Assembly: GCA_965112735.1 (NCBI GenBank)
Contig: OZ218961.1
Coordinates: 2,170,001-2,234,000, forward strand
Source of the DNA: Phaeosaccion multiseriatum
Taxonomy: Eukaryota; Protista; Ochrophyta, other classes
Direction of reading: 5' to 3'
Length of the DNA stretch: 64,000 bases
The notes under the pieces are model-generated. The model did not search any database. It saw nothing but the letters and a program-made list of their open reading frames with translations, and was not told where the DNA came from. How positions within the stretch are numbered: position 1 is the first letter of the stretch; each line of letters begins with the position of its first letter. The position numbers and the translations under genes are program-made. Of the stretch, positions 1 through 64,000 are shown one piece after another.

Positions 1-9
1 GCCAAGGAG

Positions 10-2775
10 ATGACAGAGTTTGTGGGGAAAATGAGGTGTTTGCAAGAAGGTGCTGCCGATTCGACCATTCGAGGCACTCTGCAAACGGCGCTACACGCAT
101 TGCAGGAAGAACTGTTTTGTATCTCGGAAGACTTCTTGGTTGGGAGCTGGTGGCGTAAGTTCCTGAATACCTCCACGCTCCAAGGGAACATTGACAAGCT
201 TGGAGGCGAGCTTCAATCGGCTTTGAGCAACTTCATGGCCTCTCAGGTGTTCGCCGCGGTAATGGACACGCAGCAACTCGTCACGGAGAACAATAACTTC
301 GTCAAGGAGAACAATGAAATGTTGCGACAGCGTCACCCCCAACGGCAGGAACGGGAGAAAGCGCCCATTCCGAAGCAGGCCCCACGTCTCAGCAACACGC
401 ACATCCCGAGGGCCGAAATGGAGGAGAGGACAGCACTAAGGCTGATTGAGATTGCGGAGATGGGAGAGCCGCTTCCGGACGAGCCGCTCCTCCCCGTGGT
501 GGTGTGCCATGGTGCGGGGGGGATGGGCAAGTCCGAGGCAGTGCGGGCCGTGATTGAGAGGGACGACGTCCGGAAGCAGTTCAAGAAGAACGGCATTCTG
601 TATCTGCGTGTGGGGAGGCTGCATCAAGAGGGGGCCGAAGAGGAGGGAAGCACCAAAGCTGACATGCTCCTGTCGCTGATGCAGACGCTCATGAACGACT
701 TTGGTCTGAATGTGGGGCTTGGGCTGCCGGACGAAGGGCCGCAACATATTCAGCACTTCCGGGAAGCTTCCGACTTTGCTTCTGCGATCGCCACACACGT
801 TCATAAGCACTCCTCGAGATGCTTGTGCGTTGCAGACGACGTGTGGGATGCCGACGTTCTGAGCATGCTCCGCAAGACGGGGCTTCAGCTGCTGGTCACG
901 ACGAGAGTCAAGGGGCTGCTCCCCTCAGAGGAGTCTGACTGCGTGGAGGTGAGGCGCATGGAGGAGAAAGCGTCGGTGCAGCTGCTGTTGAGGGACACAG
1001 CTGGCACTCGCGTTCCTGATGATGGTGAGGGGTTGTATAAGGCCATCTTGCTTGTTGCAGAGTGGTGCGGGAGGCACGCACTGGCGCTGTCAATGGCCGG
1101 GCGTCTCCCTCAAGTAGAGAGCAAGCCGGATGAGGAGCAAGCCTGGCTCGATTTGGCTCAGGACATCAAGAAAGGGCTCGGCGAGAACAGGGAGGGTAGT
1201 TCGATTGACAATATGAAGGCCGCGCTGGGCAGGGTTCTCACACTCAGCATCGACGCACTGCCTGACCCACTCAAAAGCCGTTATCTGTACCTGGCGGTCC
1301 TTCCAAGGGGCAGGGGAGCGAGCGAGCTCATGCTGAGGTCGTTGTGGGCCTATGACGAGCCTGCAGTAGCAGAAGCAGTGGCTCAGCTTGCGGATCGATC
1401 TCTGCTGGAGAGGTGGGGCCATGGCGGTGCGGTGCCTCACGAGCTGCAGCTGGACTTCATTGCCAATGCCATCAAGTCAGACATGCACAAGTGGGACTTG
1501 AAGACGGCTGTAGCGCGTCAGTCTGGCTTCTTGTCCCAGCAGGAGTGCATCGCTGGGAACGTGTGGGCCGACAGTGTTTCTAAGCAGGATGGCACGACTG
1601 GCGGTACAGAGTACGGCCTTGGTGGTGGATATGCGTATGTCGGGTACTGGCGCAGCACGTGGGAGCTCGCTCAGTCGTCGTCGGACATGGTGGTGGACGC
1701 GGTGATGAAGTCACTCGCGGAGGAAGAGTCTCACACAACGGGGGTGAGTAGAGCACGCCATTTGGAGTCGTGTGCTGAGTTATTTGCCATGGTAGTGAGA
1801 GGCGTGGAAGCGGAGGCGCTCTACCGCAAGGCCATGGCGATTAATGAGGAGGTGCTGCCTGCCAACCACCCGCACCTGGCCGGGTCGTACAATAGCCTCG
1901 GTAACCGTCTCCGCGATCAGGGCAAGGCGGAGGAGGCGGAGGTGCTGTACCGCAAGGCCATGGCGATTCGTGAGAAGGTGCTGCCTGCCAACCACCCGCA
2001 CCTGGCCAGGTCGTACAACAGCCTCGGTAGCCTCCTCAGCGATCAGGGCAAGGCGGAGGAGGCGGAGGCGCTCTGCCGCAAGGCCATGGCGATTTTTGAG
2101 GAGGTGCTGCCTGCCAACCACCCGCACCTGGCCATATCGTACAACAACCTCGGTTTATTCCTCTGGAAGCAGGGCAAGGCGGAGGAGGCGGAGGCGCTCT
2201 ACCGCAAGGCCATGGCGATTCGTGAGGAGGTGCTGCCTGCCAACCACCCGGACCTTGCCAGGTCGTACAACAGCCTCGGTAGCCTCCTCAGCGATCAGGG
2301 CAAGGCGGAGGAGGCGGAGGCGCTCTGCCGCAAGGCCATGGCGATTCGTGAGGAGGTGCTGCCTGCCAACCACCCGGACCTGGCCGCCTCGTACAACAAC
2401 CTCGGTAACCTTCTCAAGAAGCAGGGCAAGGCGGAGGAGGCGGAGGCGCTCTACCGCAAGGCCATGGCGATTTTTGAGGAGGTGCTGCCTGCCAACCACC
2501 CGCACCTGGCCATATCGTACAACAACCTCGGTTTATTCCTCTGGAAGCAGGGCAAGGCGGAGGAGGCGGAGGCGCTCTACCGCAAGGCCATGGCGATTCG
2601 TGAGGAGGTGCTGCCTGCCAACCACCCGGACCTGGCCATGTCGTACAACAACCTCGGTATCCTTCTCCGCGATCAGGGCAAGGCGGAGGAGGCGGAGGCG
2701 CTCAGCATGAAGGCCATGGCGATTCGTGACGGGGCGGTGTCTGCCAACCATCCGCACCGGGCCAGCGCGTATTAA
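10..2775 (+). CDS. NLR-like protein: MLKL/HeLo-like helical N-terminus + NB-ARC (STAND NTPase) + 7 x 42-aa TPR repeats; probably 5'-truncated by the window edge
   Basis: Walker A GAGGMGKS, Walker B CLCVADDVWD, LLVTTR, GLPL-like CGRHALALSMAG, MHD-like PHELQLDF. C-terminal TPRs with consensus AEEAEALYRKAMAIxEEVLPANHPxLAxSYNxLGxxLxxQGK. The frame is open back to base 1. Confidence 0.9.
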   Translation: MTEFVGKMRCLQEGAADSTIRGTLQTALHALQEELFCISEDFLVGSWWRKFLNTSTLQGNIDKLGGELQSALSNFMASQVFAAVMDTQQLVTENNNFVKENNEMLRQRHPQRQEREKAPIPKQAPRLSNTHIPRAEMEERTALRLIEIAEMGEPLPDEPLLPVVVCHGAGGMGKSEAVRAVIERDDVRKQFKKNGILYLRVGRLHQEGAEEEGSTKADMLLSLMQTLMNDFGLNVGLGLPDEGPQHIQHFREASDFASAIATHVHKHSSRCLCVADDVWDADVLSMLRKTGLQLLVTTRVKGLLPSEESDCVEVRRMEEKASVQLLLRDTAGTRVPDDGEGLYKAILLVAEWCGRHALALSMAGRLPQVESKPDEEQAWLDLAQDIKKGLGENREGSSIDNMKAALGRVLTLSIDALPDPLKSRYLYLAVLPRGRGASELMLRSLWAYDEPAVAEAVAQLADRSLLERWGHGGAVPHELQLDFIANAIKSDMHKWDLKTAVARQSGFLSQQECIAGNVWADSVSKQDGTTGGTEYGLGGGYAYVGYWRSTWELAQSSSDMVVDAVMKSLAEEESHTTGVSRARHLESCAELFAMVVRGVEAEALYRKAMAINEEVLPANHPHLAGSYNSLGNRLRDQGKAEEAEVLYRKAMAIREKVLPANHPHLARSYNSLGSLLSDQGKAEEAEALCRKAMAIFEEVLPANHPHLAISYNNLGLFLWKQGKAEEAEALYRKAMAIREEVLPANHPDLARSYNSLGSLLSDQGKAEEAEALCRKAMAIREEVLPANHPDLAASYNNLGNLLKKQGKAEEAEALYRKAMAIFEEVLPANHPHLAISYNNLGLFLWKQGKAEEAEALYRKAMAIREEVLPANHPDLAMSYNNLGILLRDQGKAEEAEALSMKAMAIRDGAVSANHPHRASAY
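1810..2772 (+). repeat. 126-bp coding tandem repeat (TPR array, 7 units + cap)
   Basis: Near-identical 126-nt units with variation confined to a few codons; units 3 and 6 share the same variable block, as do units 2 and 4. Confidence 0.95.
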
Positions 2776-2986
2776 GCGGAACCCTCTTGAGGCTCATCTT
2801 AAATGCAGGTGGGGTGAGGGGGGAGGGGAGGGTGCGTGACGTCATGTGTTGGTAATTGTCGGGTCGAGTAAAACTGAAGCAAAGTGAAGGTGTCGTCGAC
2901 AGAGCGGTCACACACACGCTCTCCGCTCCTGCTCTCTTTGACTCCCTCCCTCCCTCCCTCCCTTGTCTGTCACCTCCGACTCACAG

Positions 2987-5536
2987 GGCATCGTCGCGCA
3001 AGTGAGTCGCACCGGAGTGGTAGCCCCTGTGGCTCTACTTGAACCTCTCACAGTTGGCGGGTGGTGGTGAGCAAGGCCACCCTCCACAAGAGCAGCCAGA
3101 TGCAACGGTTGGGTCTACGTGAGGGTGACAGAGTCGTCGTCAGGCGGGTGATGACGTGATTTCTTATGTGGTGAGGGTTGTGTCGACTGAGGAGGAGCGC
3201 GAGGAGAGGAGCCAGACAGGTCAAGCCGGGGTCGATACTGGTGTCGATATCGATGTCGATGTTGATGGTGTCGACAATGCCTCGGTTTCCGAGTCGAGAG
3301 GTGCGCCCCTGAGGCTGCCCACGCACTGCCCTGCTTGCGGCACGGAACTGATACCAGGCAGTCAGGCCAGTCATATGGGCAGCACGGGGGGAGAGGAAGA
3401 CGAGGGTTTCCCAGTCGAGAAAGAGCAGCAGCAGCAACAGCAACAGCAGAAGGAGGGGGACGAGGACGATGACGACGACGACGAGGAGGAGGAGGAGGAG
3501 GAGGAGGAGGAGGCAGGCGGAGAAGTGGCCACCCGCTGTCCCGCGGGTCTGCGCTGCTCTGCCCAGGCTGTGCTGCGTCTGAGGCACTTTGTGAGCCGTG
3601 ATGGGATGGACATCAAGGGCATCGGAGGCAACAAACTGCAGGAGCTCTTTGACGCAGGCATCGTTACCAGCCCCGTCGACCTCTTCCGGCTGAGAGAGAC
3701 CACTGCTCTGCCACCACCACCGCCACTGCAAGAGGAAGTGGAGATGGAAGGGAAAGGGGAGGGGGAGGGAGAGGGGCGGAAATCCGCTCCCAAGAGCAAG
3801 GGGCGCAAGCGGGCACGGGTCAAGAAGGCGAGTGTGGTGTGTGTGTGTTTGTGCGTGTATGTGTGTGTGCGTGCGTGTGTGTGTGTCTGTGCGCACGCGT
3901 GTGTGTAAAGTGTGCGCGTGCCCCTCCCCTACCTCAACTAACCACCCCTACCCCCCTCCCCATCCACTGCCGTCTCCACCCCCCTCCTCCCCCTCCACAT
4001 CCATTGCCATCCCCTCCCGTCCACTGCCATCCACCCAGGCTCTGACAGGGGACGCCGCCCTCGCTGCCGCCATGCCCCCTTCGAGCTTGGCCGAGAGGGA
4101 CGGGTGGGGGCCGCTTTCAGCCTTCAACCTTCTCAGAGCTGTGGACAGGGCTCGCACAGAGGGTGAGTGGAGGGAGGAAGAGAGGGAGGGAAGAAGGGAG
4201 CGGGTGATTGAGTTATTGTGTGAATCAGTGAGTGAGTGAGTGAGTGAGTGATGAGTGAGTGAGTAGGTGAGTGAGTGAGTGAGTGAGTGAGTGAGTGAGT
4301 GAGTGAGTGAGTGAGTGAGTGAGTGAGTGAGTGAGTGAGTGAGTGAGTGAGTGAGGAGTGAGTGAGTGAGCAAGTATGAGTGAGTGTGTGTGTGAGTGAG
4401 TGAGTCACCGCCCCTCTGTCCCTCCCTCTCCCTCTCTCTCTCAATGCGTCTGCAGCGCTGGGGATCCGTCACTTCGGGGCCAAGACGGCACAGCTCACCG
4501 CCGAGGCCTACGGAGGAGACTTTGAGGAGTGGTGGAGAGAAGCCACAGCAGCGGCTGCAGCACTGGGCGATACAGCAGCAAGGGGTGGTGGTGCAGCAGG
4601 GACGAAAGAGGGCAGTAGTGAGGGGCGAGAGGAGCAGCAGAAGGAGGAGGGGAAGAGGGGACAGGCGGGGATAGACACAGCAGTTGGTGATTCAGCAGCA
4701 GCGGCGGCGCCGGTATCGCCAGAGTAGAGCAAGGTACTGGCCAGCGTGATCCCTGGGGTGGGGCCTGTGGCAGTTGGTTCTCTGGTGGAGTTTGCGAGCG
4801 ACGCTGCCAACTGTGAAGTGGTGGAGGGGTTGGCTCAGCACCTCACATTCGCCAATAATAGTGATGGGGGGGATGGGAGCAGTGGGAGGAGGGATGGAAG
4901 GGATGCAGAGGCGTATGGGCAGGGGCTGACGGGCGAGTGGCTGCGAGGCAAGGCCGTGGTGTTTACGGGCACACTGGAGAGGTAAGATTACGTAAGGCAG
5001 GGAGGGCGGTGCGGTATGAGGTGCGGTGGTACCATGTGGGGCTCGATATTGACATGAAGAAGCTCGATATTTTATTGAGATTGAGGAGGAAGCTCGATGT
5101 TGACATTGAGGAGGAATCTCGATTGTTCGAGAGAGAGAGGCTTCTGTATGCTTCTACTTGCGTGGCATACATGATACCGATCAACCAACCGACCCACCAC
5201 CCCGTTTGCTTCTCTCTGTGTGTCCGCTGTGTGTGCCGTGTGGTGCTGTCTCCTCCTATCTCCCTCTCTCTCTGCGTGTGTGTGTGTGCGTGCGTGTGTG
5301 TCTGTACGCCTCCTTCCCCTCCTCCTCGCCTCAGGATGCCCCGCGACGAAGCCAAGCGTCTCGCCGAGAGCTTTGGAGCGCGAGTGACGGGCGGAGTGAG
5401 TGGCAAGACTCAGCTCCTCGTGGTGGGCAGCAACCCTAGGGGAAAGCTCAAGAAGGCAGAGGAGCGGGGGGTGGAGTGCGTGAGTGAGGCGGAGTGGTTA
5501 CGGAGGCTGAGCTGGGAGGGGAAGGGGGAGGGGTAG
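2987..5536 (+). pseudogene. ligA: NAD-dependent DNA ligase C-terminal half (OB-fold, Zn finger, HhH, BRCT), intron-containing and disrupted
   Basis: [21 protein letters not shown] (OB fold); PTHCPACGTEL..RCPAGLRCSAQ (Zn finger); HFVSRDGMDIKGIG, GWGPLSAFNLL, ALGIRHFG, IPGVG (HhH); KAVVFTGTLER/MPRDEAKRLAESFGARVTGGVSGKTQLLVVG (BRCT). Two -1 frameshifts near 3060 and 3148, in-frame TAG at 4725-4727, no adenylation domain in the window. Confidence 0.88.
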
Positions 5537-6469
5537 AGGCGGGTGTACTTCCGTTGGTGATACAGCCTGCCAGTTGGTGGTACGTGGTACAGCCAGCGGC
5601 ACGCACTTGGCAGAGCGAGAGGTTCGGGGCGGTCGATGGAGGAAGGTAGGCAGAGGGGTGGGAGAGAGGGAGGGAGGAAGGAAGGCCGTGCCACAGGCCA
5701 ATCGCCGCCATAAGACTGGCTGGAGGGCACGTCCCTTGAAAACCCTTCGCGTACCGACCGAGTGCAGCATCGAGCCACCTCCCGGCACCGCGGCGCCGCG
5801 GCCTTCAAGTCATTGGCCCGCTGGCTTGCTGGGGCACTTTTGACATTGATGCTTCGTCTCCCCACCCCAAACAAACGACAAGCAGCGCTTCCCAGTCCCC
5901 CCCAGTGCTCGTAGCTCATACCGAGGGAGTCACTAAGCAAGGGATAGGCTGAGACGCAGAGTAATGTTGTAATGTGACGGGCACTTCTTTTGTGAGGCAG
6001 TCCACTGGAGCGCAGCCATGTGCAAAGGGTCAGGCAGGGCCACACACAGGCCCCCAGTGGCTTTTGCTACTTGGGCAAGGCATGCCTTTGAGCAGCCGAG
6101 CGGCGGTGGAGCATACAGCATGCGTGGCTGCTGTCAGAGAGTCAGAGAACCCCACGACAAGCTGAAAGCGCCGCGGCGGCCTGTTTCCTGTTTCTGGCCG
6201 GCCCGAGACGGCCTGTTTCGTGTTGCCAGAAGGTAGTAGGTGGACACTTCGAAACAGAGGTCGAGCTAGTCACATGGGCGTACAAAATAATAATAATAAT
6301 AATAAAATAATAACACCCCTTTCTCCAGAGCCAAAGCCAGCCTGGCAGCCAGCCTTGTCTCTATCAGCTTTATCCCCGAGCCATCCTATAAACGACCGAC
6401 CTGCTGGGAGGTGAGTGAGAAACGGCCACGCCCTCATCCCCATACCTGCCTTTCTGTCTTCCCTCTCAG

Positions 6470-9352
6470 GTGTTCGCGCCGGTAATGGAGAGGCAGCAAC
6501 TCGTCACGGAGAACAATGCCATGTTGCGACGGCGTCAACCCCAACGGCAGGAACGGGGGAAAGCGCCCATTCCGAAGCAAGCCCCACGTCTCAGCAGCAC
6601 GCACATCCCGAGGGCCGAAATGGAGGAGAGAACAGCACTAAGGCTCATTGAGATTGCGGAGATGGAGCAGCCGCTTCCGGAGGAGCCGCTCCTCCCCGTG
6701 GTGGTGTGTCATGGTGCGGGGGGGATGGGCAAGTCCGAGCTAGCGCGGGCCGTGATTCAGAGGGACGACGTCCGGAAGCAGTTCAAGAAGAACGGCATTC
6801 TGTATCTGCGTGTGGGGAGGCTGCATCAAGAGGCGGATGAAGAGGGGAAAGCTGACATGCTCCTGTCGCTGATGGACACGCTCTGGAGCGACTTTGATGC
6901 GAAAGTGGTGCTTGGGCCGCGACAAGATACTCAGCACTTCCGGGAAGCTTCCGACTTTGCTTCTGCGATCGCCACACACGTTCATAAGCACTCCTCGAGA
7001 TGCTTGTGCATTGCAGACGACGTGTGGGATGCCGACGTTCTGAGCATGCTCCGCAGGACGGGGCTTCAGCTGCTGGTCACGACGAGAGTCAAGGGGCTGG
7101 TCCCTTCAGAGCAAGGCGGGGGGGTGTTGGAGTCTGACTGCGTGGAGGTGGGGCGCATGGAGGAGAAAGCGTCGGTGCAGCTGCTGTTGAGGGACACAGC
7201 TGGCACTCGCGTTCCTAGTGTTGGTGAGGGGTTGTTTAGGGCCATCTTGCTTGTTGCAGAGTGGTGCGGGAGGCACGCACTGGCGCTGTCAATGGCCGGG
7301 TCGCTCCCTCAAGTAAAGAGCAAGCCGGATGAGGAGCAAGCCTGGCGCGGTTTGGCTGATGACATCAAGAAAGGGCTCGGCGAGAACAGGGAGGATAGAT
7401 CGATTGACAATATGAAGGCCGCGCTGGGCAGGGTTCTCACACTCAGCATCGACGCACTGCCTGACCCACTCAAAAGCCGTTATCTGTATCTGACGGTCCT
7501 TCCAAGGGGCAGGGGAGCGAGCGAGCTCATGCTGAGGTCGTTGTGGGCCTATGACGAGCCTGCAGTAGCAGAAGCAGTGGCTCAACTAGCGGATCGGTCT
7601 CTGCTGGAGAGGTGGGGCCATGGCGGTGCGGTGCCTCACGAGCTGCAGCTGGACTTCATGGCCAATACCATCAAGTTAGACAGGCACAAGTCGGACTTGA
7701 AGACGGCTGTAGAGCGCCAGTCTGGCTTCTTGTCCCAGCGGGACTGCATCATTGGGAACGTGTGGGCCGACAGTGATTCTGAACAGGATAGCACGGCTGG
7801 CGGCACAGAGTACGGCCTTGGTGGTGGATATGCGTATGTCGGGTACTGGCGCAGCACGTGGGAGCTCGCTCAGTCGTCGTCGGACATGGTGGTGGACGCG
7901 GTGATGAAGTCACTCGCGGAGGAAGAGTCTCACACAACGGGGGTGAGTAGAGCATGCCATTTGGAGTCATGTGCTGAGTTATTTGACATGGTAGTGAGAG
8001 GCGTGGAAGCGGAGGCGCTCTACCGCAAGGCCATGGCGATTAATGAGGAGGTGCTGCCTGCCAACCACCCGCACCTGGCCGGGTCGTACAATAGCCTCGG
8101 TAACCGTCTCCGCGATCAGGGCAAGGCGGAGGAGGCGGAGGTGCTGTACCGCAAGGCCATGGCGATTCGTGAGAAGGTGCTGCCTGCCAACCACCCAGAC
8201 CTGGCCATGTCGTACAACAACCTCGCTAACCTTCTCCGCGATCAGGGCAAGGCGGAGGAGGCGGAGGCGCTCTACCGCAAGACCATGGCGGTTCTTGAGG
8301 AGGTGCTGCCTGCCAACCACCCGGGCCTGGCCGTGTCGTACAACAACCTCGGCTTATTTCTCAGAAAGCAGGGCAAGGCGGAGGAGGCGGAGGCGCTCTA
8401 CCGCAAGGTCATGGCGATTGATGAGGAGGTGCTGCCTGCCAACCACCCGGACCTGGCCTCCTCGTACTACAACCTCGGCGTAGTTCTTACGGAGCAGGGC
8501 AAGGTGGAGGAGGCGGAGGCGCTCTACCGCAAGGCCATGACGATTCGTGAGGAGGTGCTGCCCGCCAACCACCCGAACCTGGCTATGTCGTACAACAACC
8601 TCGGTACCCTTCTCAGCGATCAGGGTGAGGCGGAGGAGGCGGAGGCGCTCTACCGCAAGGCCATGGCGATTCGTGAGGAGGTGCTGCCTGCCAACCACCC
8701 GGACCTGGTCATGTCGTACGACAACCTCGGTAACGCTCTCATTGATCAGGGCGAGGCGGAGGAGGCGGAGGCGCTCTACCGCAAGGCCATGGCGATTCGT
8801 GAGGAGGTGCTGCCTGCCAACCACCCGCACCTGGTCATGTCGTACGACAACCTCGGTAACACTCTCATCGATCAGGGTCAGGCGGAGGAGGCGGAGGCGC
8901 TCTACCGCAAGGCCATGGCGATTCGTGAGGAGGTGCTGCCTGCCAACCACCCGGACCTGGTCATGTCGTATGACAACCTCGGTAGCGCTCTCATCGATCA
9001 GGGCAAGGCGGAAGAGGCGGTGACGTCTTACCGCAAGGCCATGGAGATTCATCAGGAGGTGCTGCCTGCCAACCACCCGCACCTGGCCTTGACGTACAGC
9101 AACCTCGGATCCCTTCTCCACGATCAGGGCAAGGCGGAGGAGGCGGAGGGGCTCTACCGGAAGGCCGTGGCGATTAATGAGGAGGCGCTGCCTGCCAACC
9201 ACCCGGACCTGGCCTTGTCGTACAGCGCCCTCGGATCCCTTCTCAGCGATCAGGGCAAGGCGGAGGAGGCGGAGGCGCTCTACCGCAAGGCGATGGCGAT
9301 TCGTGACGGGGCGGTGTCTGCCAACCATCCGCACCGGACCAGCGCGTATTAA
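6470..9352 (+). CDS. NB-ARC-TPR NLR-like protein, paralog of 10..2775, lacking the N-terminal helical domain; 10 TPR units (first in-frame ATG at 6485)
   Basis: Same NB-ARC motifs and high identity to copy 1 from VFA onward; intact ORF; preceded by a pyrimidine tract ending in CAG at 6467-6469. Confidence 0.9.
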   Translation: MFAPVMERQQLVTENNAMLRRRQPQRQERGKAPIPKQAPRLSSTHIPRAEMEERTALRLIEIAEMEQPLPEEPLLPVVVCHGAGGMGKSELARAVIQRDDVRKQFKKNGILYLRVGRLHQEADEEGKADMLLSLMDTLWSDFDAKVVLGPRQDTQHFREASDFASAIATHVHKHSSRCLCIADDVWDADVLSMLRRTGLQLLVTTRVKGLVPSEQGGGVLESDCVEVGRMEEKASVQLLLRDTAGTRVPSVGEGLFRAILLVAEWCGRHALALSMAGSLPQVKSKPDEEQAWRGLADDIKKGLGENREDRSIDNMKAALGRVLTLSIDALPDPLKSRYLYLTVLPRGRGASELMLRSLWAYDEPAVAEAVAQLADRSLLERWGHGGAVPHELQLDFMANTIKLDRHKSDLKTAVERQSGFLSQRDCIIGNVWADSDSEQDSTAGGTEYGLGGGYAYVGYWRSTWELAQSSSDMVVDAVMKSLAEEESHTTGVSRACHLESCAELFDMVVRGVEAEALYRKAMAINEEVLPANHPHLAGSYNSLGNRLRDQGKAEEAEVLYRKAMAIREKVLPANHPDLAMSYNNLANLLRDQGKAEEAEALYRKTMAVLEEVLPANHPGLAVSYNNLGLFLRKQGKAEEAEALYRKVMAIDEEVLPANHPDLASSYYNLGVVLTEQGKVEEAEALYRKAMTIREEVLPANHPNLAMSYNNLGTLLSDQGEAEEAEALYRKAMAIREEVLPANHPDLVMSYDNLGNALIDQGEAEEAEALYRKAMAIREEVLPANHPHLVMSYDNLGNTLIDQGQAEEAEALYRKAMAIREEVLPANHPDLVMSYDNLGSALIDQGKAEEAVTSYRKAMEIHQEVLPANHPHLALTYSNLGSLLHDQGKAEEAEGLYRKAVAINEEALPANHPDLALSYSALGSLLSDQGKAEEAEALYRKAMAIRDGAVSANHPHRTSAY
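8009..9349 (+). repeat. 126-bp coding tandem repeat (TPR array, 10 units + cap)
   Basis: Same consensus as the first array with different variable residues; units 6-8 share LVMSYDNLGxxLIDQG. Confidence 0.95.
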
Positions 9353-9584
9353 GCGGAACCATCTTGAGGCTCATCTTAAGTGCAGGTGGGGTGAGGGGGG
9401 AGGGGAGGGTGCGTGACGTCATGTGTTGGTACTTGTCGGGTCGAGTAAACTGAAGCAAAGTGAAAGTGGGATGACAGAGCGGTCACACACACGCTCTCCG
9501 CTCCTGCTCTCTTTGACTCCCTCCCTCCCTCCCTCCCTCCCTTCCATCATCGTTGACTACAACTTATACACCGCCGACTCACAG

Positions 9585-9800
9585 GGCATCGTCGCGCAAG
9601 TGAGTCGCACCGGAGTGGTAACCGCTGTGGCTCTACTTGAACCTCTCACAGTTGGCGGGGTGGTGGTGAGTAAGGCCACCCTCCACAACAGCAGCCAGGT
9701 GCAGCGGTTGGGTCTACGTGAGGGCGACAGGGTCGTCGTCAGGCGGACGGGTGACGTCGTTTCTTTTGTGGTGAGGGTTGTGTCGACTCAGGGGGAGCGC
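9585..9800 (+). pseudogene. ligA: Duplicated ligA OB-fold exon fragment
   Basis: [66 protein letters not shown]; in frame here, but the ligase sequence ends immediately afterwards. Confidence 0.85.
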
Positions 9801-9914
9801 GAGGGGAGGAGACAGGCAGGACGAGCAGGGGTCTATGTCGACGTATCGATGTTGATGATCTCGACAGAGGAGAGCAAGGGGCCGAGGCCCATACCACAGC
9901 AGTTGGTGATACAG

Positions 9915-10050
9915 GAGAAGGAGTGCGCCATCTGCTGGGGAGGCATCTCGGGTGCACTGGTGGTGGTGCTGCCCTGCATGCATGCACAGCCCGTACCACG
10001 AGAGCTGTGCCCACACGACCATGGCCAAGGTCAAGTGCCTTACTACCAGA
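9915..10050 (+). pseudogene. Degenerate RING-H2 finger fragment
   Basis: ECAICW..VVLPCMH, then after a frameshift YHESC..KC; the final Cys pair is degraded. Confidence 0.55.
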
Positions 10051-11581
10051 GGGGTGATGAACGACTCTCTCTCTGTTCGCGTGTTTGTGTAGACTCCGCC
10101 GTGTTGCTCTCTCGCTCGAGTGGCGGCGCCTCGCTGGGCCTGCAGTGTATTCTTACAAATGTTCCATAATGCTTTGTATTATTGCTAATGTTAATATCCA
10201 TAATGCTTTTGTATTTAAAATAAAATAATACCCATAATGTTTTTGACGAGCAGAGACCCTTCCGCTGCCACCGCACCACCGCACTATACCTAGCACTACC
10301 TACGTAATCTTACGCTGCTTGGCCGAGGAACCCATCACCGAGGGTGCCGGAGGGGAGAGGGCAGCGCTCAGTGGCTCTGTATCACGGTGCCCCCCCCCAG
10401 TGCCGTCTGTGCCTTGCCTCCCTTCCTTCCTTCCTTCCTTCCTTCCTTCCTTCCGCTTGTCTGCACTGGTGCTGGCACGTACAGCCCCATCACCGCAATG
10501 CCTCACTGCCTTGGCTATACACGGGCATACGGGTATATACGGGTATATACGGGGTATGCCTACTGTACCAGGTGCCTACCGCACGTCCCTACCCTCCCTT
10601 CAGAACAGCATGACCCATTGGCACTGTTACGCAAGGGAGGGAGGGAGGGGGGGCAACAGCGAAGAGAGCGCTTAGTCGAACAGTCGAAGAGCCCACCGCC
10701 CGCATGGCTTCATCTGGATGGACGGTTGCGTTGGCACTTGTGCAGGAAGTTGGGTCCTCTTGGGGAGGGGAGAGGCCCAATTCCCCCCCCCCCCCCCACC
10801 CACCCCCGCACAAACACGCAACTTGTTCTGCCGCCCTGCTTGTTTTCGGCAGCTCCCTCTGTAGTGGAACGTCACGTCGCCCCGCACGGCAGAGCTGCAG
10901 AGCAAGCAAGGTGTCATTTCTTCCGTCGTCGTCAAGGGGCGTATGCACCATACCACCAACTCATGTACCATCAACTGGCGCATCCCTCCTCTCTCAGATA
11001 TCCTTGCTCTGGCAGCTTGTGCATGGCCTCATCTCTCCTCTCCAGTCCCGTGAAGCATCCATGCCACTGCCCGCCTTCGCAGTGAGCAGCGCACACAACG
11101 ACTACCTCGGCCCATCCACCCCTGGAGCCGAACCCTCCCCCGCTACCCCCCGGGATACAACAGGCCCCCCTGGAGCAACGGCCCCTCCGTAGCTCGTCCG
11201 TCGAGTTTGGTCAGTGAAGCTACCGAGCCAAGCAGGCCTCAAGTCAGGCCACAGAGTCAGGCGGGCAGACAGGCAGGTGTCAGGCACGCACAAAGAGCCT
11301 TACCGTTGAAAAGAGCCAAGACGGCAGGATGCTCACCAGTCAATCAATCCATCCTCGCTGTACGTCTCCTGCTCTACAGCATAGCGCAAAGTGACGGCGA
11401 TGGTAAGGCTGTTGGTGCTTCGGATATCGCCGAAGAGAGCAGCCGCACAGGGCTGGGCCTGTGGCCGAGCGTGACAACGATGCGGGCGAGAGGCAGCGAA
11501 CAAACAAACGGGCCGCCGCGGGGCTCTGGAGAGGGTCGACGGAAAGTACTCCGTCTTGGACGAGCAAAGACGGCCCCATGG

Positions 11582-11970
11582 TCAGCTCAAGGTCAGGTAC
11601 TTCGCGCCATCACCACCACCACCGCCGCCGCCGCCGCCGCCTTCGCCTTCTCCCTCTCCCCCTCCTCCTCCGCCTCTTCCCGTTGCGAGAGAGCAGAGCT
11701 CGCTCATGGTCCGGTCGTCATAGGCTCTTCCGTCCGTCACGTTGGTCACCCAGTGCTCCAGCGGCTGCTTAAAGAGGGTGTAGTCATCGCGGAAGAATCT
11801 CCACACGGGGCAGATCACAGATGGGTCTGTGTAATACTTTAGCACAGCGGCGTCTGCATCCGTTTTGTGGTGCTCTGGCTCTTGCTCCAAGAGAGCGCTG
11901 GGGTTGAGCTTCGTCTCCTCCTCCTCCTCCTCCTTCTTCTTCTCGTTGCGTGCTGCCACTAGTCGCGGCG

Positions 11971-12001
<31 letters not shown>

Positions 12002-13097
12002 GTGTATCACCAATTGCTTTGGGTGCGAGTGCGGCGAGTCCGGGAAGGTTTTCACAAAGAGAGGCACGTCCCTGGCCCTCACACCAATGGCCATAAAGAG
12101 CGCGTTAATCTTGTCCGCAGAGGTGGCCGGGTCGAGCAGCTCCACTGTATCATAGAGGTGTATGGTGCGGGTCAAGTTGCCGCAAAAGTGTCCGGCCCGG
12201 GCCCAGTGTGGGTTGTCTCTATGTCCCCATTGAGAGTCCCACGTGGTCATGGACAAGGCTGCCTCTGGAAAGGAGGGCCTCTCTTTGCCGAAAGCGGCTC
12301 TGCACATGCCCATGCCATCATCATCATGCCCATCTTCGCACTTGGAGCGGAAGGCGGAGAGGAAGCGCACGAGGGGCGGGCGATAGAAGACAGCCTTGTG
12401 CCAAGTAGGGTCGCGGAGGATGCGCTCCAGGTCGGGGAGGGTGAGGTGGTGGATCTTGTTGGTGTTCCTGAACCACAACTTGTCCACTTGCACCTGGCGG
12501 GGGTCGTAGCGACTACGGAGAGAGCGAAAGAGGTTGTTGAAGAAGGTGCAGCCCACTCTGTTTGGGGTTGGCGGGGGTGGGGAGGGTGGGGTTTGGGCGG
12601 AGGGGAGGAGAAGGAGCCAGGGGAGGTCGGGTGGCGAGGGGGGCGCGGAGAAGCGAGAGCGAGAGGGGCAGCAGAGGCGTGAGGGAAGGGGTGAAGGGGT
12701 GGGCGAGGGCGGATGCCACTGGTGGGTCGATTCGACAAAAAAATTTCCTTCCCCCCCCCCCCAAAAGCTGCCTACTATTACCTACTTACTTGTCGATGTA
12801 GCAGAATAGCAACCTCCGCTCAGGAACGACGATGAGGCGATTCAGGAACTTGCTATTGTCCAGCAGCACAGGGCCTTCACGCTCCCGGCGCCCCCCGCCT
12901 CCTTTGTGCCTCTGCTGGTGGCGATGCTTCCTCCTATGCCCGTGCTTGTGGCTCTGCCATTCTACTTCTTCCAGCCTCCGGTCATAGCTCGGCTGGTTGG
13001 CGCCCCCCTGCGGCCAGTAGCCCGCACTCAACACCACCACCAGCACCAAGCAGCCTACGAGCCAAGCCACAAGAGTTACTCGATTGGCCGGCGCCAT
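11582..13097 (-). CDS. Carbohydrate sulfotransferase (Sulfotransfer_2 family), type II membrane protein; exons 13097-12790 and 12557-11582
   Basis: N-terminal TM helix; the spliced 5'-PSB motif LLFCYIDK|VGCT is rebuilt across a GT-AG intron at 12789-12558; 3'-PB motif RPPLVRFLSAFRSK. Confidence 0.85.
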
Positions 13098-13222
13098 CCC
13101 TTTTGGGTGTCGTGGGTACCTCTGCTGCCCGCAGCACACCCGTCTGTGTCAGTCAGTCTCTGTTGTAGGCCCCTCTACCTCTGTTTCCCATAGCAGCCGT
13201 GCCAAAAGAGGGTATATCATGA

Positions 13223-13386
13223 GGGGGGCCATTTAGGTAAGGGTTTTGAGTGTGGTTTCGTGTCGAGAGCAGCATGTGGTCGCGACATTAGCTAAGGCTT
13301 ATTCGTGTCGAGAGCACGAGGGGTGGTCTCAAGTCGGAGCCACGACTGAGCGCAGGGGACAGGCTGGCGTACACGCGGATTCGAGC
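13223..13386 (+). repeat. Left terminal inverted repeat
   Basis: GGGGGGCCATTTAGGTAAGGGTTTTGAGTGTGGTTTCGTGTCGAGAGCAGCATGTGGTCGCGACAT...GGATTCGAGC; contains TTCGTGTCGAGAGCA twice. Confidence 0.92.
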
Positions 13387-13585
13387 ATCCACCATCCCCC
13401 CCCCACCCACATAGTACTCCTTGAGAGCTCACTCGGTGTCCAGAACGATGACAGACTCGGGGCTACGGCGGTCAGAGAGAAGCGGAACGCAAGCAAGTTT
13501 AGGACGGTATGTTCGCAACGCCGGTCCCCCCACTCAAAGGAAGGAACCTTCTCCAACGTCTGTCGCACCCCGTAATCCAAACAGC

Positions 13586-15219
13586 ATGGGAAAGGGAAAG
13601 GGAAAGGGAAAGGGAGGGAAAGGAGAACTCGCTGCGAGAGGAGGAGGAGGAGGAGGAGGAAGGAACGGAGGGGCTCCGTCACCGCCGGTAGACACAACAG
13701 CGAGGACAGGAGCGGGAAGGACACCGGCATCCGCAAGTCCGACACCAGGAGGAGCGGGAGGATTGGGAGGACCTCTGTCTGATTTCACAGATTTCACAGC
13801 ATCTCCAGGAGGCGAACCGGGGGCGGCGGCCGCTCCGTCATCATTACCACCACCCGCGGTAGCACCAGCGACAACAGAGGTTGAGGGAGTAGCGGGAGCA
13901 GCGATTTTTGGAGGAGAAGGGGGCGCCGCAGCAGCATCAAGGATTCCTTCTCCACCAACTACAATTGGAACAGAGGGCCTTGCGGAGGGGGCTTTGGAAA
14001 GGGGTAGCGGAGAGAGTCAAGCCGAACTTAGCAAAGCCCAGGAACATGCTGCTGCCACTGCTGCTGCCACTGCTGCCTCTGCTACTGCCTCCGGATCCGT
14101 GCTCCGAGAGGCAGGGAAGTCCACGTCAGCACTCCCTAGTGGCGCGAGAGGAGGAAAAACTAAGAGGTGAGAAGGGCCTGCCTTGTCTCGTCTTTAAAGC
14201 TTCATTCTGTCCGCCTGCTGTAACGATTTCAACACGTCTCTTCCAACACCCCTGCGCAGAACGACGCAGAAGAAAATCCTTGGGCTCCTGAAAGCCAATG
14301 CAGTGTCATCACAGGAGAGGGAGGCGTTAAAGAAGCAGTACAGAGGCAAAATGAACGCCGCTGCGGCCATGTTGGCGGCCTGCGGCGAGAAAATTGTTAT
14401 CGTTGCGGCGGAAGACAGTGAGGTCCGAAAGATTGTGACTAACAATTTCCCGAATGGCAGCGTCCTGGCTACGGCTCTGCGAGACTCCCGTGTGAATTCC
14501 ATCATCCGCGAAGCTGTGAACGATATTCTTCCGAGGCAAGTGCAAACGTCTACAGCTGTTCAAGCGTCCGAACCCAGGACCCCTGAAAAGATTGTGGAGG
14601 AGGACGTGTCAGTGAAAGAGCTGCGCAAGGTCTGTGCGGTCTTGATGAAGCGCCATGCAGGAGATGTTCTGCAGGGAAAAGTCGAACAGAAGAAGCAGGA
14701 AGCCGCGCAGAGGGGGGCAGGGGGACGGCAGGAGGCCGTGGCGGACCCTGGGACAGGGGGGCGGTCAGGGATGGTCTTCACCAGCTCAACGCGAAAGGCA
14801 TCGCCGACAGCGGCCACAGGTACTGCATCGGAGCGACGCCGCAACCGAAGTATTGGCAAGGTGTGACCTACAACGGCAAAGCTATGGACTGGAAGGGATT
14901 TGGAGCCTTTCTCAAAGCAAAGCACTACGCGTGTTTGAGAATTCCCGAGAGCTTGGCGCACTCTGTGGTGGTTGCGTACACGAGGCACGTGTACGCAGCG
15001 GCGGCTGGAAGCAGCGGCGACAGCAACGGCTCAAACACCACCAGGGATCGCCAGAGGATCGGATCCGAAGCCGTCGAAGGCAGTCTGCATTCATTGATCA
15101 GAGAGGGCAACAAAGACGTCGCGGAGGCCCCACTCGACAAGGGCAGCAAGAAGCGAAAGCGGGGAGAGGCGGAGGCAACACCACCAGTATCAGTACCACC
15201 AGTAATGACTAATGTATGA
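13586..15219 (+). CDS. Transposon-borne protein of unknown function (G/A/P-rich N-terminus, helical middle, KKRKR NLS-like C-terminus)
   Basis: The GT-AG intron 14167-14259 joins ORF 13421..14170 in frame to ORF 14303..; a single frameshift near the G-run at ~14757 links to ORF 14863..15219. Start codon uncertain. Confidence 0.55.
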
Positions 15220-15226
15220 TTTAGAT

Positions 15227-18200
15227 TTAAGTCTCTCCTGCCTCCTTCCTCCGCTCCGCCTCCTTCAGCAGCATCCGCGCGATCTCATTGCGCTTCTCCC
15301 CCATGTCTTCCTCCCGCACCTCCTCCTTGAGGGACTTGCCCTCATAGATGCACCTTGCAAAGGACACAGTAAAGACTCCGCAGTCGTATCCATTCTTCTG
15401 CCAGGGGGTCGTGTCGCTGCAAGTCGGCAGGGACTGCCATCCAACCATGTCCATGGGCGCTGCAGACAGGAGGAAGAAGGGGGGGGGGGGTGGTTAATGA
15501 GAGACAGAAGACACAGCGGTGAGCTTGCCCAGACACTTACTCTTGAGCTTATCCACGTGCTCGTCCTGCAGCCAAAGCATGATAGCGTTGCGTGCGAGGT
15601 CGCCTTTGCCCCACTTGCTGTCGTAGCACTGCACTACCTTCTTCTCCATGTCAATGATCACCAAATACCAGTGATGCATGTGAATGTTGACCGGCACAAT
15701 GACCTTGCCACACTCGAAAACGTTTCCCCCCACCACCTTTTCGCCTTGTGTCCACCTCTTCACGTTCGCGTAGACGTACTGGTCCATGCTGAGGAACTTG
15801 TCGGTGAGCTTGTGGAGGAAGTGGGAGTTGAAGAAGTGGGTCGGGCGGCGTTCGCTGTCCAGCTCACACTTCGTCTTGTCGTCCTCTGCCATAAGGTCGA
15901 GGCAGAGATTGATCACCTCGTCGTTCAGCCACGTGAAGGACAGCAGGTACCGTAGCGTGTTCCGCGTAATCTCGGCGTTGAAGAGCGTAAAGAGAATTTC
16001 GTCCCCCTGCCCACCGTGGAAGGCCCATTGTAGGGCGGCCTCGTCACCCTCTGGCGGCAGCCCCGCCGTGTTTGCCTCTGTAGGTCGCCCCCTCTTTCGC
16101 TTGCGACTCTGCCCCTCCCCCGCCCCTGCTGTGACTCCTGCTCCCCCTCCCCGCCTCCTTCTGATGCTCCTGCTCCTTGCCCTCTCCCTTCTGATCTCTG
16201 TGCCTCTTCCTCTCCTTCTTGTACTGCCCCCCTGGGGTCTGTATCCTCGGATTTCTCTTCCTCTACCCCTTCGTCCTCCTGCACGACGCTGCCCACCGAA
16301 TCGCCCCGCGGCGACGGTTGAGGCGCCTCACGATGGAGGCCTTGGCGGAGGCCCACAAGAAGAGGGCTGGAACTGGCCTCGCCAACCTGCTCCTGGACAG
16401 GGGTGCGGCGTGAGAGGAGTAAAAAGGATGGAGGGAGGAGAGGTGGGATGGTTTTCGAGTGAGACACCCAGACGAGGTCAGCCGAAGCCTCCAAAGCCAA
16501 CCAGAAACGAACATTCTCTTCCTCCGGGCTGATGGTCTCCATGTCGGGCATGGTGACCTGTAAAGGAGAGACACACACACACACACACACACAAACATAC
16601 ACACACACATGTATCACTTTGACAAGCAAGCCTGGAAGGGGGCCAGGGTAAAGCACCTACCGCTTCGATTGCTCCTCGTGAGCCTTCCGCGGCCATGTCC
16701 TTCAGTCTCTTCTCCGCGACCATGTGTAAGAAAACGTTAACGTACATCTGAGCTGTGCGCGACGACATGTGCGCCAACTGGGAGTCCACAGGCAAGGCAG
16801 GCAGGCACAAAAAGCAAGGAAGTGAGGAGAAAAACTTGAGTGAGCTGTAGCCCGAGACTCTCCTTCACCTGCGTGGCGATTTTGCGAACCTCCTTGTTGT
16901 TCTGCTCCGCCGCTTGGGTGTCAAGGCTTCGCAAGACGCTGAGGAAGAGACGACAATCACGACGGGGAAGGCGGCTGAGTTCTTACACTGTGGGGAAACT
17001 GAATTGCCCAGGGGAATGTACCCAATTCAAGGGTATGGGCAGGGGGCAGGAGAGAGAGGGGGGGGGGGGAGTTTACCTGTACTCTTCGAACAAGAGAGGC
17101 ACATTCTTCTCGTACGCTGACCGTTTCATCAAACTCAAGATGCCGTAAAGGGTGTTGCAGGCCACATGGTTGGGCAAATGAAAGCGGTCCAGGCAAAACC
17201 TGATGCGAAAAAGTAGGCGCGGGTCCCGGTACAAGATGTACTTGTGCAGCTTACACACTGGGCCAGGAGGACGAGGAGAGGAGCAACGGAGAGCAACGGA
17301 GAGCAACGCAGAGCAACGGAGAGCAGAAGTTAGGCATTTCCTTGGCAACTGCTGCATCAACCCAGCACACTCTGTTCACCGCGGAGGCAGCAGAGGGGGG
17401 TACGGACGCTGCCTGCCGCACTTCCAACCCTTTTCAGTGACACTGAAGGAAATTCCAATCCCTTCGGAGGCGAAGCGGTACAGGGTTGAGGCATCGCAGA
17501 GCACTGTAGAGGCACCAACAAAGCATGAACAGGGCGTCATACACACTCTGTATCACTTCAGAAGCACCAGGAATGAGTACGGGCATTCCCCCCCCCCCCC
17601 CCCGCCCCCCCACAACCAAAAAAAGTCAGGCCGACTAAGTCACTGAATCAGCCCCCCTACGTGACCATGGTGGACCCTTGCCACAAACCCAGCGCGCATC
17701 GCTTGCCTCTGGTGAGGCGCACAAGGAAACATGGGCCTGACCAATCTATGTACCCTGCACCAGTGACTTCACAGGTGGTCTTGGCCCTCCCCCTCTGCGT
17801 CTCAGCTTGGGGAAGATCACCACCCCTGTTACGTGTCAGCCAAGCCGGAGGTATTTTCCCGAATCTCTTTGTCAGGAGCTCAGATAAAGGATCCTCTACA
17901 ATCCTACCAACCCTCAAACATGCAGCAGTCCATTCACCTCCTCTGCTTGGGCCAAACCGGCACCCAGTTTGCTCGTGCCGCCAAAGTAAGTCACTGAATC
18001 ACCCCCCCTGGGTCACCATGGTGGACGCTTGGCCGAAATCTAGCGCGGATCGTTTGAGTTTGGTCAGGGCTACAAGGAAACCTAATCAGACATTGGGGTA
18101 GAAACCCACAAGGTTGACTTCACAGGTTAGCGTAGCAAATCCCTCTCATTTCTGCCCCAAAACAGGGAAAACGACCACCTGCACAGCGTTTAAGCCGGCA

Positions 18201-21200
18201 TGACCAACTTGCCCCACTATTTTTGGTCTGAAGCTGCCCCTACGCATCCTCTACCCCTCTGCAGATTACTAAGCGGTGCCGCAGTCACTGATCCCCTTCC
18301 CTCCACCCAAACACTTTCGATTCTGCTCATGTCTGACCCTGTCAGGCACCGAATCACGCCCGAGGGGGGTCACACGACAGGCACAAGTGACCAGGACTTT
18401 CTCGCAGGCCCAGCTTGACCCCTCCACACTTTTCCGACTCTTCTGGAGATGTCAGAAAGGTGTGAAGAGTATACTAGCAGTGCTGCGGAACCGTCCTTAC
18501 TTGTCCCCGCGGCCTTTGAGGAGTCGAGAGGGAGTACAGGGGGCATCGGCAGCATCGCCGGACCCTCAGTACTCCTCACCGAACCCTCTAAAGACCTCGG
18601 GACGTCATAAACACTGTACCAGCAGCACTACCAGACTCTGCACACTCCTCCCCGACCCTCGAGAGGGCCTTCACCGCTTCAAAGGCTCCACACTCATTCC
18701 CCACAAACAACCCTCAGACGCGTTAAGCTCACCGTTGTCGTAGATCCATAGCACTCTCGCGTGCTTGGAACTTGAAGCACTCCAGCGTCGAATCAGCTCA
18801 AAAGGGTACGCCACCGACTCTGGCCTCGGCATGAACAGCTGGGCGAGCGGGAACCGATGAGAACAGAAGCATAAGAACAAGCCCGACGACATGTTGGCAC
18901 AGCTGCTGCTGTTCTTGCAGCACAAGCCGTCGTCCTTGTCCACTCCGGTCTTGTTTGAGGAAGGCCCGCGGTTCTCCTCATCCTGTGCGTAGGGTCGCCT
19001 CTCCGGTCTCTGCGGTACAAGAGACGAGAAAAAGGCCCAACAACACACAAAGGCGAGAGGACAAGTAGGCGAGTTCAGGGTTGAGCCAGAAGGGCGGGGG
19101 GGAATGGTTCGAAGGCAGGAGTACGGAGCGCATGGTTTTGGACATGAGAGAAAGGAGGTGGGTGGGTGGGGGGGGGGTAGCGGGGGGTAGCGGGAGGGGA
19201 AAGGGGGGCGGAAAGCTCAGCAAGGTCACAAAGCGGGGAAGCCATGATCCCATGCGGTGCTGTCCACTTACACTTTCGAAGGTCTGCGAGCAGCAGAATC
19301 CTTGTGCCCAGTCATCGTCCTTCGACACGACCTTCGTCTCCAAGGGGCGGTGCAGTCCCTTGTCCGCCTCGTCCATCTCCTTACACACGACTATGAAGCG
19401 GTTTCGCACCTCATTCCTACGCTGAACATTCCCCAGAAGGAAAGTGGGTGTCTTGTGCGCAAAACACTCCTCGTGCACGAAGTGGAGCCTTCCCTCTTCA
19501 ATGGCCTTCTCGTGGCGCTCCCTCAGGAGCCTATACTCCATCACTGCCATGGCAAAAAGAGGGTAGTGCCTCCAGAGGCGAGTCAAGAGCTCCGGGGGGC
19601 ACTCCTCCATGTCCTTCTCCAGCCAATCTGCAAGCCAAAGGTGTGTCCCGAAAATGTACCTGCCGGTGGGTGCACCGAGGCCCAGAGGAGGGACAGTTGC
19701 AGCTCAGTACAGACAAAAAAACTGCACAGGCCGGAGCGACTTGTCCAGGCCTTCTCTGTCTCAAGGACGCACCTCTCTACCTCCTTCGAGTCCAGCACGT
19801 GCACATCGTCCTCGTGCCCCGCGTCTGGTGAGACTCCTTCGTCCTCGTCAAAAGGCCCCGTCAAAGCTGTTGAAAGTACGTCCTCCTCAACGCCTTCGAC
19901 TCCTCCACTGAGCCCCGGGAGAACGTCCGACGCTCCATCCGCCGCAAAGTTCCTGCACAAGTATCTCCAGAGGGGAGGGAACACTTCCGCAGTCGGGACT
20001 CCAACGGCGGGACTTTGAATGGGAAGGGATTGAGGGGGGCAGGGGGGATATCCAGGGGGGGGGGGGGCAGAGCGTTTGGACGATTGGAAGTGTAGGGTGC
20101 GGTGCAGAGTGAAAGAAGAGTTCATGATGGTGGCCTTGCCTCACCTCACGGACTCGGCCTTGTAGCCCGCGAAAGCGTCAAACCACATGAAACAGTCCTT
20201 CACCCATTCCGGTACTTCACCGCCATTTTGCAGCTCGGTAAGCTCCTCTCTTGTCAGCTGGGGACGATGCTTCCCCTCCTTGCCGCCACTCGTTTTCACT
20301 CGTGCATACCTCAGCAGGGCACTGCGTGTAGGCTGCTGACGAGAACCAAGCTCCGTGATATCCCCGAAGTGTAAGCGCTTCAGCGGGGGAGGTCCTTTCT
20401 GACTGAGTTGGTCGGTTCAGCCAGATTCATCAACTTTCGTTGAAGGCCTGAATCAGTGAGTGCACATGTCGCAAGCATACAGAGGCATGGGTGTGGGACG
20501 AGGGACGACGGACGTGATGCATACACGAAGTGACGTAGCGAAATCAAGGGGAGAAGGGGAAAGAAAGGGGGGGGGAGAAGAGGGCGGGGGGGCATATACG
20601 GAGGGAGGATCGGATCGAGGGAGGCAAGGGGTAAGGCCCCTATGGGGAGGAAGGAATACATAGGAGAGCAGCTGATACCGCGAGAGAGTAGGAGGCAGTA
20701 GGAGGGGGCAGAGAAGAAGCAGGGGCGGTGTGTAGGCAGCGAGGGAGGACGCGAACGAGGTAGGCAGGAGGGTAGGGGGGTAGGGGCGGGGGCGGTGGAC
20801 AGAGAGTGAAGAGGAGGGGGTACGCAGGGGGACGGGTGGGTGGGGGGGGGGGAGCGGTGGGCAGGGAGGGAAGGGGGGAAGAAGGGAGAACAGAGGCAGG
20901 CCAGGCGCGGGTGGGGGGGCGGGGGGAGGGAGGAAGGGAGAGAGGGATGGGAGGGATGGGAGGGATGGGAGGGATGGGAGGGAGGTAGGGAGGCTGCTCA
21001 ACACTTACCCTCCATGAGACCGTCGACAACGAATGCCCACGGGTCCAGACCGCAAATAGGGCAACACGGCCAGGGGTCCAGGACGCCCTCCATATTGAGG
21101 AGGAAGGCCATGAGGCCCTGCCTGCCCCGCGCTCTCAGAGTCTCCGCAGGGATCGTGAGCACATCTGTCAAGCCAAGTCTAGATGCTCCGTCCACGCAGC

Positions 21201-22709
21201 ATCCTGTCCAGTTGGCTGCTGTAGTACCGTTGCGTCGGATTTGGTCGAGAAAGTCGAAGCCAGCTTTGTAAGCCAAGACTGTGGTATACGTGCTCCGAAA
21301 GAGGGCATGGCTGGAGGTATCCGCCAGGGCGATGTGGCCGCACCTGGGGCATTGATAGTCCACGAGCACGAGGTAGTGCGGGAAGACCGCTTCCTGTGTC
21401 CAAAGACAAGGTTGACTGTGGATGGCAGTCATGCTCGAGCCACAGCTGGCGCATGTCGAAAGTGCTTCAATCCGCTGTGGGTAGGGCTTGCCGTAAAAGT
21501 AGGCCTGCATCAGCTCCACTATCTCCGAGTTGCCCCCCTGTCGCCCTAACCATGCCACTTGACGTTGGTGCAGCGATATTGCGCCCCCATTTGTTATAGT
21601 CTCCACCATCTCTTGAATATTGCGCGTCGGCCTGTGGTGCGGCGTGTCCGAGTACTCGGGCGCCGCCGCTCTGGGTTCGTCCGAGTGTAACTCCTCCCAA
21701 GCGATGCCATACATGTCGTCGCCCCCCCCCCCCCCAAAGTCTCCTGCCCCATCGTACACGTCTTCACTCCCTACGTCTTGAAAGAAGCCGTCCTCCCCTT
21801 CCCCCCTGTCCCCACAGCCCCCGCCCCCTCCGGAGGTGGGAAGAAGGGCGTCCCGTGACACGAGATGCGCAGCAATCTCGCACTCCCCTTGCTGGCACTC
21901 CATGCCCAGCAGACTCAGACAAGTGCCACAGGCGGGACACAAATTGCGACTGCAGAGCTCGCCACAAAGCGACTGGAAAAGTAAACGACAGCGAGCGACA
22001 GGGGATTCAGGGGGGGGGTGTGGAGGTCAAGTGAGACCAAATCGAAGCGAAAGCGAGCTGTGTCAGACTTTTCGTCAATAGCTCCACTCCCTACCCATCG
22101 TACCTTATGACCCACGCACTCCAAGCCTTCACGCACTGGTTCAGGAAGCTGTGCGCATCGCTCACTCCAGGAGGAAGATACGTCCCACAAGAGGGTGCTC
22201 TCGGGGAGGGGTGAAGAGAGCAGTGAGGAGGCGAGGAACTTGGCGCAACAACTCTCGGCACTGTCGATTCTTACAGCAGGGGCGGTCTCCTGGATGGACA
22301 ATGAGTGCCGGCGACGGAAGGCAGTCTTGTGTGCACCGAGTCCGTGCAGCTCTCCACAGTGCAGATGGCATAACCGGTGCAAACATTCAGAGCTGCTTGG
22401 CAGCACGGAACCATTCCACCCCTCAATGCAGTTACCAGGATGAGGACACATACTGTTGAAGACCTTGCGTTGGCCCTCAAGTGTGATACCAGACAGGGAC
22501 AGCTTCGCTTTCCGCAATGTTTCTAACAATGCCTGAAAGATCAGCCATTCCTCATCAATCGCTCGTTCGGCAAACGTGTACTCGAGGCCTACGGTACTCT
22601 CAACTGCAGCACACTCATCGTACCGTCGCTGGAGTCTATCGCCCGAAGCGCTGAGGTCGTCGAAGAGCCCGAGCATATCTCCAGTACTCTCTGCACTCGC
22701 AACAGGCAT
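15227..22709 (-). CDS. Multi-exon KDZ/Zisupton-like transposase (Cys clusters, RNase H-fold core) fused to a C-terminal Ulp1/C48 SUMO protease; several homopolymer frameshifts
   Basis: CxC clusters (CASCG..YQCPRCG; CPICGLDPWAFVVDG). Core: CCKN..SSGLFLCFCSH..PESVAYPFELI, WIYDN|VCKLHKY (intron 18732-17258), LDRFHLPNHVAC, DTQAAEQNN. Ulp1: WLNDEVIN, FFNSHF, VPVNIHMHHW, CYDS, QKNGYDCGVF. Confidence 0.8.
17636..18200. repeat. Diverged ~351-bp direct repeat inside the long transposase intron
   Basis: TAAGTCACTGAATCA..CCATGGTGGAC at 17636 and 17987; TGACTTCACAGGT at 17764 and 18115. Confidence 0.75.
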
Positions 22710-22892
22710 GGTGACGTGTGTAACTGTCTCTCACCTTGTTTCCCACCCTGAAAGGGCGCTGAAGTCTTAACGTTTGAGGACGTAAGAGCAGCCCAGTAGA
22801 GAGTGGGAAAGACAAGCAGAGGAGGGAAAAGGTCGTGTCATTACCACGCAGTGCGAAGAGGAGATCCCGAGAAGATCCAGTGTGCCCGTGCG

Positions 22893-23061
22893 GCTCGAAT
22901 CCGCGTGTACGCCAGCCTGTCCCCTGCGCTCAGTCGTGGCTCCGACTCGAGACCACCCCTCGTGCTCTCGACACGAATAAGCCTTAGGTCATGTCGCGAC
23001 CACATGCTGCTCTCGACACGAAACCACACTCAAAACACCCTACCTAAATCGGGGGGCCCCC
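22893..23061 (-). repeat. Right terminal inverted repeat
   Basis: GCTCGAATCC...ATGTCGCGACCACATGCTGCTCTCGACACGAAACCACACTCAAAACACCCTACCTAAATCGGGGGGCCCCC, the reverse complement of the left TIR with few mismatches. Confidence 0.92.
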
Positions 23062-23194
23062 GTTGGATCCCCGTTACGACCGAAATCATTTAGAGGCATA
23101 CGGGCTTTATCGATCCCCTGGCGATCATCCGCTGGGCAAACTCACACCCTGTGTTTGTGGGAAGTGTAGCGAAGGGTAAGAACGTAAAGAAACC

Positions 23195-25606
23195 ATGGCC
23201 GAGGGCTGCAAAGTATGTAAGTACCAGTGAGAAAGGCAGGTCCAGAAGGCGCACACTCGCTTGCCCTGGGTGGGGACGGGTTATTTTTTTGTTTTCCGTC
23301 TCGCTCCTGCCTTACCCCTCTCGCCAAGTTGTAAGCACGCGTGGACGAGTGGACGAGGGGAGAGAGAGAGATATCGCAAGGGCCGTCGTCCTAATCGCCG
23401 TGCTGCCTCCTGTCTCTTTCCTTCTCCAACTCCCTTTTTCGCTGTCGGATATCTGTTCTTCGATCGTTGTTCCATCTTCTTTCGGTGGGTCTTTCTCCTC
23501 CCCCCGCACCCGCCCTTCTCCCCCACTCTCAGGGGTGGGGAACCTGCACACTGGTAAGTGCGAAATGGAACGGGGCTTTTCCACTGGAGCGCATGCCGTA
23601 AGATCGAGCACTGGTAGAAGGGGGGTTGCAAAATCTTCTGTTTTGAAGGGGTCTTCTATTGGTAGTTTCCTTCGTCATCTATTTCTGCTCAGCTCAGCAT
23701 GCTGCGCTTGTGGGAGAAGACGAAGGAGGAGTGGGGACGCATCTCTAGACGAGAAAACACCTAACGAATGGCTGACATGAGTTCCCCTCTTGCCCCCGTC
23801 GTTTACCGTGCCGTGCTCCTTTGTGCCTGCTCCGTGCGTCCCCTCTGCTACACCACGACAGCCGCGGGTGAGCCTGACCTCCAGGACAGCTTCAGCAAGT
23901 ACGGAAGGATCTCCAAGATCTGGATCGCCCGCAAGCCGCCAGGTAGCCGCCCCGGTCACCGGTCCACTGTCGCCCCACAGTCCCTTCTTCCCATGTGCCA
24001 CTACCACCACCACCAGTCGTCGTATCTTCTCCATCTCCACCTCGACCCACCGCGTCGTCATCACCATCACCGGCGCTGACGCCCGCACGTCACCCCACCA
24101 TACTCAGCGATGAAGTGACTGGTGGCGGTCAGAGGAGGGGATAGATAGAAGGGGATGGGCGGCAGCTCTCTCTCCGACGTCTCCCTTCCCCCTCCCCCCC
24201 TGCGGCCTGTGGTCTTTGTGGTCTGCACTTCACTGCCTTCTCCACCACCTCCCTACCTTCGCCACCATCATAGCACCAACGCCGCCAGTGACAAGCGTCA
24301 CTCCGTCTCCATCCGCATCGACTTCGACTTTCTGTTTCGACAGCATCGACTTTGTTGACTGCCCCCCCCTTCCCTCCGTCTGCCATCGGCCTCGACCCAC
24401 GCGCTTTCTCACATGGCATACACGCACACGACGCACACGCACACCCCGCTTGGGCTACTGCTACTGCTACCACTGCCACTGCTATCCTCACACTCACCTT
24501 GTCCACACCACACACATACACACACACACGCATGCATGCACGCACACATGAAGGCTTTGCGTTCATCACTTTCGAAGACCCAAAGGACGCGGAGGATGCG
24601 TGCAGAGGAGAGAACAAGAGGGAGCTGCTGGGCAGGATCATTCGTGTTGAGGTTTCCACCACCAGGTCAGTGCGTGTGTGCGTGTGTGCGTGCGTGCGTG
24701 GGTGGGTGAGCGTGTCCTGAGATTTGCTTTCGTAGTGCTGTGGCCTCCTGCTGCTGGTGGTGTTGGTAGTGCTGCTGCTGCTGCTGGTGTATCACCAACT
24801 GCTCGTGTTGGTAGTGCTGCAGGTGCACGGGGTCGGGGGTGGGAGTGCAGATAGAGAAGGTGTGCCCTCTGTTTGGCCGATTTTCGGGAGTCATGTCTGG
24901 CATGCATGGGTCCACACGCACACAGACAAACACACACTCTCTCTCTTATCCCCTCTCTCTCTCTCCCTCTCTCCCTCTCTCCCTCTCTCCCTCTCTCCCT
25001 CCCTCCCAATGCCTGCTCAGGGGCGGCGGCGGTGAAGGTGGCCGCGGCGGCTACGGCGGCTACGGCGGAGGAGGAGGGGGCTACGGAGGGGGCTATGGCG
25101 GCGGTGGCAGGGGGTACGGGGACGGAGGGAGAGGGGGTCGCAGCAGGAGCAGGAGCAGGGAGAGGGGAAGGAGGGGCAACAGCAGGGACAGGGGCGGCGG
25201 GCGCAGCAGGAGCCGAAGCCTCCCCAAGAGGGACCGTCGAAGGGACGAAGAGGGCGGCAGCGAGAGAAGGAGGGAGAGGAGGGATGGCAGCCGCGACCGA
25301 GACGGTGGTCGCGACGGTGGGCGGGACAGTGCTCGTGACAGCAATGGTCATGGTCGTGACCACAACAATGGTCGACAGGACAACAACGGTCGCTCGGACA
25401 GGCGTGATGGGGGGGGAGGAGGGAGGACGGACAGCAGGGAGAGGCGGAGGGGCCGCGACCGCAGCAGTCGACATGATGACGACGACGAGGGGGGGGACAG
25501 GGGAGGTAGCCCGGGGGGTGGGGACAGAGGGAGGGATAGCAGGAGGGAGAGGGGGGGAAGTAACGACCGCAGGGATCCCTCCCCGCAGGAGGCAGGCACT
25601 GAATGA
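23195..25606 (+). CDS. SR-family splicing factor (SRSF3/SRSF7-like; single RRM + Gly/RS-rich tail)
   Basis: Exons 23195-23216, 23533-23553, ~23862-23942, ~24554-24665 and 25021-25606 splice to [57 protein letters not shown]..RVEVS, followed by GGY and RSRSRS repeats. Confidence 0.9.
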
Positions 25607-26668
25607 CGACAAGGTGTAGACGATGCGAGATGAAAGACGGAAGGCTAGACTCGACTCGACGGGACAACGAGAGGATTGGTCATGGGGAGAGGAGGAGAGG
25701 AGAGGAGAGGGAGAGGGAGAGGCTTTCGGAACGGGAAGAAGCTTGTTTTGACTGGAGGGTGCGGTGGGAAGGGGGGGGTGGGGAAGGAGTCCAAAAGGGG
25801 TGCAAGCCCTCCCCTGTGATACAAACTGCAGGAGGAACGGGACGGGAGAGGAGGAGGAGGAGGAGGAGGAGGAGGAGGAGGAGGAGGAGGAGGAGGAGGA
25901 GCAGCAGGAGCATTAGGAGCATTAGGAGTAGGAGGAGCATGGCGGGGTGGGCCGGGAAGGACTCCGTGTATCGCATATGGCGAGGGAATAGGGCGTAGGG
26001 GTTGGCCGACGCACTACGTAAGAATACGTAAGAGGGCAGAGGGCATAGGGGTTGGCCGTTTCACTGCAGAAGACAGAGGGAGCACAGCAGCTGTCCCTCG
26101 TGTGGTCATGCGGCTTGTACGTATACTGCACTGGAGGAGGGGTGGGCGGAGGACGGGGGGCGGGGCATCGGCACGTAGCAATGTGTGCGTGCGTGCGTGC
26201 GTGCGTGCGTGTGTGCGTGCGTGCGTGCTTCTCCCCTGTCTCTCTCGACGGTGTAAGATGGTGCGGGTGCTTGGCGTGTGTGCGGTCAGCTCCGAGTAGT
26301 TGGGGGCTTTGGGAGAATGGTGAATGGTGAGGGTGCTGCTGGTCCTTAGGATGGCAGTTCATGGTACGACCCCATACGGGCAACCGAGCCAACAGAAGGA
26401 GTCAGGAGGATCTGGAGGATCTGGAGGATCTGAGGAGTGGGGGGGGCGCGTGATCGATCGATCTGTTTGGCTTGTCCTACTTCTACTACTGTCTGTACCA
26501 CACAATACCTTGCTTAGGAGGCACGCGGAGTGGTCTTGTACGCAAACCGAATCGAAAGGGGCAAGGGATTGTTGCCCCAATAAAAAAAGGGCAATAAAAA
26601 AGGGGCCATGGGTAGAAAAAAAGGGATTGGAGCTTTTCCATTTTTAGTACGAAGTAAGTAAAATAAAC

Positions 26669-27702
26669 CTAACCCCCGTCTTCGTATTCATTCTCGTCCA
26701 CATAGTCTTCCTCACTCTCATCAGATGAGTCGACGTCGTGTTGAAAAGTCACCTCGAGCCCCTCGGGTACATCTGCAGGCAGCGGGTAGTCCTCGCTCAC
26801 CTTCAGCTTCCTCAGACCGGCAGGCAGGCTCTCCAAGGGGCACGTGTACCGCTGTCCTAGCTCCAGGGCGCGGAGGGAAGCAGGGAGGTCGAGGGGAAGG
26901 TTGAATGAGCTGAGAGCCCCAAACTTGACCACCTCTATGCCGTTGGGCAGGAGGAGTGGATGATTGAAGGCGCACTGGTCGCGGAAGGTGACCTTCTTCA
27001 CCGAGGCGGGCAGAGTGACGTGTGTGGCGAACATTTTGCCGAACTTCACCTCCTCCAGCGAGGTCGGCAACACCACGCTCTGATTGAAACACACTCCGAA
27101 GGTAATCTTCTTGAGCGAGGAGGGCAACACAATGGGCTTGTCGAAGGTAGAGAACACGCCAAAGTCAAGCTCTTCCAGCGAGCTCGGGAGAGTCACGTCG
27201 CCCCTATTGAAGCTCCAGCCAAGGGTGATCTTCTTGAGCGACTCAGGGAAGACGATGGGATGGTTGAAGACTGAGAACTCTCCGAAGTCCACCTCCTCCA
27301 GCGACGCAGGCAATAGCACTGCAGGCTGGTCGAACTTTGAGTTCATGTGAAAGGTGAGCTTCTTCAGCGAGGGTGGTAGCACGAGGTGGTTGTTGAAGCG
27401 CCGGCCGAATGTCACTTCCTCCACTGTATTGGGCAGCACCACGCCAGGCTGGTCGAAAGAGTAGGAGAAGAGCACACGCTTGACTGTTGCCGGTAGAAGC
27501 GCCAGAGCCTTCGTAACTAGGGCTTTGTCTGCAGCAGTCAGCGTGGCGTCTTCCCGCCTGAGACCCAGGTACACAGTAGTGACGCGAAGCGAGCGTCTCT
27601 TGTCACTCGATCGAGGCTCTTTGCGCAACCTCTTCTTCGCCTCTTGCTCCCGAATCCTCCCTGACCTTCGCAACCCCCCCCCCTGGATGACGCGCCTGCT
27701 GT

Positions 27703-27733
<31 letters not shown>

Positions 27734-27932
27734 CCAGCATGCTCAGCATACGCTGTGCGACACCTTTGGGCACGCGGGCGTTGATGACCACAGCGCGGGA
27801 GGTGGCCTCGTCGAGCTCCTTGCACACTCCCCACAGGGCTTTGTCCCTCAGAAGGCAGGCCACCGTTCTCAAAGCCGCTGGCCCAGCGCTGCACCCAGAA
27901 GCATCACCAGCAGGGCAATCTGGTGCAGGCAT
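26669..27932 (-). CDS. Intronless FNIP-repeat protein with a possible F-box-like N-terminus; one frameshift in a G-run near 27680
   Basis: About ten repeats of FNxPxxLPxSLxxLxFG; the upstream ORF 27603..27932 (LRTVACLL..LWGVCKEL) joins 26669..27673 by a shift in the 11-G run. Confidence 0.75.
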
Positions 27933-28340
27933 TGCCTTGCAAGCTCCAGGGGCAGAGCTAAATCATCTTCTTCCCCGGTTCTCTGTTTTCCGGTTTTAAG
28001 TGCCATCCATGGTTGTCTAAAAGTAACACCTCACCGCCCCGAGGAACCATCTCACCCAAGTGTGCATGGTGAAAGAGTTGGAATCCGGTTCAGCCTCACC
28101 TGTGATCCAGTGGCTGCTCGCTTGACGTACGCACGAGCACACGAGTCCCTCGACATGGCCAGTTGGGAAGGCCATGAAAGGGTTGGCCATGTGGTCAGGG
28201 TGTCGGGGAGGAGGCCTGCTGGAGTGAGGACGAGGAAGGAAGGTGCGATCCTCCACCCTACTCCTCGCAAAGTGGACTTTGTTCGACCATGTGGTTCTTC
28301 TTCCACCCCGAGTGGAGCAAAGACCCCACGTAGAGTGAGA

Positions 28341-28401
28341 GGTGCGTGTGGAGACAGAGCTGGGTTGGGTAGGTGCGTGTGGAGACAGAGCTGGGTTGGG
28401 T
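28341..28401. repeat. 31-bp tandem duplication
   Basis: GGTGCGTGTGGAGACAGAGCTGGGTTGGGT(A) x2. Confidence 0.85.
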
Positions 28402-29280
28402 TTCTCTCTCTTTCTCTATAAACTATAAACCTAGTCTGAAAAGAGATAGACTGCACCTCTTCGAACACCCCCTCCTACATGCCAAAAGCTGAACAACTCG
28501 TCATTCCACCCGCCCTTCCTTAGCAGAGCAGAAGCAGAGCAGCACTCCAGCGATGAAAGAGCTTGTGCAGTGCAGGGCATGCGCGCTGCTCAACATTCCA
28601 GCAAGGTCGAGCTCGACATTGAATCGATCTCGCTACATCATGACCTCCTCTGGCTGAGACATCACGCCTTGGGAAGCCCCTCCTTCCCATTCTCCTGCCG
28701 TGTAGAGGTACAATCAAAAGACAAATGCCCACGAGCGCCAACCCGGAAACCACAGCACCGTCAGGGTCAGGCTGGTCCACATTCATATGAAAAGGAAGAA
28801 GCAAGAAGCGCCTGCGCAAAGTCTGCTCCTTCCTCCACCACCGCGGATGGCCTTGATCTCGATATTCACCGAAGTCGGCCAGGGATTCGCTCTTTTCCGG
28901 TTCCGACCTGCTCGACAGCGGGCGACCACTTCTGGCAGAATCGAATCTGACGCAGGAAAAAAACACAAAACAAGCGCTTGATCCGAATTGGGGAGCATCC
29001 TCCTGAGACGGACGGACACACACGCATCCCACACCTTTGGCGAGCCGAGCCGCCTCTCCTCCACTCCCCGACCTGCCAGTCTAAAGGAGACCACCCGATA
29101 TCCCTGTCGTTACGTGTCGTTACGTATATGCTCCAGCGCGCACACGAACGCTTTTTTAAGAAGGCCCATGCCGTACATACCGCATACCGCATACCGGTAG
29201 CACATGTCCTCACCAAGACACTAGGCCCACGTAGGAGTCCACATCCATTGGGGAAGACGAGAGGTCGACTCTCGGCCGCC

Positions 29281-29344
29281 CACGAGTGCCAACTCAACTG
29301 CCCGATGCTTGACACGAGTGCCAACTCAACTGCCCGATGCTTGA
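29281..29344. repeat. 32-bp perfect tandem duplication
   Basis: CACGAGTGCCAACTCAACTGCCCGATGCTTGA x2. Confidence 0.9.
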
Positions 29345-30329
29345 CGTCGTGAGCGTGAATGTGCAGCCCTCTGCATCATCGGCCGTCGCCCTCTGTGAAC
29401 CCCCACTCGGCCCAATGATTGACGACGAGCGGGAGGGATGGCAGTGCGTGGATGCGTACCCGAGGCTGCTGTAGACCACACACACACACACAGTCCTCTT
29501 CGCATCGCCCCTCCATCACAGCCCCAGTCCCTGCGAGAGGAGGAGTGAAGACTTGGGAGCAGACTCGAGCAGAGAAGGAAACTCGCTCCTGCATCCAAAG
29601 CCCACCACAGATGCCAACGACTACGACCCAAGAGCATGAAAGCTTCGAGCGCGAGGGCCGAGGGCTGAGTCGATTCACATTGGGTGGCGCAGCACCTGTC
29701 CAACATCGGCGTCGTCGTCGAAAAAGCGCCCTCAACCAGCGACCCCCTTCCCTCTCCGCTCCCCTCCTGGGGTCGGCGATAGGTGACACACCAGCTGAAG
29801 ACACCAAACTGAGTTTGGCGGGTATCCAGCCGTTAGTTGGGCAGGGTAGTCGCATGGGGCACTCGCTCATTAGTTGTGAGCCGCACCCAGCAGGCCCCCC
29901 TCCCTCGGAGAATCGCAGCGCGGCTGCCCCGATCCTCCAGCGATGGCAGTACACGGCACACGGGCTGCCCAACCCATATACCCGTACAGCTCCTCAGTCG
30001 CCACCTTCACTGCGCTTTCGGTACCTCTGTGCCCCCCTGAAACCGTTCGATTGACTGAGGGACTGACTCAAACCCGACCGTGACCACGGACGGACCTCTC
30101 TCCCACAGTCGACAGTTGAGAAGAAGTCATCATGTGCCTCCTCGCCCTGTCTCTGGTCCTCAGCAGACTCGGCCGTCGTCGCTCCTGCCCCGGCTCTCTG
30201 CGGCATTTCACAGCCTCAAACCCCACCCTCCCTCCCTACCCCTGCTGACAGATCGCCCAGTGTGATAGATGTGCTCAGCTGCCCGCTGCTTCCAAGCAAC
30301 CAACTAACCACAGAACAAACCAAAACCCA

Positions 30330-31596
30330 TCAGCCGTGCTCCACTCCGTTCGCCGCAGCGGCACTTGCTTCCTCTCCCCCCCCTTCTCCTTGCTGCCCAT
30401 ATGACTGCTTGCCATTGCCCTGTGCCTCCACGTCGTCGCCATCTATCACACCCCCTCCTCCTTCGCCTCTGCCGTCCTCCTTACCCCTCCCGGCAGCTTG
30501 GGCCTGGGCCGTAGCCTCGCTGGCCCCACCGTTGGCTTGGCCATTGCCATGGGCCTGCCCCAGGGCCTCTCCAGCTCCGGCGACCAGGTGCTCTCTGCAG
30601 AGGATTAGGGTCAGGGTGAGGGTCAAGGTCAAGGCCGAGGTACAGTGGGGGGTGGGAGGAGGAGGAGGAATACTCAGAGAGGGAAATCATGGGCCGGAAA
30701 CGAAACCAGCCTTGCGTACGCACGCCAGATGGTGGGATGAGTGCCCGAGCGAATGAGCACAACCATACACACATACACCGAGAGAGATATATACGCACAC
30801 ATATATCTACAGAGAGAGACAGAGATACACACACACACATATCTACAGAGACGCGCACACACACATCAAGCGAGGGATACGCGCGCACACACACTGACAC
30901 ACACCTGTACTGATCGATCATTTCAATCTGATCGAGCTCCTGATCGTCAAATTCAAGCTCGTCTCTGATGTCACCGCTGAAGTTGAACAGCTCGTCAATG
31001 TCTCCACCCTGACCCAAGCAGCGTAGTGCAGGGTGGAAGGAGAGAGAAGGAAGAAGAAAAAAAGGTAAACGTAAGAGCGGCAGAGGCGGGGCAAGAGGTG
31101 GCAGTACAGTGATGTACGGGGCGAGGGTTCCTTCCTTTCTTCCTTCCTCCCGTCCTTTCCTGGTCCCCCCCCCCCCCCCCCTCCTGCTGTTGCAAACTCC
31201 CCCCCCTCTCTCCCTCACCTGCATCTCTAGCGCCTTCTTGAAGGCCATCTCCTCCTCGTCCAGCACATGATTCACTGCAGGGGTCGAGCAGGAGTGGCAG
31301 CGCAGCAGTGGCGGAGAGAGGTTAAGACGGGATGAAGCCGAGAGCAGCTGAATTAGATTAGACGTGGCTGAGCCCTCCTCTTTTTTCAGTCCTTTTGCCT
31401 CCGTCAGTCCCCTTCCCTTCATTTCCTCTCTCTCTTTCTCGTTCCCTCTCTCTCTCCCTCTCTTACCCGCCGTGTAGTGCTGCTTGGACTTGCAGCAGTA
31501 GCGCCGAAGAAGTGCGCCAATGCCCACGAGCACCAGCCCGGTGAGCACCGTGAAGACGATGAGCAGCAGGGGCGAGACGCCGGAGGAAGAACTCAT
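30330..31596 (-). CDS. Small single-pass membrane protein with an acidic cytosolic tail (about 4 exons), unknown function
   Basis: TM helix PLLLIVFTVLTGLVLVGIGALLRRYCCK; further exons VNHVLDEEEMAFKKALEMQ, GGDIDELFNF..IDQYR and EHLVAGAG, bounded by GT-AG. Confidence 0.65.
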
Positions 31597-32066
31597 CTGT
31601 GGGTTGGGCCGATCGATCGGCGGGACCTAAGCTCTGGCAGCTCTTATTGAAGACTTGAGCAAGACGCGTCTTCTCTAACCAACGAGTACCGTGCTTTATC
31701 AGTGGGCAATTGGGGTGGTGTGGGATATCCCACCTCCCTACTCAGCGATCAACATACGTAAGGGTACGTACGGATGGGGTGAATCCTCTCTCTGCCCCAT
31801 GCTTAACAGCGCCTTGCTCTCCTCAGGGGCTTGTGCGTCCTGTAGCGTCTTCTCCCTGACTGCTGCTGTCGCTGTGTGCTCCTGTTAAGCAGCAGGTAGC
31901 GCCCAAAGAGCTTTAATCGGCAGCAGGAAGCGGGAAAGGGCAGCCGAGCGTATTTACATTTGTCCTCACATGCTCAAGGTGTCAGTAGTAGTCTCCGCCC
32001 CTTAGGCCCGTGGCTGCTTTGCCCAAGGCGCCGAACTTGATAGCGGCAGGTCTACCGGAGGGAGCA

Positions 32067-34095
32067 ATGACGGTAGCGAGGGAGGCAACAGCAGCAGCAG
32101 CCGCAGCAGGAGCAGCACCAGCAAGGCAAATGTGGGGCTCCACTTCGGTCGATGGCTGCCTCGCCGCGGCGACGACAAGGCAAGCTCGCAGTGGAAGGAA
32201 GAGGATGAGAGCGAAAAGTGCATCGACGAAGGGATTGGCTCGGGTACTCCCAGCATCTTCTCCTTTGGATTTTAGAGCAAGCGCGGCGGCCGCTGCCAGA
32301 GTGCTGCTGCTCTCCGTCATGCTGTTGAGCAGCCACCACCACCACGTGAGTTGCAGCCCGACCCAAGGTCATGCTCGAGCGGCCGCAGGGTCAAGAGTAG
32401 GAGGAGGGATGGATGGCGCCACTGCGGCGGTGACAGCGGCAGCGGGGGCGGTGGGGCTCGGTCGATCATCCGTGCGAGAAGGACGAGCGTCGAGGGTGGC
32501 TACCGCGGCAGCGAGAGCTGCTGCCGCCATCGCTCGAGGAGGGAGCGGGCAAGGAGGAGAGAGAGGAGGGGAGGGAGGGGGAGGGGGCGGCCCGCCTGAA
32601 GGTGATCCCACGCAGCAGTACAGCCCCTACGACGCCCAGCCGCAGCAGCCGCAGTACCAAGGAGGTGAGCAGGACTACCCACAGAAAGATCAGCAGTATG
32701 AGCAGCCGCATGCACAGCAGTACCAGCAGGAGTATGAGGAGGAGTCTGGGCAGTATTACAATGTCCAGGAAGATGAGCAGCAGCAGCCGCAGCAGCAGCA
32801 GCAGGAGCAGCAACCTTACGAGCAGCCATACGAGGAGCAGTACGAAGACCAGTACAATGTCCAAGAAGATGAGCAGCAGTACGAGCAAGCGTATGAGCAG
32901 CCATACGGGGAGCAGTATGCAGACCAGTACAATGCGCAGGAAGGTCAGCAGCAGCAGCAGCCGCAGCCGCAGCAGCAGCAGCAACCTTACGAGCAACCGT
33001 ATGACCCACAGCAGCAGTACGAGCAGCAACAGCAGCAGGCGCCGCAGAGTGAGCTTCCCGAAGGAGAAAGAGAAGGAGAAGGAGGAGGCCGATACTACGG
33101 AGGAGGGGGGCGGGCAGAAGGAGGGTTGTCGAGTCGACAAAGACAAGCACAAGCACAAGAGGGGGAGGGGGAGGGGGAGGGGGAGGGGGAGGGGGAGGGG
33201 GCCATCGATGAGGGGCTGTACTCCCGACAGCTCTACGTCATGGGCAAGTCGGCGATGGCGAGGCTCAGCAAGGCCGACGTGCTCATCGCAGGCATGAGGT
33301 AGGTAGAGGGGAGGGGAGGCAATGGAGCTGCAGTGGGGTGGGGGTGGGGAGGGGAGGGGAGGGGAGGCAGTGTCGCGCTATGTAGGGGGTGATTGGGTGG
33401 GTAGGGTAAGTAATTCGCTGCGTCGTCAGAAGACTCACAGCACAGGTCAAGACCACTTGCCGACGAGATTCCCTCCTCTCCGTGGTCTTAGCAGCAGCTC
33501 GCCCCCCCCCCCCCATCCCTGTGTGTGCGTGTGTGTGTGCGTGTGTGTGTGTGTGTGTGTGACCGTGTGTGTGTGTGTTTGTGTTTGTGTGAATCCATAT
33601 GCATGCCCTCTTGTCCCCCCCCCCCCTCTCTCCACCATCCACTGCCATCTTATGCCATTTGCTGCCATCCCCAGCGGGCTGGGCCTGGAGGTGGCGAAGA
33701 ACGTCATCCTAGCTGGTGTCAGGTCCGTCACCATCCTTGATGACGCACGCCCCTGCATGGAGGACCTTGCCACGCACTGGGCACTGGACGAGGGTACGTC
33801 CGTAACGCTTACGTTACGCTTACGTTACGCTTACGTAACTCTTACGTAGGAGGAGGTCGGGGGGTTGGGGAGCGTGTTGTGGTGTCGTGGGTGGGAGGGG
33901 CATGCTGCTCAGTTTTGGTCTGCCTTATGTGTGCGGCCTCGGCGGAAAGGCAGAGTCTATCATCATCCTTCTCTCCTCTCCCCCTCTCTCTTTCACACAC
34001 ACACACACTCTCTCCCGCTCTCTCTCGCTCTCTCTCGCTCTCTCTCGCTCTCTCTCTTCCTCTCGCTCTCTCTCTCTATCTCTCTCTCTCTCTTC

Positions 34096-34126
<31 letters not shown>

Positions 34127-36762
34127 GTTCCCTTCCCCCCGCTCTCTGTCTCTCTCTACTCTCTCTCTCTCTCTTGCTCATTTCTGCTCGCCTGCCTGAC
34201 CCATATACCTGCCCGCTATTACGGCTGTCCCCTCACTAAGAACTTGTACGCACGGGCAAGGAGGAGCGCACACGCGCAGAGTGCAGCCTCGCCAAGCTGC
34301 AAGAGCTCAACCCTTACGTAGACGTCAAGGTACGTACTTTCGTACATACGTAAGGTTACGTGGGATTGCGGACGGTACGGCGCTCAGTTCTGCTGCTGCT
34401 GCTGCTGCTTGACCGGGGACAGGCGACTCGTGCTTCATGGTGAAGACTTTTCCTTCTTGAGCATTGGCTTCCCTCCCTCTCCCTCCCTTCTCCCTTCCTT
34501 CCTCTCTCACTCACCCTCTCCTCACTCCCTCCCTCCCTCCCTCCCTCCCTCCCTCCCTCCCTCCCTCCCTCCCTCCCTCCCTCCCTCCCTCCCTCCCTCC
34601 CTCCCTCCCTCCCTCTCTTCTCCCTTCCTTCCTCCCTCTCCCTTCCTTCCTCTCTCACTCACCCTCTCCTCACTCTCTCCCTTCCTCCCTCACTCTCTCT
34701 GTCTCTCCCTCCCTCCCTCCCTCACTCTCTCTCCCTCCCCCCTCTCTCTTTAGCTCCTGTCGGGTAGCTTGAAGCGCTCCACAGTCCTGGAGGGCACAGG
34801 GGGGGCAGGAGGGGGAGACTGCCCATATGACTGTGTGGTGGCTGTGGACCAGTCTCTCAACACACAGCTGAAAGCCAATCTCGGCTGCAGGCAGGCGGGC
34901 TCCAAGGTCAGTCAGTCAGTACCCGGTGTCAGTCAGTCAGCCAGTAGCTGGTGTCAGTTACCCATTGCCTTCCCCGCCTCTCACGTGTGGACTGAAACTG
35001 TCCCTGTCACTCACACTGTCACACTGCCACTCACACTCACCCTCACACTGCCACTCACACTGACCGCTCACAACTGACAACAACTGCCATCACACTGCTC
35101 CTCACAACTGATAACTGTCTCCGTAGTTCATCAGCACGAGCACTCGGGGCGCCTTCGCGTGTGTCTTCTGTGACTTCGGAGATCGATTCACAGTGGAGGA
35201 TGCGGACGGAGAGAGGCCCAAGACCTGTCTAGTGGGCAAGATTGGGGTCCTGCAACCCCAACTTGGTGCACTTGACGAGGAGACAGCAGCAGCAGGAGCA
35301 GCAGCAGCTGGGAGTAGCAGTCCCAAGGGGGCCGGCTGGGCAGAGGAGGATACCCGAGGTGCTGGTGGTGTTGGTGCTTCGCTGCCGCTATCTGTAAGCC
35401 TGGAGTGTGTGGAGGACGGTAGGCACGACTTTAGCATGGGGGATGTCGTCACCCTGCAAGGAGGGGACGGGGAAGGTGAGTGGTTAGAGGCGTATGGGGA
35501 AGGGAGGGAGGGGGGCTAGAGGCGTACGGGTAGTGCGTCCGTCTGTCTCTTGTCTCGCTGTCTCGGTCTGTCTCTCTGTGTCTGTCTATCTGTCTGTCTG
35601 TCTGTCTGTCTGTCTCTGTGCCTCTGTCTGTATGTGTGTATCTGTTTCAGTGTTCGTGACTCCCTTTCAGTCTGTCCGTACCTACCTCTCTGTGAGCATG
35701 GAGTATGTGCGTCTGTCTCTTGCCTATCAGAATCCCTGTCCCTCTCCTGTGTGTGTGCATCTCTTGATCCCTGCCCCCCCCCCCTCCTTCCCCCCTTCTG
35801 CCCCTCTACAGAAGTATTAGGCGGCGTCTCCTTCACTGTCCAAGTCCACACCGTACAAAAGATGACCCTGACGCTCGAGGAGGGACAACAACAACACATA
35901 CAGCAGTTGGTGATACAGGAGCAGCAGCAAGCAGGGTGGCTGGAACAGGAGCTTACCCTCGCTAAGGAGGTGGTGCAAGTAAAGAGGCCCGAGGACATGT
36001 CCTTTGTCACGCTCAGGGATGCGTTGGAGAGCCCCGCAGGTAAGGGGGGAGGGGGAGGGGGTGGGTTGGTAGGATGGCAGTGGATGGGTGGGTGGATTGG
36101 TAGGATAGGATGGCAGTCAATGGATGGGTGGGATGGCGGTAGATGGGTACAAAGGGTGGATGGGGACAGAGGGTGTCAGGACAGGGTGTTTCAGGACAGA
36201 GGGTGTCAGGACAGAGGGTGTCAGGACAGAGGACAGAGGGTGTCAGGACAGAGGGTGTCAGAAAGAGGAGCACCTTGTTGTGGAAACGCGAGGGTTCTAA
36301 CCCTTTCAACCTGCCCAACCCATCCACTGCCATCCCCCATCCATTACCATCCACCCAAAGGTGAACTGCTGTCTCTGGTGCAGCTCACGGACTTCGGCAA
36401 GATGGAGCCTAAACGCTTGTTCTCTGTCCTCTCCTCCTTCCTGCTGCTCGACGACTGGATGGCAGCCAACGGTGAGCAACCAGAGTTATTCAGTTGCAGT
36501 GTCAGTTTCAGTTTATTGACCTCGGTCATATGTCGATAGTATCTGTATCACAAACACACACTTCCACACGCACACACACACACGTCCCCTGACGCCGTCC
36601 TTGCATCCATCCATCCGCTGCCATCCATGCATCCATCCATCCGCTGCCATCCATCCGCTGCGATGCCCACCCTCACCACCACCCAAAATGGTTGCCCCCC
36701 CTGCCCCTTGTCTGTGCGTGCATCCCTGCGTGCATATGTGCATGGATGTGTGTGTGTGCGTA

Positions 36763-36819
<57 letters not shown>

Positions 36820-39800
36820 GTGTGCGTGTATATGTGTATTGATTGGTGTTTGCGTGTGTGTGTTGTGTGCGTCCGTGCGTGCGTACATGCGTTCATGATT
36901 GGCCGTGTGTGTGCGTGCGTGGGGTCCACAGACGGGTTCTTCCCTCTCTCTGGCAGCGAGCAAGACGCCGCCTCCTTCCTCCGCCTCCTCCAAGACCACC
37001 CTCTCTGCACACAGACCACAAGCCCAGGGGTGGACGAGGATGTCGTGAAGACCTTCGCCAGAGGATGTGCGGGCAGGTGAGGGAGGGAGGGAGGAAGGAA
37101 GGAAGGGATGGGGGGAGGGAGGGAGGGAGGGGAGGTTGTGGGGGGGGACAGCCAACGCGTGTCGTAGTTTCGTTGTTTGTCTTTTGTGTGCCTCCCCCCC
37201 CCCTTCCCCTCCCATCCCCTCCCATCCAATACCATCCAGTACCATCCCATATCATTGACTACCTCATCCGCTACCATCCCCTCCCATCCACTGCCATCCA
37301 CTGCCATCCACTGCCATCCCCTCCCATCCACTGCCATCCACTGCCATCCCCACCCCCCGCCTCAGCATGTGCCCACTGTCGGCGACTTTCGGTGGTCTGG
37401 TGGGACAGGAGGTGCTCAAGGCTTGCTCGGGGCTCTTTAAGCCCCTCAAACAGTTTCTGCTCTACGACTGTATCGAGGCACTGCCCGACCCTCTGCCAGG
37501 TTAGGAAGAGGTCGGGAGGAGGAGGAGGAGGGGGAGGAGGGGGAGGAGGGGGTGGTGAATCACGAATTGCTGACGCTACGTGATCCCCGTAGAGACTCAA
37601 GACCCCCCGCCCCCCCCCCGTCCACTGCCGTCCACTGCCGTCCACTGCCATCCACTGCCATCCACTGCCATCCACTGCCATCCACTGCCATTCCTCCCTC
37701 CTGCAGACATTCAGGACTGCGCCCCCCGGGGAGACCGTTACGACGGACAGCGGGCGGTCCTTGGAGACGCCTTGCAGAGGAAGCTTCTCAACCAGAGGTG
37801 CGGCCGTGTGTGTGTGTGTGTGCGTGTGTATGTGTGTGTGCGCGTGAAGGTGTGTATGTGTACGTGCATGTGTACGTTTTGCGCGTGCGGGTGTGTTCGT
37901 GTATGAGTGTGTTTGTGTATGTGTGTGCATGTGTGTGTTTGTGCGTGTGGGGGTGCGTGTGTGTGTGCGCGCATGACTGTGTGTGAGAGCGCGCACGCAA
38001 TTACTCTCAATTCACCTCTCTCCTGTCCGCTGCCATCTCCCCCCCCCCTCCTAGGCTGTTTGTGGTAGGGGCAGGCGCCATTGGCTGCGAAGTGCTCAAG
38101 AATTTTGCCCTCATGGGTGTCGGGTGTGAAGACCCGCAGATAGAGGAGTATGGGGAGGAGGATGGGGATGGCAGTGGATGGGGAGACAAGATGGCGACTG
38201 AGGCTGAGGTAGAGGGGGGTGGCAGTGGATGGGGAGACAGCACGAAGGAGTGGTCTCATGGCGAGGCGGGCGAGAATGAGATGGCAGTGGACGGTGAAAA
38301 AGAGATGACAGACGACGATGTCGAGCTGCTAAAGCAGAAGAGAAAGGAGGAGGAGGAGGAGGAGGAGGAGGCTATCAAGGCTACGGAGGAGATTGAGGCT
38401 TTGGGAGTTGAGGTGCTGGTGGAGAAGGAGGAGGAGGAGGAGGAGGAGGAGGAGGAGGAGGATGAGGAGGTAGTAGAGGAGGAGGAGCGGGGAGAGAAGA
38501 AGAAGAAGAAGGAGGAGGAAGCAATTAGAGAGGCGGAGATGGGGGAGGAGGTTAGAGAGCGCTCTGGGCAGGGAGAGACTCAGACTGGGGCAGTTGGTGA
38601 TACATCAGCGGTGGTAGGCGAGGAGCAAGAGCTCGACTCAGACACAACAGATACAGAAGACGTCGATGATATCGACATTTTTAAGGAGTGGCCGGAGTGG
38701 AAGAAGTGGGAGGATTGGAAAGGGTTGGGAGAGGAGGAGGAGGAGGAGGAGGAGGAGGAGGTGGAGGAGGGAGAGTCGGGGGAGGGTAGCGACGACAACG
38801 ACGACTTCAGCGGTGAGGAGGGAGGGGAGGGGGCGGAAGCAGCAGCGCAAGTGGACGTGGAGGTGGAGGAGGAGGAGGAGCCCAAGGCCACTAACGAAGG
38901 GGTAAGGAGGGGCGGCCAAGTAGAGGAGCGAGTGAGGGGCGGGGCCACTGCGGGGATGGCAGTGGACGGAAAGGAGGAGGAGGAGGAGGAGGAGGAGGAG
39001 GAGGAGGAGGAGGAGGAGGAGGAGGAGGAGGCGGAGGAGGAGGAGGGGGAAGGGGAGGATGGCAGTGGATGGGAGGAGGGTGCCCGAGTCGGGAGGGGGG
39101 AGGAGGACGAGGACAGGGAGGGAGAGGAAGATGGACAAGACGCTGCCATGGCAGTGGATGAAGAGGGGGGCTCACAGACTGGCAGCGACGGGAGGGGCGT
39201 GTTCGTGACGGATATGGACACCATCGAGAAGAGCAATCTCAACAGGTTAGGTTAGCGGGTTGGTGATCGGTTGGCGGGTTGTAAATCCGCTCTCTCTCTC
39301 ACACTCTCACACACACACACTTACTCACTCGCACACTCGCTTACTCACTCACTCACGTACTCACTTACCCACTCACTCACTCATCACCTACTCACTCACT
39401 CACCCCCTCACTCACTCACTCTCCCACTCACTCACTCTCCCACTCACTCACTCTCCCACTCACTCTCTCCCACTCACTCACTCACTCACTCACTCACTCG
39501 CTTACTCACTCACTCACTCACTCACTCACTCACTCGCTTACTCACTCACTCACTCACTCACTCACTCACTCACTCACTCACCCACCCTCTCACTGCCTTA
39601 CTACACCCCCCCACCACAGGCAGTTTCTGTTTCGCAGCAAGGATGTGGGCATGAGTAAGAGTGAGTGTGCGGCGGAGGCCGTCAGAAGCATGAACCCTGC
39701 CATGCACATCACCAGCTTCGATAAGAAGGTAGGCATATGGGCAGGCAGTACTTGGTGTCAGTCAGTCACTCAGTCAGTCGGTCAGTCAGTCAGTCGGTCA

Positions 39801-42800
39801 GTTAGTCAGTTAGTCAGTCAGTCAGTCAGTCAGTCAGTCAGTCAGACAGGTAGGGAACCCCGCCATGCACATCACCAGCTTCGACAAGGAGGTAGGCATA
39901 TGGGTAGACAGTGCTTGGTGTCAGTCAGTCAGTACCTGGTGCCACCCCTCCCCCCGAAAGCCATGTCACCACAACTGCTGTATCACCAACTGCTGTACAC
40001 TGCTGTATCACCAACCGCTGAAGGTGTGCGGAGAGACCGAGGCTTTCTTCGACGCCTCCTTTTGGGAGGGAATCGACGTCGTCACCAACGCACTGGACAA
40101 TGTCCAGGCAAGGCTCTTTGTGGATAACCAATGCGTTTACTACAGCCTGCCTCTACTCGACAGCGGCACGCTGGGCACCAAGGGGAACACTCAGGTTCGT
40201 GTGTGTGTGTGTGCTGTGTGTGTCTGTGTGTTTCAGTGTGGGGGTGTGTGGGCGTGTGTGTCAGTGTGTGTCTGTGGTTGTGGTCGTGTGTGGGTACCCC
40301 TCTTTATCCATACCCCTTACGTAACCCCCACACACCCCCACCATTGACTTACTGCTCACCCACCCATTGACATCACCACAACCACCCTGAACTGAACTAG
40401 GTGGTGATTCCCGGCCTGACTGAGAGCTACGGAAGTAGCGCCGACCCCGAAGAGACGGCAATCGCCCTGTGCACCATCAAACACTTTCCCTACGCCATCG
40501 AGCACACCATTCACTGGGCACGGGACTTGTTTGACGGGGGGTTTAGGCTACGGCCCGACAATCTCAGAAGGATGGTGGAGTGTGGCGGGGATGCGAAGAA
40601 GGAGGTGAGTGGGAGGGAGGGAGGGAGGGAGGGAGGGAGGGAGGGAGTGGGAGAGGGAGGGAGGGTGGGAGGGAAGGAGGGAGGGAGGGAGGGAGGGAGG
40701 AAGGAAGGAAGGAAGGAAGGAAGGAAGGAAGGGAGGGAGGGAGGGAGGGAGGGAGTGGGAGAGGGAGGGAGGGTGGGAGGGAAGGAGGGAGGGAGGGAGG
40801 AAGGAAGGGAGGAAGGGAGGGAGGGAGGGAGGGAGGGAGGGAGGGAGGGAGGGAGGGAGTGGGAGAGGGAGGGAGGGTGGGAGGGAAGGAGGGAGGGAGG
40901 GAGGGAGGGAGGAAGGAACGAAGGAAGGAAGGGAGGGAGGGTGGGAGGGAAGGAGGGGAGGGAGGGGGGGAGGGAGGAAGGAAGGAAGGAAGGGAGGGAG
41001 GGAGGGAGGGAGGGAGGGAGGGAGGGGAAGGGGATTCATGGGAGGGGGGTTTAGGGTTGAGGGGGAGGGCGGGACAGGGGAGGGGGCCCATCTGCTGCCA
41101 TCCCTTATGTTACGTATCTTCATTGTATAATCGTTACGTATGTCATTACGTATGCATGTGTCCTTGTTAGGAGGCCTTCGTGGCGGAGGTGGCCTCTCAG
41201 GGAAAGTTCTCCGCGTGGAACACTCTTCGGGAGATGCGTTTGGACCTGTTGGAGGCCGGCTACGGGGATGGCAGTGCATGGGCAGGGGAGGAGGGGAGTG
41301 GTGGTGCTACGGCCATGGCCTTTGGCGACTGTCTGGAGTGGGCCAAGCGGCAGTTCGAAGAGCACTTCTACAGGTGAGTAGTGAGAGGGCAGGGGATGGC
41401 AGTGGATGAGTAGTGAGAGGGCAGGGGATGGCAGTGGATGAGGAGTGGGAGGCTCGTGCGTGCGTGTGTGCGTGCGTGCGTGTGTGCGTGTGTGCGAGTC
41501 GATCCTCTGTCCTCGTCCCTGTGCCTTCTCACCCATGTGATGTACATCTAATGCACCTCACCCATATGCCTCTCCCCTGTGTGCCTCTTCTCATTGCCAG
41601 CGCCCCCCTGGACCTTCTCAAGCAGCACCCGCTCGACAGCTTAGACGAGGAGGGAGATTCCTTCTGGACAGGTGCGTTCCGTTTACTGCCATCCGTCTGC
41701 TGCCTTCCATCCCTTTATTGCCATCCGTCTACTGCCATCCCTTGACTGCCATCTCTCTGCTGCCACCACCCTGCCTCTGTGTACCTCCCCATATCCCTCT
41801 CATAGGCCTTTCATATGCCCCTCACGTACGTCTCATATGCCTCTCATATGCCTCTCATATGCCTCTCATATGCCTCTCATATGCCTCTCATCTGCCTCTC
41901 ATAGGCCTTTCATATGCCCCTCACATACCTCTCAAATGCCTCTCAAATGCCTCTCATATGCCTCTCATATGCCTCTCATATGCCTCTCATATGCCTCTCA
42001 TATGCCTCTCATATGCCTCTCATATGCCTCTCATATGCCTCTCATAGGCCTCTCATATGCCCCTCACGTACCTCACATGTGCCTCTCATATGCCTCTCAT
42101 GTGCCTCTCATATGCCTCTCATATGCCTCTCATATGCCTCTCATATGCCTCTCATATGCCTCTCATATGCCTCTCATATGCGTCTCATATGCCTCCGTAT
42201 ACCCCCCCTCCCATAACATCAACATACCTTCCTTCCCACATATGCCTGTGCATGCCTCCTCACTTACCCACCCCATCAGGAGCCCGACGACCTCCCACCC
42301 CTCTTCGACTGAGCTCCCTCTCCTCCACTCACAGAGAGTTTGTGTGGTGGACAGCGGTGTTGAGGGCGCAGGTGTTTGGCCTCAGAGTGCCCCGGAGGGT
42401 GGGGGAGGTGAGGGGATCGGGAGATGACGGGGGGCGGGTGGGGGGTGGGGTGGGTACGTGAGTGGGTGGGTGGGATGGCAGCGGAGAGAGAGAGGCGGGA
42501 GGGAGGGAGGGAGGGAGAGAAGGGGGAGGAGGGGAGAGAGTGAGAGGGAGCGAGGGAGGGAGGGAGAGGGAGGGAGGGAGAGGGAGGGAGGGAGAGGGAG
42601 GGTGTTTGTTTGGGGGTTGTAGGCGAGCCCATATGCGAGGACTACGAAGTGATTCTCCGACACTGTGAGCGCTCTAAGCAAATGCCATAGAGCTACCCGT
42701 GCTGCGGCTTCTGCTCACTAACCCTTCCTCCCTCCCTCCCTCCCTCCCTCCCTCCCTCCCTCCCTCCCTCCCTCCCTCCCTCCCTCCCTCCCTTTTCCCT

Positions 42801-43955
42801 CCTTCCCTCCCCACCTCCCTCCCTCTTCGTCCCTCTCACCCTCTCTCCCTCCCTCCCTCCTTCCCTCCCTCCCCACCCTCCCCTCCACATGCTCTCCCCC
42901 AAGCTGGCCAACAAGACGAGCGGCTCTCGTTTGGCTACTGCTGCCGCCTCTCTTCGACAAGTCACTGAAAAGGATAGCGATGACGTCCTTGCTAGGGCAG
43001 TACGCGAAGAGCTCAATGCAGTGCGAGGCCTACTCAGAGAGAGGGAGGGGGAGGGGGGGGGCGCACGTGACGGCTCGGAACCCTCTCTCCCTCATCTCCA
43101 CATCGCCCCACTGGCCTTTGAGAAGGATGATGATACCAACGGTGAGAGATCGTCGTGGCGGTTTCGTGGCGGTTTCGCGGCGGTTGTGCTGTTGTGGTGC
43201 TCCTTGTGGTGCTGTTGTGGTGATTGAGGTGGTGCTTGTTGCTTCAGTGTTCTTGCCGCGAAGTAATCGCATGCCCTCCCCCCCTCTCCTGTCTCCTCCC
43301 CCCTCCCCCCCTCCAGGGCACATTGACTTCATCACAGCGGCTTCGAACCTCCGTGCTGCTGTTTACGGCATCCCCTCCGCCGACAAACTCAGCACCAAGC
43401 GAGTCGCAGGTCCTGACACCCACTACCAACTAGCATTGTCCTGACACCCACTACCAAGTTGCATGACCAACTAGCATTGTCCTGACACCCACTACGAACT
43501 AGCATTTCCAACTAGTATGGTCCTGACACCCACTACCAACTAGCATTGTCCTGACACCCACTACCAACTTGGATGACCAACTAGCATTGTCCTGACACCC
43601 ACTACCAACTAGCATTGCCAACTAGCATTGTCCCGACACAAATTACTTGCAGCTAGCACTTGTCTTGACACTCTGTCTCTGTCCTGACACCCACTACTCA
43701 CTGTCCTGACACCCACAATCACTGTACTACACTGTGCTGCCACTCCCAGGGAGGATCGTGCCCGCCATCGCCACCACCACCTCCGTGGTGTCAGGACTGG
43801 TATGCGTGGAGCTTATCAAGCTTGTACAGAGGGAGGAGGAGGAAGAGGAAGGGGAGGGAGGGGAGGGAGGGGGGCGGCAACAGCAGCACACGCAGGGCAT
43901 GCGGGGGCAGGAAGAGGGGACGGAAGGTTTCGGCCTAGGGAAGAGAAGGAGGGAT

Positions 43956-43988
<33 letters not shown>

Positions 43989-45883
43989 GACACACATAGT
44001 CCAAGGAGCAGGAGGAGGAAGGGTGCCTTCAGTAAGGGTGTGGAGTGTTTCAAGAACGGCTTCGTCAACCTTGCTGAGCCCTTCCTCACTTTCTCGGAGC
44101 CGTGCGAGCCCGAGCCGATGGGCAGCCTCAAGGGCAAGGTAAGTGGGTGGGTAAGTAGTATGTCAATGGGTGGGCAGGTGTAGTATACGAAACGGGTGGG
44201 CAAGTAGCATGTCAATGGGTGGGTGGGTAAGTAGTATATCAATGGGTGGGTGAGCGGGTGGGTGGGTGGGTGGGTGGGTGACAACCTTCTTCCGGTGCTT
44301 CCTTTAGGGCCCCAGATGATGCGCCACTTAGACCCCCACTTACATCCCCCACGCCCCCCCACTTGTCTCCTACCGCCCCTCTCTGTCCTCTCTGTCCTCT
44401 CCCTCCTGTCTCTGTCCTGTCTCTTCTCACTGTCTCTCCCTACCGTGTCTGGTCTTCTCTCCTCTCCTCTCCTCTCCTCCCCTGCCAAAGCCTTTCACCC
44501 TTTGGGACCGTCTTGTGGTGCAAGGAGCGAGGCAACTCACCCCCCGGGGCCTGGTACGTAGGCTTAAGTAAGAACAAGCAGGAGGAATAGAAGCCCTCCT
44601 CAGCTCACTCGCGCTTTCTGTAACGCTCTTTCCTGCTGTATCACCAACTGCCCCTGCTCCTGCTGCTGCTGCGGGTGGTCCCTGTACCAACCTACCCATC
44701 CTGCTTGTCCCTTAACCGTCCCTTGTCGTACACGGCCATCCCATGCCATTCCCTCCTCTCCCTCCCCTCCTCGCCCCCTCCCTCCCCCTCCCTCCCCATC
44801 CACTACCATCCCCGATACACGGATGGCACCAGATGCGCTGGCTGGAGGAGACACATGGGATTGGAGAAGTTGCCTCCATCTCCTTCGGCGACGCTTTTCT
44901 CTTTGCAGACTTCCTCCTTGGCATGGAGGAGGAGGAGGATGAGGATGGCAGTGGATGGGAGGAGCATCAGGAGGAGGAGGAGGAGTGGGGTGAAGGGGTA
45001 GATGCAAATGGCGACGATAGTAGCGACGATGGATACACAGGCCGGCCGGCTATCACCACCGATGATGAGGATGACGAGGAGAGGCTGGAGTTTGAGTTGG
45101 ATGAGTTGGATGAATTTGAGTTCGAGGATGGTGGGCATAGGGCCTTGCCCCGCAGTGGCAGCCGCAGTGGCAGCAGCAGTAGCAGCAGTAGGAGTAGCAG
45201 CATCAGCAGGAGGGGCGAGAGAGGAGGCGGGGGTGAGGCAGCGGAGACTGGAGGTGTATCACCAACTGCTGCACGACGACGTGTGTCCCTTCTGGATCGG
45301 CCTTTGCTGGAGCTCGCGGAGGAAGCCCTGGAGGACGACGGGGCGGACTGGGAGGCGAGGGACGTCGATGGGGGGGGGGAAGGAAGGCAGGGGATGGCAG
45401 TCGACGGGAGGGCGAGCCTCAGCGGCAGTCGGTGAGTGAGTGGTTGGCAGGGCAGGAAAGAGCGAGAAGAGATGAAAGAGAAGAGAGAGAGGAGGAGGAA
45501 AGAGTGATCCTCACCCTCCCCCCCCCCCCCCCCCAATCTACTGCCGCCCCTAACACGTCACTCCTTCTGCTGCCACCCCCCCGTTAAGCTACCTGGAGCT
45601 CGAGGTCATGTGCTCAGATGAGGATGGAGAGGACATTCCCCTGCCAGTTGTGAGGCTGGATCTGAGCAGCAGCGCCCTCACAGAGGCGTATGCACGGGCA
45701 GGGGGGGCGCTGCACCACCACCCAGGGGGGCGCTCACAAGGCCCAGGGGTGCAGCAGGGGGCTGAAGGGTCAGGAGGCGAGGGACTGATGGACAAGCTCA
45801 GGGCCAGGGTAAGGGATGGCAGTGGATGGCTGTCGTCCTCGAAGGATGGCAATTGGTGGTTGTCCAAGCTTCGGCGGAAATGA
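32067..45883 (+). CDS. UBA1: Ubiquitin-activating enzyme E1, multi-exon, with a long N-terminal extension (possible periplastid/SELMA isoform)
   Basis: [65 protein letters not shown]|[25 protein letters not shown], catalytic [34 protein letters not shown] end EDGEDIPLP. Start codon uncertain (32067 or later). Confidence 0.93.
41830..42192. repeat. 11-bp intronic minisatellite (ATATGCCTCTC)n
   Basis: Direct tandem array in an E1 intron. Confidence 0.9.
43410..43715. repeat. Intronic minisatellite based on CCTGACACCCACTACCAACTAGCATTGT
   Basis: Several 28-40 bp variants in tandem. Confidence 0.85.
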
Positions 45884-46266
45884 GAGAGGGTGGGAGGGAT
45901 CATTGGGGGCACACGTACAGCACTTGGTGGTACAGCAGCGCATCGAGTATATTTTCGTAAGCTCTCGTAACATGTCCGTATCTAAGCGGGGGGGGGGGGC
46001 TTTTGAATAGGCTGATGACAGGGAAGCACCGACGGGAGAGACAGAGGGAGCCATCAAGCCCAACACACACACACACACACACACACACTCAACGCGTAAT
46101 GCAGTCTTTATTATGTCATTGGAGGGGTGCCTGTGCCTGTGCCTGCCGCATGTCGACAGCAGAGGGCAGTTGGTGATACGGGGTGTACGGCTGCTGTGAT
46201 ACAGCAGCAGTTGGTGATTCAGAGGCATCACTGCCTAAGAAGATGCATCCGCGCCTCCCCTCTGTT

Positions 46267-46325
<59 letters not shown>

Positions 46326-46606
46326 TCTTCCCTTAATATATGTGTCAAGCACTCCCACATCATTACCTTCCTTCCATCTCACTTCACTCACTCTCTTCAT
46401 TACTTTCACTCTTCCTCCCTCCACTCCCTTCACTCCCTGTTCAGTCCATCTCACTTCACTTCTTCCTCCCTCCACAGCTCCATCACACTTCACTCTGTTC
46501 CTCCAGTCCCGACGCTCCTTCCCTTCCCTTTCCTGACCCTGAAACCACTTATGAGCCCGGATTGAGCGAGCGGTGGTGGCACGCACACCAAGGAAGCAGA
46601 GAGTAG

Positions 46607-49600
46607 TCAGTAGCGGTGCGACACCTCCTCTCCTCCTCCTCCTCCTCCTCCTCCTCCTCCTCCTCCTCCTCCTCCTCCTCCTCCTCCTGCACTCAACCCC
46701 CTCCCCCTCCCCTCGTCGTCCTCACACTGTCTCATATCCCTGTCGTGAGTTTCCATCGCCACAAACATTTTATACTCTTCCGTCTCTTCGAAGTTGGCAA
46801 GTACGTTCTCCGCCAACATTTGGCAAACACTCAAGTAAGCTCTGTCGAAGATGGACCGCTCCTGAAAGCGTTGGAGAGTAACGTAGGCCAGGAAGTCAGC
46901 AAAGAGAGGTCATAACAATAAGTCAGTGGTCACTAAGTAGGTCAACTACGGCAGTAAGTCAGTGATTGGCACTCAGCAGTCTAGCCTACACGGTGTGAGT
47001 TTCATTTTGTGCAGCGCAGCTGACTGACTCCTACAAGACCTTCACGATCATATCAAAAGGACGTCTCATATATCTGTGACGTAAGAGCTACGTAAGAGCT
47101 ACGTAAGGGCTACAGTTACACTTTAACTTCACCTACTACGAGCACAGCAGGCCGACTTATATGACAGGTTACAGTAGTTACAATACCCTCAATTTCTGTC
47201 CCTGCTGCCCCTCTATATATTATATATATACATAATATATATATATGCATATAGCTTGACTCACCTGTTGTTTGTCCCATAAGTCAAGGAACCGTTCCTT
47301 CGAGCAGTTCTGCATGAGAATGGCACGGCACTCTCCGCCGATGTTCACCTCAAACGGGGACGACTTGAGAGGAGTAAGGAGGGGAGGGGGGCCGGGGGGG
47401 GGTGGTGGAGGAGGAGGAGGTGGTGGTGGTGGTCGTGGTGGGGGAGGTGGAGGAGGAGGAGGAGGTGGTGGTGGTGGTGGTGGTGGTGGTGGAGGAGGAG
47501 GAGGTGCAGGCGGAAGAGGAGGAGGGGTGGGGGATGAGGGGCACGAGACAACTACAGGGCAGAGAAGCTAGAGGAGACTTATCTACTCCCACCCAACCAC
47601 TGCCATCCAATACCATCCACTGCCACCTTTCCCCATCTCCTCCCCGCTCTCCCTCCCTCCCTCCCTCCCTCCCTCCCTCCCTCCCTCCCTCCCTCCCTCC
47701 CTCCCTCCCTCCCTCCCTCCATCTCCTCCATCTCCTCCCCTCCCTCCCTCCCTCCCTCCCTCCCTCCCTCCCTCCCTCCCTCCCTCCCTCCCTCCCTCCC
47801 TCCCTCCCTCCCTCCCTCCCTCCCTCCCTCCCTCCCTCCCTCCCTCCCTCCCTCCCTCCCTCCCTCCCTCCCTCCCTCCCTCCCTCCCTCCCTCCCTCCA
47901 TCTCTCCCTCCCTCCCTCCCTCCCCATCCACCGCCATCCCCCCCGCTGCGTCACTCACCTGCTTGACGTGTCTGCTGACGATGAAGTTTGCGTCTTCGAA
48001 AGCGGTGAGGGCCTCCTCATCCTTCTGAGAAGAGGCACACAGTGGCGTTACAGAACAACAGATGGGTGTGACGGAACAATTGGCGAAAGAGAGCACGGAA
48101 CAGATGTCTCTTACTCCCCCTCCCTCCCCCCCCCCCCCCACACACACTCCAATCCTTCTCCTTACTCACCATGAAGAATGCTTGAAGGGCCTCCTCGTCC
48201 TCTGAGGTGAGGCCTCCTCTGCCGTCCCCCCCAAGCTCCACACCGCTGCGCATTCGCGTAGGTCTACTCGCCCCTTCCCATCCTCCTCCTCCTCCTCCTC
48301 CTCCTCCTCCTCCTCCTCCTCCTCCTCCTCCTCCTCCTCCTCCTCCTCCTCCTCCTCCTCCTCCTCCTCCTCCTCCTCCTCCTCCTCCTCCTCCTCCTCC
48401 TCCTCCTCCTCCTCCTCCTCCTCCTCCTCCTCCTCCTCCTCCTCCTCCTCCTCCTCCTCCTCCTCCTCCTCCTCCTCCTCCTCCTCCTCCTCCTCCTCCT
48501 CCTCCTCCTCCTCCTCCTCCTCCTCCTCCTCCTCCTCCTCCTCCTCCTCCTCCTCCTCCTCCTCCTCCTCCTCCTCCTCCTCCTCCTCCTCCTCCTCCTC
48601 CTCCTCCTCCTCCTCCTCCTCCTCCTCCTCCTCCTCCTCCTCCTCCTCCTCCTCCTCCTCCTCCTCCTCCTCCTCCTCCTCCTCCTCCTCCTCCTCCTCC
48701 TCCTCCTCCTCCTCCTCCTCCTCCTCCTCCTCCTCCTCCTCCTCCTCCTCCTCCTCCTCCTCCTCCTCCTCCTCCTCCTCCTCCTCCTCCTCCTCCTCCT
48801 CCTCCCCCCTCTTCTCCATCCCGCTCTGCTCCCTTCGCTCTCTCTGCTATAGTGCCATCCGCTGCTCTAGTGCCATCCGCTGCCATCGCGGGACAGGTGG
48901 TGGAAACTGGAACCGCAGCACCATCCACTGCCATCACAGGTGGTGTGGGTGTGAGTGTGGGTGCGTGTGTGGCCGCGAGTGGGTGTGCGTATGACGATCG
49001 CATCGATACAGGAGGGAGGTTCATCACTGACTTAAGAGCGGGGCGGAAGAAGGATGGCAGCTGAGGAGCACGGGGGGAGAGCAGGAACGAAGACGCAGTG
49101 CCAGTTTTGTGGCCCAGAGTTTGCGTTTGCGTCTTGCCGCGGTCTCGCGCCAGGGGACGACCGTTTTGAAAGTCCTTCACCTGTGTATGTGTGTGTGTGT
49201 GTGAGTACATGTGTGTGTGTGTGTGTGTGTGTGCGTGTGTGTGGGTGTGTGTACGTGTGCATGTGTGAGTACGTGTGTGTGTGCGTGCATACCCCACAAG
49301 GAGTTGCGTAGAGCCGAGGACACTAGGACAGAGTAGCAGAAAGTATGAAAATATCTGGATAGAAGCATATGGGTATACATATATAGGTGCACACCACCTC
49401 TACCCCAGCGCCAATGCGCCGCGCCCCCCATCCTCCCATCCGCCCCACCCACCCATTGACTTACTACACCTACCCACCTACTGACATACTACACCCACCC
49501 ACCCCTTGACTTAATACCTCCACCGATACGAAGAGGCACACTCAAACTCATATTCACACCCACCGCCATGATGAAGAGCGTCGACTCATCGCAGAGGGCT

Positions 49601-52600
49601 TTGACTGTGAATTCTTTCAGAGCCTCCCCCACAAAGGGCATATCCAACAGGAGGTGCAGCTTCTTGGTGCGGCCCGCCAGGGCACAGTCACTGGATGGCA
49701 GTGGATGGTGGGGCGAGGGGGTGGAGGGAGGGAGGGAGGGAGGGAAGGATGGAAGGAGGGGAGGAAGGGTGGGAGGGAGGGAGGGAGGGAGGGAGGGAGG
49801 GAGGAAGGAAGGAAGGGAGGGAGGGAGGGAGGGAAGGGAGCGAGAAGGGAGGGATGGAGGGAGGGAGGGAGCGAGCAAGGGAGGGAAAGGAGGGAAGGAA
49901 GGAAGAGGGAGGGAGGGAAGGCGGGAGGGAGGGAGAAAGGGAGAGAAGGGAGGGAGGGAGGGAAGAAGGCAGGGAGGGAGGGAGGGAGGGAGGGAGAAAG
50001 GGAGAAAGGGAGAAAGGGAGGGAAGGGAAGGAGGAAGGGAAAGGAGGGAGGGAGCGAGGGAGGGAGCGAGGGAGGGAGGGAGAGAGGGAGCGAGCAAGGG
50101 AGGGAAGGGAGGGAAGGAAGCAAGAGAGGGAGGGAGTGAAGGAGGGAGGGAGGGAGGGAAGGAGGGAGGGAGGGAGAAAGGGAGGGAATGGAGGGAGGGA
50201 GGGAAGGAGGGAGGGAGGGAGGGAGAAAGGGAGGATGAGATGCTAGAGGCGAGGAAAGATAAGATGCAAGGGCATTGAGAAGCGACGACGATGGCGGTAT
50301 ATGGCAGTGGACGGGAGTGCCTCTCCATCTTCTCCCCTCCCCTCTGCTTGCCTTCCCCACCCCCTCCCTCCCGTCCTCCCTACCCGGTTGGTAAGTACGG
50401 CTCCGTGTCCACTCCATTGCCTCCCATCTCCATGGCCACCGCCGTGATGCTCTTGCGAACAATGGACAGAGACAAAGACGAGGAAGAGCGAGACACAAAG
50501 TAGCTGCTACTGTCCCCACGAGGTAAGGTAACGCCACGCACGAGAGACAAGCGGGGTAGTAAGGAGTGTTTTCTCGGCTGCTGCTGTATCACCAACTCGT
50601 GCTCCTGCTGCTGCTGCTGCTGGTGGTCTCCCTTGATGGGTCTACCGCGTTTCCTGCTTCCCAAGCTGGAGATGACACTACCCATCTCCATGTTGCTGCT
50701 TTGATTCCGATCATCCTCCGGTCCCATGAGGGGTCGGATCTTAACACCCGTCATTCTGTGGTTGCTGTCGTCCCCCTTGGAATGCGGTCTTAGCCCCCCC
50801 GGGAGACTGCAGCCTCTCTGACAGCCGCATACGCTCCTCACGCCTCCACAGCACAACGCCAGCCACGGAGACCGTTCTCGCCATACCCCGTCTCCATCTG
50901 CTGCCATTTCCGCTCCATCGTTGAAGGTCCCTTGTGCTGCATCTGCATCCCCAACTGCTGTATCACCAACTGCTGTAGCGCCTATCGGTGCAGCAACCTG
51001 GGGCGAAGCTGGATCTCTCCTCGCCTCGCCCTCCTCTGCACCCTCCCCTTGGAGATGAGAAGCTCCCCCCCCCCCTTCTCCTCTTCCTCCTCCTCCTGCT
51101 CCTCCTGCTCCTCCTGCTCCTCCTGCTCCTGTATCACCAACTGCTGTAGCTGTTCCTGCTCTTCCGTGCCTGTCCATCACCACCCTCGGTGGGGGCTCCA
51201 CCCCAGAAGGAGAAGACGCTGGAACTTCACTCCCTGTGTTCCTCAACTGGCGACTGCTCTGCTTGCTGCGCTGGAGGGCCAACTTGGCATGCTTGGCTTG
51301 AAAGGCGTCGAGGCGGGCCTGTACGGGTCGAACAATGGCCACTTGATAGCTGCGGCAGATGGCAGTAGATGGATCGGGAGTTGGGTTAGAGGATGGCAGG
51401 GAGTAGGCGGAGGGGGAGGGAGTCGAATTAGGGGTAACGTCCGTCCCATATGCCTGTACGATGCCATCTGCTGCCATCTGCTGCCATCTGATGTCTCACA
51501 TGAGGGGGCAGACGACGTAATACACGTGCGCGGTGGAGAGATACTTCTCCTTGTCCTGTCGTAGAGAGGCGTATGGGCAGGGTACGGCGGAGGCACATGG
51601 GCAAGGTAGAGGTATATGAGCAGGGCAGGGCAAAAGCAGAGGTAACGGGCAGAGCAGCGGAGGTGTGGTCCTGTGGTGAGGAGAGGTGCTCCTTTCGTGC
51701 TTCGCGAAGGAGTGCCGACTGTTGCGTGCCTCACCCCCTCGCACCGTGTGAAAAGTGTCAGTGGAAAGACACATCCAGTCAGTGAAAGACCCACGTGAAG
51801 GGCCACCCTCCCACCCACCCTTTTACTTTTGTACTGACGACTTACTACACACCTGGTTCCACAGACCGAGTAGAAGTGCGATTGCCTGGAATACAGCGGC
51901 GACTGTAGGGTAGATGGCAGCAGAAGGACGGATGGCAACAGAGGCAGGTGGAAGTACAATAGATGGCAGCAGACGGATCGATGGCAGCAGAAGGATGGAG
52001 GACAGATGGCAGCGGAAGGACGGATGGCAACAGAGGCAGATGGAGGGTAGATGGTGTCAGATGGATGGCAGCAGAAGGATGAACAACATGCTGACTTTCT
52101 ACACCCCTGCATAAACACCCCTCCCCCCTCACCCATTCGTTGACTTACTAGACTAGCCCCCTGTCCCACCCACTGACTTCGCACACTTACTCACGCACGC
52201 ATTACCCTCCTCACCTGTGACCCACTTGTAGATGCCCACAAACGCGTGTATTTCATCGCTGATGTTGTACGCGTCGCTGATGTGCGCGGTGTAGCGATAC
52301 GTGGATGACATGCCCACCACCACCGCCAGCAGCATGAACAACCTGTTGTGGTGTCATGTCAAGCAGTGTCAGGCAGTGTCAGGCAGTGTCAAGCAGAGGC
52401 AAAGTGTAGCGTAAAAGGAAGGAGGATCAGGGACTGCAGACATATAGAACCACCTGTTGTCAAAAGTCAAGCAGTGTCAATCAGTGTCAAGCAGAGTCAT
52501 ACGGGTAAGTACGATTACAGGGTGAAAGGATGAGGTATTGTCAAGCGGCAAAACAAGCCTTACTTACAACACATGTCACCCTTACGTACTCTTACGAGAG

Positions 52601-55107
52601 CTCACCTCGTCCCGTCGATGAAGGTCCGGAGGGGGTGAGGAGTGCCCCCCCTTCGCTCCATCGCTTCGCACTCGTCAATGGCAACGAGGGGGGCGAGGGA
52701 GAGGCCAAGCAGAGCCACAGCCAAACACAATAGCATCTGGGTAGGCATAGGGGGGGGGATGGCAGTGGATGGAGAGACGGGGGGGGGGGGGGGCAGGAAG
52801 AGGAGGAGGGAGGATGAGAGGGGAGGAGGGGGTGGGGAGGCCGGCAGCCTACTACAGCGCCTCCGGGCATGGCAGGGGATGGCAGGGGATGGCTGGGGAT
52901 GGCAGGGGATGGCAGGGGATGGCAGGGGATGGCAGGGGATGGCTGGGGATGGCAGGGGATGGGGTACTACCTGACTGACACCAGGCACTGACTGACAACA
53001 GGCACTGACTGACTGACTGACTGACTGACACCAGGCACTGACTGACTGACACCAGGCACTGACTGACTGACACCAGGCACTGACTGACTGACTGACTGAC
53101 TGACTGACTGACTGACTGACTGACTGACTGACTGACTCACAAAATGCTTCTAGAACAAGATAACAAGGTACAGTACCTTCATGTGATTCTCTTCCCTTGC
53201 GAACCAGTGCAGGCTCTCTCTCAGCCTCCGATCCGAGACCACGATCAATCTGCAAGGGGGGTGGGGCAGTGGATGGGTGGCGGGTAGGGATGGGCCAAGG
53301 ATGGCAGTGGATGGACAGGGACGCAGTGGATGAGCAAGAAGCAGGCAGAGCAAAGCATCCACCACCACACGCTCAGGAATATATTGAATGGATGAAAGTG
53401 AATGCCCGTATGCCTCTAAATCAACCCTGGCTGCTTGTGTAATCTCACTAGGTACATCATGTTACGTACCTTACGGATCGGCTGATGTATACAAAGAAGA
53501 AGCAGGGCCCACTGTGATGGGCAGTAAGAGCAGAGCAGTTGGTGATACAGAACAGAGCAGCGTGGCGGGGAGCAGAGGCATACGGGCAGTGACAGCGTCC
53601 ATGTCAGTTTCAGTTTCGGGTCAACAGTGCTTAACCTGTTCAGCAGAAAGTAAGTATGCCATAGTGTTTTTCGGCGTTGGGTTGCAAACACACACACAAC
53701 ACACACACAACACACACACACACACAACACACACACGCCATACGCGTGTGCACTCTCTCTCTCTCATACACACACACACACATACGCACAAACGCACATG
53801 CACATACACGCTCTCTCTCTCTCTCTCACGCACACATACTCTCTCTCTGCCATACACACATGCACGCACACACACACATGCACGCACACACACACACATA
53901 CCTGAGGTTGATGAGGAGGTCGCTCCCGAACTGCAAGTACTGATAACCTTCGGAACAGCCCCTCTCCTGAGGATTGGAGAGCACCTGCAGGGCGAGAACA
54001 ACCCCCTGACCAAGCATGAAGCAGGTCATGAAGGAACCCTGATTCGGTGATACACGAGTTGGTGAGACAGCAGCATCACAGAATCACAGTCAGTGGGGCA
54101 GCAGAGAGGCAGGAGGGAAGTTGTTGATACAGAGGTGCATATGGGGGTTTCTTGGGCAGTTGGTGGTACGGAGTTACAGTTACACATGGGGGAGAGGGGG
54201 GGATAATGGGCATGTCAAGCAGATGGAGGTCAACGTAGGGGTCGAGGGCTCGGGGGTATGCAGTCGGCCAGGTGGAGAAGGAGGGAGAAGGAAGAGAGGA
54301 ATGGTGTCACTACTCCACTCCTCGGAAGGTTTCGCTTCTCCTCTTCCTCCTTGGGACAGATGGACAGTATTCTCCTCGGTGTTGCAAAGTGCTGTCTACC
54401 CCTCCCCCCCCCCCCCTCTTCCTCCATCTCTCTCTTGCGGTGTCTCGCTCTCGCTCTCTCTCTCACTCTCCCTCCCTCCCTCCCTCTTTCCCTCTCTCTC
54501 CTCTCCTCCCTCTCTCCCTCTCTCCTCTCCTCCCTCCCTTCCCGCCTCCCTCCCTCACTCCCGCCGCCTCTGTCTCTCCCCCTCTCCCTCTCCCCCCCCC
54601 CCCTCCCCCTCTCTCTCCCTCTCTGATGCAGTGACGTAATTACTATGCATTTGGCCGACAAGCCTTCGGAGCTCCCCTTCGGCCCTTCGGCAAAGCTGAC
54701 GAGACAGTGCACCAGACACACGCTGGACATGAAGCTGACAGATGTACAGCAACCATTGTAGTCCCTGCCCCCATACCCCCCCCACCCAACCTTCTCTCCC
54801 CCTTTCGCCCCCTCCTTGTCCCAATGTCCCTCTCTACTCTCCTTGCTTGAATGGCCCGTTTGCTTCTTTCTACTTCCCCCAGTCTCTCCTCTCAAGAAAG
54901 AAAGAATGAGAGAAAGAAAGAAAGTACTCCTGTCACCGGCCCACCCACCTGCAGGAGAAGCAGGGAGGATGACCGTGCCTTGATCTCAAAGTCATTTCGA
55001 AACAGGAAGAGCACTCTGAGCCAGAGCCCCGACCATATGCCGAGACACACGGCCATGAGGGTAAGGAAGGCGGCGTACGCCCACCTTGCAACCCACAAGG
55101 TTTCCAT
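46607..55107 (-). CDS. 7TM-RGS protein (multi-pass membrane domain + C-terminal Regulator of G-protein Signalling domain)
   Basis: TM exons (..FRNDFEIKARSSSLLLLQ; ..SDAYNISDEIHAF). RGS motifs LLDMPFVGEALKEFTVKALCDESTLF, PFEVNIG, IFDRAYLSVCQMLAENVLANFEETEEY. The start could lie upstream (about 55485). Confidence 0.78.
48281..48804. repeat. Pure (CCT/AGG)n microsatellite, about 175 units
   Basis: Uninterrupted trinucleotide run of about 525 bp. Confidence 0.97.
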
Positions 55108-55817
55108 CCCCCCCCTCCCTCTCTCCTCTGAGAAGGAACGAGCCGGTGAGGTTCACCTTTCTCCTTTCTTCCCTCCCTCCCTCTTCATCGCCCTTATGTG
55201 TGCCGTGTGTGGCGAAACTTGTAAACGCTTTCTTTTTTCCCTTCTCTTTCTTGCTCAACCTCGCTACAGTAAACCGTGTAAAATGCAGTAGGTGAACGGA
55301 TAACGCTTTCCTAGAAAACCAGAGCAAGGGGTACGGTTGTAAAGGACAACTTCCCCCCAAGAAACCTGTATGTGGGGCTCTACCAAAGGGTAAAACGCAT
55401 TTTTGCTGGGCGTAGTAGGAGAACGCCCAAGAAAAAATGAAACCGTCGAATCCTGACTTAGTTCCTCTTCACTTTCCATGAACACTCACTACTGTATATG
55501 TCTGCCTCGATCTCCCTGCTGATAAGAACACTGTCTGCCTCAATCTCCCTGCCCCCTACCTGCTCCTTTCTCGCCGCGGCTGCTCAAGGACCCCCATATC
55601 ACCAACTGTCGTATCACCAACTTCGCACTAACTCGTACCGCTGGCAGCTGGACGACGAGACCGGGCCGGACGGAGACAGGCACTGTAGCAGACCACTGCC
55701 CACCACGTGCACTCTTGCCGCTAGACAGGCAGGGGCAGGCGCTGAAGCAGCAGGCCGCTGCTGCCGGAGGGTTACGCTTGCATATCACCAACTGCTGCAC
55801 CATCAGCCAATGCATCA

Positions 55818-55957
55818 CTAGCTGCTGCCCCCCCCCCCCCTCTCCTTCTCCTCCTCCTCCTCCTCCTCCTCCTCCCCCTCCTCACCCTCAACAATTTCGC
55901 TTGCTACCCCTCCGGCCAATCGGCCTCCTCCTGTATCACCAACTGCAGCTGCTGCTG

Positions 55958-55989
<32 letters not shown>

Positions 55990-58900
55990 AGCCCCCTCCT
56001 CTCCTCCTCCTCCTCCTCCTCCTTCCTCCTCTCCAAGCTGCTAAACACATCCTTCTGTATCTTTGCCAACTCGAGAATCCTCCTCTCTAACTTGGGCCCG
56101 ACCTTGACCCAATCGAGGATCTGGCCCCAGTCACAAATCTCATCCAAGAGACTCCGACCCAGCTCTGGATAAAGGTCTCGAAGAAGATCGAAGTCTGCCT
56201 TGCCGAGGGAGAGCACTTCGCAACGGGTGCGGGCTTTGACCTCGACCTAGATATGATAAAGGAAGGTAAGATAAGATAAGGTAAGGTAAAATAAGATAAG
56301 GGAAGGGAGGAGAAAGAAGGTGTATGAGTGGCGAGGTGGGGGTGTATGGGGTGGGTGGGTGGGTGGGTGGAGGTGTATGGGTGGGGAGATGATGGAAGTG
56401 TATGGGTAGGGATGGAGGTGGAGGTGTAGAGGGCCAGACGGGTCCTCTGCGTCCTGACACCCCTGACACACCACAACCATAACGAAGAACCAACTAACCC
56501 ACCTTAATCTCGAACATCATTGCCTGCTCCAGCACGATGGTGGCTTGGCCGAAGTGAGACCCGTCGCGGAAGATTCGGTAGGCGGAGGAGGAGACTGCCG
56601 TCGACATCGACGGACGTGGATTGTTGCTGCGGGTGAGTGAGTGAGTGGGTGAGTAGTAAGGCAATAGGCCGGGTGGGTGGGATGGGGAGACGAGGAGAGG
56701 GGAGGGGGAGGGGAAGGGAGAGCGAGGAGAGGGGAGGGGGAGGGGAAGGGAGAGGGTAGGGGAGGGGAGGGGAGGGGAGGGGAGAGGAGAAGGACGGGGA
56801 GAGAGTAGGGGAGGGGATGAAGAGAGAGGAGGGGCCGGGTGGGGTGGAGCGAGTAGGGAGGAGAGGGGAGATCAGAGAGGAGGGAAGGGCAGGGAGGCGA
56901 GGAGAGGGGAGGAGGGCCGTTGTTAAGCACTGCGTCTGCTGCGAGAGGAGGGCGACTGACACCAGGTATTGACTGACACCAGGTACTGACTGACACCAGG
57001 CATTGACCGACTGGCCGACTGACACCAGCCACTGACGGATAGGGTCTACAGCGCGTTGAGGCTTTGGGAGTGGAACTACGTGTCTACGTAAGTATGTAAC
57101 TACTTAAGTACGCACCTTCCATCCTCGCTCGGGTATCCCTCCCCCATAGAGGCCACCGCACACGGATCTAGCCTGACACCAGGCCCTGGCCTGTCCCTAT
57201 CCGGATACGAGTTGCTGCCATCCCCCCCCCCTCCTCCTCCCCCTCCTCCTTCCCCTCCCCCGCTGATCTTCCTCCGTGGGCCCAGCGTTCCTCCTCCTCC
57301 TCCTGCTTGCTCTGCCTCCCTCGCATCACACACTCCGTTGAGTAGGAAGACCATCTCCCGGACTCGTAGTACCGGCCGTATCACCAACTCGCCCCTTGCG
57401 TACTCGGCCGGCCGTAAGAGCGGCACAATGACGCTGAAGGGGGGGGAGCGGAGAGAAAAGGGCAGTTGGCGTTGCAGTTGGCAGGTTGGAGCAGAGAGGG
57501 GGTGTCAGGACAGAGGGTGGGTGGGTGTTAGGACAGTGGGTGGGTGGGTGCCAGGACAGAGGGTGTGCGGGTGTCAAGACAGAGGGTGGGGGTGTCAGGA
57601 TGGAGAGTCGAAGGCAATGAAGGGCATTGGAGGGGCCGTAGGGGCACAAACAAGAGCAAGGACGGCAGAAGGCCATCTCATGTACATACGTACGTACGTA
57701 CGTACCTAATAAAGCCGGCGAAATGCTCCTCCAGCATGCAGATGGTAGGCAGCTTGGGCAGATAGGAACGGTACACGAACGTTACGGCAGGGATGCGCAG
57801 GAAGGGGGGAAGGTCCTGCAGGATCTCTCGCTCGGGGAACACTGAGTTGAAGTTCACCTGTTGGTGATACAGGTCGGTGGAAGGGTGTTGCATGTCCATG
57901 GGAGGGTGAGTGAGTGAGTCAGTGAGTGGGCAGGATGGGGGGGTGGGTGAGTGGGTGTTAGGACAGACAGTGTCAGGACAGAGGGTGTCAGGACAGAGAG
58001 TGTCAGGACAGAGGGTGTCAGGACAGAGAGTGTCAGGACAGGGGGTGTCAGGACAGAGGGTGTCAGGACAGAGAGTGTCAGGACAGAGGGTGTCAGGACA
58101 AGAGAGTGTCAGGGCCGATGGAGTGAGGCAAGACTCAAGCCTCAAGACTCAAGCCTGACGACTCAAGACTCACCTTGAAATTAAGGTGGCGCCGCATGGA
58201 TCTTCTCTGCGGCTTGCTGAGGTGCATGTCACGCATGTACTCACACAGGAACTCAACCTAAGAGGGAGAGAGGGAGAGGAAGGGAGGGAGGGAGGGAGGG
58301 TGAGAGGGAGGGAGGAAGAGAGGGAGGGAGGGAGGGAGGGGGAGAGGGGGGGAGGGAGGGAGGGAGGGAGAGAGGGAGGGAGGGAGAGGGAGGGAGGGAG
58401 GGGGAGAGGGGGGGAGGGAGGGAGGGAGAGAGGAAGAGGGAGAAAGAGACACCGGCAGCGGGGTGGGGCGTGGGGTTCAGTGTTAGGTCGATGAAAGTGA
58501 AACTCAAAACCCCCTCAGGTTCTATCGATCCATCTATTGCAAAACTGAAACTGGCACTCGCTTTCCTTACCTGCTGCTTTCTGAGCCTCTCCTGGGGGTC
58601 GAGGTTGAGGACAATGTTGACGAGGGCCCCAATGACATAGGCAAAGAGAGTCGTGCCCATGACCTCGGAGACGAATGCCACCACCTGTGATAATCATGTA
58701 CAGCAGTTGGTGGTATGGCCGGAGAGGGCAGGAGGGGAGAGGGGGTGGGGGGGGAGGCAGGAGGGGAGAGAGGAAAGGGCAAGTAGGGGAGGTCAGAGAA
58801 AGGAATATGGGTATGGATAGCCAGGTATATGTGAGTGTGTACAGGTATGCATATGGGCATAAGCTTATGTAAGGACAGGTATATGTGAGTATGTACAGGT

Positions 58901-61900
58901 ATGCATATGGGCATAAGCTTACGTAAGGACAGGTATATGTGAGTAGCATATGGGCATGATGCGGGCATAAGGTGATAGGGTTAGGGTACAGGGGCATAAA
59001 TGCAAACGGGTGTGAGCAGGGAGGCATACCGGCATATGGGCCGGGTTATAGTAAAGCAATGGGAAGGCAGCCTATGGGAAGACAGTTTCATGGCCATGGG
59101 TAGGCAGACCTCGCCGCCGACACATACCAGCTCATTGATGTTTGCCTCTGGGGTGATGTCTCCATACCCCACCGTAGTCATCGTTGTGAAGGCCCAGTAC
59201 ACGGAGGATAGATAGCGTGCTCCGATCCCCTCCTCATTGAGGCACGAGTAGTGGGTGTCGTCATACACACAGTACTTCTCCATCCAGGAGCCATCTGTGA
59301 ATTCAATCGCCAATGTGGGTGTGCGCGTGAGCGTGGGTGTGCGTGTGTGTGTGCGTGTTTGTGTGCGTGCATGTGCATGTGTGAAGAAGGGTCAGTGTGA
59401 GTATCAGTGTGTCAGCCGCCGCCCCAGTGCCCTGTCTCTCACAGCTGGCGTATACAGCTGTACCCATCCTCCCCTCCCTCCCCTCCCCTCCCCTCCCCAT
59501 ATGTCTCTACCTGTGGAGCCGCTATTCGCGTTGCCAGTGGCGTACCACACACACGCGTTGAGGTGTGCCGCAAAGTACATGGTGATGACCAACTTGGTAA
59601 GCCGCAGGGTGGCTGTGCTGATTGGAATCACATCTTCAAAGCTTTCGAAGAACGTGCTGTTGGGCAGTTAGGGGAGGTAGGGATGGCGATGGGAGGGTGT
59701 GGTGAGTCAGTGGGTGGGTGGGTGGGAGGGAGGGAGGGAGATGCATACATCGAGGGAAAGCGAGCGAGAGAGAGAGAGGGAGAGGAGCGGTGGGAGAGGT
59801 GGTGGTGATGGTGATGGTGGTGATAGTGATGGTGATGGTGATGGTGGTGATGGTGGTGGTGGTGATGGCGATGGTGATGGCGATGGTGATGATGGTGGTC
59901 GCGGTAGGGGGGGGAGAGGGACATATGCTTTGAGTCATATGATGGGAAAAGCGCTTCTCTCCTGTGCTTGACCTCTCTCCGTACCATCCCCTGCCATCCA
60001 CCACCATCCAGCACCATCCACTGCCATCCTTTGCCATCCCCTGCCATCCACCACCAGCCACCACCATCCACTGCCATCCTTTGCCATCCCCGACCATTCC
60101 CATCTCCCCCCCCTCCTCGAAACCACCCCCATAAATACCCAATACCCGATACCCAACAAGACGCACCTCATCTTGAGGAGTCGAAAGATCTTGACAAGGC
60201 GAATGAGCTTGGTGGTGCGAATGAGCTTCGTGCTCCGCAGTGCTCCACTATTGCTCACCGCAGCCTTGAGCAACAGGTCCAAGGGCACCGTACTCATCAG
60301 GTCTACGAAGAACCAACCCTTTAAGTAAGACTTGGCGATTTTGGTCCTGGACGTGGCAAGGTCTCCCTCATCCATGTAGGAAGTGTTGAAGGAGAGGATC
60401 ATGTCTGCGAAGAAGATGCTGTTTTGGGGTGAGAAATGTGTAAGGTAGGTACGTAAGTGGGTGGATGGGTGGGTGGATGGGTGGGTGGGTGGGTGGGTCA
60501 GAGGCATATGGGATGGAGGGAAGGAAATATAGAGGCGTATGGGACGGGGGAGGGGAGTTGGTAAGAACTGTTGAAAGGAGCATGTCCAAGAAGAAGATGC
60601 TCTTGGGGGGGAGGGATGGCAGTAGATGCGTGGGAATTCTCTTGGGGGGGGGGGGATGGCAGTAGATGCGTGGGAGTCGTATGTCAGTATTTGGGTGGGT
60701 GGATGGGTGGGTGCGTGGGTGGGTGGGTGGGTCCGTATGTGCGTGGGTGGGTGGATGAATGGGATGGATAGGTTAAGACAGAGGGAAGCAAAAGAGAAAC
60801 ATATCCCTCCCCCCCCCCCCCCCCCCCGTATCACCAACGCACTAACCTGTCGATGATGCAGTCAACGACGAACCAAGCCCCCGTGGCGGACACATCAAAC
60901 CCAAGCCTGAAAGTGACCTCCACCACCGAGAACACGATGAGCATGGCGCTGCAGATGTCCCACACCGCCTTAGCGGTGCTCTCGGGATGAATGAGGAAGT
61001 GCTTAGCCCACAGCGCGGAGGGGGAGTGCCCTACCAGTTCGATCTTCCGGGCCTTGTCGAGGCGTTTGCCCTGTGTTAGCGGGGAGGGGGGGTGGAGGGA
61101 GGAGGGAGGAGGGAGGGGGGAGGAGAGAGGAGGGAGGAGGGAGGAGGGAGGAGGGAGGAGGGAGGAGGGAGGAGGGAGGAGGGAGGGAGGGAGGGAGGGA
61201 GGGAGGGAGGGAGGGAGGGAGGAAGGGCGGGAGGGAGGGAGGGAGGGAGGGAGGGAGGGAGGGAGGGAGGGAGGGAGGGAGGGAGGGAGGGAGGGAGGGA
61301 GGGAGGGAGGGAGGGAGGGAGGGAGGGAGGGAGGGAGGGAGGGAGGGAGGGAGGGAGGGAGGGAGGGAGGGAGGGAGGGAGGGAGGGAGGGAGGAGGGAG
61401 GAGGGAGGAGGGAGGAGGAGGGAGGCGGAGGGAGGAGGGAGGAGGGAGAAGGGTGGAGGGAGGAGGGAGGAGGGAGGAGGGAGGAGGGTTAGGGTCAGAC
61501 TAGCGCGACACCCTCCTTCATCCACCCCTCCACCCCCCTGCCCACCCATTGACATACTACGTCTACCCACCCACTGACATACTACACCCAACCCACCTGC
61601 TCTCTATCGATCCCGGTGGCCACAGCCCGAAGGAAGTGACTGCTTCCGTCCTCCACGACCGATCCCGAGTAACGACGGCTCAGATCTCGATTCCGAGTCG
61701 ACGGATCCCCGCTGCTGCTGGTGTCAGGACAACACCCCATCCGGGCGCTGCTGCCGGCTGTGGTGGTGCTATGGTCGTCGTCATCTGGGCCTTCTCCTCC
61801 TCCTCCTCCTCCTCCTCCTCCTCCTCCTCCTCCTCCTCCTCCTCCTCCTCCTCCTCCTCCTCCTTCTCTGCGATCACTGCTGGCGCCATCGACTGCCATC

Positions 61901-62595
61901 GTCGCCGTCCCCTTTTCTATACAGTCCTCTCCTCTTCGCTTTTCTTCTCCTCCTCCTCCTCCTCCTCCTCCTCCTCCTCCTCTTCCTCCTCCCCCCTTTC
62001 CTCTTGCTACTCCTCCCAGTCCTCCTCCTTCTCCCCCTCCTCCTCCTCCCCCTCCCCCTCCTCCTCCTCCACCACCATCACCACCACCTCCTCCCCCTCC
62101 TCCCTCTCCCCGCACTCCTCCTGCTGCCTCTCCTACTATCCCTACTATTGCTGTACCACCAACTTGTGCGGCAGCTGCTGTATTACCAACTGCTGCTGCG
62201 GCTGTTGTGGCTCCTGCGTCTCCTCCTAGCCCCCCTCCCCCGGCCCCGGCTGCCCCCTCCGCCCCCTCTCTCCCCTCGTGTTGACCCCCCCGCACCAAGA
62301 GGGAGCGAGGTGGTGCTGACGAATCCAAGGGAAGATGCGGTGAGTGAGCTTGCCCCTCGCCCTGTCCCCCGCCTTGCTGCCTCTCCCCATCCACTGCCAT
62401 CCTCCCCTCCTCCTCCTCCTCATCATCATCAAGGGCATCCGCCTCGGTGGGGAAGACTTTGTACTTGGTGCTTGCAAGAGACAAAAGACTCTCCTGGGGC
62501 AGCGCTCGCTTGGCAATCGCCAGCACTCTCTGGGGTTGGATGAGAGGCGTATGAGGGGATATATATATGCAATATATATATGTAATATATATATA

Positions 62596-62627
<32 letters not shown>

Positions 62628-63178
62628 GTGTGTGTATGAGGGAATAGAAGCACACGGGTGGGGAGGTAGAGGCGTAAGGGGGGGTAGACAGAGGCATATG
62701 GGCAGGGAGGGAGATGGGGTAGAGGGTAGAGACACATGGCAAGTGGGAGGGCTCTCGCGGCGACCACCCTATTGACATACTACACCCACCCCTTGACATA
62801 CTACACCCACCCCTTGACATACTACACCCACCCCTTGACATACTACACCCACCCCTTGACATACTACACCCACCCCTTGACATTTTACACCCACACATTG
62901 ACATACTACACCCACCCATTGACATACTACACCCACCCATTGACATACTACACCCACCCTTTGCCATACTACACCCACCCTTTGCCATACTACACCCACC
63001 CTTTGCCATACTACACCCACCTGGCCGCTGGCCTTTTGCATCGTGCGGAGGGAGCGCTTCTTGGGAAACCCCTTCTTGCCGCCACTGCTGCTTGGAGACG
63101 TGGTGATCCGAGTCGTCGCCTCTGTGACGCCCCTCTCCGCCGCTGCTGAAGCAAAAGCCGTCTTGCCCCCTCTTCCTC

Positions 63179-63216
<38 letters not shown>

Positions 63217-63629
63217 CCCTGTTGTCCCTGTACCACCAACTGCCGTACCACCAATGGCTGCCTCGCCCCCTGTCCCTGCTCCTGCCCCTCCTGTATCACC
63301 AACGGCCCCCCTCTCTCCGCGTCCGGTCCTGCAAATGGCACACTAAGCTCCGACTTAACCGCAACAGGCAGCATGGTGGGCATGCTCTTCTCCAACCCAT
63401 CGCCGCCATCTGTGACGACTCCATCGGTTGCCATCCCCATCCCCGTCCCCGTGGAGGAGTGGGTGTACAGGGATGTGTCTCCTGGCGGTGTGTGAGGGGG
63501 TGTACGTGTATACTGCTCCTCCTCGTCACCTCCTTCTTGAGGGGCTGTTGGATCTGTGGGCCCTGCGTACACGGACGGGGTGGTGTTATGCGGAGAGCAG
63601 CGGAGGGCAGAGTATCGAGGGGTTATCAT
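55818..63629 (-). CDS. Cyclic-nucleotide-binding-domain voltage-gated K+ channel (KCNH/EAG-like), multi-exon
   Basis: [14 protein letters not shown] (S1), [15 protein letters not shown] (S3), [23 protein letters not shown] (S4), [17 protein letters not shown] (pore), [11 protein letters not shown] (C-linker), [21 protein letters not shown] (CNBD). 5' end uncertain. Confidence 0.9.
57955..58112. repeat. 15-bp intronic minisatellite (GTGTCAGGACAGAGG)n; same unit at 36165-36260
   Basis: Tandem array shared between channel and E1 introns. Confidence 0.85.
62770..63020. repeat. 21-bp intronic minisatellite (TTGACATACTACACCCACCCC)n
   Basis: About 12 units starting at the 5' splice site of a channel intron. 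Confidence 0.9.
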
Positions 63630-63873
63630 TAGTGTCGAAGGGGTAATGTCGACATTTGGTTAAAAAGTCGAGACGTTCTAGTTGAAAAAGTAGAGACGTT
63701 CTAGGAGGTGGAAGTCGAGGGTTAGGACGGAGGGAGGGAGCACGACAAAAGAGGAGCACCCCTCCACACCTCCCCTTCACACCACTCATACACACACACC
63801 ACTCATACACACACTCAAACACACACACACACTCAAACACACACTCAAACACCCTCGCACACAAACATCCACA

Positions 63874-63938
<65 letters not shown>

Positions 63939-64000
63939 GAAACACACAAGAAACACACACAGAAGAACGTAATTCTCTCAGTTGATTCCCCCAAGTCAAC

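What the first reader, a model, noticed from the sequence alone, without database searches (positions are those of the whole stretch)
1810..9349. Intronless NLR TPR arrays with an invariant scaffold and hypervariable codons: a diversifying immune-type receptor locus
Seen: the 17 TPR units are almost identical at DNA level except for a fixed set of codons (AI-x-E, HP-x-L, LA-x-SY-xx-LG-xx-L-xx-QG), which vary radically (G/R/I/A/M/V/S/L; NRLRD, SLLSD, LFLWK, VVLTE, NALID). Unit number differs between paralogs (7 vs 10), unit 1 and the cap are shared, and identical variable blocks recur at non-adjacent positions (2=4, 3=6). Known: fungal NLRs with high-internal-conservation repeats and brown algal NB-ARC-TPR genes diversify their binding surfaces by repeat shuffling, the latter using one-repeat exons. 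Inference: shuffling here works by unequal crossing-over or conversion within a single exon, with positive selection on the TPR concave face.
Basis: partly seen in the sequence, partly recalled or inferred. Interest (0 to 1): 0.8.

Follow-up and report, generated by a model that had tools for sequence, protein, structure and literature searches.

The report
Algal NLR genes with hypervariable TPR arrays
Two neighbouring algal genes encode NLR-type switch proteins whose near-identical 42-residue repeats differ almost only at eight ligand-facing positions that evolve much faster than silent sites, a receptor-diversifying pattern known from fungi and seen here in a relative of brown-algal candidate immune receptors.

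Summary
Window 1801-2775 and 8000-9352 hold 7 and 10 in-frame 126-bp TPR units plus a shared 30-codon cap. Each array sits in one open frame with an NB-ARC domain.

With two paralogs about 165-175 kb upstream there are 48 full units. Variation is concentrated at codons 15, 25, 28, 31, 35, 36, 38 and 39, and at first and second codon positions. At these codons dN is 3-10 times the overall dS; the scaffold has omega about 0.7.

An ungapped alignment to kinesin light chain 1 puts 7 of the 8 codons on cargo-contacting positions of the concave groove (p about 1e-5). A second, unrelated array gene on contig C9 varies at nearly the same positions.

Array order is not collinear between paralogs. Duplicated blocks and mosaic units fit unequal crossing-over and gene conversion.

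The nearest relatives (29-38% identity) are brown-algal NB-ARC-TPR proteins. In two Choristocarpus relatives the repeats are split one per exon; here the arrays are uninterrupted.

Untested: immune function, expression and strain polymorphism. Gene B lacks the N-terminal domain, and "intronless" holds only for the NB-ARC-TPR body.

This is a new variant of a known kind. The scan had already described the upstream paralog pair.

The parts
1..2775 (+). Gene A. This is the part inside the window of a 1057-codon open frame that begins upstream at C12:2169602. Order: helical N-terminal domain, NB-ARC, linker, TPR array. Stop codon at 2773-2775.
493..1227 (+). NB-ARC domain of gene A, with a GAGGMGKS P-loop.
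   Evidence: Pfam PF00931 E 1e-9, 38.5 bits against a cut-off of 23.5
1801..2682 (+). TPR array A: 7 full 126-bp (42-codon) KLC-type TPR units. In each unit, codon k starts at unit start + 3(k-1). Hypervariable codons are k = 15, 25, 28, 31, 35, 36, 38, 39.
2683..2775 (+). Truncated 30-codon capping unit plus stop. All four paralogs share it and end in ...HPHR(A/T)SAY.
2776..6461 (.). 3' flank of gene A, which is also the spacer before gene B. It is 86-96% identical to the flanks after paralogs C and D and after the head-only fragment E, so the locus is a tandem array of one duplicated unit.
6304..6437 (.). Short dispersed high-copy repeat just upstream of gene B. Contig word depth here is 30-100 times that of its neighbours, and many contigs have loose ends at 6331 and 6388.
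6462..6470 (+). Point where homology of gene B to gene A begins (...ctcag|GTGTTCGC). No N-terminal domain was found in the 3.7 kb upstream, so B is 'headless'.
6470..9352 (+). Gene B: a 960-codon open frame with NB-ARC, linker and TPR array.
6668..7429 (+). NB-ARC domain of gene B.
   Evidence: Pfam PF00931 E 3e-11
8000..9259 (+). TPR array B: 10 full 126-bp units. It is the least homogenised of the four arrays (85% nt identity; 2.7 scaffold amino-acid deviations per unit against about 1 in the others).
9260..9352 (+). Capping unit of gene B plus stop.

Best explanation
These are NLR-type (STAND) receptor genes of the ochrophyte/brown-algal NB-ARC-TPR family. Their sensor is a superhelix of KLC-type 42-residue TPRs.

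Shown here:
- The repeat scaffold is kept uniform, while eight codons per repeat accumulate amino-acid changes several times faster than silent changes.
- By homology to solved KLC1-cargo complexes, those codons line the concave ligand-binding groove.
- Unit number and order differ between very similar paralogs.
- Near-identical units occur at non-adjacent places, and some units are mosaics of two others.

Inferred:
- Out-of-register recombination (unequal crossing-over) and gene conversion act within and between the single-exon arrays. They duplicate, delete and reshuffle 126-bp cassettes and homogenise the scaffold.
- Diversifying selection keeps or favours new residues at the binding positions. 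Each array therefore presents a different groove for a variable ligand, most plausibly from a pathogen or other non-self.
- Ligand binding would release the NB-ARC switch and activate the N-terminal helical domain. The fold and activity of that domain are unknown.
For: Architecture: NB-ARC passes the Pfam cut-off in both genes, and TPR_10/TPR_12 score E 1e-99 to 1e-134. The AF2 model of array B is a TPR superhelix (pLDDT 87.5) matching OGT and KLC.

Selection:
- Per-codon counts on 48 units are.
- The tree-based count gives hv dN/global dS of 3-10 and scaffold omega of 0.7.
- Pairwise pN(hv) is 0.40 against pS(scaffold) 0.069.
- At hv codons, mean minor-base counts are 15 and 14 at codon positions 1 and 2 against 5 at position 3. 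In the scaffold they are about 1 at all three positions.
- There are 44 distinct 8-residue signatures among 48 units.

Binding face:
- Unit position 27 equals TPR_1 profile position 1 in both proteins. The hv codons are therefore TPR positions 33, 2, 5, 9, 10, 12 and 13. Positions 2, 5, 9, 12, 13, 33 and 34 are the concave-face set of Magliery and Regan.
- The alignment to KLC1 is ungapped. The published KLC1 cargo contacts are R266, N259, N301/302, V305, K309, Y313, R327, K340, N343/344, L347, L348, N351 and N386. They fall on unit positions 1, 15, 28, 31, 32, 35, 36, 38 and 39. Overlap with the hv set is 7 of 8, hypergeometric p 1e-5.

Replication: an unrelated high-identity NB-ARC-TPR gene on C9 varies at positions 1, 15, 16, 28, 31, 32, 38 and 39.

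Shuffling:
- Arrays have 7, 10, 16 and 15 units.
- Paralogs C and D are 97.3% identical outside the array, yet their arrays are not collinear.
- Duplicated blocks: D8=D10, D9~D11, A3~A6 and the run C7-C10.
- Mosaic units: A4, C15 and B3.
- Paralog identity in the NB-ARC is mosaic, and A and B share a 210-bp identical tract across unit 1.

Functional constraint: all four frames (961-1592 codons) are open. Under neutrality at 2.5% divergence per lineage, P(no stop) is 0.01-0.07 for each gene.

Family: the nearest relatives are brown-algal NB-ARC-TPR proteins.
Against: - No RNA evidence and no second strain were available.
- The N-terminal domain could not be assigned: Pfam gives nothing, the AF2 model has pLDDT 46, and a language-model search gives only a weak lead to MLKL_N.
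- Gene B has no N-terminal domain and a less homogenised array, so it may be decaying.
- dN/dS across the NB-ARC and linker between paralogs is 0.7-1.2. That is also what relaxed young duplicates show.
- Trees of 126-bp recombining units are unreliable. Homogenisation erases silent differences, so omega is inflated to an unknown degree.
- The concave-face mapping rests on homology. The model's coordinates could not be read.
- Repeat arrays this uniform are prone to assembly error.
Confidence: 0.75

Rival explanations
1. These are young tandem duplicates drifting neutrally. On this reading the eight codons are simply unconstrained surface positions, and the uniform scaffold reflects recent duplication rather than selection.
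For: Non-repeat dN/dS between paralogs is 0.7-1.2. Gene B is headless with a noisier scaffold. Fragment E and the frameshifted C9 gene show decay within the family.
Against: Neutral sites cannot exceed the silent rate, yet hv dN is 3-10 times dS and the changes avoid third codon positions. All four long frames are open against neutral expectation. The same positions vary in an independent gene.
Confidence: 0.07
2. It is a real diversifying receptor, but not for pathogens. It could serve conspecific non-self or mating recognition, or be a KLC/NPHP3-like cargo or scaffold adaptor with variable partners.
For: TPR_NPHP3 and KLC are the best TPR matches. Several fungal NLRs with highly uniform repeats act in allorecognition. 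No effector domain could be identified.
Against: NPHP3 and KLC are conserved proteins without uniform arrays or copy-number turnover. NB-ARC plus variable repeats is the NLR architecture, and the closest relatives are the brown-algal candidate immune receptors. The data do not separate pathogen sensing from allorecognition.
Confidence: 0.13
3. Array lengths and unit order are partly assembly artefacts, because near-identical repeats can be collapsed or mis-ordered.
For: Short-read contigs break into 60-500-bp pieces across the arrays, and many fit two places. The literature notes that such repeat arrays are hard to assemble (PMC12222747, title and abstract).
Against: The genome is in 22 contigs, which suggests long reads. 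All arrays are exactly in frame with 0% indels. The hv pattern is a per-unit property that does not depend on unit order.
Confidence: 0.1

Closest known systems
Fungal NLRs with high-internal-conservation (HIC) repeats, e.g. Podospora anserina NB-ARC/TPR genes such as Pa_2_10340 and the HNWD het-d/e/r genes (Dyrka 2014, PMC4986451; Ament-Velasquez and Saupe 2026, PMC13449251)
   Same: - STAND NTPase followed by near-identical 42-residue TPRs in one exon.
- Variable repeat number.
- Repeat exchange between paralogs.
- A few hypervariable positions under positive selection on the concave face.
- Clustering with transposable-element-like and duplicated DNA.
   Different: A different lineage: the NB-ARC here groups with brown-algal proteins, not fungal ones. 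Eight selected positions were found here against three reported for the Podospora TPR locus. No repeat-induced point mutation is known here, and allelic polymorphism has not been shown.
[quoted passage not shown]
   Same: These are the closest sequence relatives of the NB-ARC and linker (29-38% identity; Sphacelaria, Nemacystus, Choristocarpus, Ectocarpus, Cladosiphon). They share the KLC-type 42-residue TPRs, gene clustering and birth-and-death turnover.
   Different: In two Choristocarpus relatives each repeat mapped by tblastn is a separate exon of about 126-132 nt, and shuffling there is described as exon shuffling. Here each array is one uninterrupted frame. Positive selection on the Ectocarpus TPR exons was weak; here it is strong and site-specific.
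Kinesin light chain TPR domain (KLC1/KLC2; PDB 7AI4, 6FUZ, 3ZFW)
   Same: Same repeat type and register, with an ungapped alignment (E 6.5e-54). The cargo-contact positions coincide with the hypervariable codons.
   Different: KLC has six diverged, conserved repeats, no NTPase and no copy-number variation.
Bacterial and archaeal NLR-like proteins with highly uniform repeats (Daskalov 2020; survey in PMC13449251)
   Same: Near-identical repeats are associated with the NLR architecture.
   Different: They are prokaryotic, mostly carry WD40 or TPR repeats with other NTPase subtypes, and were not compared by sequence here.

Membership tests
NLR / STAND receptor architecture | Central NB-ARC or NACHT NTPase with a P-loop | tested here: met
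   PF00931 scores 38.5 and 43.3 bits against a cut-off of 23.5, and a GAGGMGKS P-loop is present.
NLR / STAND receptor architecture | C-terminal superstructure-forming repeat domain | tested here: met
   7 and 10 TPR_10/TPR_12 units. The AF2 model is a superhelix with pLDDT 87.5.
NLR / STAND receptor architecture | N-terminal effector or signalling domain | tested here: inconclusive
   Gene A has a helical domain of about 220 residues with no Pfam hit. The AF2 model has pLDDT 46, and the only lead is an atlas match to MLKL_N at 0.89. Gene B lacks the domain.
NLR / STAND receptor architecture | Role in immunity or non-self recognition | not testable with these tools
   No expression or phenotype data; no RNA run was found.
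High-internal-conservation (HIC) repeat NLRs (Dyrka 2014 criterion) | About 85% or more identity between repeats over at least 100 residues | tested here: met
   Identity to each array's consensus is A 88%, C 88.5%, D 88%, F 91% and B 84% (borderline). Nucleotide identity is 85-93%.
High-internal-conservation (HIC) repeat NLRs (Dyrka 2014 criterion) | Variation in repeat number | tested here: inconclusive
   Shown between paralogs (7, 10, 16 and 15 units). Variation between alleles or strains could not be tested.
High-internal-conservation (HIC) repeat NLRs (Dyrka 2014 criterion) | A few hypervariable positions under positive selection on the binding surface | tested here: met
   Replicated in gene F.
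Brown-algal NB-ARC-TPR family (Zambounis 2012) | Sequence kinship of the NB-ARC module | tested here: met
   The best hits in 1.84 billion representative proteins, apart from one multi-NB-ARC protein, are brown-algal proteins at 30-38% identity with E 7e-36 to 5e-18. No closer relative was found.
Brown-algal NB-ARC-TPR family (Zambounis 2012) | One TPR repeat per exon (exon-shuffling substrate) | tested here: not met
   The arrays here are uninterrupted frames. In Choristocarpus relatives the mapped repeats are separate 129-135-nt pieces with introns between them.
KLC-type 42-residue TPR (Pfam TPR_10/TPR_12) | 42-residue period and an in-register match to KLC repeats | tested here: met
   TPR_10 E 2e-99 and 1e-134. 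Ungapped alignment to KLC1.

The most novel reading that the evidence does not exclude
The locus may work as a cassette system. On this reading the headless gene B, the head-only fragment E and stray unit fragments are not mere debris. They would be donors whose 126-bp units are copied by gene conversion into the complete genes A, C and D. Array turnover would then be fast enough, mitotically or between clonal lineages, to give this alga a rapidly changing receptor repertoire without needing the exon-per-repeat structure of brown algae.
Probability: 0.1. Interest if true: 0.75.

Novelty: new variant of a known kind. Interest (0 to 1): 0.5.

Why it matters
Repeat-shuffling receptors are a recurring way to generate recognition diversity. 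Examples are fungal NLRs with near-identical repeats, lamprey VLRs and brown-algal exon shuffling.

This locus is unusually clean. It belongs by sequence to the brown-algal NB-ARC-TPR family but uses the fungal-style single-exon organisation. The same receptor family therefore seems to reach diversification by two different gene structures.

It offers three practical things:
- a compact set of four genes and 48 units in which the specificity-determining positions can be read directly;
- a prediction of which residues to mutate or swap in binding tests;
- a simple assay for testing receptor turnover in an alga, namely the length of an array amplicon.

Tried and rejected
- Word-based protein searches with residues 1-730 of A and 40-420 of B found nothing. 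Only the exhaustive HMMER search found distant relatives.
- Public reads: five runs from two studies, all kept as short contigs. They cross-map between paralogs and cannot show array length, strain differences or transcription.
- N-terminal domain: Pfam gives nothing, and a four-sequence AF2 model reached pLDDT 46. No fold search was run on it.
- The 3D model's coordinates cannot be read in scripts. Side-chain orientation was therefore inferred from homology and helix phase, not measured.
- A targeted mutator of the diversity-generating-retroelement type is unlikely. The consensus hv codons (CGT, GAC, ATG, AAC, ACC, CTT, AGC, GAT) are not adenine-rich AAY codons, and substitutions involve all bases. 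No reverse transcriptase or template repeat was searched for.
- CpG decay explains only a minority of the changes at codons 15 and 25.
- Other TPR_10-type loci tested (C9:3534490, C14:51636) have no 126-bp tandem arrays. In the TPR_10 scan (a lower bound), the long uniform arrays all belong to the NB-ARC genes.
- PAML and HyPhy were not available, so formal site models were replaced by my own parsimony count.
Full report
WHAT IS THERE

The window is G000:C12:2170001-2234000 of a 67-Mb, 22-contig eukaryotic assembly with about 59% G+C.

Tandem Repeats Finder reports two 126-bp arrays with no indels: 1806-2765 (7.6 copies, 88% matches) and 8005-9335 (10.6 copies, 87%). Each lies at the end of a long open frame.

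Gene A is a 1057-codon frame that starts upstream of the window at C12:2169602 and stops at window 2775. Gene B is a 960-codon frame at 6470-9352.

Pfam gives NB-ARC above its cut-off in both genes. It also gives TPR_10, TPR_12 and TPR_NPHP3 with E-values from 1e-61 to 1e-134. In frame, gene A has 7 full 42-residue units plus a 30-residue cap (1801-2775). Gene B has 10 units plus the cap (8000-9352).

THE FAMILY IN THIS GENOME

The genome holds two more full paralogs on the same contig, 165-175 kb upstream:
- C: 16 units plus cap, 1591-codon frame.
- D: 15 units plus cap, 1528-codon frame.

A head-only fragment E lies 5 kb upstream of gene A. An earlier agent of this scan had already described the C/D pair as a tandem NB-ARC-TPR receptor pair.

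E, A and B form a tandem series of one duplicated unit. The 3' flank of A matches the DNA that follows E and C at 88-89%, and the first 345-530 bp after D and B at 96% and 86%. E carries the N-terminal domain and P-loop and then jumps to the 3' flank. B starts exactly where the N-terminal domain ends, with homology beginning at 6462-6470, and no head is detectable in the 3.7 kb upstream.

THE HYPERVARIABLE CODONS

Across the 48 full units, eight codons carry almost all amino-acid diversity. These are codons 15, 25, 28, 31, 35, 36, 38 and 39, with 6 to 11 residues each and pN of 0.26-0.51. Codons 8 and 32 are weaker. All other codons have pN below 0.12.

At the eight codons, the mean minor-base count is 15 and 14 at codon positions 1 and 2 but 5 at position 3. 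In the scaffold it is about 1 at all three positions.

A parsimony count on a FastTree of the units gave the following:
- Hypervariable codons: 151 non-synonymous against 10 synonymous changes.
- dN over the global dS: 3.2 to 10 per codon, Poisson p from 1e-17 to 4e-4. Seven of the eight codons pass a 42-fold Bonferroni correction. The eighth passes on the tree built without the hv codons.
- Pooled binomial of N against S: 1e-5.
- Scaffold omega: about 0.7.

Pairwise, pN at the hv codons is 0.40. Scaffold pS is 0.069, which is about the dS between the paralogs' non-repeat parts (0.026-0.065). There are 44 different eight-residue signatures among the 48 units.

Two caveats apply. Trees of recombining 126-bp units are crude. 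Homogenisation removes silent differences, so the size of omega is uncertain, but its direction and its restriction to these sites are not.

WHERE THE CODONS SIT

The AF2 model of array B (pLDDT 87.5) is a regular TPR superhelix. Its helices cover unit positions 2-18 and 24-39, and it matches the OGT and KLC TPR domains.

In both proteins, Pfam TPR_1 position 1 aligns to unit position 27. The hv codons are therefore canonical TPR positions 33, 2, 5, 9, 10, 12 and 13, plus one position near the end of helix B. Magliery and Regan found positions 2, 5, 9, 12, 13, 33 and 34 to be the most variable TPR positions, all exposed on the concave face. HOP uses positions 2, 5, 6, 9, 12 and 13 to bind its ligands.

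The units also align without gaps to KLC1 (E 6.5e-54). The KLC1 residues published as contacting Y-acidic cargo are R266, N259, N301/302, V305, K309, Y313, R327, K340, N343/344, L347, L348, N351 and N386. They fall on unit positions 38, 31, 31/32, 35, 39, 1, 15, 28, 31/32, 35, 36, 39 and 32. I anchored the numbering on the paired asparagines (NN) of the repeats, and every residue identity fits the aligned KLC1 sequence.

Seven of the eight hv codons are on this contact set of nine positions (hypergeometric p 1e-5). This includes helix-B position 15, which corresponds to KLC1 R327. I could not read the model's coordinates, so this mapping is by homology, not a measurement.

AN INDEPENDENT REPLICATE

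A distant paralog on contig C9 (gene F, 36% identity in the NB-ARC) carries its own array of 11 units plus a truncated twelfth. The units are 126 bp, share 92.6% nucleotide identity, and have a different consensus. Its variable positions are 1, 15, 16, 28, 31, 32, 38 and 39, with pN 0.34 against an overall pS of 0.055. Seven of these eight are again KLC1 contact positions.

A genome-wide TPR_10 scan finds long uniform arrays only in these NB-ARC genes. Two other TPR loci I tested have no 126-bp tandem arrays.

EVIDENCE FOR SHUFFLING

- Paralogs C and D are 97.3% identical over the 1446 bp before the array, yet their arrays are not collinear. The best C-D unit pairs differ by 5-8 nt and lie off the diagonal.
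- Near-identical units sit at non-adjacent places. D8 equals D10 and D9 is close to D11, which is a two-unit duplication. A3 is close to A6. C3 and C7-C10 differ from one another by 1-3 nt.
- Several units are best explained as mosaics of two others. A4 matches A7 on the left and A2 on the right with 1 mismatch, against 5 for the best single parent. C15 and B3 behave likewise.
- A and B share a 210-bp identical tract that covers unit 1 and the first half of unit 2, although they are 94% identical elsewhere. Paralog identity along the NB-ARC is mosaic.
- Flanks are more diverged (86-89% identity) than coding silent sites (dS 0.05-0.065). This fits homogenisation of the coding part, but only loosely.

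These are the footprints expected of unequal crossing-over and gene conversion. The events themselves were not observed.

ARE THE GENES ALIVE?

All four frames are open over 961-1592 codons. With 3.5-3.8% of substitutions creating stops and 2.5% divergence per lineage, the chance of no stop is 0.01-0.07 per gene under neutrality. This argues for selection on the open frames.

Against this, dN/dS in the NB-ARC and linker is 0.7-1.2. B is headless with a noisier scaffold. F has a frameshift. No RNA run was found, and the public runs are short contigs from essentially one sample, which cannot show array length or strain variation.

The N-terminal domain of about 220 residues remains unassigned.

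RELATIVES AND WHAT IS KNOWN

Word-based searches found nothing. The exhaustive search found 696 relatives, none closer than 29-38% identity. The first hit (E 7e-37) is a 2827-residue protein with seven NB-ARC copies, which I did not look up. Eight of the next nine were looked up, and all are brown-algal proteins, from Sphacelaria, Nemacystus, Choristocarpus, Ectocarpus and Cladosiphon. This supports, without proving, the scan's earlier view that the genome is a stramenopile alga.

That is the NB-ARC-TPR family in which Zambounis et al. described exon-per-repeat shuffling and only weak positive selection on TPR exons. I checked two Choristocarpus genes. The TPR repeats that tblastn maps are separate pieces of 129-135 nt, 42-45 residues each, with introns between them.

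Internal identity of the repeats in three relatives is 81% (Nemacystus P0005), 64% and 57%.

Highly uniform TPR repeats with hypervariable concave-face positions, repeat-number polymorphism and inter-paralog exchange are established for fungal NLRs. A 2026 survey reports such NLRs in all domains of life. It pools non-animal, non-plant eukaryotes and does not mention stramenopiles.

VERDICT

The kind of system is known. What is new is the combination of brown-algal family membership with single-exon arrays of near-identical repeats, and an unusually sharp, replicated selection signature. Immune function, expression and population-level turnover remain to be shown.

Noticed in passing
L043 (G000:C9:1884001-1894000), minus strand, about C9:1889600-1892748: A second NB-ARC-TPR gene (F) with its own array of near-identical units. 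In unit 12 the frame shifts: compared with the other units there are four extra bases after ...GTTGCGGCG, giving a stop a few codons later. Three more intact-looking units and a different C-terminal end continue in the +1 frame. This is either a truncating mutation or an assembly error.
   Followed up: partly
L036:2669-7441 (-) and L035:4002-8585 (-), between the N-terminal domain and the NB-ARC: A 14-residue (42-bp) repeat of the type METKQIVTESKDTA occurs in several tandem copies in paralogs C and D (more in C than in D). Genes A, B and fragment E have only one or two. This is a second length-variable repeat in the same genes.
   Followed up: no
L037:4536-5699 (+), i.e. C12:2164536-2165699, about 5 kb upstream of gene A: A head-only gene fragment E. 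It has the N-terminal domain and P-loop, then the frame leaves the family sequence. From L037:5639 the DNA matches the 3' flank of gene A, so the NB-ARC remainder and the TPR body have been deleted. Together with headless B, this looks like the product of recombination between tandem copies.
   Followed up: partly
window 6304-6437: A short dispersed repeat with 30-100 times the contig depth of its surroundings, directly upstream of the point where gene B's homology to gene A begins.
   Followed up: no
G000:C2:4469523-4469725 (L028, L034): Two adjacent fragments of the C12-type TPR unit (59 bp at 92% and 141 bp at 87% identity) in opposite orientation on another contig, with no array around them.
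   Followed up: no
window 2659-2754 and 9236-9328 (last full unit into the cap): The C-terminal cap region matches Pfam DUF7273 (E 3e-19 and 2e-20, profile positions 21-52 of 65). The cap may therefore be a recognisable conserved ending of such TPR arrays.
   Followed up: no
L036, minus strand, about L036:1249-2361, downstream of paralog C: An open frame with motifs reminiscent of NAD-dependent (bacterial-type) DNA ligase (for example ...RAGDVIPQVV...), interrupted by low-complexity inserts. Not checked against any family library.
   Followed up: no

Follow-up and report, generated by a model that had tools for sequence, protein, structure and literature searches.

Results

Features of the locus

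The window, a 64,000-nucleotide stretch of the genome of the stramenopile alga Phaeosaccion multiseriatum, contains a transposon of 9,821 bp at 13230-23050, with two convergent genes that both read inward from its terminal inverted repeats (TIRs). Its features are given below; c13 is the copy on contig 13, and the exons on the minus strand belong to the large gene.

13223..13229, no strand: left target-site duplication GGGGGGC; 7-mer repeated after the right end (six-copy alignment)
13230..13386, plus: left TIR, beginning CATTTAGG; 15-mer at 13257-13271 and 13302-13316 (repeat search)
13448..14166, plus: gene 2 exon 1, ATG start, Gly/Ala-rich low-complexity N-terminal half (open reading frame and GT donor)
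14260..15219, plus: gene 2 exon 2, a single 340-aa frame in c13 and c3, shifted at 14755 in the window copy (no Pfam family; 29% paralog)
15227..15459, minus: exon 10, end of Ulp1 (QKNGYDCG, catalytic Cys) and stop codon (Pfam C48 1.3e-8; exon model)
15541..16557, minus: exon 9, acidic/Gly-rich linker, KRKRG NLS-like motif and first two thirds of Ulp1 with catalytic His and Asp (Pfam C48 2.9e-16; SENP2/SENP1 1.6e-18)
16661..16777, minus: exon 8 (GT-AG junctions in phase)
16869..16938, minus: exon 7, candidate catalytic Glu (AEQNN) (GT-AG junctions, exon model)
17077..17257, minus: exon 6, motif block VCKLH..DRFHLPNHVAC (GT-AG junctions, exon model)
18733..19009, minus: exon 5, CFCSHRF..WIYDN, candidate second Asp (GT-AG junctions, exon model)
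19272..19659, minus: exon 4, ending in CCSQTFES (exon model)
19773..19952, minus: exon 3, acidic; of the ten exons, the one modelled with least certainty (exon model)
20145..20402, minus: exon 2 (exon model)
21009..22709, minus: exon 1, 567 aa in c13; Cys/His-rich N-terminus, CxxC..CxxC, CPICG then VVDG with the candidate first Asp (exon model)
22893..23050, minus: right TIR; 15-mer at 22963-22977 and 23008-23022 (repeat search)
23051..23057, no strand: right target-site duplication GGGGGGC (six-copy alignment)

Borders and genomic copies

The true ends, 13230 and 23050, were set by aligning six copies. A preliminary description of this DNA had placed a large two-gene TIR transposon at 13223-23061; the element, its TIRs and both genes are present, but that span took in the 7-bp duplication. 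The long TIRs with an internally repeated 15-mer that it mentioned were likewise recovered. A repeat search returned inverted arms at 13243-13386 and 22893-23036 with 98% identity; the TIRs measure 157 and 158 nt, with five mismatches and one indel between the arms, and each contains exactly two copies of the 15-mer TTCGTGTCGAGAGCA, against a chance expectation of 0. The element begins with 5' CA, and its right end reads ..AAATC, not ..TG. A 7-bp duplication flanks four of the six copies, perfect in three and with a 6/7 match in one, while the six-copy border alignment yielded no recognisable target-site duplication for the remaining two. The duplicated sequences differ between copies (GGGGGGC, GCTGGCC, TTCTTCT and GTACGA(C/G)), and their length is 7 bp in every informative copy.

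Six full copies are spread over five contigs of the 67-Mb genome, with unrelated flanks and with borders that are sharp and identical in all six. Their pairwise substitution divergence is 0.03-0.10%, most variants being private to a single copy, and such near-identity of six full copies speaks for a burst in the very recent past. A 615-bp right-end fragment with AGATCG on both flanks and a 47-bp terminal remnant, both elsewhere in the genome, look like deletion or excision leftovers. The search for other copies proposed in the preliminary description was thus productive, and the TIRs are not unique. TIRs at fixed borders, 7-bp duplications that differ by copy, and dispersed copies with deleted derivatives mark a genuine class II TIR element of this stramenopile, a cut-and-paste DNA transposon whose activity is very recent.

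The two genes and the Ulp1 module

A ten-exon model on the minus strand, its exons joined in silico only to check frame and length, gives an unbroken frame of 1,474 aa in c13, and all nine predicted introns are GT-AG with matching phases. The predicted core carries an ordered chain of D..D..E-type motifs (CPxC-VVDG, CSQTF, CSHRF, YDNVC, FHLPNH..C, AEQ), with CPICG..VVDG at 21019-21063, WIYDN at 18734-18748, DRFHLPNHVAC at 17157-17189 and AEQ at 16896-16916. The four candidate catalytic motifs named earlier (VVDG, YDNVC, DRFH..H..C and AEQ) are therefore all found on the minus strand, YDNVC being created by a GT-AG splice in the correct phase. The candidate first and second Asp lie about 370 aa apart, and the Cys motifs CASCG, CPRCG and CPICG sit just before the first; a Pfam search for CxC gave no match there. 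No transcript or protein record of the large gene was found among 1.84 billion protein representatives or by exact look-up of the exon-1 open reading frame, so the predicted splicing and the Ulp1 fusion stand in silico only.

Pfam Peptidase_C48 matches two exon pieces (2.9e-16 and 1.3e-8; 60.4 and 35.4 bits against a cut-off of 20.7), and the closest solved structures are SENP2/SENP1 (1.6e-18). The catalytic His, Asp and Cys and the oxyanion Gln are present (HWYL, CYDS, QKNGYDCG), which bears out the complete Ulp1 triad seen previously, and all are conserved in a paralogous gene on contig 5. This contig-5 gene is 59% identical to the module over 174 aa and has the same intron position and the same KRKRG motif. 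On account of this identity and the common intron position the module looks like a local acquisition, probably captured from the cellular-looking, SENP-like contig-5 gene, a direction that we infer from the sequences.

Gene 2 encodes a product of about 558 aa that matched no Pfam family; it has a cellular-looking paralog on contig 3 with 29% identity.

State of the reading frames

Frame shifts were scored against the copy whose frames are open. By this measure the window copy lacks one base in each of the homopolymers at 22009-10 (exon 1), 20384 (exon 2), 16142 (exon 9) and, in gene 2, 14755. Two of the previously listed shifts, near 22015 and 20385, thus stand; that at 16230 lies at 16142 instead, and that at 19597 falls away, since at 19594 the window copy is unshifted and it is two other copies that are shifted. 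The placement of the breaks at homopolymers was sound, the run lengths varying between copies. As assembled, five of the six copies, the window copy among them, are interrupted by frame breaks or a nonsense codon; in c12a the nonsense codon comes from a true substitution, and in c1 a Cys of CPICG is replaced by Tyr. The copies show about as many indel events as substitutions, the indels being almost confined to G/C runs. In c13 the 4.4 kb of coding sequence is open over ten exons and gene 2 is open as well. The near-identity of six copies, the target-site duplications and the fully open frames of one copy make it possible that the element is still active, as had been surmised.

Searches for the superfamily

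A Pfam search of about 35 exon and open-reading-frame pieces on both strands (E<=10), run exon by exon so that short exons weaken the test for KDZ, returned C48 only; KDZ (PF18758), CxC, SWIM and all other transposase families went unmatched. A genome-wide search with PF18758 was likewise empty, a result of little weight since the same search was silent in all control genomes. The 577-aa exon 1, a 343-aa core piece and a 100-aa exon-6 piece each drew a blank in word-index protein searches, whose length window excludes full-length relatives. The 343-aa core piece gave 0 matches by phmmer against 1.84 billion protein representatives, a metagenome scan with exon 6 found no relative, and core pieces matched no sequence of a solved structure. 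AlphaFold2 on exon 1 without an alignment gave an unusable model (mean pLDDT 36), and a literature search for printed KDZ motifs found none.

The KDZ label of the preliminary description was thus not confirmed, with no match to KDZ or CxC in the exon-piece Pfam search and none to PF18758 in the genome. Its "Zisupton-like" is contradicted by the duplication, 7 bp here as opposed to the 8 bp of Zisupton and Dileera (PMC12730594), and Zisupton proper was set aside on this length. No piece matched SWIM (PF04434). Nor does Ulp1 provide the tie to Zisupton that had been drawn, as its nearest relative is the contig-5 gene of the same genome with the common intron position. The earlier statement that little is known of KDZ elements beyond fish and fungi is out of date: they have been reported in Ectocarpus, a stramenopile (PMC12477816), in Chlamydomonas (PMC8226300; bioRxiv 10.1101/2023.03.24.534157) and in nematodes (PMC9297572).

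Kyakuja elements are described with 7-bp duplications, a CA start and 5'-CA..TG-3' termini, and without TIRs (PMC12730594). The present element has the 7-bp duplication and the 5' CA, together with a 3' ..AAATC and long TIRs. The YDxxC, FHLPxH..C and ..E motifs of its core appear to match the fungal KDZ consensus, which we treat as a lead only. Judged on motifs only, a divergent Kyakuja-like KDZ transposase is our best remaining guess. CACTA/Transib-type elements make 2-5-bp duplications and were rejected against the 7 bp found here.

Discussion

Our analyses established the termini, target-site duplications, copy number and youth of the copies, together with the Ulp1 domain, the in silico continuity of the frame and the local paralogs. 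We propose the following model, which we regard as probable though well short of certain: 13230-23050 is one of six copies of an autonomous, recently multiplied TIR transposon encoding a divergent Kyakuja-like KDZ transposase with Ulp1, plus a second gene. The protein of about 1,474 aa would comprise a very divergent KDZ (Kyakuja-like) RNase-H-fold transposase core with presumed DDE chemistry, an NLS-like linker and a C-terminal SENP1/2-type Ulp1 deSUMOylase. The transposase would bind the paired 15-mers in each TIR, excise the element and reinsert it with 7-bp staggered cuts, and Ulp1 would probably deSUMOylate either the transposase itself or the chromatin or repair factors present where transposition takes place; the role against host silencing that the preliminary description proposed is hypothetical.

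Could the transposase of this real, recently active element instead belong to an undescribed or other DDE superfamily, its KDZ-like motifs being generic features of the RNase-H fold? Blank profile and sequence searches of the core would fit, as would the combination of long TIRs with a 7-bp duplication, reported neither for Kyakuja, which lacks TIRs, nor for Zisupton, with its 8 bp, and the occurrence of C(2)H- and H(3)H-type motifs in other superfamilies (PMC12730594). We nevertheless consider it unlikely, given that KDZ elements are present in a second stramenopile (PMC12477816), that the element's size, the several exons of its large gene, the accessory gene and the 7-bp duplication are all compatible with KDZ, and that the six short motifs, among them a FHLPxH..C that follows YDxxC at about 27 aa, appear to have the order and spacing of KDZ. 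A broader reading, rather unlikely in our view and put forward tentatively, is that the element represents a deep unsampled KDZ-like branch or a new DDE superfamily, missed by all present profiles and protein libraries, and that a host SENP-type deSUMOylase, intron included, was independently fused to its transposase to tune SUMO-dependent silencing or repair where it inserts; on this reading, too, one copy may still move and would be a candidate native mutagenesis tool for the alga.

Very unlikely is an Ulp1-carrying Mutator-like element (MULE) akin to plant KI-MULEs and the MuDR elements of hydra and lancelet, with MuDR-like long TIRs and two convergent genes. Long TIRs, genes converging inward from them and a C-terminal Ulp1 do recall Mutator elements (PMC2836005), and the core has a C(2)H-like CKLH right after the candidate second Asp as well as an AEQxN motif. 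The pieces matched none of the Pfam families MULE, DBD_Tnp_Mut, Transposase_mut and SWIM, however, and an Ulp1 of local origin says nothing on the superfamily. MULE duplications are typically 9-10 bp, not 7 bp. Their very high identity might suggest that the copies arose by segmental duplication or through an assembly error, but this is scarcely credible in view of sharp, identical borders, unrelated flanks on five contigs, TIRs and target-site duplications particular to each copy. A different doubt concerns the present state of the family, which might already be dead, with the homopolymer breaks as real mutations and the open copy open by assembly error or otherwise defective. Five copies broken as assembled, the nonsense codon of c12a, the altered CPICG of c1 and the lack of expression evidence in protein records and the exact exon-1 look-up speak for this, but copies that diverge by 0.03-0.10% have had little time to decay, indels about as numerous as substitutions and nearly all in G/C runs are the usual pattern of long-read consensus error, and one copy keeps both genes open; we therefore find extinction doubtful.

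What would follow from these findings? If one copy is active, insertional mutagenesis in a stramenopile alga could draw on an endogenous cut-and-paste transposon. With its likely donor still recognisable in the same genome, the Ulp1 module makes a clean case in which to study why SUMO/ubiquitin-like proteases are repeatedly recruited by unrelated DNA transposons (Mutator, Ginger1 and this element). A transposase core missed by every profile tried would widen the KDZ-like sequence space and improve repeat annotation in algae.

Comparison with known systems

The Kyakuja lineage of KDZ (Kyakuja-Dileera-Zisupton) was reportedly described by Iyer et al. in 2014. The element resembles it in its 7-bp duplication, 5' CA, large size, long multi-exon transposase, Cys-rich region before the core and accessory gene, and, it appears, in how the short motifs are ordered around the candidate D, D and E residues. 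It differs in the lack of a Pfam KDZ or CxC match, in 157-bp TIRs where fungal Kyakuja has none, in a 3' ..TC instead of ..TG, in its C-terminal Ulp1, in the absence of a TET/JBP gene and in its stramenopile algal host. Kyakuja-1_LB is among the published examples (PMC12730594). Kyakuja-3_cRei of Chlamydomonas is a further one.

With Zisupton, Cryptococcus KDZ1-3 and Ectocarpus KDZ-1_Ec32 the element shares TIR-bounded ends, a multi-exon transposase, extra open reading frames and recent activity in the host. Those elements measure 6-30 kb and their transposases 1,300-1,400 aa. Zisupton itself is said to go back to Bohne et al., 2012. Zisupton and Dileera differ from the element by their 8-bp duplications, and the element has no match to a SWIM finger or PF18758. 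Typical KDZ elements are 9-30 kb long, with long TIRs, accessory genes and multi-exon transposases of >1,300 aa (bioRxiv 10.1101/2024.08.15.608186; PMC12477816; PMC9297572), and the KDZ affiliation that we infer would be in keeping with these dimensions.

SENP1, SENP2 and Ulp1 are the best solved relatives of the protease module, which keeps their His, Asp, Gln and Cys; unlike them, it is joined in the in silico model to some 1,200 aa of transposon protein, and its SUMO specificity is putative. Ulp1-carrying transposases were reportedly treated by Hoen et al. in 2006 and van Leeuwen et al. in 2007. In plants, the Ulp1 domain of such transposases derives from host ULP genes. Ginger1 and Mutator similarly have Peptidase_C48 at the C-terminus of, or beside, a DNA transposase (PMC2836005), whereas the core described here matches neither integrase nor MULE profiles, has a different duplication length, and has a likely Ulp1 donor, with an intron in common, that can still be recognised in its own genome. 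Earlier work has described both large KDZ elements that bear accessory genes and fusions of a transposase to Ulp1, and no new principle is involved; what is new here is an Ulp1 module close to a contig-5 gene of the same genome with a common intron position, and a gene 2 with a cellular-looking paralog.

Results

A search of the genome (67 Mb, 22 contigs) with the left end of the element gave 14 matches, which resolve into six full-length copies of about 9.82 kb each, plus one isolated end on contig 2 and a small fragment. Two full-length copies lie on contig 12 (the window copy and c12a) and one each on contigs 1, 2, 3 and 13 (c1, c2, c3 and c13). When the six were fetched, stitched and aligned to one another, identity was near total within the element and fell to noise level beyond borders that are the same in all aligned copies, with the start CATTTAGG at window position 13230 and the end ..CCTAAATC at 23050; c1 lacks the final three bases. 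A repeat search of the window returned inverted arms at 13243-13386 and 22893-23036 that are 98% identical. The terminal inverted repeats (TIRs) measure 157/158 nt and differ from each other by five mismatches and one indel; each carries the 15-mer TTCGTGTCGAGAGCA twice at a spacing of 45 bp (chance expectation 0). The preliminary description of a large TIR element with an internally repeated 15-mer was right in its observation; its span of 13223-23061 contained the element and also a G/C-rich duplication mistaken for part of the TIR. A 7-bp direct duplication flanks four of the six copies, as GGGGGGC (window copy), GCTGGCC, TTCTTCT and GTACGAC/GTACGAG (one copy each); at the aligned flanks, no clear duplication was found for c1 and none for c2.

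Over 9.8 kb, the six copies differ by substitutions at only 24 sites, and pairwise divergence is 0.03-0.10%. This low divergence, together with the majority of variants being private to a single copy, argues for a recent burst that started from one source. Indel events roughly match substitutions in number, and almost all of them lie in G or C runs of at least five. Two shorter pieces (here and below, numbers beginning with L denote loci fetched from the same genome) probably arose by internal deletion or by imperfect excision and are leftovers to be expected of a cut-and-paste element:

Contig 2, 5376627-5377241 (L021:5000-5614): right-end fragment, 615 bp, 100% identical to the element, with AGATCG on each flank
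Contig 2, about 4989183 (L022:5002-5048): terminal remnant, 47 bp

The genome search, whose counts are lower bounds, turned up no family of short non-autonomous derivatives.

The insertion of the window copy appears to be intergenic. A sulfotransferase-like ORF flanks it on one side and ORFs without a family on the other, and its neighborhood in the window includes:

6470-9352, plus: NB-ARC and TPR ORF, 960 aa, upstream of the window copy
9423-10169, plus: ORF with an NAD-dependent DNA-ligase OB-fold domain (1.8e-22), following the NB-ARC/TPR ORF
11582-12556, minus: sulfotransferase-like ORF
26669-27673, minus: ORF with FNIP repeats (7e-39)

The ligase domain is unusual in a eukaryote; a RING-like match in the same ORF is weak and stays below the cut-off (E about 1e-3).

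The motifs listed in the preliminary description (VVDG, YDNVC, DRFH..H..C, AEQ) are present in minus-strand ORF pieces. Because homopolymer lengths vary among copies and frames are longest in c13 (L019), this copy was used for the gene model. Reading the junctions base by base gave 10 exons on the minus strand, with all introns GT..AG and all phases matching; exon 3 is the least certain. In this model the YDNVC of that description arises from a splice, YDN/GTGAGC ... CCCAG/TG TGT, and the AEQ exon joins, via two more small exons, the long frame with the Ulp1 domain. Under this model c13 holds a single uninterrupted frame of 1,474 aa from ATG to stop and is apparently intact; since splice sites were chosen partly to preserve the frame, this is supportive and not independent proof. 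In the window copy, exon 1 (22009-10), exon 2 (20384) and exon 9 (16142) each lack one base, so that of the frameshifts previously placed at about 22015, 20385, 19597 and 16230, the first two hold, the last moves to 16142, and 19597 is unshifted in this copy. Copies c2 and c3 are shifted at some of the window copy's runs. Exon 1 of c1 carries two indels, its exon 4 is shifted (19594), and a Cys of its CPICG has become Tyr; in c12a, exon 1 is interrupted by a true nonsense substitution.

Two introns contain repeats: intron 5 (1.47 kb) has two 95-nt direct repeats, 80% identical (window 17636-17730 and 17987-18081) and confined to the element's six copies, and intron 8 has a (GT)n/(CA)n microsatellite (16560-16600) whose length differs among copies. 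The N-terminal 300 aa or so of the large protein have one relative in the genome, possibly left long ago by a related element:

Contig 12, 2985230-2986140, near 2.985 Mb (L023/L024): decayed, frameshifted, MCPHPxxC..C..HC motif, 30-50% identity

It adjoins a ubiquitin-conjugating-enzyme-like gene.

The second gene is convergent with the large gene, both beginning near the TIRs, and starts 60 bp inward from the left one:

Window 13448 (ATG) to 15219, plus: gene 2, one GT-AG intron (14167-14259), about 558 aa, open in c13 and c3
Contig 3, 1604270-1605571 (L027:771-2072), minus: gene 2 paralog, intron-less ORF of 434 aa with a long poly-Glu insert

In the window copy, gene 2 is frameshifted at the G-run at 14755. 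It matched no Pfam family. The paralog (29% identity, E 9e-32) likewise has no Pfam family, and no transposase-like sequence adjoins it.

Discussion

What is the origin of the Ulp1 module? Pfam Peptidase_C48 matches two exon pieces (2.9e-16 and 1.3e-8, both over the gathering score), the closest solved structures are human SENP2 and SENP1 (1.6e-18), and the catalytic His, Asp, Gln and Cys are all present, bearing out the complete triad described earlier. A genome scan with PF02902 gave two further strong Ulp1-type matches, on contigs 14 and 5, and a few short ones. Identity is only 25% to the contig-14 gene and 59% over 174 aa (E 2e-68) to the following gene, with 49% in the next exon:

Contig 5, about 1949200-1951000 (L029:1700-3515), minus: single-copy SENP/Ulp1-like gene

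The similarity begins upstream of the Ulp1 domain, at a common ..GEGQ..RKRKRG.P motif, and the intron splitting the domain interrupts both genes at an identical point, with near-identical exon edges (..GTGGAyAAGCTCAAGA/GTAAGT ... TGCAG/sGCCCATGGACA). The contig-5 gene may instead be a domesticated transposon module; given its single copy and its unrelated 300-aa N-terminal part, the simplest reading is that the element took up, at the DNA level, the 3' half of a SENP-like gene of its host. Whichever the direction of transfer, the Ulp1 domain does not argue that the element is related to Zisupton.

To which superfamily does the element belong? The KDZ membership proposed in the preliminary description is unconfirmed by that description's own measure, a KDZ profile match, which no piece gave. 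The transposase core pieces matched no KDZ, CxC, SWIM, MULE, hAT or other transposase profile in Pfam at E<=10, a blunt search given exons of 23-129 aa that would each alone score below HMMER's filters, and PF18758 matched nothing in the whole genome, the control genomes being equally silent. Word-index protein searches and comparison with the sequences of solved structures gave no match to core pieces, nor did phmmer with a 343-aa piece against 1.84 billion protein representatives, and a metagenome scan with a core piece gave no relative; AlphaFold2 without an alignment gave no usable model (pLDDT 36). These blank searches favor an unclassified DDE lineage, which we nevertheless regard as unlikely. 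The motif order CPxC - D - CSxxF - C.HR - YDxxC - FHLPxH..C - ..E.. agrees with what we take to be the fungal KDZ consensus, and offers a lead. The 7-bp duplication and 5'-CA terminus count for KDZ, as both are reported in Kyakuja, whereas Zisupton and Dileera have an 8-bp duplication (PMC12730594). The general build (a size near 10 kb, long TIRs, a multi-exon gene for a transposase of >1,300 aa, and an accessory gene) also fits KDZ, as compared with Cryptococcus KDZ1-3 (bioRxiv 10.1101/2024.08.15.608186), Pristionchus Zisupton (PMC9297572) and Ectocarpus KDZ (PMC12477816). Unlike a simple Kyakuja, the element has long TIRs and ends in ..TC at its 3' terminus, and its candidate first and second Asp lie about 370 aa apart. 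MuDR likewise has two convergent genes starting close to its TIRs; that the element is a MULE we consider highly improbable. On balance, we favor, with some reserve, a very divergent KDZ-like transposase.

We propose that the transposase would recognize the paired 15-mers of each TIR, that a paired-end complex would form and the element be excised, and that integration would proceed via 7-bp staggered cuts; promoters probably lie within or just inward of the TIRs. Judging from a nuclear-localization-like motif and from catalytic residues that are intact, the Ulp1 domain seems to act in the nucleus, where it could plausibly deSUMOylate the transposase itself or else factors of chromatin or repair. 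Countering host silencing, as proposed earlier, is possible. Ulp1 and OTU domains of Ginger1 and Mutator elements were previously proposed to act in transposition or repair (PMC2836005).

Large KDZ elements with accessory genes, active KDZ elements, KDZ from algae and from a stramenopile, and transposase-Ulp1 fusions are already described. New here are a core, searched as exon pieces, that no current profile detects and that lacks relatives among 1.84 billion proteins, the joint occurrence of long TIRs and a 7-bp duplication, one apparently intact copy, and an Ulp1 module that shares an intron with its probable cellular donor, a gene still present in this genome.
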